64,000 nt of DNA, taken from NCBI GenBank assembly GCA_965240325.2, contig OZ251226.1:1674001-1738000 (forward strand), read 5' to 3'. Below, piece by piece: positions 1-64,000 of this stretch. Made by a program: the position numbers and the translations under genes. The stretch comes from Rebecca billardiae RCC1528. Lineage: Eukaryota; Protista; Haptophyta. The notes beneath the pieces were generated by a model, which was not told the origin of the DNA, ran no database searches, and worked only from the letters and a program-made list of their open reading frames with translations. Each line of letters opens with the position of its first letter. The first letter of the stretch is position 1.

Positions 1-216
1 CCGACCGTGGACGCGAGCGATCGTGTCATCCGAGCCACGTATCGATCATCTGGTGTGCTCAAGCTGCCGTGGCGACCTCGCATCACGCCCTACGAGGCGC
101 ATGTCACGTGGACCGTGGACGATGGCGGCCTCATCGCAGAGCAGGCACAGACGTGGTCTGTGTCGGCGTTTGAGGCGCTTCGTGAGACATTCACGCCTGG
201 AGCCCTGTCGTCTTGA
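1..216 (+). CDS. 3' end of DUF2358/NTF2-like (SnoaL-like) protein, partial
   Basis: Frame open from the window edge to TGA at 214-216; LKLPWRPRI...TWTVDDGGLIAEQAQTWSVSAFEALRETFTPG resembles the C-terminus of algal/plant DUF2358 proteins. Confidence 0.55.
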   Translation, partial: PTVDASDRVIRATYRSSGVLKLPWRPRITPYEAHVTWTVDDGGLIAEQAQTWSVSAFEALRETFTPGALSS

Positions 217-457
217 TCTCGCGCGCGGGAGACTGCTGACTGGACACGGGCAGAAGTGCCGGTAGGTGTCGGTCTTTATCGGCAGGCGGTGCCGAGTGAT
301 GACGACACGCGGCCACCGGCCGCGGAGCCGCCAACTGGTGCGCCGTGCAGGCAGTGCAGGCGATGACGACTGCTGAGCAGTGATGATCAGAATTCAGATG
401 ACGAGCCGTAGCTAGCAATAGCTAGCAATAATACGTTGCTGGCAATCGATCGTCGAG

Positions 458-3053
458 TCATGCATATGATGACGATGATGTCGCTGCAGACGGCGGCGCT
501 CCTGGCGCGCCGGCCGGTGCAGCGGCAGCGGCCCGATCCGCGGCGGGCGCTGGGGCAGCGGCAGAGTGCGCGTTGCTGTCCGCTGTGGCCAGCTCGACCA
601 AGTGGCCCATCCCGGCAGCGCGCGCCGCGCTCACCAGCGGGTCGAGCCGCGGGTCGAAGTATGCCTCGCCATCGAAGAGCGGCTCGGCGCGGCGCCCGCC
701 GAGCGAGGGCTCGAGCAGGCCGAGGTCGACGACCTCGTCGAGCCACTCCATGTCCGCGGCCGACGCAGTCGAGACGAAGGCGATCTTGTCGCGCGTGACC
801 GGGTCGATGAACGGCGTGACGGCGTAGAAGGTGGCGGAGAAGAGCCGCGGCGCGTTGAACAGGACCGCGCGCGAGAGCCGCTCCGGGTAGTGCGCCTGCA
901 GGATGTTCAGAGCCTCGCGCGCGACGCTGAGCGGCATGGCGTTCTGCATCGAGTACCCGCCAAAGTCGATGAGCAGGAGCCACTTGCCCTCAGCCCCGTC
1001 CTCGCCGCTCCCACCGCCCGCGCCGCCGCGCTCGCCCCCCCCCGCTGGCCGCGCGAGGAGTGCAACGCACCGCTCCATCTGATACACGAGGTGCAGCAAC
1101 TGGCGCCGAGGCTCGGAGGAGTTCTCGGCGGCGGGGCGCATGAGGAGCACGGGCCGACCGGCGCGGTCGCGGATCGGCGCGACGAACGTCTTCCCCGTCG
1201 CCGCCTCCTCGCGCACCTCCGCCATCCTCGACAGCACCTCGTCCGCACCAGAGGCGCGGCGCCATGCGAGCGTCTCGCGGAGCGCCGCCGCTGCTGCCGC
1301 GACGTTGTGGCCGCGCGCGCGCAGGTAGCGCAGCAGGCACGCGTCATCGAGGGGCATGAAGGGCGGCGGCTGCGCATCCGCGACGGCCTCGCGCAGCTCG
1401 AGCAGCGCGCGCGCCTCCTGCTCCTCGCGCGACAGCTCGCGCCACGCCTCCTCCTCGCCACTGCCGCGCCGCGCCTCGGCCGCGGCCGCCTCGGCCACCT
1501 CGGCCGCGCTCAGCTCGCCGTCGTCAGCGCCCAGCGCGGCGAGCGGCTCGGTGAGCGCCTCGAGCGAGCCCGCGCGCGGCGCGTACGGCGCGGTGGGCAC
1601 GAAGGCGAGCGTGACAGCCAGGCCCAGCGCCGAGACCACGGCGCACATCGCGAACACCGGCGCCGGGCCGAGGTCATCGACAAGCGGACGGAACGCGGCC
1701 GCGGCGACGAGCGCGCCCGCCTTGCCCGCCGCGGCGCTCAGCCCATGGCAGACCGCGCGGTGCCTCGCCGGGTAGTAGCACGCGGGCAGGGTGAAGGTGG
1801 TGCAGTTCGGCCCGAAGTTGGAGAAGAAGAACGACGCGCCGTACACGCACACGAACAGCGCCGGCCGCGCGCGGATCTGCTCGAACCAGCGCGCCATGCC
1901 ACCATACACGAGTGCGCACGCGCCAAAGCCACCAGCCTGGGAGGGCGCGTGCGCGCGCGCGCGCGCGCAGGGGCCCGGGTGCGTGAGTGAGCGCGGCCGC
2001 GGCCGGCTGCCGTGCGGCCGCGTGCGTGCGCGGCGCCGCGCGGGCACGCACGCCCTGCCGGGGCGAGCCGCCGCCCGCCCGCCGCGCTCGGCGCAGGGGC
2101 GGGCGCGCAGGCACCTGAATGGCGCGCTGCGTGCGCAGGGAGTCACCGATGCACGCGATCGAGGCCCAGTAGCCGGGGAGGCCGAGAAGCGAGACGAAAA
2201 GGCTGGCGAGCGCGGTGCGCGTCAGCCCGGCGCGCGTGTGCGCCGCTTCGCTCGGCCCGAGCAGCTCCACAAAGTCAGCGGCGAACAGCCCGTTGCCGTA
2301 GAAGACGACATCGAACAAGAACCAACTGCCGGCCGTGCCGAGCAGCGCGCGGCCGTGCGTCACGAGCACGTCGCGGGCCCACTCGCGCACGGGGCGGAGG
2401 TGCTTGCGCGCCGCGGCGTACTCCAGCCCGTCAGACAGCCGCCAGCGAAGCGGCGCGGTGAGCACGAATGGCAGCGCGCCGCACGCGAGCACCACCCGCC
2501 ACACGGTGTCGAGTGGCACTCGCGAGCGCAGCAGCGCGAGCGCGAGCAGCGGCGCCGCGCAGTTGCCCACGCCCTGCATGCTGAAGACGGTGGCGAGTGC
2601 GCGCGACTTGCCGTTCGGCGACACCGACGCCGACGCGGCTTCCGCCGTGATCGTCGCGCTCAGCGGGTACTCTCCGCCGATGCCGACCCCGAGCGCCAGG
2701 CGGAAGGCGGCGAGCATCACAAAGACCGACATGTCGCGCCCGCCGACGGCGCGCACGCCGAGGCCGGAGAGCAGCGAGAAGGCGATGCAGACCATCATCG
2801 AGCCGAGGAAGCTCGCGCGCCGCCCGACGCGGTCGCCCGCCGCGCCAAAGCCCAGCTGGCCGGCGATGGTGCCGACCATGATGGCGCTCTTCACGAGCGA
2901 CTCGCTCCACGCGCGCGCGCCCGGGTAGACAGAGCGCAGGATGGTGGTGACTATGTTGATGACGAAGAGGTCATACGCGTCGGCGAGGAAGCCGACAGAC
3001 GCCGCGACCTTCACGAGGAGCGGCGGCGGCGGCAGGCCCGCGGCGCGAGCCAT
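458..3053 (-). CDS. PHT1/Pho84-like MFS phosphate:H+ symporter fused to C-terminal CRAL-TRIO (Sec14-like) domain; 2 exons (3053-2115, 1936-458)
   Basis: GFLADAYDLF, GQLGFGAAGDRVGRR, FRLALGVGIGGEYPLSATITAE, VFSMQGVG, GTAGSWFLFDVVFYG, FFFSNFGPNCTTF (PHT1 motifs). Phase-0 GT-AG intron 1937-2114 joins RAIQ to AGGF. The same exon continues into LDDACLLRYLRAR, DRAGRPVL, ILQAHYPERL, PFIDPVTRDKI (CRAL-TRIO). Confidence 0.85.
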
Positions 3054-3233
3054 GGCCGCGAAGACGGGCGATGGCCGCGTTTTCTGGCGGAGCGGCAGAA
3101 TGGCTGATGCCTCATGACAGCTTGCGGACTGGCCGGACTCTGCGTCTCTGCCCAGACGGTTCTGCCGCCCGGGCCGCCCGGCTCCGCCGCTGGGCTTTGA
3201 GCTTCTGCAGCTCAAAGCGCGCGCTGAGCCCCC

Positions 3234-3731
3234 ATGGTGGCCGGAACCGGCGCGGCTGAGCAGCCAGCTCTGGACATCGCGCGGAGGACACGCCTGACGC
3301 TCGTCGGCGGTTTGAGCATCCTGGCGGTAATACTTACGGTCCACACCGCACTCCACCATTATAAGCCGGCGCGCCCCGTTTCCATCGAGGACGATCGTTG
3401 CTCCGCAAGAGTCCGGAATGCGCTCACAAAACGTCCAGACCGTTGCAAGCATGCGCGCCTGGCGCATCGCTGTCCTCAGCTGTGCAACTCCCCCGCTGAT
3501 GTCGGGGATTCGCCGGCTGATCGTTGCTACCACGTCCACAACCATGGGTGCCCCTACCCGGGTAAATACCTGCCACCATCGGAGACGGATGATCGGCCAA
3601 CATGCTGCCTAGCACCGCACCTCTGGAGCTGCATGGACTTCGCCTATGCCGAGCAAGACAAATGCCATGGCATCGTCATCGACACCCTCCAACCCGAGAC
3701 ATTCATTTGCTGTCTCCGGATCACGACGTGA
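3234..3731 (+). CDS. Putative small Cys-rich membrane-anchored protein (ShKT-like Cys spacing)
   Basis: ATG ORF of 165 aa divergent from the transporter; hydrophobic LTLVGGLSILAVILTV; C..C..CPQLC and further Cys clusters; composition differs from GC shadow ORFs. Confidence 0.35.
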   Translation: MVAGTGAAEQPALDIARRTRLTLVGGLSILAVILTVHTALHHYKPARPVSIEDDRCSARVRNALTKRPDRCKHARLAHRCPQLCNSPADVGDSPADRCYHVHNHGCPYPGKYLPPSETDDRPTCCLAPHLWSCMDFAYAEQDKCHGIVIDTLQPETFICCLRITT

Positions 3732-4579
3732 CACCTTTCCTGCGGACGGCTCGCCACGGCCGGGTGTCGGCTCGCCATGCGCACGGCCCGCTCGGCGGGC
3801 GCCATTGGAGCGACTCGCCTGGTCGCCAGTCAGCAGGCTCATCGCGGGAGGCGCCGCACGCATCTTTTTACGGCATCTCCATGCGGGCGGCTGCCCGAAT
3901 CTGCGCCGCAACCCGCAGGCGATACCGTGTGGTTGCCGCCACGGGCACGCCGCCGACGGCCACGCGGTGCCAGGTGCCAACGGGCCGGGGCCGGGCCAGT
4001 CCCCCACGGGCACAGCCGCGCGCCGATGCCCGATTCGCATCTACCGGCCGATTCATCATCTGACTAGTGACTTCTGACTCTGCTGAGCAGTTATTACCAT
4101 ATTCATTATCCCGTTGCATCGCGATCGCAGTCGTATAATCGCGAGGCTATTCAGAAGGAATGCCCGCGGCGGTAGTGACCAGCTGCCCGCTTTATATATA
4201 TATACGCTTATTTAATAATTTATAATTAAGTCACCAGCGTTGCGGCACGGGCACGGCCGTCCACTGGCACTGTTGACCGAGTCGGGCGCGGCTGGCGCCA
4301 CCAATAGGAGCCCATCAAGGTAATATATATATATATATATAGTCGTATAGTAGGCTGTAAGTAACATCAGCAGTTTAGATAGCGCAAGTGTGACGCGCTG
4401 GAGTGAGAGTACCCACTCACCCCAGGCTGCCCTTGGTCCTGCCGACCTGCCACTGTGCATTCTGCAGCGCTCGCGCGGTCAGGGCTCAGACGGCCCGGCC
4501 GGTTCAACGCGGGACGAAGAAACGCGTACGCGCGTGGTGCAAGACTCGTCGCTCGGGTTCGGGGCGAAGAACAACGATC

Positions 4580-5035
4580 TCACGATTCGTCGTCCGCCCT
4601 CCGCGAAGGAATACGTGTCGTGCGTCGCGCACCGAATGCACCCATGGGCGACGGCTCGTAGAGGTACCGCTCAAAGTCAACGTAGTCGAGCGCGTCGGTA
4701 TCATCGTCCTCGGGGATGGGTAGGAAGCGATCGAGCGCGCGCATGACCAGGCGGTAGGCTGCGATGATGACCATGGCGAGACGAAGCCGCCCCAGCAGCC
4801 GCAGGGGTCGGAAAGAAGGTTTCCAAGCAGAGCGCGCGGCTGCTTGCCGTGCTGTGCGCTTTGCGCGGGGCGAGTCCGCCGTCGCCAGCGGCTCGAGCGC
4901 CATGCGCTCGCGAAGGGCGTCGATGACGCACTGCGTCCCGTCGTCCACCTCGCCACGTGCCACTGCAGCACGTGCGGGGTGTGCGGTCAGCCCTGTGAGC
5001 GCGAGCAGCGCGACGAGCGATGCACGTGGCGCCAT
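4580..5035 (-). CDS. Hypothetical small protein with signal peptide and one predicted TM segment
   Basis: MAPRASLVALLALTGLTAHPARA signal-like start, hydrophobic LAMVIIAAY, acidic DDDTDALDYVDFE patch. Confidence 0.4.
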   Translation of the reverse strand: MAPRASLVALLALTGLTAHPARAAVARGEVDDGTQCVIDALRERMALEPLATADSPRAKRTARQAAARSAWKPSFRPLRLLGRLRLAMVIIAAYRLVMRALDRFLPIPEDDDTDALDYVDFERYLYEPSPMGAFGARRTTRIPSRRADDES

Positions 5036-5172
5036 CGCGCACAGTCCGGGTAGAAAGGTGATGATGAATCAGGCTGTGCCTGCCTAATAACAATGGGCTA
5101 ATTCGCGTAGCTATGATGCGGGTAGACCCGGCGCGAAGGCATCGACGCCCTCGGGCGGAAAGAGGGCGAGGG

Positions 5173-7100
5173 ATGGCCACAACACCCTCGCCCGACGCCG
5201 CCCCCGACGTGGGGGCCGCGGGCGGCGGAAGGGGGCCGTGGATTCCAGCCGGTGCGCCGGTCCTGCAGCGCAGTCGGACGCCCGAGATCCCGTCTCCGGG
5301 CGCCGACGCGGGCATGCGCGGTGCCGACGGCTCGGGCCTGCTGCACTGGCTGCCGCCAGATCTGCGGCTGCTCGTGCTCTCGCGGCTGGGAGTGGGTGAC
5401 CTCGGCGCGCTGTGCGCCACGGGCCATGCGTACCGCACGCACGCTGACGATGTTTGGCGAGCGCTGTGCGCCCGTCGATGGTCAAGCGCCCGCGTCTCGA
5501 CGTGCACCATGCACACAGCGAGCGGCGACGCGGACGTCGGTGCAACGAGCTGGCGTGCGCAATACGGGCTGATGGAGCGTGCCGAGCGCGCGCTCTTGCG
5601 CGAGGCGAGCTCGTGCCAGACGGTCCTCGACCGCCGCTTCCCACCGGAGCACGGCCACATCCTGCAGAGCGACCTCGTGCTGTCGGCGTCGCTGGCCGCG
5701 GTCGTGTGCTCTGGCACGCAGCACAACCTGTGGCGGGCCTCGTGGGCAGCCGGCGTCGCGCAGTCCGAGCTCGACCACGTCTTCGTGTGGCAGCTGCCGT
5801 CAGGCGCGCCGCTCCCCGTGCTGTCTCTGCCGAGCGACCCGACCGGCCAGCAGCCGCCCGTCGTGCGCGCGCGCGGCTCTGAGCTTTTCGTGGCGCGCGC
5901 GGCGCACCCGAGCGTAGCTGTGTACGAGTGTGGCGGCGACGCGGCGCTGGCTGCCGCGCCGGTGCGCGAGCTGGTGGGGCACACGGGTGCGATCAAGGCG
6001 ATGAGCGTGGCCGACGACCTGATCGCGACAGGTGCGCCCGCGCGCCAGCGCCCGCGCGTACCCGCTTGCCCGCACACTGCGCCGCGCGGTGAGGCTGCCG
6101 TGCTCACGGCCAGCGCATGCGCGCCGCCCCTCGTCCCGCTGCGGCGATGCGACGCGCCGCGCAGGCTCAGAGGACAGCACGGTGCTGCTCTGGGAGCGCG
6201 CGAGCGGGCGTCGCGCCGCCGAGCTGCGCCCAGGCGGCGGCGCCGTCGTCGAGGTCCAGCTCGTCGGCGGCCGGCTGATTGTGCAGCACCTGTGCTCGCA
6301 CTCCGCCCGAGGCTCAGTCACCACCGTCTGGCGTGCGGACGAGCTCGCGGCGGCCGGCGGCGGAGGCGGTGGGTGCATCGCGCGGTTCGGCGGGTGGGCG
6401 TGCCTCGACCCGTCCGGCACGCGCGTCTACGTCCAAGACGGCGTGGAGCTCCACTGCCTGCACGCGCACACGGGCGCGCTGCAGCACGCGCTCGCGCGCC
6501 CCGCCCCGCTGGCGCACTGGTGTGCGAGCGCGATGGCGGCGAGTGCTGCCTACGTGCTCAGCGCTCTCAGCCGCGCGGACGAGGAGAGCAGCGACGAGGA
6601 GGAGGCAGGGGAGGGCGGCTCGGAGGGCTCACCGGGCGCGCACCGCGTCGCCGTCTGGCGCGCGTCCGACGGCTCGCACCTCGGCACCCTCGACGGGCTG
6701 CCCTGGGAGCCCGAGCTGCTTGCGCTGCACGGGCACGCCGCCGTGTGCGTTGCCTTTGACTCGCCGCCGCCGCACGCGCTTGCGTTCGACCTGAGCGCGC
6801 TGCCCGGTGCGCGCGCGTCGCGCGGCGTCGCGCTGCGTGCCTGCCCTCGCGCGCGGGACCCTGTGCCTCCTGACCCGCCCTGACCCGCCCCGCCCGGCCG
6901 GCGCGCGCCCTTGCCTCCCCCCCTGCGCAGGCCGGATGCCGAAGCCAGTTCCTATCAGCTTCCACGCGCCCGTGGTCGCGGCTGGGCTGGCCGGCACTCG
7001 GCTCGCGGCGGCTCTCGCGGACGGCGCTGTCGTGCTCACCGAGCTCGGCGTCGACGCGCCGCACGCGCTGCCGCGCAGCCCTGCGCCCAGCGCGCCCTAG
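5173..7100 (+). CDS. F-box/WD40-repeat protein; exons 5173-6031, 6165-6806, 6931-7100
   Basis: F-box LLHWLPPDLRLLVLSRL...DDVWRALC; WD40 ELVGHTGAIKAMSVADDLIATG/SEDSTVLLWE restored across intron 6032-6164; second GT-AG intron 6807-6930. Confidence 0.75.
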
Positions 7101-7997
7101 CCATGCCCCCGGCCATCGCCGCACCCAAGCCATACCATGCACATGTCCCCATCTTTCGTTCAACGGCGCCGCGCTGCCGCTGCCGCCCACGGCCCTCCTC
7201 GGCCGCTTGGCGCGCGGTGCCGCCCGCCATGCCCCCGCATGCCATGCCCATCCATCCATGTCTTTCATGATGCTCCCCCGCATGCCGACCTGCCGCCATG
7301 TCCCATGCACACTCTGGTCGCTTCCAGCCAGCGGTGCCGCCCATCCTCCATGCTCCATCTCCATGCCCATGAGCACGCATCCATGTCGCATACGCCGCTC
7401 GCGCAGCATCCAGCGCGTCCACGGCCGCCCACTGAGACTTGACTTTGAACGTTCGTTCGTGTCCATTGACTTCACGCGCATGCCCAGCTGCAGCTCGCCC
7501 GGCGGGCCGCCTGCGCCCTGGCCGCCTGCGGCACTCCGCGCAGACCGCGGGCCGCCGCCGAAGTCATGATGATGATCCCTCACTTCTTCACAGCCGAGCT
7601 GTTTGCTGTCTGAGCGGCGGTGACAAGGCGCCAACCACACGGGCACGGCAGCACCTGAGACGTGGTGACGCGCCGTGAACTCGAAGCCGCTCACTGCTCA
7701 GCCGCCCGAGCCCAGCGTGCCACATCCCCATGGCATGACCATGACGTCAGACGTGCCGCCATGAAGTGATGAACTGATGAGTGATGATGACGACCACCCA
7801 TGCCATACTGCCAGTCAGTGTCAGCAACCGCTCCTGATGAGGCTCCTTCGCGGACCAGTTGATGAGTCTTAAAAACTCTCATCAAAGCGTCGTCGTTGAC
7901 TCGGTCACTGAGTCACTCGGTTGATCACTGATGATCAGCACGAGCGGTACACGCGCGGATTTTATTTTCAAAAAGAAATCACCGCGAGCAATTCACG

Positions 7998-9236
7998 ATG
8001 GCGGCCCACGACAACAGCTCCGCGGCTTGGGACGCCACGAGCTTCGACAGGTGGTACCCGCGCTTTCGACGGGTGTCGCCGCGCTCGGAGATCATTCAGC
8101 TCTCGCCCGACTTTGTCGAATACCTCCTCGACGAGCGCATCTTCCTCCCGGGCGACGACGACAGCGAGGCCGCGTGGAGCGACGACGACGGAGACGAGCA
8201 CCAAGCGAGCGGCGACAAGGAGGAGCCAGATGAGGATACTGCCGAGGCTCTCGAGCGGCTGCGCAAGCTCGACTTCTCCCCGCTGCTCGCGGACATCGAT
8301 GCGGCGATCTCGCGGCTGGGGGGGAGCGCATTCGTCAAGATGAATTGGAGTAGCCCGCGCGACGCTGCCTGGGTCCTTGGCGGCTCGCTGCGCTGTGCGA
8401 GCGCGCGCGATGTGGTCATGCTGCTCAAGAGCTCGCAGCACATCGCACACGACCTACGCAGCGCCCCGCCCGCGCGAGACCGTGCGCAATCCCCTGCCGC
8501 GGCCAGGCGGGCGTGGGTGCTCGTGCTACGGACGTGGTGCCAGCTGCAGCCCGCCAACGAGTTCCGCTGCTTTGTATCGGCGGGGGCGCTGCTGTGCGCG
8601 AGCCAGCGCGACCGGTACACGCGGTACGCGCACCTGCACGATCGGCGCGAGCAGCTTGCTCGCACGCTGGCGGCATTCTGCGCGGACGTCCTCGGGCCGG
8701 CGTGCGCCCGTGCCGGCTCATCGCGCGCAGACGCCCCGGCTGACACGCCGGCTGCGGCCGCGGAGCGCGCGCTCGGCGTCGAGCGCGTCGTCGCAGACGT
8801 GTACGTGGACGCGGGAGGCAAGGCGCACCTCCTGGACCTGAGCCCCTTCGACGAGTCGACGGACCCGCTGCTGTACACCTGGGCCGAGGTGCTCGGCTTG
8901 GCAGCCGCTGCCGACACCGAGCTCAGCGCAGCTGGGGATCGCATCGCGCGTGTCCCCGCGCCCACGCTGCGACTGCTCGATGACGGCGGCGCGGGCGTCC
9001 AGCCCTCTCCGACAATCTACATGGGCGTGCCTTTGGAGCTGCAACCACGCGGTGCGGCCGAGACGGAGCAGAGCGCGGCGGACAGCGAGCCCCCACGCGG
9101 CGCGTCTGCGGATGGTGGGGTCAGCTCTGCGGTGGACCTCATGCGCGCAGCGGCCCTGAGAGACGCCGGAGCCTCGTCAGACTCCGAGGACGACGCAGTG
9201 CTGCCAGTGGCCGGCGGTGGCCGGCTTGATCCTTGA
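7998..9236 (+). CDS. CDC123: Cell division cycle protein 123 (D123 family, ATP-grasp eIF2 assembly factor)
   Basis: SFDRWYPRF, FVEYLLDERIFLP, FVKMNWSSPRDAAW, LLKSS, EFRCFV, ASQRD, DVYVD, TDPLLYTWAE; single exon. Confidence 0.92.
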   Translation: MAAHDNSSAAWDATSFDRWYPRFRRVSPRSEIIQLSPDFVEYLLDERIFLPGDDDSEAAWSDDDGDEHQASGDKEEPDEDTAEALERLRKLDFSPLLADIDAAISRLGGSAFVKMNWSSPRDAAWVLGGSLRCASARDVVMLLKSSQHIAHDLRSAPPARDRAQSPAAARRAWVLVLRTWCQLQPANEFRCFVSAGALLCASQRDRYTRYAHLHDRREQLARTLAAFCADVLGPACARAGSSRADAPADTPAAAAERALGVERVVADVYVDAGGKAHLLDLSPFDESTDPLLYTWAEVLGLAAAADTELSAAGDRIARVPAPTLRLLDDGGAGVQPSPTIYMGVPLELQPRGAAETEQSAADSEPPRGASADGGVSSAVDLMRAAALRDAGASSDSEDDAVLPVAGGGRLDP

Positions 9237-9459
9237 CTGACAAGGGACAGTGCGACGTTGACTGACTACCGAGTACCGTTCGGACACGGACCGGACTGAG
9301 TGCCGCGACCGATCGTCTAAGACTTACGCCGGACTGGGCATTATTGGGCACTATCCCGTCGTTGAATGACCGGCGGAATCCGCGCGGGGCCCCGCCGGGA
9401 GCCCTGTGACTGTGTACACTCAGTACAGTCCGATGTGGCGTCGAACTGTTACTGAATCG

Positions 9460-9461
<2 letters not shown>

Positions 9462-9498
<37 letters not shown>
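9462..9498. repeat. (TA)n microsatellite
   Basis: Pure TA run. Confidence 0.95.
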
Positions 9499-9501
<3 letters not shown>

Positions 9502-9855
9502 ATATTCTGTAATTAATAAAACGGGCGTCGCCGATTACATCCTCGGACCATCACGGAGAATCACAATCATTGCGCCATTCATCCCGCAAGTCTATCCCGG
9601 CGACTTGACACGAGACGGTCCGCCAACGCACATATGGCTTCGGACAGTCCGACGACCAGTGCGCTGTGCGCAGTGGCAGCATGAGTCAGCCCTGACCCAG
9701 CGGCAGGGCCAGGCGGCCAGGCGCCATCTTTGTTTTCTCCGAAAATTGATGCCTCGGGCGAAAAACCATTTCTTCCCGTCAAAGAGCCAGCAAGAGGGAG
9801 GCCGTTGCGGCGGCTGCAGGGTGGCCGCGCCGCGCACGGGCCGCGCGCCGACGCC

Positions 9856-12800
9856 ATGTTCATCTACCTGTCGAAGAAGGTGAGCCTGCGCGTGGCTCTC
9901 GCCGGTGCACGAGTGCACTGCATGGCGCCCGCTCGTGCCCTGCCGTGCGCCGCCGACTCGCCGATCCTGTGCGCCCGCGCGCGATACGCCGCGCTCGCCT
10001 CTTGCCCCCGCGCTCGGCGCAGATCGCGATCCCGAACAATGTGCGGCTCAAGTCGCTGTCGTGGAACGGCGAGCAGGGCTGGATCGCGTGCGGTGGCGAG
10101 AACGGCATGCTCAAGGTGCTCAAGCTCGACTCTGGGAAGCCCGCCGAGAAGCAGAAGGGCCTGGCGGCGCCGAGCAACCTCTCGATGAACCAGACGCTCG
10201 AGGGGCACAATGGCTCCGTGATGTGCGTCACGTGGAACGAGGGGTATCGGAAGCTCACCACCTCCGATCAGTACGGGCTGATCATCGTCTGGATGCTGCA
10301 CAAGGGCATGTGGTTCGAGGAGATGATCAACAACCGCAACATCTCGACCGTGCGCGACATGAAGTGGGCGCGCGACGGCCAGCGCATCTGCATCGCGTAC
10401 GAGGACGGTGCGTGCGCGGCTGCGCGGAGGCGTCCGGCGCCCCGCGGCGCGGAGGGCTCTTCGCCCGCGCCCGCGCACGCCGGCGCGCGCTGACCGCGCC
10501 ACACGCCGCGGCCCCGCCCGCTGCTCCGCGGCGCGCAGGCCACGTGATCGTCGGCTCGGTCGATGGCAACCGGCTGTGGGGCAAGGAGCTCAAGCTCGAG
10601 CTGTGCTTGCTCGAGTGGTCGCCGGACGGGCGCAACCTGCTCTTCGCCACGCTCGACCACAAGGTGCAGATCTACGACTCCGCCGGCAACTACATCGCCA
10701 AGATGGGCCTGCACACGGAGGACAAGGTCCCGATCGTCGGGCTGGAGTGGTGCGCGCGCGCCGCGCGCAGCCGGGGGCGTCCGTGCGCGCCGCCCTCGCG
10801 CTCGCGCACGCGTGCGCACGCGGCGCAGGGGGCGGGGCGCGGGCGGCACGGCGAGCACGCGGCGCGGCGCCTCGCGCCGCCGCGGGCGTCGGCGTCCGCA
10901 CGCCGACCGCGCCCCGCGCGATCTGGCGCGGCGGCGCTCGGCGCGCAGGTTCGACACTTCGGCGGGCGTGGACGAGCAGGGGCAGCCAGCGCTCGCCATC
11001 TGCTTCGCCAACGGGCTGCTGCAGCTGATGCGGCACGAGAGCGACGACCGGCCGGTGGTGGTGGACACGGGGATGGCGGCGGTCAAGCTGCAGTGGAACA
11101 CGAGCGGCACCGTCGTCGTCGTCGCGGGCAACCACGTCTCCGTCTCGAGCGCCAACGAGCGCCGCGAGGTGGCGATGATGCAGTTCTTCTCTCCACACGG
11201 CCACCACCTGCGCACGCTCAAGGTGCCGGGCTCGTCGGTGGCGGCGCTCTCGTTCGAGGGCACGTCGCTGCGCATCGCGCTGGCGGTCGACTCGTTCATC
11301 TACTTCGCCAACATCCGGCCCGACTACAAGTGGGGCTACTTCGGCTCGACCGTCGTGTGCGCGTACCCGAAGATGGACCGCGCGGACACGGCGGTTCTTT
11401 TCCTCGACACGCGCACGGGCGAGCGCGTCACCAAGTTCGTCAAGAAGCTGCTGCACGTGGCGGCGTGCTCGGACAACTGCGCGCTGGTGACGCAGTCGTC
11501 GGAGCAGGCCGCGCCGTACTACATCATCCTGTGCAACGCGCTCGGCTCGCCCGTCGACTCGAAGTACATCGACATCCAGCCGAAGGTGTCGACGCTGACC
11601 AACCACCACTTTGTCGCCGCGTCCGCCGAGCAGGTGTACGTGTGGCAGTACCGCACGCTCACCGCCAAGCTCACGTCGGTCTCGGCGGCGGGCTCGTCGC
11701 TGCGGCGGAAGGAGGGGCGCGAGCAGGCGTTCCACATCGACGACCTCGCCTCCGCCGCCGGGCTGGGCGAGCAGCCCCTCGGCGCGGTCGACAAGGACCT
11801 CGCGCGGCTGCCGTCGCAGCGCAAGACGACGGACCCAATCATCGCGCTGTGCGCGACCGAGCGCGCGCTCTTCATCGCGCGCGAGTCGGGCGTGCTGCTC
11901 AAGTGCTCGCTGCCGCACGTGGCGCTGGAGCAGACGTACCGGCTGCGCGCGCGGCCGCAGCGCATGGCCGTGAACTGCAACGCCACGCGCCTCGCCTTCA
12001 TCGACTCGAACGGCGTGCTCGGTCTGTTCTCGCTCGAGCGCGCGACCGACGGCTCGGACGGCTGGGGCGAGCACCTGCCGTTCGAGCGCAAGGACGCGTG
12101 GGACTTCAAGTGGTCGTCGGACAACCCGGAGCTGTTCGCGATGATGGAGAAGACGCGGATGTACATCTTCCGCGGCCTCGAGCCCGAGGAGCCCGTCCTC
12201 TCCTCCGCGTACCTGTGCGACTTCTCCGACCTCGAGATCACGGCCGTGCTTCTGGACGAGCTGGTGAACGAGCCGGAGGCGCTGAGCAAAGAGCTGGTGC
12301 TGCGCTTCGACACCAAGTCGCTGCGCGACACGCGCGAGCTGCTGGCGAAGGTGAGCGTGAACGAGGCGTACTCGTTCGTGGAGGACAACCCGCACCCGCG
12401 GCTCTGGCGGCTGCTCGCCGAGTCCGCGCTGCGCTCGCGCGACTTTGCGGTCGCGGACAAGGCGTTCGTGCGCTGCGCTGACTACACGGGCATCCAGTTT
12501 GTGAAGCGGCTCAAGCTGCTCGACGACGAGCGCATGCAGGACGCGGAGGTGCACGCGTTCTACGGCCGCTTCGAGGAGGCGGAGAAGATCTACCTCGAGA
12601 TGGACCGGCGCGACCTCGCGCTCGACCTGCGCTCACGCCTCGGCGACTGGTTCCGCGTCGTGCAGCTCATCCAGCAGGGCGGCGCGGGCGACGACTCGAT
12701 GCTCACCAACGCTTGGGACTCGATCGGCGACTACTACGCCGAGCGGCTGCGCCCGGCGAAGGCGGCGCAGAACTACGCGCAGTCGAAGAACGCGAAGGGG

Positions 12801-14219
12801 CTGGTGTCGTGCTACTACGCGCTCGAGGACTACGTCGGCCTCGAGAAGCTCATCCACGCGCTGCCCGACTCGTCGCCGCTGCTGCGCGAGATCGGCGACA
12901 AGTTCGTCACGGTCGGGCTCGCCGAGCAGGCGACGAGCGCGTACACTAAGCTGGGCGATGTGCAGGCGGCCGTCAAGGCGTGCACCGAGCTGAACCAGTG
13001 GTCGACGGCCGTGGCGCTGGCGGAGCAGCACCAGCTGCCCGAGATCGAGAAGGTGCTCACGCAGTACGCGCGACACCTCCTCGACGAGAAGAAGATCATG
13101 ACCGCCGTCGAGCTGTACCGGAAGGCGGGCCACTCGACCGAGGCGGCGAAGCTGCTCACCGGGCTCGCGCGTGACTCGGCGGCCGCGCACGCGCCGCCGC
13201 TGCGGATCAAGAAGCTGTACGTGCTCGCCGCGCTGCAGGTGGAGCAGTTCCGCAAGAAGGCGCTGGACTCGACGATGACGGGCGGGCAGCACACCACCGC
13301 GCAGACGCTCGCCGGCCTCATGAAGGACGACGCGACGACGGGCGCGGACCGCTCGCTCGACTCTGCGTGGCGCGGCGCGGAGGTGCGCCGCGCGCACCGC
13401 GCGCGTGCGCGTCGGCGCGCACGCGCGCGGCGGCTCAGCGCGCCTCCGGACGTCCACCCGCGCCGCCCGCCCTCGCGCAGGCGTACCACTTCCTCTGCCT
13501 CGCGCAGCGCCAGCTGTACGACGGGTACGTCGACGCGGCGATGCGCACCGCGCTGCGGCTGCGCGAGTACGAGGCGGTGCTGGACGCGCAGGAGATCTAC
13601 TCGCTGATCGCGCTCACTGCCTTCTACGCCAAGTTTTACGGGCAGGTGTCGCGCGCGCTGATCAAGCTCGAGGCGCTCGAGCTGCCGCCGGAGCAGCACG
13701 AGGCGTTCGAGCAGCTCGCGCTCTCGATCTTCACGCGCTTCTCGCCCACCGACCCGAGCGTGCGCCGATACGCATGCCCCAGCTGCGACGCGGTGGTGAA
13801 CGACTGGTGCGCGCGCGTGCGTGCGCGCGAGCGTGCGCGCGAGCGTGCGGTGCGTGGGCGTGCGCGCGCATGCGCGCGCGCGCGTGGACCGTGTGCTCAC
13901 GTGCGCTCGCGCGGCGCGGCACGCACGCCGGCGCAGGTTCGCGAGCTGTGGCGAGTGCGGCACGCACTTCCCGGCGTGCATCGTGACCGGCCGCGCGCTC
14001 CTCGAGACGCGCAGCTACTGGATGTGCCGCGTGTGCAAGCATCGCGCATACGAGAACGAGATGCAAGACAGGCGCCACTGCCCGCTCTGCCACCACGGTA
14101 TCGGCGCGCGCGGCGGCGTCGCGGGCGCGTCAGAATCGTCGATGCAGCCCGTGGCCGGCGGAGCAGCCGCAGCGGCAGCGGCTCCGCGCCGACGCAGCAA
14201 CGACATGGGGTCCTACTGA
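9856..14219 (+). CDS. WDR35: WD repeat-containing protein 35 / IFT121 (IFT-A); 6 exons 9856-9879, 10023-10407, 10539-10749, 10949-13382, 13481-13806, 13937-14219
   Basis: [112 protein letters not shown]-terminal Zn finger [14 protein letters not shown]; five GT-AG introns restore frame. Confidence 0.95.
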
Positions 14220-15631
14220 CAACTCTGACGCAGATCCCGTGGCCGCGCGGGGGTTTCGGGCGCGTGGCCATCTGCGAGTCGTCTCCGGGCATATACGCGC
14301 GTAGATGGCTGGCTAGTAGGCCAGTGCTGGCACTATGATACTGCCATGCCCAATTGGCAAGAGCGTCCGAGCGTCGCAGTAGGTCGGCCGACCCACCGCC
14401 ATCGCTCTCCCAGCACCGGTTCAGCGCTCTTATCAGAAACCCAAACTGAAATGAAAACCGAGCCGGCTCAAGATGTGCTTGATCAACGACGGAGCTACCA
14501 ACGCAGGTGCTCAAGTTCGTTATGGACGCGTGTTTCCGCAGCTTTTCCCGCAGCGTTTGGAGTCAACTTCTCCCGCCGAGCCATTGCTCTACTCACTCGG
14601 CCGTTTGCTGCACGCCCATTGGTGGAACCGCTTGCAACCGCCGCTCTCCGCGGGCCGCGGCCGCCGGCCGGTTGATCACAGCGCGCCGCCGGCAAGCGAC
14701 TCGATCTGTCTCACGCCCGCGACCGTCGACGTTCGCGCGAAGTCCATGGCGGCGACGAACCACCTGGCGCTCCTGGCTCTTCTCTTGGCACTCGCGGCTG
14801 CGGATGCTGGTACAACTACATGCTCGCCGACGAGCGCAGGTCCCATCGGTGCGCAGCTTGCGTCTCATCCGCGCAGCGCTCGCAGCACAACCCACTCCTG
14901 ACTCATCCGCGCTCTACGCGCCCACCACCGTGCGCTCCCCCAGGGGTGCTCAAACGCGCGTGGTGCATCGCCTCAGGACAGCCATACGCCTGGATCTAGG
15001 CCGTCACCTTGCTCGCTCATCACGCCTGCGCGTCCTGTCACGCCTGGAAACAAAAAGAGAAGCAGTCATCGATCTGGCGTCTACTGGCCTATGCTGGTCG
15101 CCGCCGCCTCTGACTTCCCCGCATCTCCAACGAGATAGCACTACCGGATGACCAGCTTTGCGTATCTGTGCGTCCGCTGGATACATTGGATGCAGGCCAC
15201 ACCATCGCGCACTGCCGGACTTGTGCAAATTAGGGGTCGACGCTGTAAGCCGTAGCGTCAGGCGTAAGCCGCACGGTGACGTGCACGGAAAATTACTGCC
15301 GAAGCGGCTGACCCGTAAATCATCACGGGGTAAGTGTATAAAGTTCTCAGATCATGATGAGGATAATCAGCAGACTAGATGATAGAGTCTCAGATGCACA
15401 ACGGTGTCGGCGCCCGACGACCCCGGCCGCCCCGGGGGCCGGGCGGCCCAGGCGCCTGGCGGCGCCTGGCCGTGCTTCCGGCTCGTCGGTGACGGTGGAC
15501 GACGAAGGCGCGCTGCCAGCTACGCGCGCCGGGGGCCCCCCTATATCGGCCGCGGCGAATGGCCGATGATTGACAGCAGACGAAGTAGACCGACGAGGTC
15601 GATGATACACCCGCGGCGAGAAAGACCGTCG

Positions 15632-16642
15632 TCACCTGCCTGAGCCGATCGGCTCGGGTGCCATGTCCACCGCGCCCTCCCCGAGGAACTCCGAGCTGGG
15701 CGGGAAGTAGAAGCTGACCATTGCGCGTGACGGGTTGATCCGGACCAGCGCGGCGCACACCGCCAAGGCGACGACGAGGCCGATCGGGTAAACCAGGTAC
15801 TCCGTGTGCCGAAGGAAGGGGAGCGCTGCGGGTCGTGGGAGAGAGGGCCGCGTGTGAGGCGCGCGCTGCGATACCTCGGCGCAGCGCGGCGCAGCGCTGC
15901 GCGCACCGTTGTACCCGAGGAACGTGACGTAGCAGTAGTGCGACAGAGCGGTCGCCCACAGCGCGCACGAGAGCGTGCTGGGGAGGAAGCCCCGGCGCAG
16001 GAGGAGAGGGAGCGCGGCGTACTGCGCGACGTGGATGAGCAGAAAGAAGGGGAAGTACGCGTTGCAGTGGATGTCAAAGGCGTAGGCGAACTCCACGAGC
16101 TGGTCGGCACCATCCATTTCTTGCCCCGGGTAGCCGCCGCCACTCGACGCGAGCGCTCGGCCGTTGGCGACCACCCTGCCCACCCGTCCGAAGGCGCGCG
16201 CGCGCGCGCGCCCGCGTCAATCATCATCAGCGCGCGCCACGCGCCGCGCGCTGCACCGCGCCGAGGCGCGCGCGGGAGCGCACCAGCCGAGGCCGGCGAT
16301 GGCGAGGCCGACGAGCACAAAATCGACTAGCACGGTGTACGCGACATTCAGGAGCCAGCCGCCGAGGCTGATCGGACCGAACGCGATCGTCCACGAGGTG
16401 ATGCTCGTGGCGAGCAACGCCGACATGACGACGACGAACCCCGGGTCATCTCGTGCCCACTGGTGCTTTGTGCGGCTGTGGTACTCGGCGTTCCGGTACG
16501 CGCGGCGCGGGTCGACGCACAGGCACAGCATCGTGTAGAAGGTGTACTCGAAGTCGCACTGCTCGCGGAAGTTGATGAGGCGATGCATGTACTCGCGCAG
16601 CCCGGGCGTGTCGACACGGACCGACGTCAGCGGCAATGCCAT
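15632..16642 (-). CDS. UNC50: UNC-50/GMH1 family Golgi membrane protein; exons 16642-16284, 16175-15907, 15825-15632
   Basis: DFEYTFYTM, TKHQWARDDPGF, VEFAYAFDIHCNAYFP, YVTFLGY/ALPFL; two GT-AG introns. Confidence 0.9.
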
Positions 16643-16999
16643 CGTGCCGTTTTCTGTCGACGCGTTCAATCCCAACACAAACACGATGGCGGCTTCGGCC
16701 GGCCAACCTTCCGTCAAGATTCGGCGAGTCGACGGTTGATACACATAGTACTTTTTCATAAAGTACCCCCATACAATACTTTACCCGTCGTCAGCATTCA
16801 TACTTTACCATCACATTGTCTATGGGGGTAAGTGGTCGTACATCTGCGTCGGCCGAGGAAGCCGCTTTTCGATTTTCGATAACAGCAGCTGCCTCTAAAT
16901 AATGAACCGTGCCGGTGGGGAGCCTGGCCAAGCCCCGACGGGCGCGGGCTCGCGGTAGGTAGCTAGACCACGTCAACCGCTGCCACCACCCTCGCGCGC

Positions 17000-19900
17000 A
17001 TGGATGAGCACGAGCGGAGGGCGCTGCCGCGACGACGATGGGCGCGCCACTGCGCGCTCGCGCTGCTGCTCGCGGCGCGCCTCGCGCCGTGCGCCGCGGG
17101 CGCCTCGGACTGGGTCGATCCCGACACGCCCGAGGACAAGCGCTCCAGGGTGATTGACGGGGTGAAGTACGAGCTCGTCATGTCTGACGAGTTCGAGGTG
17201 GCGGGGCGCACGTTCGACGACGGGCACGACTCGATCTGGACGGCGATCGTGGGCTCGCCCACCACCAACGAGCAGGTGAACGACTACAACCCGGCGAACG
17301 TGTACACGGAGGGCGGCAAGCTCGTGATCGAGACGACGGTGGAGGCGCTCGGCTCGACGGCTCCTCGGCCGTACCAGACGGCGATGATCCAGAGCTGGGA
17401 CAAGTTCTGCTTCACCGAGGGCTTCGTCGAGGTCTCCGCCCAGCTGCCGGGCCGCTCGACGCAGGAGGGGCTGTGGCCGGCCTTCTGGATGTTTGGCAAC
17501 CTCGGGCGCGCCGCGTATCCCGACACGACGAACCGGCTTTGGCCGTTCATTACGGACAGCTGCCCGGCGCCGGAGCACGCGCGCGCCAACCAGAAGGGCA
17601 CGTGGGAGCTCGACAGCTGCGACGGCCAGCAGGCGCGCGGCGCGCCCGAGATCGACATCATCGAGGCGATGCCCGGCACGTACGTGTACGACTTTGCCGA
17701 CAAGGTCCGGTCGGGCGCGTGCCCGCCGGTCGAGCAGTCGTGGATCGATCGCACGCGCGTGTCGCTGCCGATGGTGGCGCAGTCGCTGCAGGCGGCGCCC
17801 GGGCTGCCGCACGACGCGGTCGAGCGGCCGATCCTCGGCTGCATGCCCAACGCGGACGGCCGCCGCGAGCACTCCTACTACCCGGAGCTGTGGCCGACCG
17901 CCCAGAACTACGGCCCGATCTACGCCGACGGAATCAACATCACGCTCAACTACGAGTTCTACGGCGATGCTTTCAGCAGCCCCGCGGCGGCGCAGCCGAA
18001 CGGCGAGCCGATGCACACGGACGCCTTCTCGGCGCTGTACAGCCTCCAGTCCACCCACTGGGACGCGCAGCACGCGTACCAGTGCGAGTGGGTCGGCGGC
18101 GATCAGGGGCGCGTGCGCTTCTCGATCGACGACGAGTTTCGGTTCAACGTGCCCGCGAGCGTCGTCGCGGCGGAGCGGCGCGTCACGTTCGCCGACGCCG
18201 AGGGCGAGCAGATCATGGACGGGCGGAAGATCCCCGACGAGCCGATGTACCTCATCCTCAACGTCGACCTCTCCCCCAAGTGGGGCTGGAACTTCTGCGA
18301 CCCGGACGAGTGCGACTGCTGCACCGACTGCCGCCGCACCGAGTGCACGACGTGCATGCAGCGCGACGCGGCGTCGGGCGAGCTCGTGAACACGCGGCAG
18401 TGGCTCGCCGAGCTGTGCGAGATGCTGCCCTCCAAGTACGAGGTGGAGTACGTGCGCGTGTACCAGCGCGAGGGCGCGACCAACCTCGGGTGCGACACGG
18501 CGGAGCGGCCGACCACCGAGTACATCCGCTCGAGGCGCGAGCGGTACACGGACGACGGCACGGCGGACGCGGAGCCGCTGCAGCCGGTGCGGCCGGGCGG
18601 CGCGCCGTGCGGCGAGGGGGCGGGCAGGTGCAGCCCGCACGGCCGCTGCGTCGACGGCTCGGCCGGGCCGGACGGCGGCCTGCCGCCGCGCGCGCGCTGC
18701 GTGTGCGACGAGGGCTGGACGGGCCCGCGCTGCCGCTCGCGCGCGCTCGGCGCGGCGCGCACGTGCGCTCAGCTCTCGGCGGGATCGATGGATCTGCCGC
18801 CGCCGCTCGGCGGAGCGCTCTCGGCCAACGGCACCGGCGACGGCGGCGACGGCGCGGAGGCGTCCGCGGCGTGGTCGGCGGAGGCCGTGCGCGCGCAGGT
18901 GGAGGCGGACACCCAGTGCGTCGTGCTCGCCGAGCACGGCGTGCTCCAGGTCGAGAGCGTGCTGTCGCAGCTGTGCGCGCGCGCGAACGGCACCGCCGCG
19001 GAGGCAGCGTGCGCGAGCGTGCTGCGCGCGCGCGGCGAGTTTTGGGCGTGCTCGGTGCGCCAGCGGGCGAACCACGTGCTCCGCGTCTGGGCGGAGGAGG
19101 TGAGCGGCGGGACGGAGTGCTGCCACCTGCTGCTCGCCGACGGCTCGCTGCGCTGCCGCACGATCGGCCCGCCGCCGTGGCCGCTGCTCGCCGCCGCGTG
19201 CGCGCTCGCACTGTGCGCGCTCGCGTGCATTGGGCCGTTTGCTCTGAAGCGCGCGCGCGCCGCCGCCGCCGCGCGCCGCGCGCGCAAGGCGGCGCCGCCG
19301 CGCCGCTCCTCGTCTCGCGGCGCGAGGCGGGGGTCGACGCTCGGCCGGCGATTCTCCGCCACGCAGCGGCTGCGCGCCGTCGTCGCGCCCGCCATCACGC
19401 TGATCAGCGAGGAGGACGAGCAGGAGGAGGCGCACGGCGCGCACGGCTCGGCCGGCGGCGGCGGCGTCGGCGGCGGCGGCGGCGACGACTCGCGCGACTC
19501 TCGGTCAAGCGGCGCGAGCAGCGGCGGCGCGGCGGACGGCGCCGCCGCGCGCGCGCAGCTCGTGTCCGAGTCGGCGTGCCTCGCCGTCGCGCCGCGCGCC
19601 TCGATCTCCAACGCGGGCGTGCAGCTGCTGCTCGAGCTGTTCGAGCACTATGCGCGCGTGTTTGGTTTTCAGACCGCGTCGGTGCAGGCGCAGTATTTCC
19701 ACCTGCTGCAGCTGTGGGCGGCGCAGACGGCGGCGCTGGGCGACGAGCGCGCGGCGGCGGCGATGCTGCACAGCATCATGTTCGCCTCGTTCGAGCGCTG
19801 GCTCGAGGTCGCGTCCGGACTCCTCTCCTTCGAGCGGCTCGCCGGGCGGCAGGACACGATGATGCGCGGCAAGCCGTCGCACGCGCAGCGGCTGCACGAG

Positions 19901-22900
19901 ATGGCGCTCTACCTCTGCCTGTGGAGCGAGGCGGGGAACGTGCGCTTCGTGCCCGAGGCGCTGTGCTTCTTCTTCGAGTGCGCGCGCAACCACGCCGCGG
20001 ACAAGCCCGCGCCCGCCTCGACGCCGGGCGATCGGCTCAACTGGGCGGCCGAGGACAGCAGCGCGGCCGCCATTTCCGCGCCCGCGCCGCTCGCCCGGGC
20101 CGAGCCTGGCGCCTCCGGCGCGCCGAGTCCGCCGCCGCTCGTCTCCGAGGGCGACTACCTGCGGCGGTACGTGCAGCCGCTGTACGACTTCATCTTCTCG
20201 CGCTCGTTCAAGGGCCTCGACGCGCGCGGCCGGCCGGCGGAGCACCCGTGGGGCAAGGCGGAGAGCAAGGCGGGCACGCGGGAGAACTACGACGATTGGA
20301 ACGAGGTCTTCTGGACGCCCACGCACGTCGGCCGGATCGTGACGAAGGAGGGGCGGCGGATCCTCGACCTGCCGATGCGCGAGCGCTGGTCCGCGCTCGC
20401 GGCCGTGGATTGGGAGGCCTCGATGAAGGGGTGCAAGCGCCACTTCGAGCGGCTGGCGTGGTACGGCCTGTTCGTCTCGTACGCGCGAATCTTCTCATTC
20501 CACGGTGAGAAGGAGCGCCGCCGCGTTTCGCGCGCGCGTCGACGCGTCGACTGGCACGCGGCCGCGCGCGCGCGCGCGCAGCCGCGCGCGCTCGGCCCCT
20601 GCGCGCGCACCCGCGCTCACGCGCCCGTGCGCCGCGCTGCGCCTCCGACGCGCCTCCGCCCTCGCCCCTGGCAGCCGCGCTCTTCGCGCTCTCGCTCTTC
20701 GCGCTGCACTGGCTCGGGCTGTGGCACGGCGAGATCGGCGCGGCAAACGTGGGCACGCGCGGGCCGACGACCGAGCTCGGCCTGCACGCGACGCTGCTGC
20801 TGCCCGCCGCGGTGCAGCTCGCCGCGGACCTGGCGAAGCTGGGCGTGAAGCCGCGCGCGACGTTCGTCGGGACCCTCCTCGAGCCGGAGAAGTCGGCGCC
20901 GCTGCTGCTACAGCTCGCTCTTTTTGGCCTCGCGGCGTGGCTGCGCGAAAGCCTTGCGCTGCGCTGGCTGTACCTCGTCGTCTCGACGGTCGTCGCGGCG
21001 CGCGCCGCGGTCGGCGTGCGCCATCTCGTGCGCAAGATGCCGCACTTCGACTCGCACGTGCGCCGCGCGGGCGTCGAGACCGCGCGCCAGATGGCGATCT
21101 TCTGGGGCGTCGTGCTCGGCACCAAGCTCGCAGCCGAGACGCTTGTGAGCAACCGCGCGGGCGCGATCGCGTCGGCTCGGCTGGACGCGCTCTTCCCGCT
21201 CTGGCCGCTGATGGAGGAGCCCGCGCTCGCGTGGCACCTGCGCGCCTCGCCCATCTTCGCGCTGCGCGCGGTGCACGGCGCACTCGTCTGGGGCTGCACG
21301 ATCGGCGCGCACTACACTTCCACGTACTATTGGTACGTGCTCGGCGTGGCGGTGTACGGCACGGTGCGCGGGCTGCTGCTGCTGCGCGGCGAGTCGCAGG
21401 CGGGCGGCCACTCGGCTTATCACGGCCGCGGCTCCAGGCTCGGCGCCGGCGGCGACGAGATCGGGTACGCGGAGGTGTCGACGGACGAGGCGAAGCCGAG
21501 CGCCGTCGCGGCCGCCGCCACCGCCGACGCCGCCGACGCCGACGCCGACAACGAGCCCGACGTGCCGCGCGTGCGCGCGCTGTGCGACATCCCCGCAGCG
21601 TTTGTCGCGCAGGTGTTTGCGAGCGACTCGGTCGAGCAGCGCGCGGTGCGGCTCGGCCTCCCGCCGCCCGTCGGCGCGACCGCCGGCGCGGACGGGGGCG
21701 CGGCGGCGGAGCTCGGCGCAGCGCGCGCCGCCGCGCGGCCGGCGGCGCGGCTCGAGCCCGCGCCCGCGCCCCGCCTGCCCCTTGGCCGCGAGCGCGCACA
21801 GGCGAGCGCGCGGCTGCCGCCGGGCGTCGAGCGGCGCTGGGCGCACGTGTGGCACGAGATCTGCCTCGACATGCACAACAACGACCTGATCTCGAGCGCG
21901 GAGCTGGCGAAGCTCAAGTACGGCGGCGTCGAGCACGAGGAGGCCGAGCTCGTGCCGCCGGCCATCTTCCGAGCCGCGCCGCGCCGCGAGGCGGACGTGC
22001 TGCCGCGCTCCAGGGAGGCGCAGCGACGGATCCAGACGCTGCGCCAGTCGCTCTGCATGAAGATGCCGCGCCCCGCCGCCGTCGAGGCGCTTCCTTCCTT
22101 CACCGTGCTCATCCCGCACTACGGCGAGACGATCGTCACCTCGGAGAAGGAGCTGCTCGAGCCGCCGGCCGGCGGCAACGGCGAGACCACCGGCCCGCTG
22201 ATCTCGATGCTGATGGAGTACTCGACAGACGAGCTGAACAACATGCGCGCGCGCATCGGCGAGCAGGAGTGGCGGCTCACGTGGGCGATCATCACCGAGC
22301 GGCTCGCGAGCAAGGGGCAGAAGGCCGCGGCGAAGCAGGTCGCCGGCCTCGCCGCGGTCGCGCGCCGCCAGCTGCGCGGCCTTCAGAAGGAGCTGCACAA
22401 GCGAAGCTCGGGGCACCGGCGCGCCACCGCCGGCACGTCGGCCACCAGCGCCGCGGCGGAGAGTCGCGACGCCTCTGCTGAGCTGGCCGAGCCCGCCGCG
22501 CCGACGATCCGCGCGTCGACGGCCGCGCGCGTCGCGGAGGCGCTCGGGGGCGCCGCGCAGGCGATGGAGGCGACGGGCGAGGAGGAGGACGACGAGCAGA
22601 GCGACGCGGGCAGCTCGATCCACTGGTCGGACGAGGACGAGGGCGAGGGCGAGGCGTCGTTGGACGAGGAGCTCTGGGACGGGCTGCTCGACGACTCCGA
22701 CCCGGAGGAGGGCGGCGGCGCCGGCGGCGCCAACGCCGGGCTCTCGCAGGTGCTCGTGCCGCTGCGCAAGTGGGCGTCGATGCGCTCGCAGTCGCTGTAC
22801 CGCACGGTGCGCGGCATGATGGCGTACAGCCGCGCGCTCGACGTGCTGCTGCGCGTGCAGCGACCCGACCTCTCGGCGGAGGCGCGCGAGGAGCTGGTCG

Positions 22901-25900
22901 CGACCAAGTTCTCGTGCGTCGTCTCGATGCAGCGGTACGCCGACTTCTCGCCCGAGGAGCTGGAGGGCGCCGAGCTGATGCTCAAGGAGTTCCCGAGGCT
23001 CAAGATCGCGTACATCGACACCGAGCCCGAGCCGGGCGGCACGCTGGGCAAGCGCTTCTACTCGTGCCTCGTCGACGGGATGGGGAAGCCGAGCGCGGAC
23101 GGCAAGCGCACGCCGCGCTACCGCGTGCAGCTGCCCGGCCACCCGATCCTCGGCGACGGGAAGGGCGACAACCAGAACCACGCGCTCATCTTCTCCAAGG
23201 GGCGGTTCCTGCAGACGATCGACTCGAACCAGGAGGGCTACCTCGAGGAGGCGCTCAAGATCTGCAACGCGCTCGCCGAGTTCGACGCGGCGCAGCCGGC
23301 GGGCGGCGGCGTCGCGGCGGGCGGCGGCGGCACGATGCCGTGGCGCGTCGCGATCGTCGGCTTCCGCGAGCACATCTACTCGACGGAGAGCGGCGCTGTC
23401 GCGCACTTTGCCGGCTCGTCCGAGCTCGTGTTCGGCACGATCACGCAGCGCACGATGGACAAGCCGCTGCTCTCGCGCCAGTACTACGGCCACCCCGACA
23501 TCATGGAGAAGCTGACGATGATGGCGCAGGGCGGCGTGTCCAAGGCGACCAAGGGGCTCAACCTCTCGGAGGACGTGTTCGCCGGGATGGACCTGATGCT
23601 GCGCGGCGGCGCCGTCGTGCACCGGGAGTACATGCAGGTGGGCAAGGGGCGCGAGATGACGTTTGTCGGCCACCTGATGTTCGTCGCCAAGCTCGCGCGC
23701 GGCTGCGCGCAGGTGACCCTCACGCGGCAGAGCTACCGCCTCGGCACGCGGCTCCGCTTCCTCCGCCTCCTCGGCTTCTACTACGGCCACGTCGGCCACT
23801 ACTTCACGCCGCTGATGCTCGAGTACATGATGTGGGCGTACGCGTACCTCTTCCTCTTCTTCTGCGCGAGCGACGTGCCGAGCGGCTCGGCGGCGGCGGG
23901 CGCGGCGTTCGGCCCGGCGGGCGGCGGCACGGGCGTGTACTCGAACATCGCCAAGGCCGTGCTCGACTCGCAGTTTGGCGCGCTCGCCGTCATGTTCCTC
24001 GCCGTGCAGACGCTGCCGCTGCTGCTGCAGCTGTGGCTCGCGCACGGGTTGCTGCGCGCGCTCGCGCAGCTGCTCGGCCAGCTGCTCTCGTGCTCGCTCC
24101 TCTTCTACGGCTTCCAGAACCAGGTGACCGGCCAGTCGTTCCGCGGCGAGATCTCGGTTGGCGGCGCCGCGTACATCCCGACGGGACGCTCGATGGCCGC
24201 GGCGCGGAACGCGCTGCCGACGCTCTTCCGAGCGTTCGCGCAGCAGACGATGCGCCCGGCGACCGACATCCTGGTGATGATCTCGCTCGCGCTGCTCACG
24301 CGGCCGGCCTCGCTGCCCGCGCCCATGTACTGGGTCGAGATCGGCCTCGCTATCTCGAGCTTCCTCTACGCGCCGTTCATCTTCAACCCGAGGCACTTTG
24401 CGCCGCGCTCGATCGCGCGCGATGACCTCGGCGGCGCCGCGCGCTGGCTGCTCTCAGATGCAGCCGACGGCTGGCGGCCGTGGCACCTGAGCGAGCTGAG
24501 CGCGCTCGGCGCTCGCTCGCCCGCGCGGTTCGTCGCGTGCTCGCGCCGCGCGCTCGGCTCGCTCGCGCTCGGCCTGCTCGCGATGGCCGTGATGGCACCC
24601 GACAGCTCGCGGCGCGAGGCGGCGTGGACCGCGCTCGAGTTCTTCCTTGCCACGACGCCCGCCGCGCCGCTGCTGCTCGCCTCGCCCGTCGCCGCGCTGG
24701 GCTTCGCGCTCTCGCGGTGCGCGAGCGGCTCGCCCAAGGCACTGCGCGCCGCGCGCGCGCTCTCGTCGATCGCGGTCGCGCTCGCGCTCGGCGCGGCGCA
24801 CGCCGGCGAGGTGTGCGCACACGCCTGGTATGGCTCGACAGCGCAGGCGCTTGAAGGCCGCTGGCGCGCGGGCGCGTGGCCGACGCCGCGTTCGCAGCCG
24901 CTCACCGTCCCGCAGCTCGCCGTGATCGGCGCGGCCAAGTACATGGGGGTGCACGCGTGCACCTCTGGCGTCGCCGTGCTCGCGGCCGTGCTCGGCGGCC
25001 GCGCCAAGAACGCCGCGGCCAAGGCCAAGGCGGCTCAGAAGGCGCGTAAGGGCGGGCAGCCGATGCCACCGCCACCGGCGGCCGCGGCCACCACCGAGCA
25101 GGCAGCGGCGGCGGCACTGGCGCCGCCCACAGCCGCGGCGCCGGCGGCGGCGCCCGCGGCGTCGTCCGCCAGCGGCACGCCGCCGCTCGGGTCGCGGGGT
25201 GGCAGCGGCACGCCGCCACTGGTGGCCAGCCCGCCTCTCCTCGGCGCACGCCTCGGCGTGGGCGGCGCCGAGGGCGGTGGCGGCGCCAGCGCGGACGGCG
25301 GCCTAGGCACGGTGGAGGAGGAGCGCGGGAGCCGCACCAGCGGCAACAGCCGTGCGAGCAACACGAGCATGCCGCACTCGGAGCCGCACTCGTCCGGCAG
25401 GCTGGAGGGCTCGTCGTCGATGCTGCTGCTGCCGCCCGGCGCCACGCCGGTGAGGAAGCCGAAGAAGGCGCTTGGCGGTGACGGCGCGCCTGCGGCGGCG
25501 GCCGCGCCGGGTGCGAGCTCGGACGCGACGCCCGGCGCCGCCGCCGACGGGCACAGCCCGAGCCACCTGGCGCCGAGTGGTGGGCCGCCGCGCCTGGACG
25601 TGTCCAGCCTCGAGCCCACGCCCTCCGAGGCGAGCTCCGCGCGCTCCTCGCGCAGCAACGCCAGCTTCATCTCGATCGCGAACTCGTGGCGCGGACTCAC
25701 GCCGCGCGTCGAGCCCGGGCGCCGCGCCGCGCGCGCCGACGCGGCGGACGGCGGCGCGGCGGGCGGCAAGGAGAAGGCGAAGAAGGCGGCGGCGACGAGC
25801 CTTGGCGAGGCGGTGCCCGCCGCGCTGCGCGACGCGCTGCTCGAGCTGCTCCTCGGCTACCGCCTGCTCGCCGACCTCTTCATCACGCTGCTGATCGCTC

Positions 25901-27639
25901 TGCCGTCACTCGCGCTGGCACTGCTGCCGGGCTGCAAGGCTCTGCACACGTACATGCTGCTGCGCGTGCGCCCGTCGGAGAACTACGAGAGCAAGGTGCA
26001 GGACATCACCAAGGCGCAGCGCTGGTCGTTCGCGCGCGCCTCGACGGCCGACGGCGGCTCTCCCACCCGCCGCACCGGCCGCCGCTCCGCGCGGCCGAGC
26101 GCCATGTCACGGCTCTTCGGCGGAGCGGGCGAGCTTGGCGCGCGCGCCGCGCGGCTCTCCACAATGATCGGTGGGCGCCTCTCGATGTGGGGCGGCGACG
26201 GCGACGCGGAGAGCGACGAGGACTCGGGGCGGCACGAGAGCACGCGCGCGTCCCAGGCCAACGGCAGGCTCAGCGTGTTTGGCCGCGGCGGCGGCTTCCG
26301 CGGCAGCACGCGCGGGAGCACTTCAGACGGCTCGAGCGCGGCGGCCACGCCGAGCGGCGCGTCCCGAAGCCGTTACAGCAGCCGTTTCAGCTCGCGCATG
26401 CTGTCGAGCCGAGCGAGCACCACCACGCCCTCGGGCGTGCCGCGCTTCCCGGGACGCTCGGACACGCCCGACGACGAGACGACGCCCGGCGGCGTGCCGC
26501 GCTTCCCCGCGCGCAGGAAGGGCTCCAGAGACGGCGGCGGCTCGCGCGTGTCCGTTTCCGCGCGCGTGAGCTCGGCTGGCGGGCCGATGGGCGGCTCGTC
26601 GACCACCACGCCCGGCGGGGTGCCGCGCTTCCCGTACCGGCCGAACCGGCCGAGCGACAAGGTGCGCGGGCCGCTGGGGCTGTGCCGCGGCAGGCCGGAG
26701 TGGGCATCGGCAGGCGGCGAGCCCGCGGGCGCCCGCCGCAGCGTGAGCGACCGCATGCGCAAGCCGTGCGGCGCAAGCGGCTCGTGGGCGGCGCCCCTCT
26801 CCGGTCAGCAGCAGCAGCAGCAGCCGGGCGAGGGGCGGGTGTCGGAGGTCAGGGAGGAGCAGTCGCCGAGCAAGTCCACGACGCCGTCGGCCCGCAAGGC
26901 GCGCGTGAGCTGGCTGAGCAACCTGGGCGGTGGCCCGACGATGCCGCCGCGCGAGCCGCCGCCGCCGCCCGCGCAGCCGCCGCAGCCGCCGCAGCCGCCG
27001 CAGCGCGAGCCGGCACGACAGCCGCCGCCGCCGCCTGCGCAACCGCCGCAGCCGCGGCAGGGCGAGACGGCGCCGCCACCCGAGCAGCCGCCGCAGTGGA
27101 AGCAGGGTGAGACGGTGCGGCTGACGCTGCCGCTGTTCGCGGCTGGCTTGGCGCGGCAGCCACAGACACAGCCGCAGCGGATGCAGCTGCCGCAGCCAGG
27201 CGCCGCGGCGGCGGGCGCGGCGCAGCCTCCGCCACTGCAGCAGCCGCCGCAGCCGCCACCGCTGCCGCCGCGGCCGGGCAGCTCGGGAGGCCCGCCGAAG
27301 CAGCTGCCGCCCATCTCCGTCCCCGGCGCGAGCGCGGCGGCCTGCACCGACTTGGAGCCGCCGCCCGCCCTACCAACGCCAACCCCCCCGGGGCCGAGCC
27401 CTCCGTGGCAGGCCAACCGGGTCCAGCCGCAAGGTGGCGCGTGTGCAGGGGGCTTGGCGCCCTCTGCCGCCACCGTGGCTTCCAAGGCCAAGGCGTTCAA
27501 GCCGCCGGTCGCTCGCTATTCGCCGCTGTACAAGCTCCGTAACCGGACCAGCTTGCCGCGGGACACGAAGAACCTTTCGGGCGCAAGCGTCTCGGGCGCA
27601 AGTGTCTCCACCATCGCGCTCTCAGACGAGGAGTCGTGA
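17000..27639 (+). CDS. Giant fusion: signal peptide + KRE6/SKN1-type GH16 + EGF-like + TM + FKS1 domain + GT48 1,3-beta-glucan synthase + low-complexity tail; exons 17000-20504 and 20675-27639 (~3489 aa)
   Basis: GH16/SKN1: WVDPDTP, LVMSDEF, QSWDKFCFTEG, GLWPAFWMFGNLGRA, RGAPEIDIIEA, IPDEPMYLILN, YVRVYQ. EGF: CVCDEGWTGPRC. FKS1 domain: FGFQ, ALYLCLWSEAGNVRFVPEALCFFF, NYDDWNEVFW. GT48: EAQRRI, PSFTVLIPHYGE, WASMRSQSLYRTVRGM, PILGDGKGDNQNH, QTIDSNQEGYLEE, GFREHI, YGHPD, GGVSKA..NLSEDVFAG, QVGKGRE, YIPTGR, APFIFNP. Phase-1 intron 20505-20674 joins the frames. Confidence 0.88.
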
Positions 27640-28199
27640 AAGCGACGCGAAAGCGGAGACTGAGTTCAGAGTTGGTCAGTTGGACCCGCGCGCGTCGCAA
27701 ACTGATTCTACTGTCATCCTGCTGGCGATGCGCGCACAGTTGACAACGTTCAACGTTCACGCTCGGCTCAGGCAACAATCAGACAAATCTAGCTCTGGCC
27801 TGAATCGTTGATGTCGGCAGGCCTGGCCCGGCTCGGCCTGGGCGCTGGCAGTGGGGCTAGCGGCGGGGTCCGGCCATCGCTCAACACCATACCCCCATCG
27901 CGCTACTGTCAAAAGAGTAACATCTGCGATACGACGATCAGATTTTATCGCCCGCCGGCCCGCCGCCGCCGGGCGGGTAAATTCTGCGCGGGATCTTGCC
28001 GGTTCATCCTCCATCAATGATGAGCATCAATCAATGTCAAGGCCAGTAAGTTCAATACAGGTCATCGTCAGCTGCTATTGGGGAGCCTATCATACCGTCT
28101 GACTTTGGCAGCCGCCCGCCCGCGCCAAGGCCAACTGGCTGGCCGTGAACAAGTGGCCGCGAGGGTCGCGCGGGGGCTGAGCAGGTCGCGCGCGCACCG

Positions 28200-30793
28200 A
28201 TGCACCGGAGCGGGCAGCTGCGCTCTTCGGTGGGCACGCAGACGGTGCCCGCGGCCGCCGACAGCAACGAGGACCTCGCATACGAGCCGCCTCCCGTCGA
28301 CGACGACGTGGATGTAGCCTTCCTGGCGAGCCAGGCGCGCCGGCTCGCGACCTTCCGCGCAGAGTCGCGGCTGACGGACTTGGTGGTGTGCGTCGGGGCC
28401 GAGCGGTTCGCGTGCCACCGCCTCCACCTCTGCGCGGCGTCGAGCTTCTTCCGCGCCCTCTTCACCTCAGCGATGCGCGACGCGAGCAGCGAGTCGATCA
28501 CGCTCGAGGAGATTGCGCCGTCTGTGTTCGGCACGGTGCTCGAGTACGTGTACACGGGGCACTGCACGCTCACGGCGGACGACGTGGTGGACGTGCTCGC
28601 CGCCGCAGACCGCCTCGCCGTCATCGAGCTGCGCGAGCGCTGCACGCGCTTCCTGCAGCGCAACCTGACGGCGCAGAACGCGCTCGCAGCGTATGACGTC
28701 GCGTCGTCGCTCTCGATCACGCGGCTCAAGGAGTCGGCGCTGCGCGTGGCGCTGGAGCAGTTCGACGAGGTGGCCGCGAGTCCGTCGTTCGTCGACGTCC
28801 CCGCCGACTTCCTCAAGCAGCTCTTCGCCTCGGACGAGCTGCGCGCCGCCGAGGAGTGCGTGTTCCGCGCGCTGTCCGCTTGGTATCATCACCAGCTGGA
28901 CGAGAGGGTGGACGACGCGTCGGCGCTGCTGCAGCTGGTCAGGCTGCCGCTGTGCGAGCCGGCGTTCCTCGAGGTGTGCGCGCGTGCGCGCGCGCGCGCC
29001 GCGGTGCCTGCCTGGTGCTGAGCGCTCCCTTGCTCGCACCACGCGCGCGGCCGCGCGCCGCGCCGCGCGCCGCTGCGGTGCTCACGCGCCCCGCGCCCGC
29101 GCCGCGCGCGCCCGCGGCCGTGCGCCCGCAGGGCGTGGTGGAGAAGGACGGGCTGGGGCAGCTGCCGGTGTGCAAGGAGCTGCTGCTCGAGGCGTACTCT
29201 CACCTCAACCTCAGCGCGGCGATGCAGCGCGTGCAGCTCCACTGCGCGCCGCGCGCGCCCGCGGGGCGAGACTGGCTCCGAGAAGTCTTTGAGATGCTCG
29301 GCCCTCGCTCGGGCGAAGGGTATTGGGCTTCGACGTTCAAGGGGCACGGCGGCGGCGGCGGCGCGCGCGGCGTGGCGGTGCAGCCGGAGTCGCGCCGGCG
29401 GAGGCGGATGGCCGCGGCGGCCGACGTCTCGCCGCTCAGCCCGTCGCGCGGCCACGTGCGCACCATCAAGGCGCTGTGCGTCGACGAGGAGGCCGGTGCG
29501 CGCGCGCGCGCGCGAGTGCGCACGCGGACTGTGCGGTGCGACGCGTGCGGACGCGGACTGCGCGATGCGAGGCAGGCGGACGCGGCGTGCGCGATGCGAC
29601 GCGCGCGGCGTGCGCGAGCGCGCGCCGCGGCGTGTGCGCGGCGCGTGCGCGGCGTGTGCGCGCTCACGCGCCCACGCGCCGCCGCGCCCGCCGCCCCCCT
29701 TTGCACAGGCGTGTTGTACACCGGCTCTTGGGACCACACGGCGCGCAAGTGGGGGCTGCGCACGGGCGCGTGCCTACTCACATTCACCGGGCACAAGCAG
29801 GACGTGATCGGGATGCACCTGTGCCGCGAGCGCGCGCGGCTCTTCACGTGCGCGGACCGCGTGCGCTGCTGGTCCACGCTCGACGGCTCGTGCGTGCGCA
29901 TCTTCGGCACGAGCACGTTTTACTGCGCGGTCGCGGACGAGCGTGCGCTGTATGCAGCGCAGTACGACGGCCAGATCCTGCAGTTCGACCACCTGCCGGC
30001 GGAGGGCGGCTCGGAGGAGGAGGCGCGCGGCGGGTGCGCCGCGGCGGAGCTCGAGGTGCGCACGCCCGTGTGCGTGCTCACCGGACACGAGTCCGGTGTG
30101 ATGGGCTTCGATCTGCGAGGGGACCTCCTGGTGAGTGCGAGCATTGACTCGACGGCTAAGGCGTGGTCGCGCGCCACGGCCGAGTGCACGCAGACCTTCG
30201 TCGGGCACACCTCGCAGCTGCGCGCCGTGCAGCTCTGGCGAGACTCGGTGCTCACGGGCTCGTACGACCAGACCATCCGGCAGTGGGACCTCGAGTCCGG
30301 CGCGCAGCTGCGCCTGTTCGCGGGGCACACGGACGCTATCCGCGCGCTCGTGGTCGGCGTCGACCTGATGTCGTGCTACATGTGGAGCGCCTCGAGCGAC
30401 GGGACGGTCCGGCAGTGGGACCTCGAGTCCGGCGCGCAGGTGCTGCGGCTCTCGGCGCACGAGGAGTCCGTCTTCGCCCTCGCGCACGCCGACGGCGTGC
30501 TGTACACGGGCAGCGCGGACTGCACGGCCAAGCGCTTCGACGTGCACACGGGCAAATGCATTATGACATTCCCGAGGCGCGAGGGACCGCCGCACGGCGC
30601 CGCGAGCGGCGGCGGAGCCGTTGCGCCGGCAGGGCGCGCGCAGCCGGCGGCGGCCGCGCCGCCTGGCCCGGCCGCGGGAGCTGCGGCCGTTGCCGCGGCC
30701 GCGGCGGCCGCGCCGCCCCCGGGCGGCGGCTGGGCGCCGCAGGCCGTCGGCGGGCTCGCCGCGCTCGCCGGCGCGGGGCCGGCGGCGGGCTGA
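28200..30793 (+). CDS. BTB/POZ-BACK-WD40 protein; exons 28200-28973, 29132-29495, 29709-30793
   Basis: BTB: LTDLVVCVGAERFACHRLHLCAASSFFRALF, VLEYVYTG. BACK: SDELRAAEECVFRALSAW, LLQLVRLPL. Several GH...WD repeats (LYTGSWDHTARKW, TGSYDQTIRQWD); two GT-AG introns. Confidence 0.85.
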
Positions 30794-30916
30794 GTCTGAC
30801 CGGCTCCAGTGAGCCGGGCTCCCGCCGTGCCATCATTATTCACGACTGGACCGCGCCGAGTAGCTACCGGCGTAGCCGCCGCTGCCGTCGTCTATTGATG
30901 AGCGCGGTATTAGCTG

Positions 30917-30925
30917 CTCTCTCCG

Positions 30926-30956
<31 letters not shown>

Positions 30957-30994
30957 TACGGTCTCTCTAGCTCTCTCTCTCTCTCTCTCTCTCT
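30917..30994. repeat. Interrupted (CT)n microsatellite
   Basis: CT runs. Confidence 0.9.
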
Positions 30995-31168
30995 ATACAC
31001 TACTACACATCATACTGTACATACTACATACCGCCGTAGACTGACTAAATGACGACGGTCGATCGACCGAACCGCGCCGTATAATCAGCAGGCGTATTGT
31101 TCGGCGGTATTGCAGGCTACTACAGCAGGCTTCGTATAGGCTATAGCAGACGAGCGCGCAGATGAATA

Positions 31169-31278
<110 letters not shown>

Positions 31279-31649
31279 CCGCGTTCCGCGGTCCTTTTCC
31301 GTAGAACGAACGTAGTTCGGGGCCCGCGGTGGTGGTGCACCCTCCGTCGCACCCTCCGTCGCGATCGAGAGTGGGCCCGCCCGGCCGCGAGCCCGGCAGC
31401 GAGTAGACTCCAGCGGCGCGCCGCCGCCCGCCGCGCGGCCGGGCGGGCCCATCGCAGCCGCCGGCGAGGCGCCGATTGTGTACAGTCGAAGTCATGGCCG
31501 ACTGACTATCGTCGGCACGCGCTGCTGCTGCGAGATCGTCGGCGTCGGCACGCGCTGCTGCTGCGAGGGCTGCTCGCTCGCCAGCTGACCGAGGCACTCG
31601 AGCAAGCCAAGGTATGAGTGAGCACGCCTCGGATATCCCACTGCTGTCC

Positions 31650-32786
31650 TGTGCCATAGGACTGGGTCCTATGCCACAGGACAGCCACAGGGACGACTCA
31701 GTAGACGACATTTTCTCATATTGCCGAATGGTACGACTGCACCTAGGGGTCGGTAGCAGTGTCGCCACCATCCGCCAGAGCGAGCTTGTTGTGATTTTCG
31801 ACCACCACCGCATGTTTTGGGCTCCACGGATGGAGCGCGTGAAGCCGTTGCGGTCGTTGCCGCCTTGCAACTCCACGGCGGCAACGCCGACCGCCATGTG
31901 GCACTTGTAGATGACACCCAGCTTGATGCTCACACATCGTGGTTCACTGTGTTCGACCAGAGCCGTATGAGGTTCATCCCCAATGCGTTTTGGTCCTCGC
32001 CAAGCATGGCATTGTACGTCACGCCGGGGCTGCGCGCGCAAGCCGCTGCGGTCTCTCGCGTCGTCAGGTGGTTGCGATCGAGCATCGGCGCGCATGTAGA
32101 GCAAGCCTCGGAGGTAGCCGGAACATCTTGCCATGTCGCGTGCGTGAAAGGTATCGCACCTGTAGACACGCCATGCGTGTGCCGCAGTCGATTTACGCGA
32201 CGCTCGACCCGCACGCTCTTGGATTCGTGGGCTCGTGGTCCACAAGGACGGCCGCCACCATCGTGAGCGAGACGATGGAAGGGCACGCGAGCAGCGCGGC
32301 CAGCAGCGAGCCGAGGTAGCACGTGACGCCTAGGTTGAGCGTGCCCAGCAGGCTGAGCGAGCCGGCCGGGCGCCCCCGCTGCGGTTGTGCTTGCTCTGCA
32401 GCGGGCATTTCCCCGCCGAGCGCGGCGAGTGCCTCGAAGCGGCTGCCAGCTGTTGGGCCGGATGAGGAGGAGGGAGGGAGCTGGCCTGCTGGGCGCGTGG
32501 TGAAGTCGGTGATCAACCGCGCAGCGCCACCGCTGCCGAGTGCGCCCTCCGCCGCCAGCACCTTGCGGACCTGGCCAAGGAGCTGCTTGATCGCTTTTGT
32601 TGACACGCCGTACTCGCTCGCGGCGCCGGGGATGGTCTGCTTGTGCCTGGCGACGGAGATGGCGGCAGCGGTGCTCTGGAACGTGGTGTTGTTCACCCGC
32701 GTCACCGTCCTCGAGTCGAGCAGCGCGTTCAATACGCGGCGAACGTAGTCCTGGTCGGCGTCGCCGGTCGAGGTGCTGCTTGCCAT
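31650..32786 (-). pseudogene. Degenerate HTH + ubiquitin-specific protease (C19)-like reading frame
   Basis: AAAISVARHKQTIPGAASEYGVSTKAIKQLL (HTH-like); GTLNLGVTCYLGSLLAALLACP (USP Cys box). Downstream CSTC and a His-box-like VELQGGNDRNGFTRSIRGAQNMRWW lie in other frames with stops. Confidence 0.5.
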
Positions 32787-33176
32787 CGCCCCCCACGTGC
32801 GATCGGGCCCACCTGTTGTTTTGCGTCGGTGACGGGGCCGCGACGGCCGACGACTCGACGCTCGCGAGCATCTTCAATAATCTATGATCATCATCAGGGT
32901 TACTACGTGAAGCGGTAGAATAGAATTTCATTTACGAGCATTGATACGACGCGGTGCAACGTGAAGCGGTTTTTTTTTAAGATACGACGCGGTCTAATGA
33001 CCCATTGTTCATACATGTACAGCATGAATGGGTCGTCATAAACGGCGGGCGGCTCATTTATGACCAGACCGGGCCCTGGGTGATTGATGATCAGAACCCG
33101 CAAAAGCTAGCGGCAGTCCAGCACACAAGTAATGAATTAATAACAAGCGCAGTCCAGCACACAAGTAATGAACTAA

Positions 33177-33525
33177 TGGCCCGCGGTGCCGGCTGGCTAT
33201 CTAGATACGTCGTCATCGCTCCTTGATGACCTTGCGGCAATCTCATTGGCTGGAAAAATCGCTTGTAACGGTTCGTTACGTTATGGATCCTAAAGGGCGT
33301 GAAGTTTTTTGGACGGGCGTCACTCCAATATGAACTTGTCGTGGGCGCGACCTTTGTCGCCGGATGGATACCTCTAGTGCGGTCTCAAAATTCGAAACTC
33401 GGTCTCCTCCAGCCCTGAAAATCGTCCCCCGTCCCTTTTTTCTTGATCAAAGATCTTTTTGAAACGTGGTTCGGGCCCGCTGGTGCGGGCTCCACGCTGC
33501 GCGCTCCGCCCTGCACCGCGGGCCA
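33177..33525. mobile_element. Tourist-like MITE unit (349 bp), 13-bp TIRs, TAA target duplication
   Basis: TAA|TGGCCCGCGGTGC ... GCACCGCGGGCCA|TAA. Confidence 0.75.
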
Positions 33526-33557
33526 TAAATGGCGGACCTACGGCCCGCCATTAAGCG

Positions 33558-33558
<1 letters not shown>

Positions 33559-33637
<79 letters not shown>
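33559..33637. repeat. (TA)n microsatellite, left flank of Copia
   Basis: Pure TA run. Confidence 0.95.
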
Positions 33638-33640
<3 letters not shown>

Positions 33641-33962
33641 CAAGATCCAACGTTACCCGGACTCGCTCTCCCGTGCGTACACACCCGGATCACCAACCGT
33701 CACACTACACCGACATTCATTATCGAGTCGGGATCATACACGCGCCCATCATGGCCACTTTCCCGACTTACCCGTTGATGGCTATCAGTGCCTCCAGCAC
33801 AGTCTTAGACGGCTCGGGATTCCTTCCTCGCCAGGGCAGTTCAGTTCCGTGTCGCTTCACCGCACCTCGAGTCGAACTCCTAGCTCCTCGTCCTTCGCAT
33901 CGACGAGCCTCAGCGTCACGCCTCGGGCCTCACGGCCCCGTCGCTCTCTTCACCCTTTGACA
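33638..33962 (+). repeat. 5' LTR
   Basis: 325 bp, TG...CA, direct repeat of 39985-40309. Confidence 0.95.
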
Positions 33963-36900
33963 TGGCGGAGCCGCCGGGTGGCGACATGCGTGACCAGCTC
34001 CCGCCGCGAGCTCTCGTCCTCAAGCCGCAGGACCTCCGCACGGCCATCTCCGTTCTTGTGGTCATGGTCACGTCGAAGCCGGACATGGACGTCGCGCTCG
34101 CGTTCTCCAACCCGTCCTCGCCCCTCGAGCCGGGCAAGGACGATACCGGCGCGGACAAGCCCATCGTCTGCCCCCCGTCCACCGCCGCCGCCACCATCCA
34201 GGCCAAGCAGCTGCGCACGCAGGCTTTCATCGTGCAGTTGCTTCTCAAGGCGGTCGCTCCTCGCATCCTCGACCCGATCATCGCGCAGTTGCAGCACTCG
34301 GGTCTCGGGCTCGAGCTGTCTCATCTCGTCAACGCGCTCAACGTGCGCTGCAACAGCTCCCGCCCCTCCTCGCTCGTCGCCAAGCTGTACGCCCTGCTCT
34401 CGATCAAGCTGTCGCCGAGCGAGAGCTTCCACACCTTTGCTGCTCGTGTGATGTCCAACGCCACGGAGCTGCGCGGCGTCGAGATCAAGGACGACATCTT
34501 CACGCTCGTCGTCATCCTCGTGAACCTCTACGGCCGCAACCCGTCCTTCGTCAGCTCGGTGATCGCGACGATGAACGACCAGCCCATCTCTGTGGAGGAT
34601 CTCATCGAGCGCGTGCACGATCTCGACCGCGTCGCCGCCGCCGCCAACGGCACGAACCCCAACCGCCAGGCCGTCAACGCGCTCACCTCCAAGGGCCAGC
34701 CCGGCGCATCCATGCCTCCTACCCCGTGCAAGTACTGCGGCGGCATGCACTGGAACCGCGACTGCCCGAACCGCCCCCAGACGTCCACCTCGCGCTCCTC
34801 GGGCGCGACGCCCGCAGCCGACGCTCGCTCCGGCGGCGCGCGCCGCCCGACTCACAAGTCCAACAAGCTCCAGCGCGTGCCCTCCGCGCCCTCGCAGTCG
34901 CAGCCGCAGCCGACGCCGCAGCGGGCGAAGCCGTCGGCGACCACGACGCGCGTGCGGCTCATCCAGGACGGCACGCCGACGCTCAACGCCATCTCCATCT
35001 CGGGCTCGGCGTCAGGCCCCAACTCGCAGCCGGCGGCGACCGACGCCGACGCGCCGCCGCCGCCGCCCGCCAACTCGCAGCCGCCCGCCGACTCGCCGCT
35101 GTCGCGGGCGCGCTTCAACTCGCTGCCGACGCTCGTCCTCACGCCGTCGTCGCGGCAGCCCGCCGGCGCGCCGCCGCCGCCGCCGGCGCCCGCCAACTCG
35201 CCGCCGCCCGCCGACCCGCAGCTGTCGCGGGCGCACTCCAACTCGCAGCCGGCGCTCACCAACACGCCGCCGCTGCCGCCGCCCGCCGACTCGCAGCAGC
35301 CGGCGCTGTCGCTCATCGACCAGCAGCCGGCGCTCTACTCGCCGCCGCCGCCACTGTTCGACCCGCCGACGCAGGCCAGCTCGCCGCCGCCGCCCTTCGG
35401 CCCGCCGTCGCCGCCGACGCAGGTCGACTCGCCGTCGCCGCCGGCGTCTGAGGCCGGCTCCCCGATCCAGCTCGCGACGGCGGCCGAGCTCGAGCGCGGC
35501 CAGAATGTGCTCATCATGGCGTTGCGCCAGTCCATCCGCAAGCCCGCCTCCTACGAGCCGTTCCACCTCAAGCCGTTCCGTCTCGCCAACCCCCCGGACG
35601 ACCGCGACGACTCCGCCTCCGACTCGGCCTCGGAGACGGACGATGAGCTGCCGGACCTTGTCCCGTGCACTCCCTCGTCCACGACCTCGGCTTCGGACGC
35701 GGCCTCGGACACGTCCGACGACTGCCCCAGCCTGGACGACGTCTCCACCGCGGGCAACTACACCTACCCGCTCGGCCACCTCGGCCAGCTCGCCGGAGAG
35801 CCGCTCACGCTCAGCCCGTACGAGTTCCTCGCCGCAGCCGCCGCGGCCGAGGCCGAGATCCATCGCGCACGGTCTTTCGGTGACGCCGGCGCCTACATCG
35901 ATGACCTGATCGTCCGGTACGAGCCGCCGCCGCCGCGGTTCAAGCACGAGGGTCGGCTCCGCGCGCTCTTCAAGTCCTCGCACGGTGCCTTCCTCTTCCT
36001 CGTCGCGCTCGCCGTCCTCGCCATCATCTCGATCCTCACCGCGGTCACCTGCTGCGCCCGCACCGGCCCGCCCATCATCTGCGGCGTCTCCCGCTCGTTT
36101 GACCCGATCAACCCGACCTGCATCCAGCAGCCGTTGCTCGCCGATCCGGAGGAGATTGAGAACGTGCACTCGACGATCTCCTTCGCCATCGGCACGCCGT
36201 TCACAGGCGACATCGCCCAGGCGAGCATCTCGATCATGATCGACACCGGCGCGGACACCACCATCGCCTCGACCGCGTTCTCTCGGTTTGCCGCCAAGTC
36301 CTTCCGCCAGTTCTCGGAGGCGCGCGCGGCGAACGGCACGCGGATCAAGATCAACACCTCGGCCTCGTTCGCCCTCGGCATGCGCTCGATCGACGGCGAC
36401 CTCATCACGCTGCCGCTCATGGACGTCCCGCTCTCTCCAGACGTCCCGGGCTTCTACATGAGCGACACTTGGCTGACCCGCCTCGGCATCTCGTTCATCT
36501 CGCTCGCGGCGCCGACCACCTTCATGTCCGGCGCCACCCCGATCCACGCGCAGGGCGGCCGGTACCTGCTGTACGGCGACAAGCTCGTTCCTCTGCACGG
36601 CCGCGATCTCGCATGCGCCGTCTTCATCCCGGACGACGACTCGCCGTCGCCCACCATCGCCGCGTCCGGCCTCCACGTGCCGCCCGCCCCGCTCCAGTCT
36701 TCGCTGCCGCCGCCGCCGGCGCAGCCGCCCACGTCCGACGGCGCTCTCGTCATCGTGACCATGGACCAGGCCTCGCAGACCGCCGACCTCGCGCCGGACG
36801 ACGACACGTTCTGCGACGAGTGCTGCGTCGAGTTCAAGGACACCGACGAGCTCTCGCGCGTCGCTCACCTCCGGCTCGGCCACGCTCACGCAGCTGCCGT

Positions 36901-39718
36901 CAACCGCACGCTCGCCGCATCCAAGCACCTCGGCGCGCGCAACCTCAAGTCGGACTGCTCGTGCGCGCTCGCCAAGATGAAGCGCAACTCGTTCACGTCC
37001 ACGTCGCCCCGCTCGGAGAAGGCGTTCGTGCTCGTCCATGTCGACGTCGCCGGCTACGTCGACGGCAAGTTCATCGTGAACCCGGACGATTTTGCCAAGT
37101 TCTACGTGATCGTGTTTGTCGACGACTACACCCGGGCCGGCTTCATCTACTTCCTCGACCGCCGCTCGGACGCACCGGAGGCGATGCGACGCTTCATCGA
37201 CGACATGTCGGTCTACGGCCACACCGTCAGCCGCTTCCGCGTCGACGGCGCCCCCGAGCTCAACTCGACCGACTGGGAGGGCATCTGCCGCGCGCACGGC
37301 ATCGCCCCCAACCAGGTCACGCCGCCCGACACGCCGCAGCACAACCCGATCGCCGAGCGCTTCATCCAGACGCTCTTCAACGCGGCGCGCTCGATCCTGT
37401 TCCACTCCAAGCTGCGCATCGACGCCTACGCCAAGGACGCGCTGCGCCACGCCGCGTACATCATCCGCCGCATCGCCACGCCGGTGACGTTCGACAAGAC
37501 GCCGTTCGAGCTGCTGCGCGGCTTCCCGCCAGATCTCGCTCAGCTGCGTGTCTTCGGCTGCGTCGCCTACGTCGTGCCGCCGAACACGCACTTCAAGAAG
37601 CTCGACCCGCGCGCCGTCATGGGCGTCTACGTCGGCCACGGCGACGACGGCCACATGGTGAACGTCCCGCCCAAGAACCGCACGCGCTACACGAAGGCGA
37701 TCATCGTACGCGTGCCCGGCGACGGCCAGATCGTCCCGGACATGTTCATCATCTCGCACCACGTGCGCTTCGACGAGGACACGCTCTACGTCGACCACCC
37801 CGACGCCGCTCACATCGCGCGCGACCCGCTCGCCGCCGCGCCGCAGCTGCCGCCGACGTCGCCGCCGCTCGACCTCCATGCTGCCGATGTGGGTAATGGG
37901 GGAAGTTCCCACGGCGCCGTCCGGCGCCGCGATGGCGCTGGCGCATTCGGACACGCTGAGCGGGTGGGGGACGCACCGCACGCCTACGTCGGAGACGCTG
38001 ACGACGACGCCGCCGGCGCCGAGGACTCCCTCGATGTCGACAACGCGCTCAACGACGACGACCCGCCCTCATCTCGCACGCGCGCGCGCGCACACGTCAA
38101 CTCGGTCGCGTCGCCGACTTACTCCAAGCTGCCGCGCATCTACGCGCTCCTGCTCGCCATCGGACTCTCGGACACGCCGACGGCGGTGCAAGCACTCAAC
38201 GGCCCGCATGCGACGCAGTTCGCCGCCGCTCTCGACGCCGAGTACGCCTCCATCCTGGCCAACGACACGTGGGTGGAGGTGCCGCGCAAGCCGGGGATGC
38301 GCACGCTGAAGGCGGCGCCCGTGTTCAACATCAAGCGCGACAAGAAGGGCAACATCAAGCGGTTCAAGGCCCGCGTCGTGGGCAAGGGCTTCACGCAGAT
38401 CGAGGGCATCGACTACGACGAGACCTTCTCCTCGGTCGTCCGCTACGAGACCCTCAAGATGATCATCGCCATCGCCGCGGCCAAGCAGCGCCGCCTCTTC
38501 CACGGCGACTTCACGACGGCGTACCTCAACGCGCCGATCGACTACGAGATCTACCTCGAGCTGCCGCTCGGGTACAAGCCGAAGACGAAGGGCGACGTCG
38601 TGCTGCGCCTCCTCAAGAGCCTCTACGGTCTCAAGCAGTCCGGCCGCAACTGGCGTCTCATGATCGACGACTGGATGAAGGAGTACGGGTTCGCGCAGAG
38701 CCAGGCCGACCCGTGCCTCTATGTCCTCAACACGCAGTCGGGCATCATCGCCGTGTGCATCTACGTGGACGACATGCTCATCCTCGACGACAGCGACGAC
38801 CCGACCGCCTGCGACCACTTCATCTCGAAGATCACATCCTCGTACAAGATGACCATCACGGCCGACATCGACGGCTACCTGTCGGCCACGCTCACGCGCT
38901 CCAAGGACGGCATCATGGTGACCGTCACCAAGAACATCCTCGAGCTCCTCGAGAAGACGGGCTTCATGAACTGCAACACGTCCGACACGCCGATGACCGA
39001 GGGCCTCAAGCTCGGCCCGTGCTCCGAGTCAGACGCGCTCGACGCGGAGACGACGACGTTCTTCCGCTCCGTGGTCGGCTCGCTCATCCACATCACGCAG
39101 TTTCGCCCGGACATCGCCTACGCCGTCGGCACGCTCACCCACTTCATGTCCAAGCCGGGCAAGAAGCACCTCGAGGCTGCCAAGCGCGTCATCCGCTACC
39201 TCGCCGGCACGCCGAACCACGGCCTCTTCTTCCGCTCGGGCTCGGACGTCATGCTCGTCGCGTACGTGGACGCCGACTACGCCAACGACCTCCACGACGA
39301 GCGCAAGTCTGTCACCGGCTACGTGATGCACCTCTGCGGCTCGACGGTGAGCGGCCGCCGCGAGAAGCAGCGCACGACGGCTCTGAGCTCGACCGAAGCT
39401 GAGTACATGGCCGTCACCTCCGCCGGCAAGGAGATCATCTTCATGCGCAAGCTGCTCACCGACCTCGGCTACCCGCAGCTCGCGCCGACCAAGCTCTTCG
39501 AGGACAACAAGGCGGTGGTGGACCTCACGGACAACGAGAAGTACCACAACCGCACCAAGCACATCGACGTCCAGTACCACTGGAACCGTCAGCACGCCCG
39601 CGCCGGCACCTTCAAGCTCTTCTTGATCCCCGGCACCGAGAACCCGGCCGACATCATGACCAAGCCGCTCGGCCCGGCCGCCTTCCTCAAACTTCGTGCT
39701 CAGATCCTGGGCATGTAA
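33962..39718 (+). CDS. Copia Gag-Pol polyprotein (1918 aa)
   Basis: Zn knuckle CKYCGGMHWNRDC; protease IDTGAD; HLRLGH..CSC; integrase VHVD/VDDYTR/RVDGAPE/PQHNPIAER; LRVFGCVAY; RT FKARVVGKGFTQ, LLKSLYGLKQSGRNW, YVDDML; RNase H YVDADYA, SSTEAEY, EDN, RTKHID, ADIMTKPL. Confidence 0.95.
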   Translation: MAEPPGGDMRDQLPPRALVLKPQDLRTAISVLVVMVTSKPDMDVALAFSNPSSPLEPGKDDTGADKPIVCPPSTAAATIQAKQLRTQAFIVQLLLKAVAPRILDPIIAQLQHSGLGLELSHLVNALNVRCNSSRPSSLVAKLYALLSIKLSPSESFHTFAARVMSNATELRGVEIKDDIFTLVVILVNLYGRNPSFVSSVIATMNDQPISVEDLIERVHDLDRVAAAANGTNPNRQAVNALTSKGQPGASMPPTPCKYCGGMHWNRDCPNRPQTSTSRSSGATPAADARSGGARRPTHKSNKLQRVPSAPSQSQPQPTPQRAKPSATTTRVRLIQDGTPTLNAISISGSASGPNSQPAATDADAPPPPPANSQPPADSPLSRARFNSLPTLVLTPSSRQPAGAPPPPPAPANSPPPADPQLSRAHSNSQPALTNTPPLPPPADSQQPALSLIDQQPALYSPPPPLFDPPTQASSPPPPFGPPSPPTQVDSPSPPASEAGSPIQLATAAELERGQNVLIMALRQSIRKPASYEPFHLKPFRLANPPDDRDDSASDSASETDDELPDLVPCTPSSTTSASDAASDTSDDCPSLDDVSTAGNYTYPLGHLGQLAGEPLTLSPYEFLAAAAAAEAEIHRARSFGDAGAYIDDLIVRYEPPPPRFKHEGRLRALFKSSHGAFLFLVALAVLAIISILTAVTCCARTGPPIICGVSRSFDPINPTCIQQPLLADPEEIENVHSTISFAIGTPFTGDIAQASISIMIDTGADTTIASTAFSRFAAKSFRQFSEARAANGTRIKINTSASFALGMRSIDGDLITLPLMDVPLSPDVPGFYMSDTWLTRLGISFISLAAPTTFMSGATPIHAQGGRYLLYGDKLVPLHGRDLACAVFIPDDDSPSPTIAASGLHVPPAPLQSSLPPPPAQPPTSDGALVIVTMDQASQTADLAPDDDTFCDECCVEFKDTDELSRVAHLRLGHAHAAAVNRTLAASKHLGARNLKSDCSCALAKMKRNSFTSTSPRSEKAFVLVHVDVAGYVDGKFIVNPDDFAKFYVIVFVDDYTRAGFIYFLDRRSDAPEAMRRFIDDMSVYGHTVSRFRVDGAPELNSTDWEGICRAHGIAPNQVTPPDTPQHNPIAERFIQTLFNAARSILFHSKLRIDAYAKDALRHAAYIIRRIATPVTFDKTPFELLRGFPPDLAQLRVFGCVAYVVPPNTHFKKLDPRAVMGVYVGHGDDGHMVNVPPKNRTRYTKAIIVRVPGDGQIVPDMFIISHHVRFDEDTLYVDHPDAAHIARDPLAAAPQLPPTSPPLDLHAADVGNGGSSHGAVRRRDGAGAFGHAERVGDAPHAYVGDADDDAAGAEDSLDVDNALNDDDPPSSRTRARAHVNSVASPTYSKLPRIYALLLAIGLSDTPTAVQALNGPHATQFAAALDAEYASILANDTWVEVPRKPGMRTLKAAPVFNIKRDKKGNIKRFKARVVGKGFTQIEGIDYDETFSSVVRYETLKMIIAIAAAKQRRLFHGDFTTAYLNAPIDYEIYLELPLGYKPKTKGDVVLRLLKSLYGLKQSGRNWRLMIDDWMKEYGFAQSQADPCLYVLNTQSGIIAVCIYVDDMLILDDSDDPTACDHFISKITSSYKMTITADIDGYLSATLTRSKDGIMVTVTKNILELLEKTGFMNCNTSDTPMTEGLKLGPCSESDALDAETTTFFRSVVGSLIHITQFRPDIAYAVGTLTHFMSKPGKKHLEAAKRVIRYLAGTPNHGLFFRSGSDVMLVAYVDADYANDLHDERKSVTGYVMHLCGSTVSGRREKQRTTALSSTEAEYMAVTSAGKEIIFMRKLLTDLGYPQLAPTKLFEDNKAVVDLTDNEKYHNRTKHIDVQYHWNRQHARAGTFKLFLIPGTENPADIMTKPLGPAAFLKLRAQILGM
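33963..33978 (+). other. Putative primer-binding site
   Basis: TGG-initiated sequence immediately after the 5' LTR; cognate tRNA not identified. Confidence 0.6.
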
Positions 39719-39975
39719 GGCCTCGCCGCATACACGAAGTCCCAGTGCTACATCGGTCGCCGCTCGTCGGACGCACATTGACCTCACGTTGTCTCTTCTG
39801 AACGGAGACGCTGCCGGCACCGACTCGCCCGACTTCTACATCGTCTACTCGGACAACCGCTCCGACGCATGCATCCCATACGGCAACATCGCATCATCTA
39901 CAATCACACGATGGTCGCACGTCTACACCCAGTCCCTTCGGGTCGACCAGGTTTCGTACGACCACCGCTGCGATT

Positions 39976-39984
39976 GGGTGGGGG
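39976..39984 (+). other. 3' polypurine tract
   Basis: GGGTGGGGG directly abutting the 3' LTR. Confidence 0.8.
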
Positions 39985-40410
<426 letters not shown>

Positions 40411-40706
40411 TATTGTCACAGTCAGACTAATTGCGCAGCATCATCATCAATCTGACAGCATGCATTCGATCATCCATATTTATTTATACTCGTCAAGGCG
40501 TCAGTGTCAGCGGTCATCAGCATCTAAGCAGAACGCGGCCCGTCGCGAGCCGAGCGCCGCAGAGTGATCCGCTGATCACACGGATTCGGTCGTCGACGTC
40601 CGACTCGCCGATCGCGGATATGACGATATCGACGTGACAATATGGTGACAAAACGTCCGGCGGTTGGCGGAGCCTGGATTCGGCCCGAAGGCGCCGGCAT
40701 AGTGCG

Positions 40707-41993
40707 TCAGGACTGAATTGGCCGCTGATTGCTGCTGGACTCATTTGTCATTTGCAACCAGCTGCCCATACGGAGAGTCTCGACCGGGACGCGCTCAGCA
40801 AGTCGTGGCCACACTGAGCGCACCATATCCTCAGTCGCGTGCGCGGCGGTACCGAGGCCAGAGACGAAGCGGACACGATGGCCGGGCGCGTTGCTGATGG
40901 TGCACTGGCCATTGTTCTTGTGGGCCACCGCTCGATGCGCTTTCCCAACCCCGACGACGGGCAGGGTCGCTGCACGGCCGTGCCCTTGCCTGTACTTCTT
41001 CAGCTTGCACTCGGCAAGCGAGCGCGAGTAGTAGTGGTAGAGCTGCAGGTCTCCGTAATCATCGAGCTTGCTTTCCTCCAACTGAGCCACGTCCACGCCA
41101 AGCGGCCACTGGGCGCCTGCCTTCCGGAATTTCCGGTACAAGCCTAACCAGGGGTACCCAAAGGCGCACAGCCTGTTCGCTCTGAGCGAGGTGAGGGGTG
41201 CCGGGTAGTACTCATCATCCTTCAACGAGCCGTTGCTCACGTCAGCGGGAGGGTACAGCTCGATCACCAAGTGCCGCCACGCCCCGACGCCCCGGCCGAC
41301 GCGTATGATCGGCTTGCCGAAGCACGTTGCGTGTGCCCGGCCCGACCTGTCAGCCTCTGCCCGCATGTACGCTCGCGGCTCAAAGAAGAAAGGCCCAAGC
41401 GCCTGCGTCGGCGGCACCGGCGTCATTGGAACGCCTTTGGCTGAGCTCACGTCGTTAAAGGAGAGCCTGGGCATGATCAATCCAAGGATGTGATGAGGCA
41501 CTCTGCGGAGTACCGAGAGCAGACTCCACGCCTCCCAGTTGCTACCATGGCCGCGCCTGTAACGCGGGGGCCCAAAATGCATGTACTCGTCGCCGTCGGG
41601 AAACGTGAGCCAATCCACGTCTCGCGCGGCCTCTGTCGTGCGGATGCAGTGGCCGCGGGCTTCGTCCTGGTTCCTGATACGCGTGGTGGTCCAAGGCAAC
41701 ACGCGTATGTACGTGTCCCACGACCGCAGCGCTTCGAGCCACGCAGCACTCTCCGGTGGGTCCACCGTGCGGTCGTCGATGTATACCCACGCGCTCTCGA
41801 CACCGATGAGCCGATGGTAGGCGAGGTGGTGGAAGAGGGTATGCTTCTCGTATTCGTACAGCGCGATGACGCAGATACGCACCAACGTGGCGTTCGGCTG
41901 CGTGAGCTGCACAGCATCCTTTGCAGCGGGTGTGATCGGCGCTTGCAGCCCCGACGCGCTCGCGAACGCCAGCGCGACGCCAACAGCACCCAT
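40707..41993 (-). CDS. Glycosyltransferase family 92/GT2-like (GT-A fold) protein
   Basis: Signal-like MGAVGVALAFASA; ICVIALYEYEKHTLFHHLAYHRLIGVESAWVYIDD; DWLTFPDGDEY (DxD); LYHYYSRSLAE; intronless. Confidence 0.7.
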   Translation of the reverse strand: MGAVGVALAFASASGLQAPITPAAKDAVQLTQPNATLVRICVIALYEYEKHTLFHHLAYHRLIGVESAWVYIDDRTVDPPESAAWLEALRSWDTYIRVLPWTTTRIRNQDEARGHCIRTTEAARDVDWLTFPDGDEYMHFGPPRYRRGHGSNWEAWSLLSVLRRVPHHILGLIMPRLSFNDVSSAKGVPMTPVPPTQALGPFFFEPRAYMRAEADRSGRAHATCFGKPIIRVGRGVGAWRHLVIELYPPADVSNGSLKDDEYYPAPLTSLRANRLCAFGYPWLGLYRKFRKAGAQWPLGVDVAQLEESKLDDYGDLQLYHYYSRSLAECKLKKYRQGHGRAATLPVVGVGKAHRAVAHKNNGQCTISNAPGHRVRFVSGLGTAAHATEDMVRSVWPRLAERVPVETLRMGSWLQMTNESSSNQRPIQS

Positions 41994-42680
41994 CGTCAAG
42001 GCGCACACCACTCTTGATCACCGCCGACGTATCTATGACGATAGTTACGTACCCCATTCTCCCCTCGAGCTACTGTAACCAAGTGTGCACGTTGCAACAT
42101 AGTAAAAACTGTACGGCCCTTGCTTGATGAGTTGCCTCTGAGCAAGCGCGGCGGTCTCTGAGCTAGCGTAAATACTTGTAAGTTGTAATTGGTAAGTCCA
42201 CCATATGCCAATTGCAATCACTGCAAGGCGACATCTTGCGTGACGAGCTGATGGTCAGATGGAGCTGACGACATGCTTCGTCCCTGACGGTGAGGAGCAG
42301 TGAAGTAAGATAGTGCGCCGTAATTCAAGAATCTGACCGGCCGCCTCAAACTACAGTAACGCCGAGTTACGTATGTGCCGTCAGCTAAAACGTCGCCGAT
42401 TCGATCTCGTATTTGTGTAGTAGTACTAGACACACGTGCATCGTCGCCTCGGTGCGGGTGCATGCAATGGCTCCCCCCCCCCCCCCCCTCTGGAGGCGGG
42501 CCGTCCATGGCATACCCCCGCCCCCTCTGGAGGCGGGCTGTCCACAGTGGAGTGGTGTCAAGGCACTAGGTGTCTCTGTCAGTGGTTTGAGGTTGGGTGG
42601 GGGTGGTGGTTCGGGTTGGGGGCTGGCCTGCTAGCTAGTAGAGTTTCGCTAACACGCTCCCGGAGCCTGCTGTTGATGCC

Positions 42681-45027
42681 GCTGGGGGAGCCGTGCGCCG
42701 CCATGATCTAGCTGCCGCCCGTCATATATCATCAGCATGTCATCGTCAAGTACGCGCAGCGTCCCACGCGACGCGACGGAACGGCCCGCCCGTGCGGCCC
42801 GCGAGCGGATGCACCGACCACGAAGGCGGCCGCGCGGCCGCGCTGGCGGCGGCTCGCGACAGCCGTGCGCGCGGCGGCGACTGCTCGTAGTCAGCAGAGG
42901 CGGACGACGACGAGACCAGAGCCGACTCGTCGAATGACGGTGGCCCTGGCGGCCAGTGCCGATCATGATGGCTGCTGCGCCTCCACGCCCCGCCCTGCCC
43001 CCTCGGCTCGTCGTCGTCCGCCAGCGGCGGCGGCTCCTCCGGCCGCGGCAGCGGGCGCAGCCCGGGCGTGGGGATGGCTGCGGGCTGCGGCGGGAAGAAC
43101 GCACGGCTCGGGCTGGCAGCGCGCGAGCGCCGGCCTGCGGGCGACCCCGCGCGTGCCGCTGGCGTACTGCTCGGCGCGAGCGTGCCGCGTGGCGCGCTCT
43201 GTGCCCGCGGCGGCGAGGCAGGCGGCCGCGGCGGCGGCGGAGCGGCGGCCGCCGCCCGCGCGCCGAGCGCGGCCCGCCTCCGGCCTCGCTCGGCGTCGAG
43301 CGCCCGCTGCGCGGCGCCCAGCTGCGCGCGCGCCCTCGCCAGCTCGGCCGCCGTGCGCGCCTGCGCCGCGCGTACCTGCTCGAGCTCGTCAGCAAGCGCG
43401 TGCGGCGGCGCGCGCGCGCGGGCGAGCTCCGATCGGGCCGCGGCCGCCTCGGCCTCGGCGCGGTCGAGCTCGCCCTCGAGCTCGCGACGCTCGGCGCCGG
43501 CGCGCAGCTCGCGCGAGAGCGCGAGGGCGGCGCTCTTCCGCTCGCGCGACGCCAGCGCCGCCTCCGCGGCCACCGCTCGCTGCGCGGCGGCCGCCGCGTC
43601 CTCGCGCGCGCGCGCCGTCGCCGCGGCCGCCGCGGCAGCCTCCCTCTCCGCGCGCGCGCGCGCCGCATCTGCCTTGGCCGCGAGCGCGCGCGCGCGGTCG
43701 GCCTGCGAGCGCGCGGCGGCGGCCTCGGAGTGCGCACGCGCCGCGAGCGCGGCGTGCTGCTCGGCTACGCGCGCACCGGCGTCGGCCGCGCCGGGCGACC
43801 TCGGCGGCTCGGCGGCGGCGTGGCCGGCGCGCGCGTTCGGGTCGGCGCGCGCGGCGCGCGCCGCGCGCTCGTGCGTCGCCGCGCGGCTGCGGTGGCGCTG
43901 CGCATCCGCACGCGCCTCGGCGAGCTGCTCGGTGAGGGAGGCGAGCTGCGCCTCGAGCAGCGCGCGGGGGAGCGGGCCGTCGGCCGAGTCCGCCTCGCTC
44001 CCATCGACCTCCGCCCCGCCGTCGTGCCCGCGTCTCGCAACGGCGTCGGCATCGGCGGCCGCGGCGGCGGCCGCGAGCGCGGCGCGCGCCGCCGACGCGT
44101 CGGCTGTCGCCTTTGCCGCCGCCCTACCGAGCGCGGCGCGGCGGGCGCGCTCCGAGTCGAGCGAGCGCTCGAGCAGGGCGACGCGGCGCGCCGCGTCGGC
44201 GCTCTCTCGCACCGCCTCGTCGCGCTCCGCGCGCGCGCTCGCCGCCGCCGCCGAGATCACCGCAGGCGCCTTGGCTGCGCGCGCCGCGCGCACGGCCGCG
44301 GCATCCGAGGCGGCACGCGCGACCGCGGCCGCGCGCGTGCCGGCAAGGGCGGCGAGCGCCTCGGCGGCGCGGGCGGCCTCCGCCGCTGCGGCCCAGCGAA
44401 GGAGCGCGCGGCTTGCGGAGAGCGCGGCGCTGCGCTCGAGCGCGCTGCCGATCAGCGCCGCGCCCGCCGCGTGCGAGCCGCGCGCGCGCGCGTCAGCCAC
44501 TGCAACGCGAACGTCTACGGCCGTGGCGGCGCGCTCGGCGACTGCGCGCGCGCGCGCGCAGTCTGCGCGGCCGGCGCGGTCGACGGCGCGCGCCCAGGTG
44601 CGCAGCGCGTGCGTGGCGGCGGCGCGCGGGCCTCGATCGGCGTCGAGCCGAGCAAGCACGCCAGCCGCCGCGCGCGCGCCGCACCCGCCGCCTCGATCGC
44701 CGCCGCCGCTCGCGCCCAGCTCAGCAGAGCGCGCGCCGCCGCGGCGCGCCGCGCCGCGCGCGCCTCGCGCACACGCAGAACATGCAGCGCGCACGCGGCG
44801 CCGCGCGGCGTGCGCGGGCGTGGCGGCGGCGGCGGGGCCGGCGGCGGCGGGTGCGCGGCGGTCGCCTCCGCCACCGCCGCCGCCGCCGCCTGCCGCGCGC
44901 CCTCCGCGTCGGCGCGCGCCAGGCTCAGCTGCTGCGTCAGCGAGCGCGCGCGCGCCGCGGCCGCCTCGCGCCGCGCCGCCTCCGCCGCGGTGCGCGCGCG
45001 CTCGGCCGTGAGATGGCGCTCGGCGTC
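42681..45027 (-). pseudogene. 5'-truncated, frameshifted duplicate of the 3' part of the 52406-58984 gene (source 52346-54706)
   Basis: Near-identical over ~2.35 kb; small indels near 43860, 44570 and 44663; no start codon of its own. Confidence 0.9.
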
Positions 45028-45168
45028 TATCTTTTCCCCGGGCACTACAAGGGGCGGACCTACGGCCCGCCATAGAATGTTCGAACTCAGGGCTGGTGTT
45101 TGCTATTGGACCATGGCCATGCTTTGTCCTAAGTGTTACTAGCTTATTAAAGTTAAGGCGGACGATTA

Positions 45169-46804
45169 TGGCCCGCGGTGCAGGGCCGTGAGGGCGGAGC
45201 GCGCAGCGTGGAGCCCGCTCCGTGGGCCCTAACCACGTTTCAAAAAGATCTTTGATCAAGAAAAAAGGGACGGGGGACGATTTTCATGGCTGGAGGAGAC
45301 CGAGTTTCGAATTTTGAGACCCTCTCTAACACGCATCACGGCCGAAAAAGGTCGCGCCCACTGTAGTAAAGCGTGCGTATGGAGTGACGCCCGTCCAAAA
45401 AACTTCACGCCCTTTAGGATCCCTAACGTAACGAACCGTTACAAGCGATTTTTCCCGGCCAATGAGATTGCAGCAAGGTCCAATGAGCGATGACGTATCT
45501 AGATAGAGATTGCCGCGAACCGATGTGACCATGTACGTCCCTTGAATCAGTTGAATCAACTATTCAATCGCGCCGTGTCTGTATCAGGAGCCAACAGGGC
45601 AAGGGTCAGTAGCCGATGCGCCAACTTCGGCGTATCTCAATACGATCTGACACGAGTCTGGACCGGACGGCTGCCCAGCAAAGCCAAACCTTGGTTGCTG
45701 CGCACTCTCCGCGAGAGCCGCCGGGGCGAGCCGCACGAGCGACCGACGGGTGAGGACGGCGATGGGCAGGTGCGCGCGGCGAGTTGCGCCTGGAGCGCGC
45801 GGCTGTGGCGGGTCCCGACTGCCGTCGACATCGCGTTCGTGCCCCCGCTCACTCCGCGCGCCCCCGCCGCCCCGTGTCGATGCCTGCGCGCGGCCGCGCG
45901 CGTCGCCCGGGGCGCCCCGGCCGCGCCGCGGCAGCCGCCCTGTATTCGGGCTCTCGCAAGCTCGGGGGCAGCGGCGCCTGAGACCGGACTGATCGATCTC
46001 TGAGTCTTCGACTTCACCACGCGCCGCCCTTGCCATGCCTTTCCGGGGAGCGCCGACGATCCGAGTCCATCGTCGACGGTCGACTCTGAGCGAGGGCTAC
46101 GCCTCGGAACTGAACGGTACTCTACGAGGAGGACGAGCTGCGCGGGCGACGGTGGTGCGTGCCGTCCCCAGAGCTGGCTGTGCCTCTGCAACGCGTGCCG
46201 AGCCTGATCGAGGTGTGTCAGCCCGTGCACGCGCGGCGTGCGCGAACGATCCGTGACTGCGGTGCCCTCGAACCTCGGCACTGCGTGCTCCCTCGGGCTG
46301 TCAGCTCCGCGTGGCCTGGCGTGCACGTAGAGTTGCGCTCATGCGTCGATCACGCCTCGCGCCCGCCTGTCGGCCGTCGCGCAGGCGCTGGTCGAACCCT
46401 ACTCGGACCAGTGCAAATCCGATCTAACTATCCTGGCGCTGCCGGTGCGCGGTGACCCGGGACAGCGGTCAGTCAGCAGCAGCGGCCCGAACGAATCCGC
46501 GGCCCCGCACCGTGCTCCCTGGCTGTCAGCTTCGCGTGGCCTGGCGTGCACGTGGAGTCGCGCTCATGCGTCGATCACGCCTCGTCGCATCCGCCTGTAC
46601 ACAATCGGCGCCGCGCCGGCGGCTGCGAAGAGTGTGATGGGCCCGCCCGGCCGCGGCGCGGCGGGCGGCGGCGCGCCGCTGGAGTCTAGTTGTACGGGCA
46701 TGCAACTCCGGGTCTGTCAATAGACGACTGCGACGGAGGGTGCACCGCCACCGCGGGCCCTGAACTACGTTCGTTCTACGGAAAAGGACCGCGGAACGCG
46801 GTCA
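45169..46804 (+). mobile_element. Non-autonomous DNA element copy 2 (end A 45169, end B 46804), TTA target duplication
   Basis: TTA|TGGCCCGCGGTGCAG ... GGAACGCGGTCA|TTA; interior has an intron-like segment (45770-45934) and a ~75-bp direct repeat (46284-46358 / 46512-46584). Confidence 0.65.
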
Positions 46805-46811
46805 TTAATAA

Positions 46812-48926
46812 TGACCGCGTTCCGCGGTCCTTTTCCGTAGAACCAACGCAGTTGGGGGCCCGCGGCGCAGTGGTTGAGAATGAGACCGTGACGTCGTCAA
46901 TCCGCACGGTCTGGCGTCTGCCTGGCAGTCAGACAGGCCGAGCCGCACCGTCTCGGAGAGTGAGTGAGAGTCAGACCCGTCCGTCGGACTCGCGGCGCGT
47001 GAATGGGCGCGCCGACGGCCAAGGGTGGCACGGGACACCAGCGGACGGGCCGCGCGGGGAAGCGGGGCGGCGCGCGCGCAGGGCGAGAGGCGCGGACGGG
47101 CCGCGCGGGGAAGCGGGGCGGCGCGCGTGCAGGGCGAGAGGCGCCGCGCGGCGCGGGCCGGCGCGTGCGCGCGCGCGCGCGCACCTGCTAGAGGTGCTCG
47201 CGCTGCGCCATGCGCTCGACGAAGGGCCGCTGGTCGCTCAGCCGGCGCGCCTCGGGCCGGCATAGCGAGAGCGCGCGCCACTGCTGCCCGCCCACGCTGC
47301 GCAGCCACGCGCAGACCGAGCGGAGCTCGGGGTGGGACGAAGCGAGTGGCGTGTCGCGCCCGCCGCCAGGCGCACGCGTGCCCTGCTCCGCACCGCGCCG
47401 CCGTGCTCGCCCGCCGCCTGCTCCGCCGCGTCGGCCTCGAGGATGGCGGCGGCCAGCGGCAGGCTGAGCGGCGCGCGCTCGCCCACCGTAGCTTCGAGGG
47501 CCGTCCACACCTGCTCGAGCTGCTGCAGGGCGTGGACAAGGGCAGCGCGCGCGCCCAGCGCATCCGTGCCGCGTGACGCAGCGCGTCGAGCTCGGCGTCT
47601 CGCTTCGCCAGCTCGGCGCCCAGCGCCTCTGCGCGCACGCGTCGAGCTCGGCGTCGCGCTTTGCCAGCTCGGCGCCCAGCGCCTTCACGCGCACGTGCTC
47701 GTGTATCTGCGCGCGCACGGCCTGCGCGCCGCCGCCCATCTGCGCGCGCAGACTCGGACTCGTCGCGGCTGGCTGCTAGGGAGTGCTAGGGTGCGCGCCG
47801 CGTAGTCGATGGCCAAGGCCTGCAGCCAGCGCGCCTGCACCGAGAAAAGAAGGCGCGGCACGCGCGCTATAACCCAGTCCACGCAGACACGCGAGCGCGT
47901 GCTGGAGCGGCGCGCCGGGGCAACCGTCCACGTCGGCCGCGCGGGAGCCGCAGGTACTCTCGCGTGCCTGCGCGACGCAGCGCGCACGCACAGCGAAACG
48001 GGCGCGGGGTAGAATTCAGGAGAGCGCCGCCGCCCGCGCACCACCCCACCGAGAGTGCGCACATGCGCACGCCACGACATGGCACGACATGGCGCACGAG
48101 TCGGACGCAACGCCCGACAGACAGAAGCCTTCGAAAATCCGCGCGCGCCCGCAAACGCGGCCGCGCGCGCGGGCGGGCGCGCGGGCGGGCGTGCGCCACC
48201 CGCGCGGGAGGCGCCCGCGGCCGCGCGGGCGGCGCGCGCGCGGCGCGCGCTCCGCGCGGTCGTCCACACCGATGGCGGTCGATCGAGGGCGACGAGGGCT
48301 CGCCCCGTTTTGGAGCGAGCGCGTGCCGCGCGCCCCCTGGCCCCCAACTGGGTATGATAATACCCACAATTACCCAAAATGACCTTATGCCCCCAACACC
48401 GTTAGCGAGCCAATGTACTGATATGATAGACTGAACGAGAGTACCCACAATTACCCAATATACTCCAGTAGTGAATACGACCCCGACGAAGCCAATATAT
48501 ATCGGTTGGTTACTTCACTGATCCCGTAAGGACGTGCAAAAATAGCCTCAAAGAAGTGGTGGTTGGTTGGGGGCTGGCCAGGGTAGGGCTGGAGGCTTCG
48601 GCCGCCAGTCTGATCACCCGGAGCCCGTTATAAAGGGGAATTTAGGAGAAGCTGACGCTTGTATTGGACTTGTAACCGTCCTACTTCACACAGAAGTGAA
48701 CTCTCACGCCCGGCCGTCCACGATTGATTAGGGGAATGTCGTGGACGCGGTTTTTTTCTCCGTGATGCATCTGTAGAGAGGGTCTCAAAATTCGAAACTC
48801 GGTCTCCGCCAGCCCTAAAAATCGGCCCCCGCGTCCCTTTTTCTTGATCAAAGATCTTTTTGAAACGTGGTTCCGGCCCGCTGGTGCGGGCTCCACGCTG
48901 CGCGCTCCGCCCTGCACCGCGGGCCA
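46812..48926 (-). mobile_element. Non-autonomous DNA element copy 3 (end B 46812, end A 48926), TAA target duplication
   Basis: TAA|TGACCGCGTTCCGCGG ... GCACCGCGGGCCA|TAA; interior carries degenerate coding/intron-like sequence. Confidence 0.65.
47040..47760 (-). pseudogene. Degenerate coiled-coil gene fragment with intron-like sequence inside element copy 3
   Basis: Duplicated ALGAELAKRDAELDA, then LEQVWTALEATVGERAPLSLPLAAAILEADAAE and RPFVERMAQREHL*Q|GT spread over three frames; GC-rich intron-like stretch with a 51-bp tandem repeat. Confidence 0.45.
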
Positions 48927-49363
48927 TAATATATATACGGCGCGGGGCGGGAGAATCTCTCATACAAACTACGTACGCAATCAACCCGCCGTAACAAGGG
49001 GGGTGAATGCCATTCATACAGTACATAATAGCAGCAGGCTCATTTCCCCCTGCTAAAGCCCCTCACCTGCCTGCGCCGGTCTGTTTTGTGGCGGTGTCTT
49101 TGTGCAGTGTTGGATGGCGTCAATCACGCCTTAACCAAGTGTGCACGTTAAAACATAGTAAACTGTACAAAATCCCCATCACCATCACGCGCGCCATTAT
49201 TTTTTGGATTTTGCGGTGCACGTAGTGCGCCGCCCCCCCCGGCTTTCGCTCACGCTCAGACCTTTCGGGGGGGCCGTGCGCCATAAATGACGGCTCAGCA
49301 CGGTCTCTGGCCACGCTCACGGCCGGCGGAGCTGCGGGTCGCAATCGTCGTCCTCGACGTGCA

Positions 49364-52099
49364 TCACGCGTCGGTTAGCATCGCCTCGAGCAGATCCCGC
49401 ACGTACTCGAGCCGCTCGGCCGCCTGCTGCGTGCGTAGCATCTTGTCGATCATCGGCAGCGGGAGCGCGGCGCGGTGCCGCGAGCCGTCGAGCGCGGCAT
49501 TGCACGCTTCCATGTGCTCGACCCACGCGGCGCACAGCGCAAAGCTCGCCGTGAGCGGGTCGTCGAGGTGCGCCTCGACGCTGGCGAGCGACGAGGCGAG
49601 CAGATGCCCCAAGCCGCCGCCGAGCTCGTCCGAGTCGTCCGCGGCGTCTGCGTGCACGCCGTCGGCGCGCACCCGGCGGAAGCCTATCGGCGCGGCGTGC
49701 TGCTGCAGCGGGTCCGAGCGTAGGAGCTCGACGAGCGCGTCGAGCTCTGCGCGCGCACGCGCGAGCGCCGTCTCGTCCGTCGCGTCTACAAATGTATGCG
49801 CCGGCACGAGGCACAGACCGAAGCCGAGAGGCACCGCCACCTTTGGGCCGGCGACAAAGCGCTCTGTGCCCCGCAGCGTGACCAAGCACCCGGCGGCGTC
49901 CATGTGCGCGCGCACCACGCGGCCGAGGACGCCCGGCGTGCCGTGCTGACGGGGTAGCACGCCCACGCTCGCGCCTGTCGCCGCGCAGTAGCGCGCCAAG
50001 AGCCTCTCGTGAGGTAGCGTGAGCGTGTACGTGCGCTCGGCCCCCGGGAGCAGCGGCGGGCGCATGAGGCTGACCGCGAGAAGGGCCACCGCCTCGGGCA
50101 GCAACGAGCCGTTCAGCTCGATGCCCTTGGCGCCGTGGACAGCGTGCCAGTCGCCCGCGTCAGGCGCGCGCACGCCCGCGAGCGCGCGCGGCAGGTACGC
50201 CTCCGCCTGCGCCAATGTTCGGCGCACGCGCGCGGGCAGCGGGCTCGCTGCGAGCTCGGCGCGCGGCTCGTCCCCACCGCCTCCGCCGCCGCCCACGCCG
50301 GCCTTGTCCGGCATCAGCGCGGCGAAGTCGGCGGCGCACGCATACATGACACTGGGCGGTACTCCCGGACTTTTGGCGGAGGGCTCCGTGGCTCCAGGAC
50401 TGTCGGTGGCAGCGGGCGCGCGCGGGCGGAGGAGCGCGAGCGCGGCGCCGCTCCGGTGCACGTGCGAGCGCTGCGCGCCCGCGCCGATCGGCGCGATCGG
50501 CGCCGACGCGTGCATCACGACGAGCGGCAGCGGCGGCAGCGGCGCGCCGCTGCAGTCGTCGTCGGCGTCGGCCGCGGCGGGGTCAGCGCTGCTGCGCACA
50601 GGTGCGCCGCGCGCCGCGTTCGCAGCTAGCGTGACTGTGGCTGCATCGATGCCGGGCACGCCAAAGTTCGGCCCGCCGCGCTCGCCCACCTCGTGCGGGG
50701 CCACGCGGTCGAGCGCGCCGAAAAGCAGCGCGCCGCACGCGTTGCGCAGCGCAGGTGCCGCGTGCGCAAGTGCGAACGATGCATCGGCCATCGCGAACCC
50801 AGGCGAGGATGCGCACAGCGCGATGCGCACGCCCGAGACACACACGCCCTCCGAATCGGGCGCGACGAGCGCGCCTTGCGCACGCTCGCCCCCGCCCTCC
50901 GCGCGCTGCTGCGCGTCCGCGCCGCCACTGCCAAGGCCCTTGCCGTCGTCAGTGTCGGCGGCGTCGTCGTCGGCTGCGTCGGCGAGGCTGCCCATGCTGT
51001 CTATCGACGGCGGTGGGCGTGTGCCGATGAGACACAGGGGCACCCAAGGCAGGCGGTTGGCTTCGTCTTCTGGCCCATCCCACCCCTTCCTACTCGCGTG
51101 CCCACCCGCCCACGCCGCCATATCTTCCTGCGCGCGCGGCGGCAGCTGCGCGCCCCAGCGCGCTCGGCGCAGATCCAGGTGCCCGCTCTGCACCACTGCC
51201 AGCTGCTCAAACTCGAGCTCGCCCTCGCTGCCGAGGTGTGTGAGGCGGACGGAGCGCGGCGCACCGCTCGAGCCGCCGCCGCCAAAACTGAAGCGCGCCT
51301 CGCTCACCATTTGCGGCGCGGGGTGCAGCCCGCCGCCCAATAGCACCGTGTCGACAGTTACATCTCCAGAGAGGGCCACACCGACCAGGCCGTGCGACAG
51401 CACGCGCCCAGCGCCAAACACGTGCGCGGTGTGTGCGGCGTGCGCGAGGGGCTCGGCATCGAGCCCGCCGCCGAGCGCGTGCACCGCTCGCCCCTCCGCG
51501 TACGCCACCGCGCCCAGCTTGGGCGACTCGGGGAAGAGCACGTCGAGCGAGCGGAGCAGCGGCGCCGTGTCGAAGCACGGGCTGCCGAACAAGAAGAAGG
51601 ATGGAGGAGAGGAGCCGGGCCCTTGGAGCCGCTCGTGCATGCGCGAGAGCGGCGGGAGCTCAGCGTGCGAGAGGGCGAAGAGCTCCACCTCCACGCGCGG
51701 GAGCCACGCCGCGCACACCGAGAGCGCGCGTTCGGCTGTGCCCTCGGCCGCGGCCGCGCCCCATGCGTCTGCTGTGGCCTGCGAGAGCGCGCCCGCGGAG
51801 CAGCCGAGCGTGATGGCGGGGAGGCGCGCGTCGTGCGCGGCAAGGCGCTCGAGCACGTCGCCCGGCGCGTGCCCACGCGTCCACACGAACAGCAAGTCGG
51901 CGCCCGCCGCGCCCGCCTCGGCGACGCACGCGTCGATGGCGGCGGCCGTGGACTCGGCCGACGAGAGCGCGCTCGCCATGCGCAGCTCGGCGGGCGGCGC
52001 GGGCGCGACGGCGGTCGAGCTGAGCGCCCGGCGGCAGCCACGCGCTAGCCCGCTCCGAGCGGGCGCGCGCGCCCACCGGCGGGCGACGAGCCTAATCAT
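49364..52099 (-). CDS. FIST-domain protein fused to LON N-terminal (substrate-binding) domain, predicted mitochondrial presequence
   Basis: MIRLVARRWAR...CRRALSS presequence-like. FIST-like: ADLLFVW, LGCSAG, ALSVCAAWLP, FFLFGSP..LLRSLDVLFP, GLVGVALSG, GALLFG. LON-N-like: PLLPGAERTYTLTLPHERLLARYC, GCLVTLRGTERF, MLRTQQAAERLEYV. Confidence 0.7.
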   Translation of the reverse strand: MIRLVARRWARAPARSGLARGCRRALSSTAVAPAPPAELRMASALSSAESTAAAIDACVAEAGAAGADLLFVWTRGHAPGDVLERLAAHDARLPAITLGCSAGALSQATADAWGAAAAEGTAERALSVCAAWLPRVEVELFALSHAELPPLSRMHERLQGPGSSPPSFFLFGSPCFDTAPLLRSLDVLFPESPKLGAVAYAEGRAVHALGGGLDAEPLAHAAHTAHVFGAGRVLSHGLVGVALSGDVTVDTVLLGGGLHPAPQMVSEARFSFGGGGSSGAPRSVRLTHLGSEGELEFEQLAVVQSGHLDLRRARWGAQLPPRAQEDMAAWAGGHASRKGWDGPEDEANRLPWVPLCLIGTRPPPSIDSMGSLADAADDDAADTDDGKGLGSGGADAQQRAEGGGERAQGALVAPDSEGVCVSGVRIALCASSPGFAMADASFALAHAAPALRNACGALLFGALDRVAPHEVGERGGPNFGVPGIDAATVTLAANAARGAPVRSSADPAAADADDDCSGAPLPPLPLVVMHASAPIAPIGAGAQRSHVHRSGAALALLRPRAPAATDSPGATEPSAKSPGVPPSVMYACAADFAALMPDKAGVGGGGGGGDEPRAELAASPLPARVRRTLAQAEAYLPRALAGVRAPDAGDWHAVHGAKGIELNGSLLPEAVALLAVSLMRPPLLPGAERTYTLTLPHERLLARYCAATGASVGVLPRQHGTPGVLGRVVRAHMDAAGCLVTLRGTERFVAGPKVAVPLGFGLCLVPAHTFVDATDETALARARAELDALVELLRSDPLQQHAAPIGFRRVRADGVHADAADDSDELGGGLGHLLASSLASVEAHLDDPLTASFALCAAWVEHMEACNAALDGSRHRAALPLPMIDKMLRTQQAAERLEYVRDLLEAMLTDA

Positions 52100-52405
52100 C
52101 AACTACCGCGCGTGCTGCTGTCTCCCGGTGGACGCGCGCGTCGGAGCGTGGTTGCCCGCGTCGGAGGCAGCGCACTGAGCTGAGAGCGGCGCCGTCGCGC
52201 CGGGCCGCCGACCCACCCGGCGATGAGTGTCGACGATTATTTTCTCGATTATGCGGGCCCGGACCCGGACCCGGACTCTCCACTCCGGAGGGCCCGTGTA
52301 CCAACCCGCGAGCGCGAACCACGATGGCGGCGCATCCAACCATACGCTAGGGGAGCCTGCGCCGCCATGATCTAGCTGCCGCCCGTCATCATCAGCGTGT
52401 CATCG

Positions 52406-55400
52406 TCAAGTACGCGCAGCGTCCCACGCGACGCGACGGAACGGCCCGCCCGTACGGCCCGCGAGCGGATGCACCGACCACGAAGGCGGCTGCGCGGCCG
52501 CTCTGGCGGCGGCTCGCGACAGCCGTGCGCGCGGCGGCGACTGCTCGTAATCAGCAGAGGCGGACGACGACGAGACCAGAGCCGAATCGTCGAATGACGG
52601 TGGCCCTGGCGGCCAGTGCCGATCATGATGGCTGCTGCGCCTCCACGCCCCGCCCTGCCCCCTCGGCTCGTCGTCGTCCGCCGGCGGCGGCGGCTCCTCC
52701 GGCCGCGGCAGCGGGCGCAGCCCGGGCGTGGGGATGGCTGCGGGCTGCGGCGGGAAGAACGCACGGCTCGGGCTGGCAGCGCGCAAGCGCCGGCCTTCGG
52801 GCGACCCCGCGCGTGCCGCTGGCGTACTGCTCGGCGCGAGCGTGCTGCGTGGCGCGCTCTGTGCCCGCGGCGGCGAGGCAGGCGGCCGCGGCGGCGGCGG
52901 AGCGGCGGCCGCCGCCCGCGCGCCGAGCGCGGCCCGCCTCCGGCCTCGCTCGGCGTCGAGCGCCCGCTGCGCGGCGCCCAGCTGCGCGCGCGCCCTCGCC
53001 AGCTCGGCCGCCGTGCGCGCCTGCGCCGCGCGTAGCTGCTCGAGCTCGTCAGCAAGCGCGTGCGGCGGCGCGCGCGCGCGGGCGAGCTCCGATCGGGCCG
53101 CGGCCGCCTCGGCCTCGGCGCGGTCGAGCTCGCCCTCGAGCTCGCGACGCTCGGCGCCGGCGCGCAGCTCGCGCGAGAGCGCGAGGGCGGCGCTCTTCCG
53201 CTCGCGCGACGCCAGCGCCGCCTCCGCGGCCACCGCTCGCTGCGCGGCGGCCGCCGCGTCCTCGCGCGCGCGCGCCGTCGCCGCGGCCGCCGCGGCCGCC
53301 TCCCTCTCCGTGCGCGCGCGCGCCGCATCTGCCTTGGCCGCGAGCGCGCGCGCGCGGTCGGCCTGCGAGCGCGCGGCGGCGGCCTCGGAGTGCGCACGCG
53401 CCGCGAGCGCGGCGTGCTGCTCGGCTACGCGCGCACCGGCGTCGGCCGCGCCGGGCGACCTCGGCGGCTCGGCGGCGGCGTGGCCGGCGCGCGCGCTCGG
53501 GTCGGCGCGCGCGGCGCGCGCCGCGCGCGCCGCGCGCTCGTGCGTCGCCGCGCGGCTGCGGTGGCGCTGCGCATCCGCACGCGCCTCGGCGAGCTGCTCG
53601 GTGAGGGAGGCGAGCTGCGCCTCGAGCAGCGCGCGCGGTAGCGGGCCGTCGGCCGAGTCCGCCTCGCTCCCATCGGCCTCCGCCCCACCGTCGTGCCCGC
53701 GTCTCGCAACGGCGTCGGCATCGGCGGCCGCGGCGGCGGCCGCGAGCGCGGCGCGCGCCGCCGACGCGTCGGCTGTCGCCTTTGCCGCCGCCCTACCGAG
53801 CGCGGTGCGGCGGGCGCGCTCCGAGTCGAGCGAGCGCTCGAGCAGGGCGACGCGGCGCGCCGCGTCGGCGCTCTCTCGCACCGCCTCGTCGCGCTCCGCG
53901 CGCGCGCTCGCCGCCGCCGCCGAGATCACCGCAGGCGCCTTGGCTGCGCGCGCCGCGCGCACGGCCGCGGCATCCGAGGCGGCACGCGCGACCGCGGCCG
54001 AGCGCGTGCCGGCAAGGGCGGCGAGCGCCTCGGCGGCGCGGGCGGCCTCCGCCGCTGCGGCCCAGCGAAGGAGCGCGCGGCTTGCGGAGAGCGCGGCGCT
54101 GCGCTCGAGCGCGCCGCCGATCAGCGCCGCGCCCGCCGCGTGCGAGCCGCGCGCGCGCGCGTCAGCCACTGCAACACGAACGTCTACGGCCGTGGCGGCG
54201 CGCTCGGCGACTGCGCGCGCGCGCGCAGCCGCGGCGTCTGCGCGGCCGGCGCGGTCGACGGCGCGCGCCCAGGTGCGCAGCGCGTGCGCGGCGGCGGCGC
54301 GCGGGCCTCGATCGGCGTCGAGCCGAGCAAGCACGCCGCCGAGCCGCCGCGCGCGCGCCGCACCCGCCGCCTCGATCGCCGCCGCCGCTCGCGCCCAGCT
54401 CAGCAGAGCGCGCGCCGCCGCGGCGCGCCGCGCCGCGCGCGCCTCGCGCACACGCAGAACACGCAGCGCGCACGCGGCGCCGCGCGGCGTGCGCGGGCGT
54501 GGCGGCGGCGGCGGGGCCGGCGGCGGCGGGTGCGCGGCGGTCGCCTCCGCCACCGCCGCCGCCGCCGCCTGCCGCGCGCCCTCCGCGTCGGCGCGCGCCG
54601 CGCTCAGCTGCTGCGTCAGCGAGCGCGCGTGCGCCGACGCCGCCTCGCGCCGCGCCGCCTCTGCCGCGGTGCGCGCGCGCTCGGCCGTGAGATGGCGCTC
54701 GGCGTCGGCGGCGCGCGCGCGCGCCTCTTCGGCCTCGGCGAGCGCACGGCGGGACTCCGCCTCGAGCGCGAGCGGCCGCGCCCCGAGCGCCACGCGCGCG
54801 CGCCGCAGCTCAGCGCTGGCGGCCGCGGCGCGCGCGGCCGTCTCGCCGCTGCCCATCGCGGCCGCGGCCTGCCGCCACGCGCCGAGCGCGCCGCCGAGCG
54901 CGGCGGCGTGCGCGCCCGCCGCCACGGCGCGGAGGCGCGCGGCCGCGAGCTGCGCGGGGAGTGCCGAGCGCACGAGCACGGCGTAGTGCCACCGGACCAG
55001 CGCCGCGCCGAGCTGTGCGCGCGCCGCGCCCGCCGCCGCGCGCCGCACCGCCGCCGCGCCCGCCGCCACGCGCCGTGCCAGCGCGCTCACGGCTGCGGCG
55101 GCGTGCGCCCAGCCACGGAGCGCGCGCGCGGCGCACAGCTCGTCATGCGCGGCAAGCCAGCGGCGCAGCGCGGCCACGCGCAGCTGCCGCCGCTGCGCGA
55201 GCGCGTGCGCGTGCGGCCAGCGCGCCGCTTCCGAGACCACGGGCGTCGGCCGCGTGTGCTCATCGCGGGCGCGCGCCGCCTCGCCGCGCGGTGCGCCGGC
55301 GGCAGCAGCGGCAGCGTCGGGCGGCGCAGGCGCGCGGTGCGCGGCGCGCAGAGCGGGCTCGGCGGATCGGGAGCGGCGGAGGCCAGTGGCTCCGCGGGCT

Positions 55401-58400
55401 GCGCCGCCGGCCTCGAGCGCACGCCCGCGCGCGCCCAGCCCGCCTCCACCGCCGCCATCAGCGCTCGCGCCGCTGCGACCGCCGGGCGCATTGGCAGCGC
55501 TGCGGTCGGCGGTGGCGCCTGCGCCGGCGGCGGTGGCTAGCGCGGCGCGCGCTGACGGCGGCGACGGTGGCGCCGGCGGCTGCTGCCTGCGCAAGCGCGC
55601 GAGCTCGGCGGCGAGGGCTTTGCGGCGCGCCTGCTCGGCAACAAGCGCGCGCCGCGCCCCCGCCAGCTGCCCCTCCGCCTCCTCCGCGCGCCCCCGCTCC
55701 GACGCCAGCGCCGCCGCCGCCTGTGCTGTTCCTTCCTCGCGCGCGCGCGCCGCCGCGCCGCGCGCGGCCGCGTCCGCGCCGCGCCGCGCCGCGTCGCGCT
55801 CGGCGGCGACGGCGGCGGTCGTGAGCCGCGCGGCGCGCAGCTCGTCCTCCGCCGCGCGCGCGCGTGCCTCCGCCTCGCCCGCGCGCCCGCGCTCGGCGGC
55901 CGCAGCGGCACTCGCGGCCGCCGTCGCGCCGGGCTCCGCGGCTGCGCGCGCGCCCTCGCGGCGGGCGCGCGCCGCGTCGCGCGTGGCGGCTTCGATGGCG
56001 TCCGCCGCCGTTTCGGCGAGCAGCGTGGCGCCCGTGAGCGCCTGCCAGCGCGTGAGCGCGCCGCGCAGCCGCCCGTCGTCGAGCTCTGCGCCGCGCAGCG
56101 CGTCACGCACCGCACGCACGCGCAGCGCCGTCCGCGCGCGCTGCGCGCGCGCCGCGGCCACGGCAGCTGTCACGGCAGTTGTCCACTGCCAGACCGCCGC
56201 GCGCAGGGCGGCGCGCGCGCGCGCGCGGCCGACGCGCAGCAGGGCGGCGGCTCCGAGTTGCGCGCGCGTCGGCATCGGCGGCGCGTACGTCTGCGCCGAC
56301 GCCTCGCGCGCCGCGGGCCGCCGCGCCGCCGCCGCCGCGAGCGCGCGCTCGGCCGCGCCGCGCCGGCGTGCCTCGGAGGTGGCGAGGGCGCGCGCCGCTG
56401 CCAGCTCTCGCGCCGCCGCGGGATCTGAGGCCGCGGCGGAGGGCGGCGGCGCGGCTGGCTCGGCGCGCGGCGAGACGGCGCGGCCGCGCCCCGCGCCGAC
56501 CTCCGCCGGCGGCGGCGGCGCCGCCGCCGCCTTCACGCTCGCCACCGCGCGCCGCTCCGCCGCCGCGCGCCGCTCGCGCTCGCTCGCCAGCGCACGCTCG
56601 GCGAGCGCGCGCGCGCGCGCGGCCTCCTCTGCCGCTGCAAGCGCTGTGTCTTGGGCGGCGCGCGCGGCGCGTAGCTCGGCGGAGAGACTGGCGGGCGGGC
56701 GCGCGGCGCGCGCGGAGGCGAGCGCGGCGCGCGCGTCCCGCGCGGCACGCTCGGCGCCGTCGAGCGCAGCGCGCGCGTCGAGCGCGCGCGCCGCGCCAGC
56801 CCAGCGCGCGAGCGCGCGCGCGCACGCCACCGCGCGCGCGTGCGTGCGCACACGCAGCAGCCTTGCGCTCGCAGTGAAGCGATGTTGCGCGCTCGCCGCC
56901 GCGCGCGCGAGCGCGGCGGCCTCGGCGGTGCTTGCCGCCACGCGCCAGCGCCATAGCGCACGAGACAGTGCGAACGCCCCGCCCGCGCCGCTCAGCGCTC
57001 GCGCGAGCGCTCCCGCGACCGCCGCGTCACGGCTGTCGGCGCGCGCGCTCGCCCGCGCTCGCTCGGCCGTCGGCGCGGCCGGCGCCGCGGCGCGCGCCAA
57101 CGCCCGCGCCTCGCGCGCCGCGCGCGCGGCGAAGCCCTCCGCCTCTGCGAGGTCTCGCGCGAGAGCGTGCACGCTCGCGGCGCGCTCGGCAGCCGCCTCG
57201 GTCGCGGCGCGATCCGCGGCGTCCACCGCGGCGCGCGCGATCGCCTCGGCCGCGCCCGCGTCGGCGCGCGCGCGCGCGACTTGCGCGGCCGCGCTCGCGC
57301 GCGCCGCACGCGCCGCGCCGGCGTGCCGCTCAGAAATGCGCTGCTCGGCCGCGAGCGCGAGGCTGAGCCGGTGGGACTCCGCCGACGCCGCGTCGGCCGC
57401 GTCGGCGGCCTGCTGGTGCGAGGCGCGCAGCTCGCGGTGCACCGCGGCGGGCACGCTCGTGCGCGACGTCGCGCGCGCGCACGCCGCTTCCGCCGCGTCC
57501 GCGCGCGCCACGGCCGCAGTCAGCAATTCGTGCGCGCCCGCGCCGCGCACCGCCGCGCGCCATTCGCCGAGCGCGGCGGCGGCGCGCGCGGCGGCGTGCG
57601 CGCGCGCGAGCGCGAGCAGCACGGCCGCGCCGCGCGCGCTCGCGCCGAGCGCGGCGGCGTCGGCCACGCTGGCCTCCGCGCGCGCCGTCTCGATGCGCTC
57701 CGCCGCGAGCCGCCACCTGACGAGCGCATGCTGTGCGCGCGAGCGCGCGCGCAGCCACACCGCGCGCCAGAGCGCGCCGCGCGCAGCAGCTTTGGCCGCT
57801 GCGGCCGCGGCGGCGTGCGCGGCGGCGTCGGGGCTGGCGGCCGGCGGCGTCTGCGTGGCGATGGAGAGCTCGCGCCGCACGCGCAGCCGCACCGGGCTCG
57901 TCGCGCGCGCGAGCGCCCCCGCGCCCGCCGCCTGCACGCCCACACTGCGCACCGCGTCCGCGCGTCCGCGCGCCGCCGCGTCCGCGGCGCCGGCCGCGTC
58001 CGCGGCGCGCCTCGCGTCAGCCGCGTCGCGCGCGCGCAGCTGGCCCTCGAGCTCGCGCGCGCGGCGCGCGCTCGCGTCGGCGCGCTCGGTGGCGGCGTTT
58101 GCCCGGCGCTCTGCCGCGGCCAGCCGCGTCTCCGTCGCCTCCGCCTTGCGCTCCGACGCGCTCGCCCGCTCCCGCGCCTCGTTGGCCGTCGCCTGTGTCG
58201 TGTTGGCGAGCGCGCCGCGCCGCGCCGCGAGGCGCGCGCCCATGTCGCTCAGCCGCGCGCGCTCGGCCTCGAGCTCGCGCTCGAGCGCGGCGCGCGCCTC
58301 GTCCGCCGCCGCGAGCGAGCGCCGCGTCTCCCCCCGCGCGCGCGCCTCCGCCTCCTCCGCCGCGCGCCTCGCCTCTGCCTCGACATCTGTGCGCGCGGCG

Positions 58401-58984
58401 CGCGCCGCCGCGGCGTCCGCGTCCGCTCGCGCGAGTGCGGCGTCGCGCTCGCGCGCGGCGGCGGCGGCGGCGACCTTTGCGCGGTCGCGCTCCATCGCAA
58501 GCTTGCGCCGCTCGCGCGCGTGCGCGTCCGCCGCCGCCTTCTCGCGCGCGCCATGCTCTTCCGCCGCGCGCGCGAGCGCGAGCGTCGCGGCCGCGCGCCC
58601 GTCGTCCAGCTGCGCGCGCGCCTCGCGCAGCGCCTCGCGCGCGGTGTCTCGCTCGGCCTCGCGCTCGGTGGCGACGAGCTCGAGCGTGGAGAGCTCCGAT
58701 TCGAGCCGCGCGCGCTCCTCCGCGTGCGCGGCCATCGTCGCGCGCTCGAGCTCGCGCAGCACGGGCGCGTCGCGCGCTCGCTCACTCTCCAGCTCGGCGT
58801 GCAGCGAGGCCACGCGCGCCTCGAGCTGCGAGACGCGCGCGGCGGAGCGCGCGGCGAGCGCGTCGAGACGCGAGTCGGCGCTCGCCTGGCGGCGGCGCTC
58901 GAGCGTCGCCGCGCGTGCCGCGGCCGAGCGCGCGTGGGGGTCGGCCTCCTCCGCCGCTTCGGGCGCCTCCCAGGCGGCCGCCAT
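52406..58984 (-). CDS. 2192-aa Ala/Arg-rich coiled-coil protein with Sfi1-like (LxxW) repeats
   Basis: Single ATG ORF with E/A/R heptads and at least 12 periodic ALxRW-type motifs. Confidence 0.7.
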   Translation of the reverse strand: MAAAWEAPEAAEEADPHARSAAARAATLERRRQASADSRLDALAARSAARVSQLEARVASLHAELESERARDAPVLRELERATMAAHAEERARLESELSTLELVATEREAERDTAREALREARAQLDDGRAAATLALARAAEEHGAREKAAADAHARERRKLAMERDRAKVAAAAAARERDAALARADADAAAARAARTDVEAEARRAAEEAEARARGETRRSLAAADEARAALERELEAERARLSDMGARLAARRGALANTTQATANEARERASASERKAEATETRLAAAERRANAATERADASARRARELEGQLRARDAADARRAADAAGAADAAARGRADAVRSVGVQAAGAGALARATSPVRLRVRRELSIATQTPPAASPDAAAHAAAAAAAKAAARGALWRAVWLRARSRAQHALVRWRLAAERIETARAEASVADAAALGASARGAAVLLALARAHAAARAAAALGEWRAAVRGAGAHELLTAAVARADAAEAACARATSRTSVPAAVHRELRASHQQAADAADAASAESHRLSLALAAEQRISERHAGAARAARASAAAQVARARADAGAAEAIARAAVDAADRAATEAAAERAASVHALARDLAEAEGFAARAAREARALARAAAPAAPTAERARASARADSRDAAVAGALARALSGAGGAFALSRALWRWRVAASTAEAAALARAAASAQHRFTASARLLRVRTHARAVACARALARWAGAARALDARAALDGAERAARDARAALASARAARPPASLSAELRAARAAQDTALAAAEEAARARALAERALASERERRAAAERRAVASVKAAAAPPPPAEVGAGRGRAVSPRAEPAAPPPSAAASDPAAARELAAARALATSEARRRGAAERALAAAAARRPAAREASAQTYAPPMPTRAQLGAAALLRVGRARARAALRAAVWQWTTAVTAAVAAARAQRARTALRVRAVRDALRGAELDDGRLRGALTRWQALTGATLLAETAADAIEAATRDAARARREGARAAAEPGATAAASAAAAAERGRAGEAEARARAAEDELRAARLTTAAVAAERDAARRGADAAARGAAARAREEGTAQAAAALASERGRAEEAEGQLAGARRALVAEQARRKALAAELARLRRQQPPAPPSPPSARAALATAAGAGATADRSAANAPGGRSGASADGGGGGGLGARGRALEAGGAARGATGLRRSRSAEPALRAAHRAPAPPDAAAAAAGAPRGEAARARDEHTRPTPVVSEAARWPHAHALAQRRQLRVAALRRWLAAHDELCAARALRGWAHAAAAVSALARRVAAGAAAVRRAAAGAARAQLGAALVRWHYAVLVRSALPAQLAAARLRAVAAGAHAAALGGALGAWRQAAAAMGSGETAARAAAASAELRRARVALGARPLALEAESRRALAEAEEARARAADAERHLTAERARTAAEAARREAASAHARSLTQQLSAARADAEGARQAAAAAVAEATAAHPPPPAPPPPPRPRTPRGAACALRVLRVREARAARRAAAARALLSWARAAAAIEAAGAARARRLGGVLARLDADRGPRAAAAHALRTWARAVDRAGRADAAAARARAVAERAATAVDVRVAVADARARGSHAAGAALIGGALERSAALSASRALLRWAAAAEAARAAEALAALAGTRSAAVARAASDAAAVRAARAAKAPAVISAAAASARAERDEAVRESADAARRVALLERSLDSERARRTALGRAAAKATADASAARAALAAAAAAADADAVARRGHDGGAEADGSEADSADGPLPRALLEAQLASLTEQLAEARADAQRHRSRAATHERAARAARAARADPSARAGHAAAEPPRSPGAADAGARVAEQHAALAARAHSEAAAARSQADRARALAAKADAARARTEREAAAAAAATARAREDAAAAAQRAVAAEAALASRERKSAALALSRELRAGAERRELEGELDRAEAEAAAARSELARARAPPHALADELEQLRAAQARTAAELARARAQLGAAQRALDAERGRRRAALGARAAAAAPPPPRPPASPPRAQSAPRSTLAPSSTPAARAGSPEGRRLRAASPSRAFFPPQPAAIPTPGLRPLPRPEEPPPPADDDEPRGQGGAWRRSSHHDRHWPPGPPSFDDSALVSSSSASADYEQSPPRARLSRAAARAAAQPPSWSVHPLAGRTGGPFRRVAWDAART

Positions 58985-59021
58985 GATTTCGAACTTGAAA
59001 AGCGCGCGCGAACTCTGAGAG

Positions 59022-59079
59022 GAGCTGTGTGCGTCTCTTATTCTTACAGTTTACTAAGAATAAGAGACGCACACAGCTC
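59022..59079. repeat. Perfect 25-bp inverted repeat with 8-nt loop
   Basis: GAGCTGTGTGCGTCTCTTATTCTTA-cagtttac-TAAGAATAAGAGACGCACACAGCTC. Confidence 0.95.
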
Positions 59080-59823
59080 AGGCAGGCGAGATTACAGTAG
59101 TGAATGGGTTCAAACCAGTTTCCAGGTCTCTCTTCGGAGAGCGTGCGATGAAGGATGGCGCGGCAACCTGCCACCGTGAGCCTTATGCACGTTAAAACAA
59201 ATAAACTGTATGGATCTGGCCTAGAAACTGAGCAGACGTACTAGCGACGATTGGCTGGTTCGCGCATAGTCACACTAAGAAACCGGGACTACGTCGCCCG
59301 CGGCCGATGAGTGGTCCGCCGAGGGCCCGAGGCGCAGTGCCCGTGGGACGCGGCGCGCGGCCCGACTACGACGGTACGGGCCAAGTCCCGACTGAGAGTC
59401 TCCTGATGACTGACTCCTGGCCAGTGCACCGCAGCATCCATGCAACATATAATGATGCCAGATTTGCTCCAAATAAATGGCCCACAATTTTCGTCGGCCT
59501 CGCCGGCCGGGCCTAAAGACTCAGCGGGGGGCTCTGCCCCCCTTCGCCCCCCGCCCCGCGCCTGCGCGGCGGGCGGACCTATAGCTAAGAAACTGAGACT
59601 CCGTAAGCGCTCGGGCTAATACTGTACGACCGAACGGCTCTCCGCTCTGATCAGAAACCGAGCCACAGTAGCCGTGAGATCTCTGACTTCTTATTGCCCG
59701 CGATTGCCTGTACCCCTACAGTATGAGTACAGTACAGTACGAGTATGGGGTCCGATACTACTACTATATGTACAGACGACTCACTGCCAGTGCGAGCAGA
59801 GACGCGCGAGCGAGCGACAGCGG

Positions 59824-61122
59824 CTACGAGGCGCCGGTGAACACCGGCCGCGCCTTGTACCGCTTGAAGTCGTGGTACAGCAGCCGGCCGTCGCTCGCGC
59901 TGTAGTGCAGCTTGTGGTAGCACACGTCGCAGAACGCGCTCGGGTTCTCGACGCCGAACCGGCCGAGATAACTCTCGCTGCCGACGGTGAGCACCTTGGC
60001 GGTGTGCTGCTTGCAGACGAAGCAGGTCTCCGGCCGGCCGCGCGCCTCGTACACCACGCGCGGGTACGCCCCCGCCGCCGACTCGTCGTCCGCCGCCCTC
60101 CGGCACAGCTCTGTAAACACCAGAACGTGCTCGCACGCGCCGCGGTGCCTGAAGAGACACTGCGCGCCCAGCTGGATCTCGAGCTCGGAGATGCGCGTCT
60201 CGCGCATCGGGCGGGGCGGCTGGCTCGCCGCGGGGTAGACGCCCTGCGTGTCCGTGCACGCGAGCCACGCCCTCAGCGGCGCGCTGTAGTCCACGGCCGC
60301 GGCGCGGCCGGCGCCGCCCTCGGCGCCGGCGCCGCTCGGCGCGCCGTCGTCGGTGAAGAAGCGACCGCCGATGAAGAAGACAGACGCCGCGCTCGGCGCG
60401 CACGTGCCCTCGGCGCGCTGCGCGGAGACCTCGGCGAAGAGGCTGTCGTTCTCGCACACCAGCGCGTCGCGCAGCTCGCCCAGCGTCTGCGAGCCCGTCA
60501 CCAGAACCTCGCGCAGCCGGATCGGCCGCCTCGAGCTGTAGAAGACAGCGCGCAGGATCGGCTCGTCGGCGCCGAGCTCGGCCGCGACGGCGCGCGGGTC
60601 AGCGGAGGCGGCGGGGGCGGGGTCGGCGGCCGAGCCGGCGGGCGCGGGGGTCTGCAGCGCGTCGGCGTTGCTCCCGCGCCGCTTGTGCTCGATCCGCTCG
60701 CGCATGGCGAGCTGCACGCACTGCAGGCCGCAGCCCTCGAGCGGAAGGCCGTGGTTGACCGGCAGGTCTTCCAGCATGGTGCTCGAGAGCTGGACGCCTG
60801 TGGACTCGAACTCGGTGACCTCGGGGAGCTCTGCGGGGTCCAGGCAGTAGTCCACGCACAGCGCAGCGGCCTCCTCCGCCACGCGTCGGCGCAGGACGTC
60901 CTGCGGCGCCTCGCACGCGAGGTCGTCGATCGACAGGTCCACCTCGACGCGGCGGAGCTGGCGGTGCTGCGCCGCGAGCTCGGGCTGGGCGCTGACGAGC
61001 GCGTCGGGGTGCGTCTCGCGCTCGCACCACGCCTGGAAGTCCGCGACGCGCACGGGCTCGCTCACGACGTGCTTGTCGTCGAGATTCGCCAGCGTGGGGA
61101 ACGCTGGCGCAGGGGTCGCCAT
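59824..61122 (-). CDS. SNAPC3: snRNA-activating protein complex subunit 3 (SNAP50)
   Basis: GSQTLGELRDALVC, FFIGGRFFTD, DYSAPL, LGAQCLFRHRGACEH, YP, CFVC, NPSAFCDVCYHKLHY. Confidence 0.9.
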   Translation of the reverse strand: MATPAPAFPTLANLDDKHVVSEPVRVADFQAWCERETHPDALVSAQPELAAQHRQLRRVEVDLSIDDLACEAPQDVLRRRVAEEAAALCVDYCLDPAELPEVTEFESTGVQLSSTMLEDLPVNHGLPLEGCGLQCVQLAMRERIEHKRRGSNADALQTPAPAGSAADPAPAASADPRAVAAELGADEPILRAVFYSSRRPIRLREVLVTGSQTLGELRDALVCENDSLFAEVSAQRAEGTCAPSAASVFFIGGRFFTDDGAPSGAGAEGGAGRAAAVDYSAPLRAWLACTDTQGVYPAASQPPRPMRETRISELEIQLGAQCLFRHRGACEHVLVFTELCRRAADDESAAGAYPRVVYEARGRPETCFVCKQHTAKVLTVGSESYLGRFGVENPSAFCDVCYHKLHYSASDGRLLYHDFKRYKARPVFTGAS

Positions 61123-61777
61123 GCTGATTGCTGAACGCGTGATCGGGCCGGCTCACCATTTGGGCTCACCAAGTGCTCACGGTCATGTGCATCCTCCTGC
61201 CACTGGTCAGGAGGCGGGCGTGAAGCGAGTGCGATGGCGGAGAGTACCAGCCAGTGGCCGGGGCTGCCACCGACACGGCCGGGCCGGCGTTGCCGGCCGG
61301 TCCTTGCTCGGGCCTCGGGAGCGTGCAGCAAATCCTGAGCAAACCACTCATCAGCGCCCCCGACATCCCGACCGACCGACCGTCGACGGCGCTCGCGCTC
61401 ACGCTGCTGGCCGCGCCGCCCCGCGGGCCCGAGGCCTCCGCGGGGCCGCGGGCGCCTACTGGCCAGTTTCTGACCCGTGCGGGCCTGCTTGGTGGACTGC
61501 TGTCTGCTGCTCACCCAACTGTGAGACTACTGTACGTTGGTTTATTCTACGAATGAAAGACATCGCATCAACTGAAACAAACTTGATACTGCCGGGAGTT
61601 CGGTTCGGTGATTCGGAGCGCGTGTCGCGCCGATTCACACCGCAACGTGAGCCGCGTTGCCACGGTCCACGGCCTGGCAGCACCGGCGTGGCACCGACGC
61701 TTCCTCGATGATGCGACGGCACGGGCGAGCCCCGGTGACGCCGCCTGAGCCCAGCCCGAGCCATGCGCTGGTGCAGT

Positions 61778-62818
61778 CTAGGAAGTCGGCACAGCATACG
61801 GCACGCCGCCATCGCACGAATCGTAGCCACCCAACAGGTGCGGCAAGATCGGCCCGTTGCCTGCTGCCGCGAGCAGGGCTTCGACGTCCTCGCCGAGCTC
61901 AGCGTCGTCGACTTCGCGGTCCTCGGCGCTGCGGATGAGCTGGACGCGCGGGCTTGCCTTCAGCTGCTTCACCGTTGCCCGGGACAACGACGTCGCCAAC
62001 GACGCGTTCACGCGGCACCTGGGCAGATGATCCGGGTGGGCGGTCGGCGCGAGAAAGCTGGCAGTGCCGAGTGCCCGCTGCCTCAGCCCGCTGAAAGCCA
62101 TCATTTCGAGGTGGCGGAGGTGCTCGCCGAGGAGCTCTTCGAAGATGTACGGCTCCAATTCGCGCAGCGTCTCGTGCGGCTCGACCCAGCGTAGCCGGCG
62201 CGCCTCGGCCGTCCCCTTGAAGCCCAGGCGCCACGCCCTCTCCTTCCACGTGCTCACGGCGCTTGCCTCCGCCCGCGCGGCGCGCAGGCTCCGAACGAGC
62301 GCCTCGACTTGCGCGTAGTTGAGCTCGGGCCGGTGGTCGACACGCAGCTCCTGCAGGTCGTACGCAGCCTGCACGTTGAGGCTGGCGAGGACGGGCGCGT
62401 GCAGCAGGTGCAGATGCGTCAGCCCCTCCGCGCGGTGCAGCACGAGGGAGCGCAGCCGCGGCGCGAGCACGTAGTTGTCCGCGCCCAGCCCGCGCAGCTT
62501 GTACGAGCTCACCTCCTCCAGCTTGGGGCACGCGGAGATGCTGAGCCCAAAGTCGCCCGCGCACTCCGGGCTGAGGCGCAGGTCCTCCGCCTGCAGCCGG
62601 CGCAGCTCAGGCAGCGCGAGCCGAAAGACATCGACGAAGCACGAGATGTCCTCCACGGCCAGAGAATGGAGCGCCGGGCACGTTGCCTCGGTCAGGTGCA
62701 GCTTGGCGAGTGGCACGCGGCGGAAGCTGAGCTCGAGTAGCGCGCAGAAACTCACGCGGCCCATCGCGCCGAGGCGCGCGTAGCTCGTCGTCAGCACTTC
62801 CCGGGTGGTCGGCAACAC
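61778..62818 (-). CDS. Leucine-rich-repeat-like protein, 5' end uncertain
   Basis: Repeating CPALHSLAV, LPELRRLQA, CPKLEEV, APRLRSLVL, APVLASLNV; frame stays open upstream to ~63040; first ATG at 62764. Confidence 0.6.
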   Translation of the reverse strand: MLPTTREVLTTSYARLGAMGRVSFCALLELSFRRVPLAKLHLTEATCPALHSLAVEDISCFVDVFRLALPELRRLQAEDLRLSPECAGDFGLSISACPKLEEVSSYKLRGLGADNYVLAPRLRSLVLHRAEGLTHLHLLHAPVLASLNVQAAYDLQELRVDHRPELNYAQVEALVRSLRAARAEASAVSTWKERAWRLGFKGTAEARRLRWVEPHETLRELEPYIFEELLGEHLRHLEMMAFSGLRQRALGTASFLAPTAHPDHLPRCRVNASLATSLSRATVKQLKASPRVQLIRSAEDREVDDAELGEDVEALLAAAGNGPILPHLLGGYDSCDGGVPYAVPTS

Positions 62819-63104
62819 GACACCTTGCGGCGCGAATTCGAGCTCACGCTCCGGGATCTCTGCGGTCTCGCTGATGGTCAGGCGCCGGAGCCGCTTGAAC
62901 GACGCGGAGATGCTCGCTAGCTCGAGGGGCGTGGGTGTCTCGCTGAGCGACAGAGACGAGATGCCGGCGTCGCTACTTTCCCACGTGCGCGACGATGCCG
63001 CGAACGCGATCTCGCGCCCGCCGGCCGGGGCCGCCGCGCGTCACACGCACCTGTTGCTGGCAGTACTGTGTTGCTGGTCAGCAGAGCGGACAAGCACAGT
63101 CACG

Positions 63105-64000
63105 ATGGCGGCGCCGTCTCGTACGGCGGCAGCTGCGGATGTGGCGGCGGTCGACGAGGTGTACCGCAAGCACTGGCGGCCGGGCCTTCACAATCTCGCC
63201 CCTGGCCTGCCATACTGGGGCCCGCCCGCCGCATCCATCGGTGCGCTCTCCCGCGCAGACCTGGCGGCCCGTGCTTTGCACGAGTACGGCGACGTCCACG
63301 GCGCTCCGGGCCTGGTGGGCGCGATCGAGCGCAAGCTGCGCGCGGAGAACGGCCTCGATCTCACGGGTAGGCGAGTGATGGTGACGGCCGGCGCCAACCA
63401 GGCGTACGTGAACGCGCTCATGGCGACGTGCTCCCCGGGCGATGCTGTGCTCATCTTTGCACCCTTCTACTTCACGCACCGGGTCGCTGCGCAGCTGCTC
63501 GACATCGAGCCGATCGTCGAGCTCACCGACCCCGCGACGCTTTTGCCCGCGCCTGGGGCGATCACGCGCGCAGCGCAGCAGAACGGTTCGAGGTTGAAGG
63601 CCGTCGTGCTCGCGAGCCCGGGCAATCCGAGCGGCGCGGTCATCCCGGAGTCGGCGATGCGGCTGCTGGTCGAGGAGGCCGAGAGCGCGGCGCTGTGGCT
63701 GATCTCAGACGAGGCGTATGAGCACTTCGTGTTCGACGGCGCGGCGCACTGGTCGCCGCGGGGCGATCACGTCATCAACATCTTCACCATGAGCAAGAGC
63801 TACGGGATGGCAGGCTGGCGCGTGGGGTACATGTGCTATCCTGACGCGCTCGATGCTGCACTGGTCAAGGTGCAGGACACGATCCCAACGCACGCCGCCG
63901 CCTGCAGCCAGCTGCTCGCGGAGGCCGCGCTCGACGGGGCGGGATCGGCATGGGTGCGCGCGCAGGTGGCTACGCTCGAGCCCGTGCGAGCGCACATGCG
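63105..64000 (+). CDS. Class I PLP-dependent aminotransferase (ISS1/VAS1-like), 3'-partial; absent from the ORF track because it runs off the window
   Basis: Own translation from ATG 63105: LAPGLPYWGPP, YGDVHG, KLRAENGL, VMVTAGANQAY, APFYFTH, SPGNPSG, LISDEAYEHF, SKSYGMAGWRVGY (PLP lysine), KVQDTIP. Confidence 0.92.
   Translation, partial: MAAPSRTAAAADVAAVDEVYRKHWRPGLHNLAPGLPYWGPPAASIGALSRADLAARALHEYGDVHGAPGLVGAIERKLRAENGLDLTGRRVMVTAGANQAYVNALMATCSPGDAVLIFAPFYFTHRVAAQLLDIEPIVELTDPATLLPAPGAITRAAQQNGSRLKAVVLASPGNPSGAVIPESAMRLLVEEAESAALWLISDEAYEHFVFDGAAHWSPRGDHVINIFTMSKSYGMAGWRVGYMCYPDALDAALVKVQDTIPTHAAACSQLLAEAALDGAGSAWVRAQVATLEPVRAHM

Follow-up and report, generated by a model that had tools for sequence, protein, structure and literature searches.

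Positions 17000 to 27639 of the analyzed stretch of Rebecca billardiae DNA (the window, 64,000 nt in all) are best read as a single forward-strand gene with two exons and 3,489 codons, 1168 in exon 1, 1 split by the intron, and 2320 in exon 2 (Table 1). The model joins two forward-strand open reading frames of the ORF list, 17000..20848 and 20749..27639, using a G/GTGAG donor at 20505 and a CAG acceptor at 20674; unspliced read-through of the intron leads to a stop codon at 20846-20848. Homology to P0001, a metagenome protein, breaks off at ...FSFH and picks up again with LFALSLFA just past 20675, and both edges coincide exactly with the proposed splice sites. Twelve GT/AG pairs leave the frame open. 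Among the rejected ones, 20505/20581 would add 31 Arg-rich residues without a counterpart in the homologues, and pairs with the donor at 20474 or an acceptor at 20733 or 20775 would lose conserved residues. Sequence signals and homologues together suggest that one mRNA covers both halves of the gene. No second copy of the fusion gene was found in the window.

Table 1. Features of the gene at 17000-27639 (positions in the window; aa numbering of the whole protein unless exon 2 is named)
Feature	Position	Strand	Evidence and remarks
Exon 1	17000..20504	+	1168 codons and the first base of the split codon; ORF list, translation
Signal-peptide-like N-terminus (aa 1-35)	17000..17104	+	Hydrophobic stretch aa 18-36; homologues alike
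Kre6/Skn1-type GH16 (aa 36-520)	17105..18559	+	Pfam PF03935 SKN1_KRE6_Sbg1, 204.9 bits
GH16 catalytic motif EIDIIE (E217-I-D219-I-I-E222)	17648..17665	+	Intact ExDxxE
EGF-like module (aa 542-579)	18623..18736	+	Pfam EGF_Teneurin, 3.1e-06
Helical Cys-containing stalk (aa 627-721)	18878..19162	+	AF2 model; no family match
Single membrane helix (aa 729-747)	19184..19240	+	Hydropathy scans; followed by KRARAAAAARRARK
Low-complexity linker, predicted cytosolic (aa 748-880)	19241..19639	+	Ala/Gly/Arg/Ser-rich composition
FKS1_dom1 (aa 964-1114)	19889..20341	+	Pfam PF14288, 1.2e-17, 64.6 bits
Intron	20505..20674	+	170 nt, phase 1, GTGAG...CAG; split codon g/cc
Exon 2	20675..27639	+	Last 2 bases of the split codon, then 2320 codons and the stop
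GT48 catalytic region with the membrane helices after it (exon-2 aa 389-1259)	21841..24453	+	Pfam Glucan_synthase
PHYGET	22114..22131	+	FKS1 Y849, E851 (UDP-glucose binding); alignment, roles per PMC12715860
GDGKGDNQNH, IDSNQ	23152..23232	+	FKS1 K1082, N1085, D1102-A-N1104; alignment, roles per PMC12715860
LSEDVFAG (S2133-E2134-D2135)	23563..23586	+	FKS1 N1220-E1221-D1222, catalytic E1221-D1222; alignment, PMC12715860
Ala/Gly/Ser/Pro-rich insert, ~258 residues (exon-2 aa 1460-1717)	25054..25827	+	Absent from P0002
Last membrane segment of the synthase, conserved (exon-2 aa 1698-1782)	25768..26022	+	Aligns with P0001 and P0002
C-terminal tail, 538 residues, Pro/Ser/Gly-rich	26023..27636	+	GC3 0.85-0.95

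The N-termini of the homologues match the one found here, with a Met, a hydrophobic run, and (E)WVDPDTP, and together with the hydrophobic stretch they point to a cleavable signal sequence. The domain that follows is assigned to SKN1_KRE6_Sbg1 with an E value of 2.3e-60 (cut-off, 30 bits). Its AF2 model (pLDDT 82.8, pTM 0.86) has the beta-jelly-roll fold of GH16 enzymes, as the top Foldseek matches are the GH16 laminarinases 4dfs, 2vy0, and 3azx (probability 1.0, target TM 0.73-0.81); in phmmer searches against PDB, exon 1 retrieves laminarinases at up to 5e-9 and GSC2/FKS1 at 3.5e-20. The residues E217, D219, and E222 are invariant among 25 aligned homologues. The EGF_Teneurin match scores 27.6 bits (cut-off, 24.3), and its cysteines are nearly invariant across the homologue alignment. 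In the model of the stalk, which consists of four helices and a hairpin, 10-residue blocks over aa 641-720 average a pLDDT of 88-96. The membrane helix is directly followed by an Arg/Lys run, and one helix is found at the same position in P0001, P0002, P0004, P0111, P0114, and P0261.

The synthase half is collinear with yeast FKS1 over the N-terminal domain, the GT domain, and the C-terminal membrane region. In the phmmer alignments, residues 1048-1168 correspond to FKS1 348-459, and exon 2 covers FKS1 751-862 and 934-1511 (7xe4; E = 2.6e-123); the Pfam match of exon 2 to Glucan_synthase (PF02364) has an E value of 2.8e-167 and 558.9 bits. All UDP-glucose-binding and catalytic residues listed for FKS1 (PMC12715860), namely Y849, E851, K1082, N1085, D1102, N1104, E1221, and D1222, are retained in the alignment with 7xe4, as exon-2 residues Y482, E484, K829, N832, D849, N851, E965, and D966; the DAN motif of FKS1 is DSN here. 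The BLASTP coordinates of P0002 run on across the insert (2349, then 2350). With a GC3 of 0.87-0.94, the insert probably encodes protein and is unlikely to be an in-frame intron. The last membrane segment has counterparts at 2284-2365 of P0001 and, for the part starting at exon-2 aa 1718, at 2350-2414 of P0002. The tail contains three GVPRFP motifs (at 26434, 26491, and 26617), and BLASTP searches with it gave no homologue match. The insert and the tail, both without homologues, could in principle contain further in-frame introns. Thus far the sequence-only reading, which had called a frame of ~3489 aa with one phase-1 intron, a GH16 domain with intact EIDIIE, an EGF-like domain, a transmembrane helix, an FKS1 domain, and a GT48 core with intact SED, is borne out, and Pfam finds SKN1 and FKS1_dom1 in exon 1 and Glucan_synthase in exon 2.

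The same reading had placed the junction of the two halves inside exon 1, which would make the fusion independent of the splice model. Indeed, the stretch from GH16 to FKS1_dom1 lies entirely within exon 1, and no alternative splice pair alters the fusion. In-frame GC3 is 0.93-1.00 throughout exon 1 and 0.85-1.00 in exon 2 up to the stop codon, immediately beyond which it is 0.60; the flanks of the gene show 0.48-0.73, and the intron has no codon periodicity (GC of 0.77, 0.86, and 0.88 by position). The linker is in frame, with GC3 of at least 0.93 (0.93-0.96 over aa 748-880), and the chance of 360 linker codons being open at the local base composition is ~0.005. BLASTP gives one unbroken alignment of exon 1 with P0001 (aa 37-1168, 44%) and another with P0002, the ORF of a complete MMETSP transcript (aa 28-1168, 43%). 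We consider it highly probable that this is one gene and that the GH16-GT48 fusion is real.

The same domain order is found in many marine-protist sequences. Pfam lists SKN1, FKS1_dom1, and Glucan_synthase in this succession in P0001, P0002, P0004, P0111, P0114, and P0200, and the junction is also crossed by the fragments P0117, P0124, P0172, and P0196. Among named sequences, the best relatives of both halves come from Prymnesium parvum, where GH16, FKS1_dom1, and GT48 are collinear on one strand of the locus L001. The public annotation of P. parvum splits this gene, and surveys that build on such annotations may therefore miss the fusion. No unannotated GH16 domain was found within 10 kb upstream of the unfused Prymnesium GT48 protein P0005.

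In the literature, we found no description of an algal KRE6/GH16-GT48 fusion, and GT48 and GH16_2 have been handled as separate enzymes (PMC7965971). A recent paper (PMC13612389, 2026) mentions a GH16-GT48 fusion in oomycetes, citing Judelson 2017. In Morris et al. 2009, also cited for the oomycete fusion, "glucan," "SKN1," PF03935, and PF02364 do not occur in the main text and those supplements that were covered. The oomycete fusion is confirmed directly by the 2493-aa "1,3-beta-glucan synthase" of Aphanomyces stellatus (UniRef100_A0A485KNF9; P0200), with SKN1 at 55-437, FKS1_dom1 at 772-858, and Glucan_synthase at 1650-2200. The caveat of the sequence-only reading that similar fusions might be known was thus apt, given those of oomycetes, P. 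parvum, and marine-protist sequences: the GH16-GT48 fusion is already on record for oomycetes, and the version seen here is not described for haptophyte-like algae.

The A. stellatus protein resembles the R. billardiae one in its signal-like N-terminus, SKN1/KRE6 GH16 domain with an ExDxxE motif, membrane connector, FKS1_dom1, Glucan_synthase, and implied topology. However, the two are only 29-30% identical, and in the oomycete connector about five hydrophobic segments follow GH16 immediately, with no EGF module or stalk, in place of the EGF module, stalk, and single helix seen here. In quick, unrooted trees with one oomycete sequence, the GT48 half of P0200 is placed with plant callose synthases and lies a long way from the clade of the R. 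billardiae protein, an AU test rejects a joint GT48 clade (log-likelihood 342 lower, p 1.35e-39), and the GH16 half of P0200 falls outside a 99%-supported clade that contains all six marine fusions. Both domain trees, the AU test, and the connector indicate that the two fusions probably have separate origins. A broader proposal is offered tentatively, as somewhat less than an even bet: these single-chain proteins would form an ancient make-and-branch family, spread widely among haptophytes and other marine protists, with an origin separate from that of the oomycete fusion, and would include metagenome clades and one sequence filed under Picozoa.

In other known systems, the counterparts of the two halves are separate polypeptides. 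The GT48 core matches that of Saccharomyces cerevisiae FKS1, active-site residues included, and the GH16 half shares the Pfam family of Kre6/Skn1; in yeast, however, FKS1 and Kre6/Skn1 are separate genes. Furthermore, Kre6 of yeast has type II topology, its cytosolic tail being N-terminal and its GH16 domain C-terminal, whereas here GH16 is N-terminal, behind the signal-like sequence, and the helix comes after it. The first ~750 residues have the layout of algal TGS proteins, such as Phaeodactylum TGS1/2 and PhTGS of Pleurochrysis haptonemofera, a Kre6 homologue with a signal peptide, SKN1 domain, membrane helix, and cytosolic tail, which is needed for storage glucan and whose knock-down lowers glucan (PMC10543733). 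In those algae, the GT48 synthase is separate; here, the place of the cytosolic tail is taken by an entire FKS-type synthase of ~2,700 residues, with an EGF-like module and a helical stalk ahead of the helix. In Schizosaccharomyces pombe, the GT48 beta-1,3-glucan synthase Bgs3 and the membrane-anchored GH16 protein Ghs2 form an obligate synthase-remodeler complex, in which Ghs2 promotes branched glucan (PMC13612389). That complex consists of two non-covalently held polypeptides and serves wall glucan, in contrast to the single chain of the alga.

Given the signal sequence and the positively charged run that follows the helix, GH16 is predicted to lie on the lumenal or outer face, whereas the N-terminus of the synthase would be cytosolic like that of yeast FKS1. 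GH16 would then be tethered beside the exit of the glucan-extrusion channel. The synthase would polymerize beta-1,3-glucan from cytosolic UDP-glucose, and the tethered GH16 domain would cut and transfer the emerging chain in cis, which would give it beta-1,6 branches, set its length, or both. The sequence-only reading had likewise proposed a luminal GH16 that branches the extruded chain, plausibly for storage glucan; its single polypeptide, two intact catalytic centers, and coherent topology are supported, and its branching and storage roles are putative. The fusion would then be a covalent form of the fission yeast Bgs3-Ghs2 complex and of the diatom BGS and TGS pair, and it would most likely make the glucan that a haptophyte-like alga stores in its vacuole. 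We consider this explanation as a whole probable. Taken separately, remodeling of the emerging chain in cis, which is suggested by the topology, has about even odds, and a storage rather than a surface role is somewhat favored.

Other readings accept the fusion and assign it a different task. GH16 might act as an endo-glucanase that releases or sizes the nascent chain or mobilizes stored glucan, with no beta-1,6 branching. Storage laminarins are short chains, so that a chain-terminating step is needed, the nearest solved folds are those of endo-1,3-beta-glucanases (laminarinases), making plain hydrolysis possible, and the reaction catalyzed by Kre6-family domains is biochemically debated. Nevertheless, members of the PF03935 subfamily serve glucan synthesis and not breakdown (PhTGS, PMC10543733; Ghs2, PMC13612389), and cutting and transfer are compatible in retaining GH16 enzymes; we therefore regard this alternative as unlikely. 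Similarly improbable is a surface or scale-associated beta-glucan made at the plasma membrane or Golgi instead of a vacuolar storage glucan: GT48 enzymes of fungi, oomycetes, and plants do build wall glucans, and modules such as the EGF-like one and the Cys-rich stalk typically belong to extracellular proteins, but TGS proteins of diatoms and haptophytes, which share this N-terminal layout, are tied to vacuolar storage glucan (PMC10543733). Finally, long spurious ORFs do occur at 75% GC, where stop codons are rare (e.g., antisense ORFs of 823 and 1162 aa), and stand-alone TGS-like proteins are known in haptophytes, diatoms, and dinoflagellates, but a misreading of two adjacent genes (a TGS-like one with signal peptide, GH16, membrane helix, and tail, and an FKS-type synthase) as one is very improbable, given the linker GC3, unlike that of the flanks and intron, the collinearity of P0001 and the transcript-derived P0002 over the junction, at least four more clusters that cross it, and a stop-free frame, owing to which the upstream gene could end only through an unseen frame-shifting intron.

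The contribution of Kre6-type GH16 enzymes to branched beta-glucan is still unsettled, and the fusion bears on this question. That a covalent fusion has apparently been reinvented in two distant lineages, and that yeast has a non-covalent counterpart, argues strongly on genetic grounds that the two activities share a nascent chain, and a synthase-plus-remodeler encoded by one gene is a convenient target for structural, knock-out, and linkage work. The storage glucan of haptophytes makes up a large pool of carbon in the sea. If GH16 does act in cis, this would explain how beta-1,6-rich haptophyte storage glucans are made without a dedicated 1,6-synthase and, together with the Bgs3-Ghs2 complex of yeast, would make the coupling of GT48 to Kre6-type enzymes a general rule of beta-glucan synthesis.

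The observation that a Kre6/Skn1-type GH16 domain and a GT48 1,3-beta-glucan synthase form one polypeptide was confirmed, and the gene is real. Two long + strand ORFs, 17000..20848 and 20749..27639, lie in different frames; twelve GT/AG pairs around the intron leave the frame open, and the splice sites listed in the table yield 1168 + 1 + 2320 = 3489 codons, in agreement with the 3489-residue frame with one phase-1 intron proposed in the sequence-only reading. Throughout exon 1, low-complexity linker included, each 300-nt segment has a third-codon GC (GC3) of 0.93-1.00; in exon 2, each segment as far as the stop has 0.85-1.00. The intron has no codon periodicity (GC 0.77/0.86/0.88 by position), and GC3 is ~0.5-0.65, also without periodicity, in the 300 nt 5' of the ATG and past the stop. 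Thus, the coding signal begins at 17000, is interrupted only by the intron, and stops at 27639.

Features of the fusion gene and its neighbors (nucleotide positions are those of the window)
Feature	Nucleotides	Residues	Strand	Details
WDR35/IFT121-like intraflagellar-transport gene	10563-13607		+	Second beta-propeller, 3.9e-113; upstream of the fusion gene
EGF-like module		542-579	+	Pfam
Helical Cys-containing stalk module	18878-19162	627-721	+	Well predicted by AlphaFold2; between EGF-like module and helix
Membrane helix		729-747	+	The only one in exon 1; followed by KRARAAAAARRARK
Intron	20505-20674		+	170 nt, phase 1; donor CAC G/GTGAG, acceptor CCCTGGCAG/CC
Insert, 258 residues, Ala/Gly/Ser/Pro		1460-1717 of exon 2	+	No counterpart in homologues; coding GC3 retained
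C-terminal tail, 538 residues, Pro/Ser/Gly			+	Three GVPRFP motifs; no counterpart in homologues; coding GC3 retained
BTB-BACK protein	28200-29021		+	Downstream of the fusion gene

The two exons were used as separate queries in sequence searches. In BLASTP, residues 37-1168 of exon 1 align in one continuous stretch (44%) with the metagenome protein P0001 (2381 aa), and residues 28-1168 align likewise (43%) with P0002, a 2721-aa ORF, marked complete, from a single MMETSP transcript; both stretches cover the GH16 and EGF-like domains, the helix, the linker, and FKS1_dom1. The P0002 transcript being collinear with exon 1, this relative has the fusion on one mRNA. The homology with P0001 ends at YARIFSFH, the final residues of exon 1, and restarts two residues after the start of exon 2, at LFALSLFA. 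Open frames are cheap at 75% GC, and the antisense strand also holds spurious ORFs, so two adjacent genes might have been misread as one; however, the GC3 signal runs unbroken across the linker and pauses only in the intron, an upstream gene would lack any in-frame stop to end at, P0001 and P0002 are collinear across the GH16-FKS1 junction, and the break and restart of the P0001 homology coincide with the splice sites. From base composition alone, the probability that the 360 linker codons stay open is ~0.005. That the fusion gene is transcribed as a single mRNA is therefore a well-supported prediction. The antisense ORFs (16973-19444 and 20908-24396, - strand; 823 and 1162 aa) were rejected as by-products of the high GC content, because codon GC3 fits the + strand. 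The WDR35/IFT121-like and BTB-BACK neighbors have no evident link to glucan metabolism.

Exon 1 matches the Pfam domains SKN1_KRE6_Sbg1 (2.3e-60), EGF-like (3.1e-06, over its cut-off), and FKS1_dom1 (1.2e-17), which bears out the N-terminal GH16/SKN1 region, the EGF-like domain, and the FKS1 domain of the sequence-only reading. On its own, this exon also matches GH16 laminarinases (5e-9) and solved GSC2/FKS1 chains (3.5e-20, FKS1 residues 348-459). The GH16 center, described earlier as intact, is indeed so: E217, D219, and E222 of the ExDxxE motif are invariant across 25 aligned homologues. Residues 1-35 resemble a signal sequence; fused homologues share this N-terminal start, followed by (E)WVDPDTP. 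AlphaFold2 predicts residues 1-730 with confidence (pLDDT 82.8, pTM 0.86), and the closest solved folds to this model are GH16 endo-1,3-beta-glucanases (probability 1.0, target TM 0.73-0.81). The stalk module has no Pfam match. A PAN domain is found behind a stand-alone Kre6-type GH16 in P0110 (MMETSP, 1057 aa), from the same clades.

Exon 2 matches Glucan_synthase in Pfam (2.8e-167) and the Saccharomyces cerevisiae FKS1 structure 7XE4 (2.6e-123), in agreement with the predicted GT48 core. In the alignment, all residues named in the FKS1 literature (list taken from PMC12715860) are conserved: Y849/E851 fall in PHYGET, K1082/N1085 in GDGKGDNQNH, and E1221-D1222 in SED, the motif previously noted as intact, while D1102-A-N1104 reads D-S-N. 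The last membrane segment is also present in P0001 and P0002. The disordered tail carries TP(S/G)GVPRFP three times within 70 residues (26434-26634); this motif, which was not found in the homologues checked, may be a short docking motif. Among synthases of the same clades, P0009 (JGI metagenome, 2169 aa) has PDZ domains on GT48. In two relatives of the fusion, P0196 and P0003, the latter filed under Picozoa sp. SAG31 in EukProt and possibly a contaminant because it comes from a single-cell genome, a cyclic-nucleotide-binding domain separates FKS1_dom1 from the GT48 core and may point to regulation of glucan synthesis by cNMP.

The N terminus of FKS1 is cytosolic, and its product is extruded to the opposite side of the membrane (PMC12715860). 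With a signal sequence and one helix followed by positive charges, the GH16 domain would lie on the far side and the synthase N terminus in the cytosol, making the two halves topologically compatible. As to function, we propose that the GH16 domain remodels the nascent chain in cis: its cleft, tethered close to the channel exit by a stalk of ~200 residues, would cut and transfer the emerging beta-1,3 chain, giving 1,6 branches and/or setting chain length. Three systems serve as analogues: in fission yeast, the Bgs3-Ghs2 complex (PMC13612389); in the haptophyte Pleurochrysis haptonemofera, the Kre6-type protein PhTGS, knock-down of which lowers storage glucan (PMC10543733); and in diatoms, the stand-alone TGS proteins (PMC10543733). 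That the GH16 domain only hydrolyzes, releasing the chain, is a live alternative to cis transfer, and would fit the endo-1,3-beta-glucanase folds; that the product is a surface glucan, not a storage one, is likewise a live alternative.

The fungal and diatom enzymes are separate proteins, as the sequence-only reading had stated (PMC13612389, PMC10543733), including the diatom TGS polypeptides (PMC10543733). Its caveat that similar fusions may already be known in other algae was apt: the domain order recurs in Prymnesium parvum and in marine-protist sequences, and a synthase carrying a fused GH16 domain was already on record for some oomycetes (PMC13612389). The references given there for this fusion (88 and 89) include Morris et al. 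2009, in which the main text and supplements searched contain no "glucan," "SKN1," PF03935, or PF02364. The oomycete fusion was confirmed directly in the Aphanomyces stellatus protein P0200 (2493 aa), where the order SKN1, FKS1_dom1, Glucan_synthase is the same as here. P0001, P0004, P0111, and P0114 (metagenome and Logan proteins), MMETSP transcripts, and, with the extra cNMP-binding domain, P0003 share this order, and fragments P0031, P0117, P0124, P0172, and P0196 span the GH16-FKS1 junction. The sequences found here contradict the statement in PMC13612389 that only oomycetes have this architecture.

Two quick, unrooted trees, each with P0200 as the sole oomycete sequence, bear on whether these fusions share an origin. 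In the GT48 tree (47 rows), the Rebecca protein groups with P0002 and P0001 (99%), joined next by a clade with Prymnesium, and P0200 stands beside plant callose synthases, several fully supported branches away. Constraining the Rebecca protein, P0001, P0002, and P0200 to one group, chosen after the tree was seen, is 342 log-likelihood units worse (AU p 1.35e-39). The GH16 tree (71 rows) unites all six marine fusions and stand-alone dinoflagellate proteins in a 15-row clade (99%), and P0200 lies outside it, on the side of C-terminal-GH16 proteins, presumably fungal-type Kre6. The connector is a single helix in the Rebecca protein, P0001, P0002, P0004, P0111, P0114, and P0261, whereas P0200 has ~5 hydrophobic segments immediately past the GH16 domain. 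Together, the trees, the AU test, and the connector favor separate fusion events.

The design is already known from the oomycetes and has a parallel in the yeast complex; the version in this lineage differs from the oomycete one in connector and probably in origin and has no description in the literature searched. Both halves have their best named relatives in Prymnesium parvum, whose genome additionally holds an unfused GT48. There, AB1Y20_005495 (954 aa) comprises SKN1 and FKS1_dom1 and is followed by a GT48 core on the same strand within 6.4 kb (GCA_041296205.1, CM083869.1; L001:10001-16431); the public annotation divides the three domains into 954-aa and 148-aa models. Given this split, fused synthases are probably under-counted in haptophyte proteomes.
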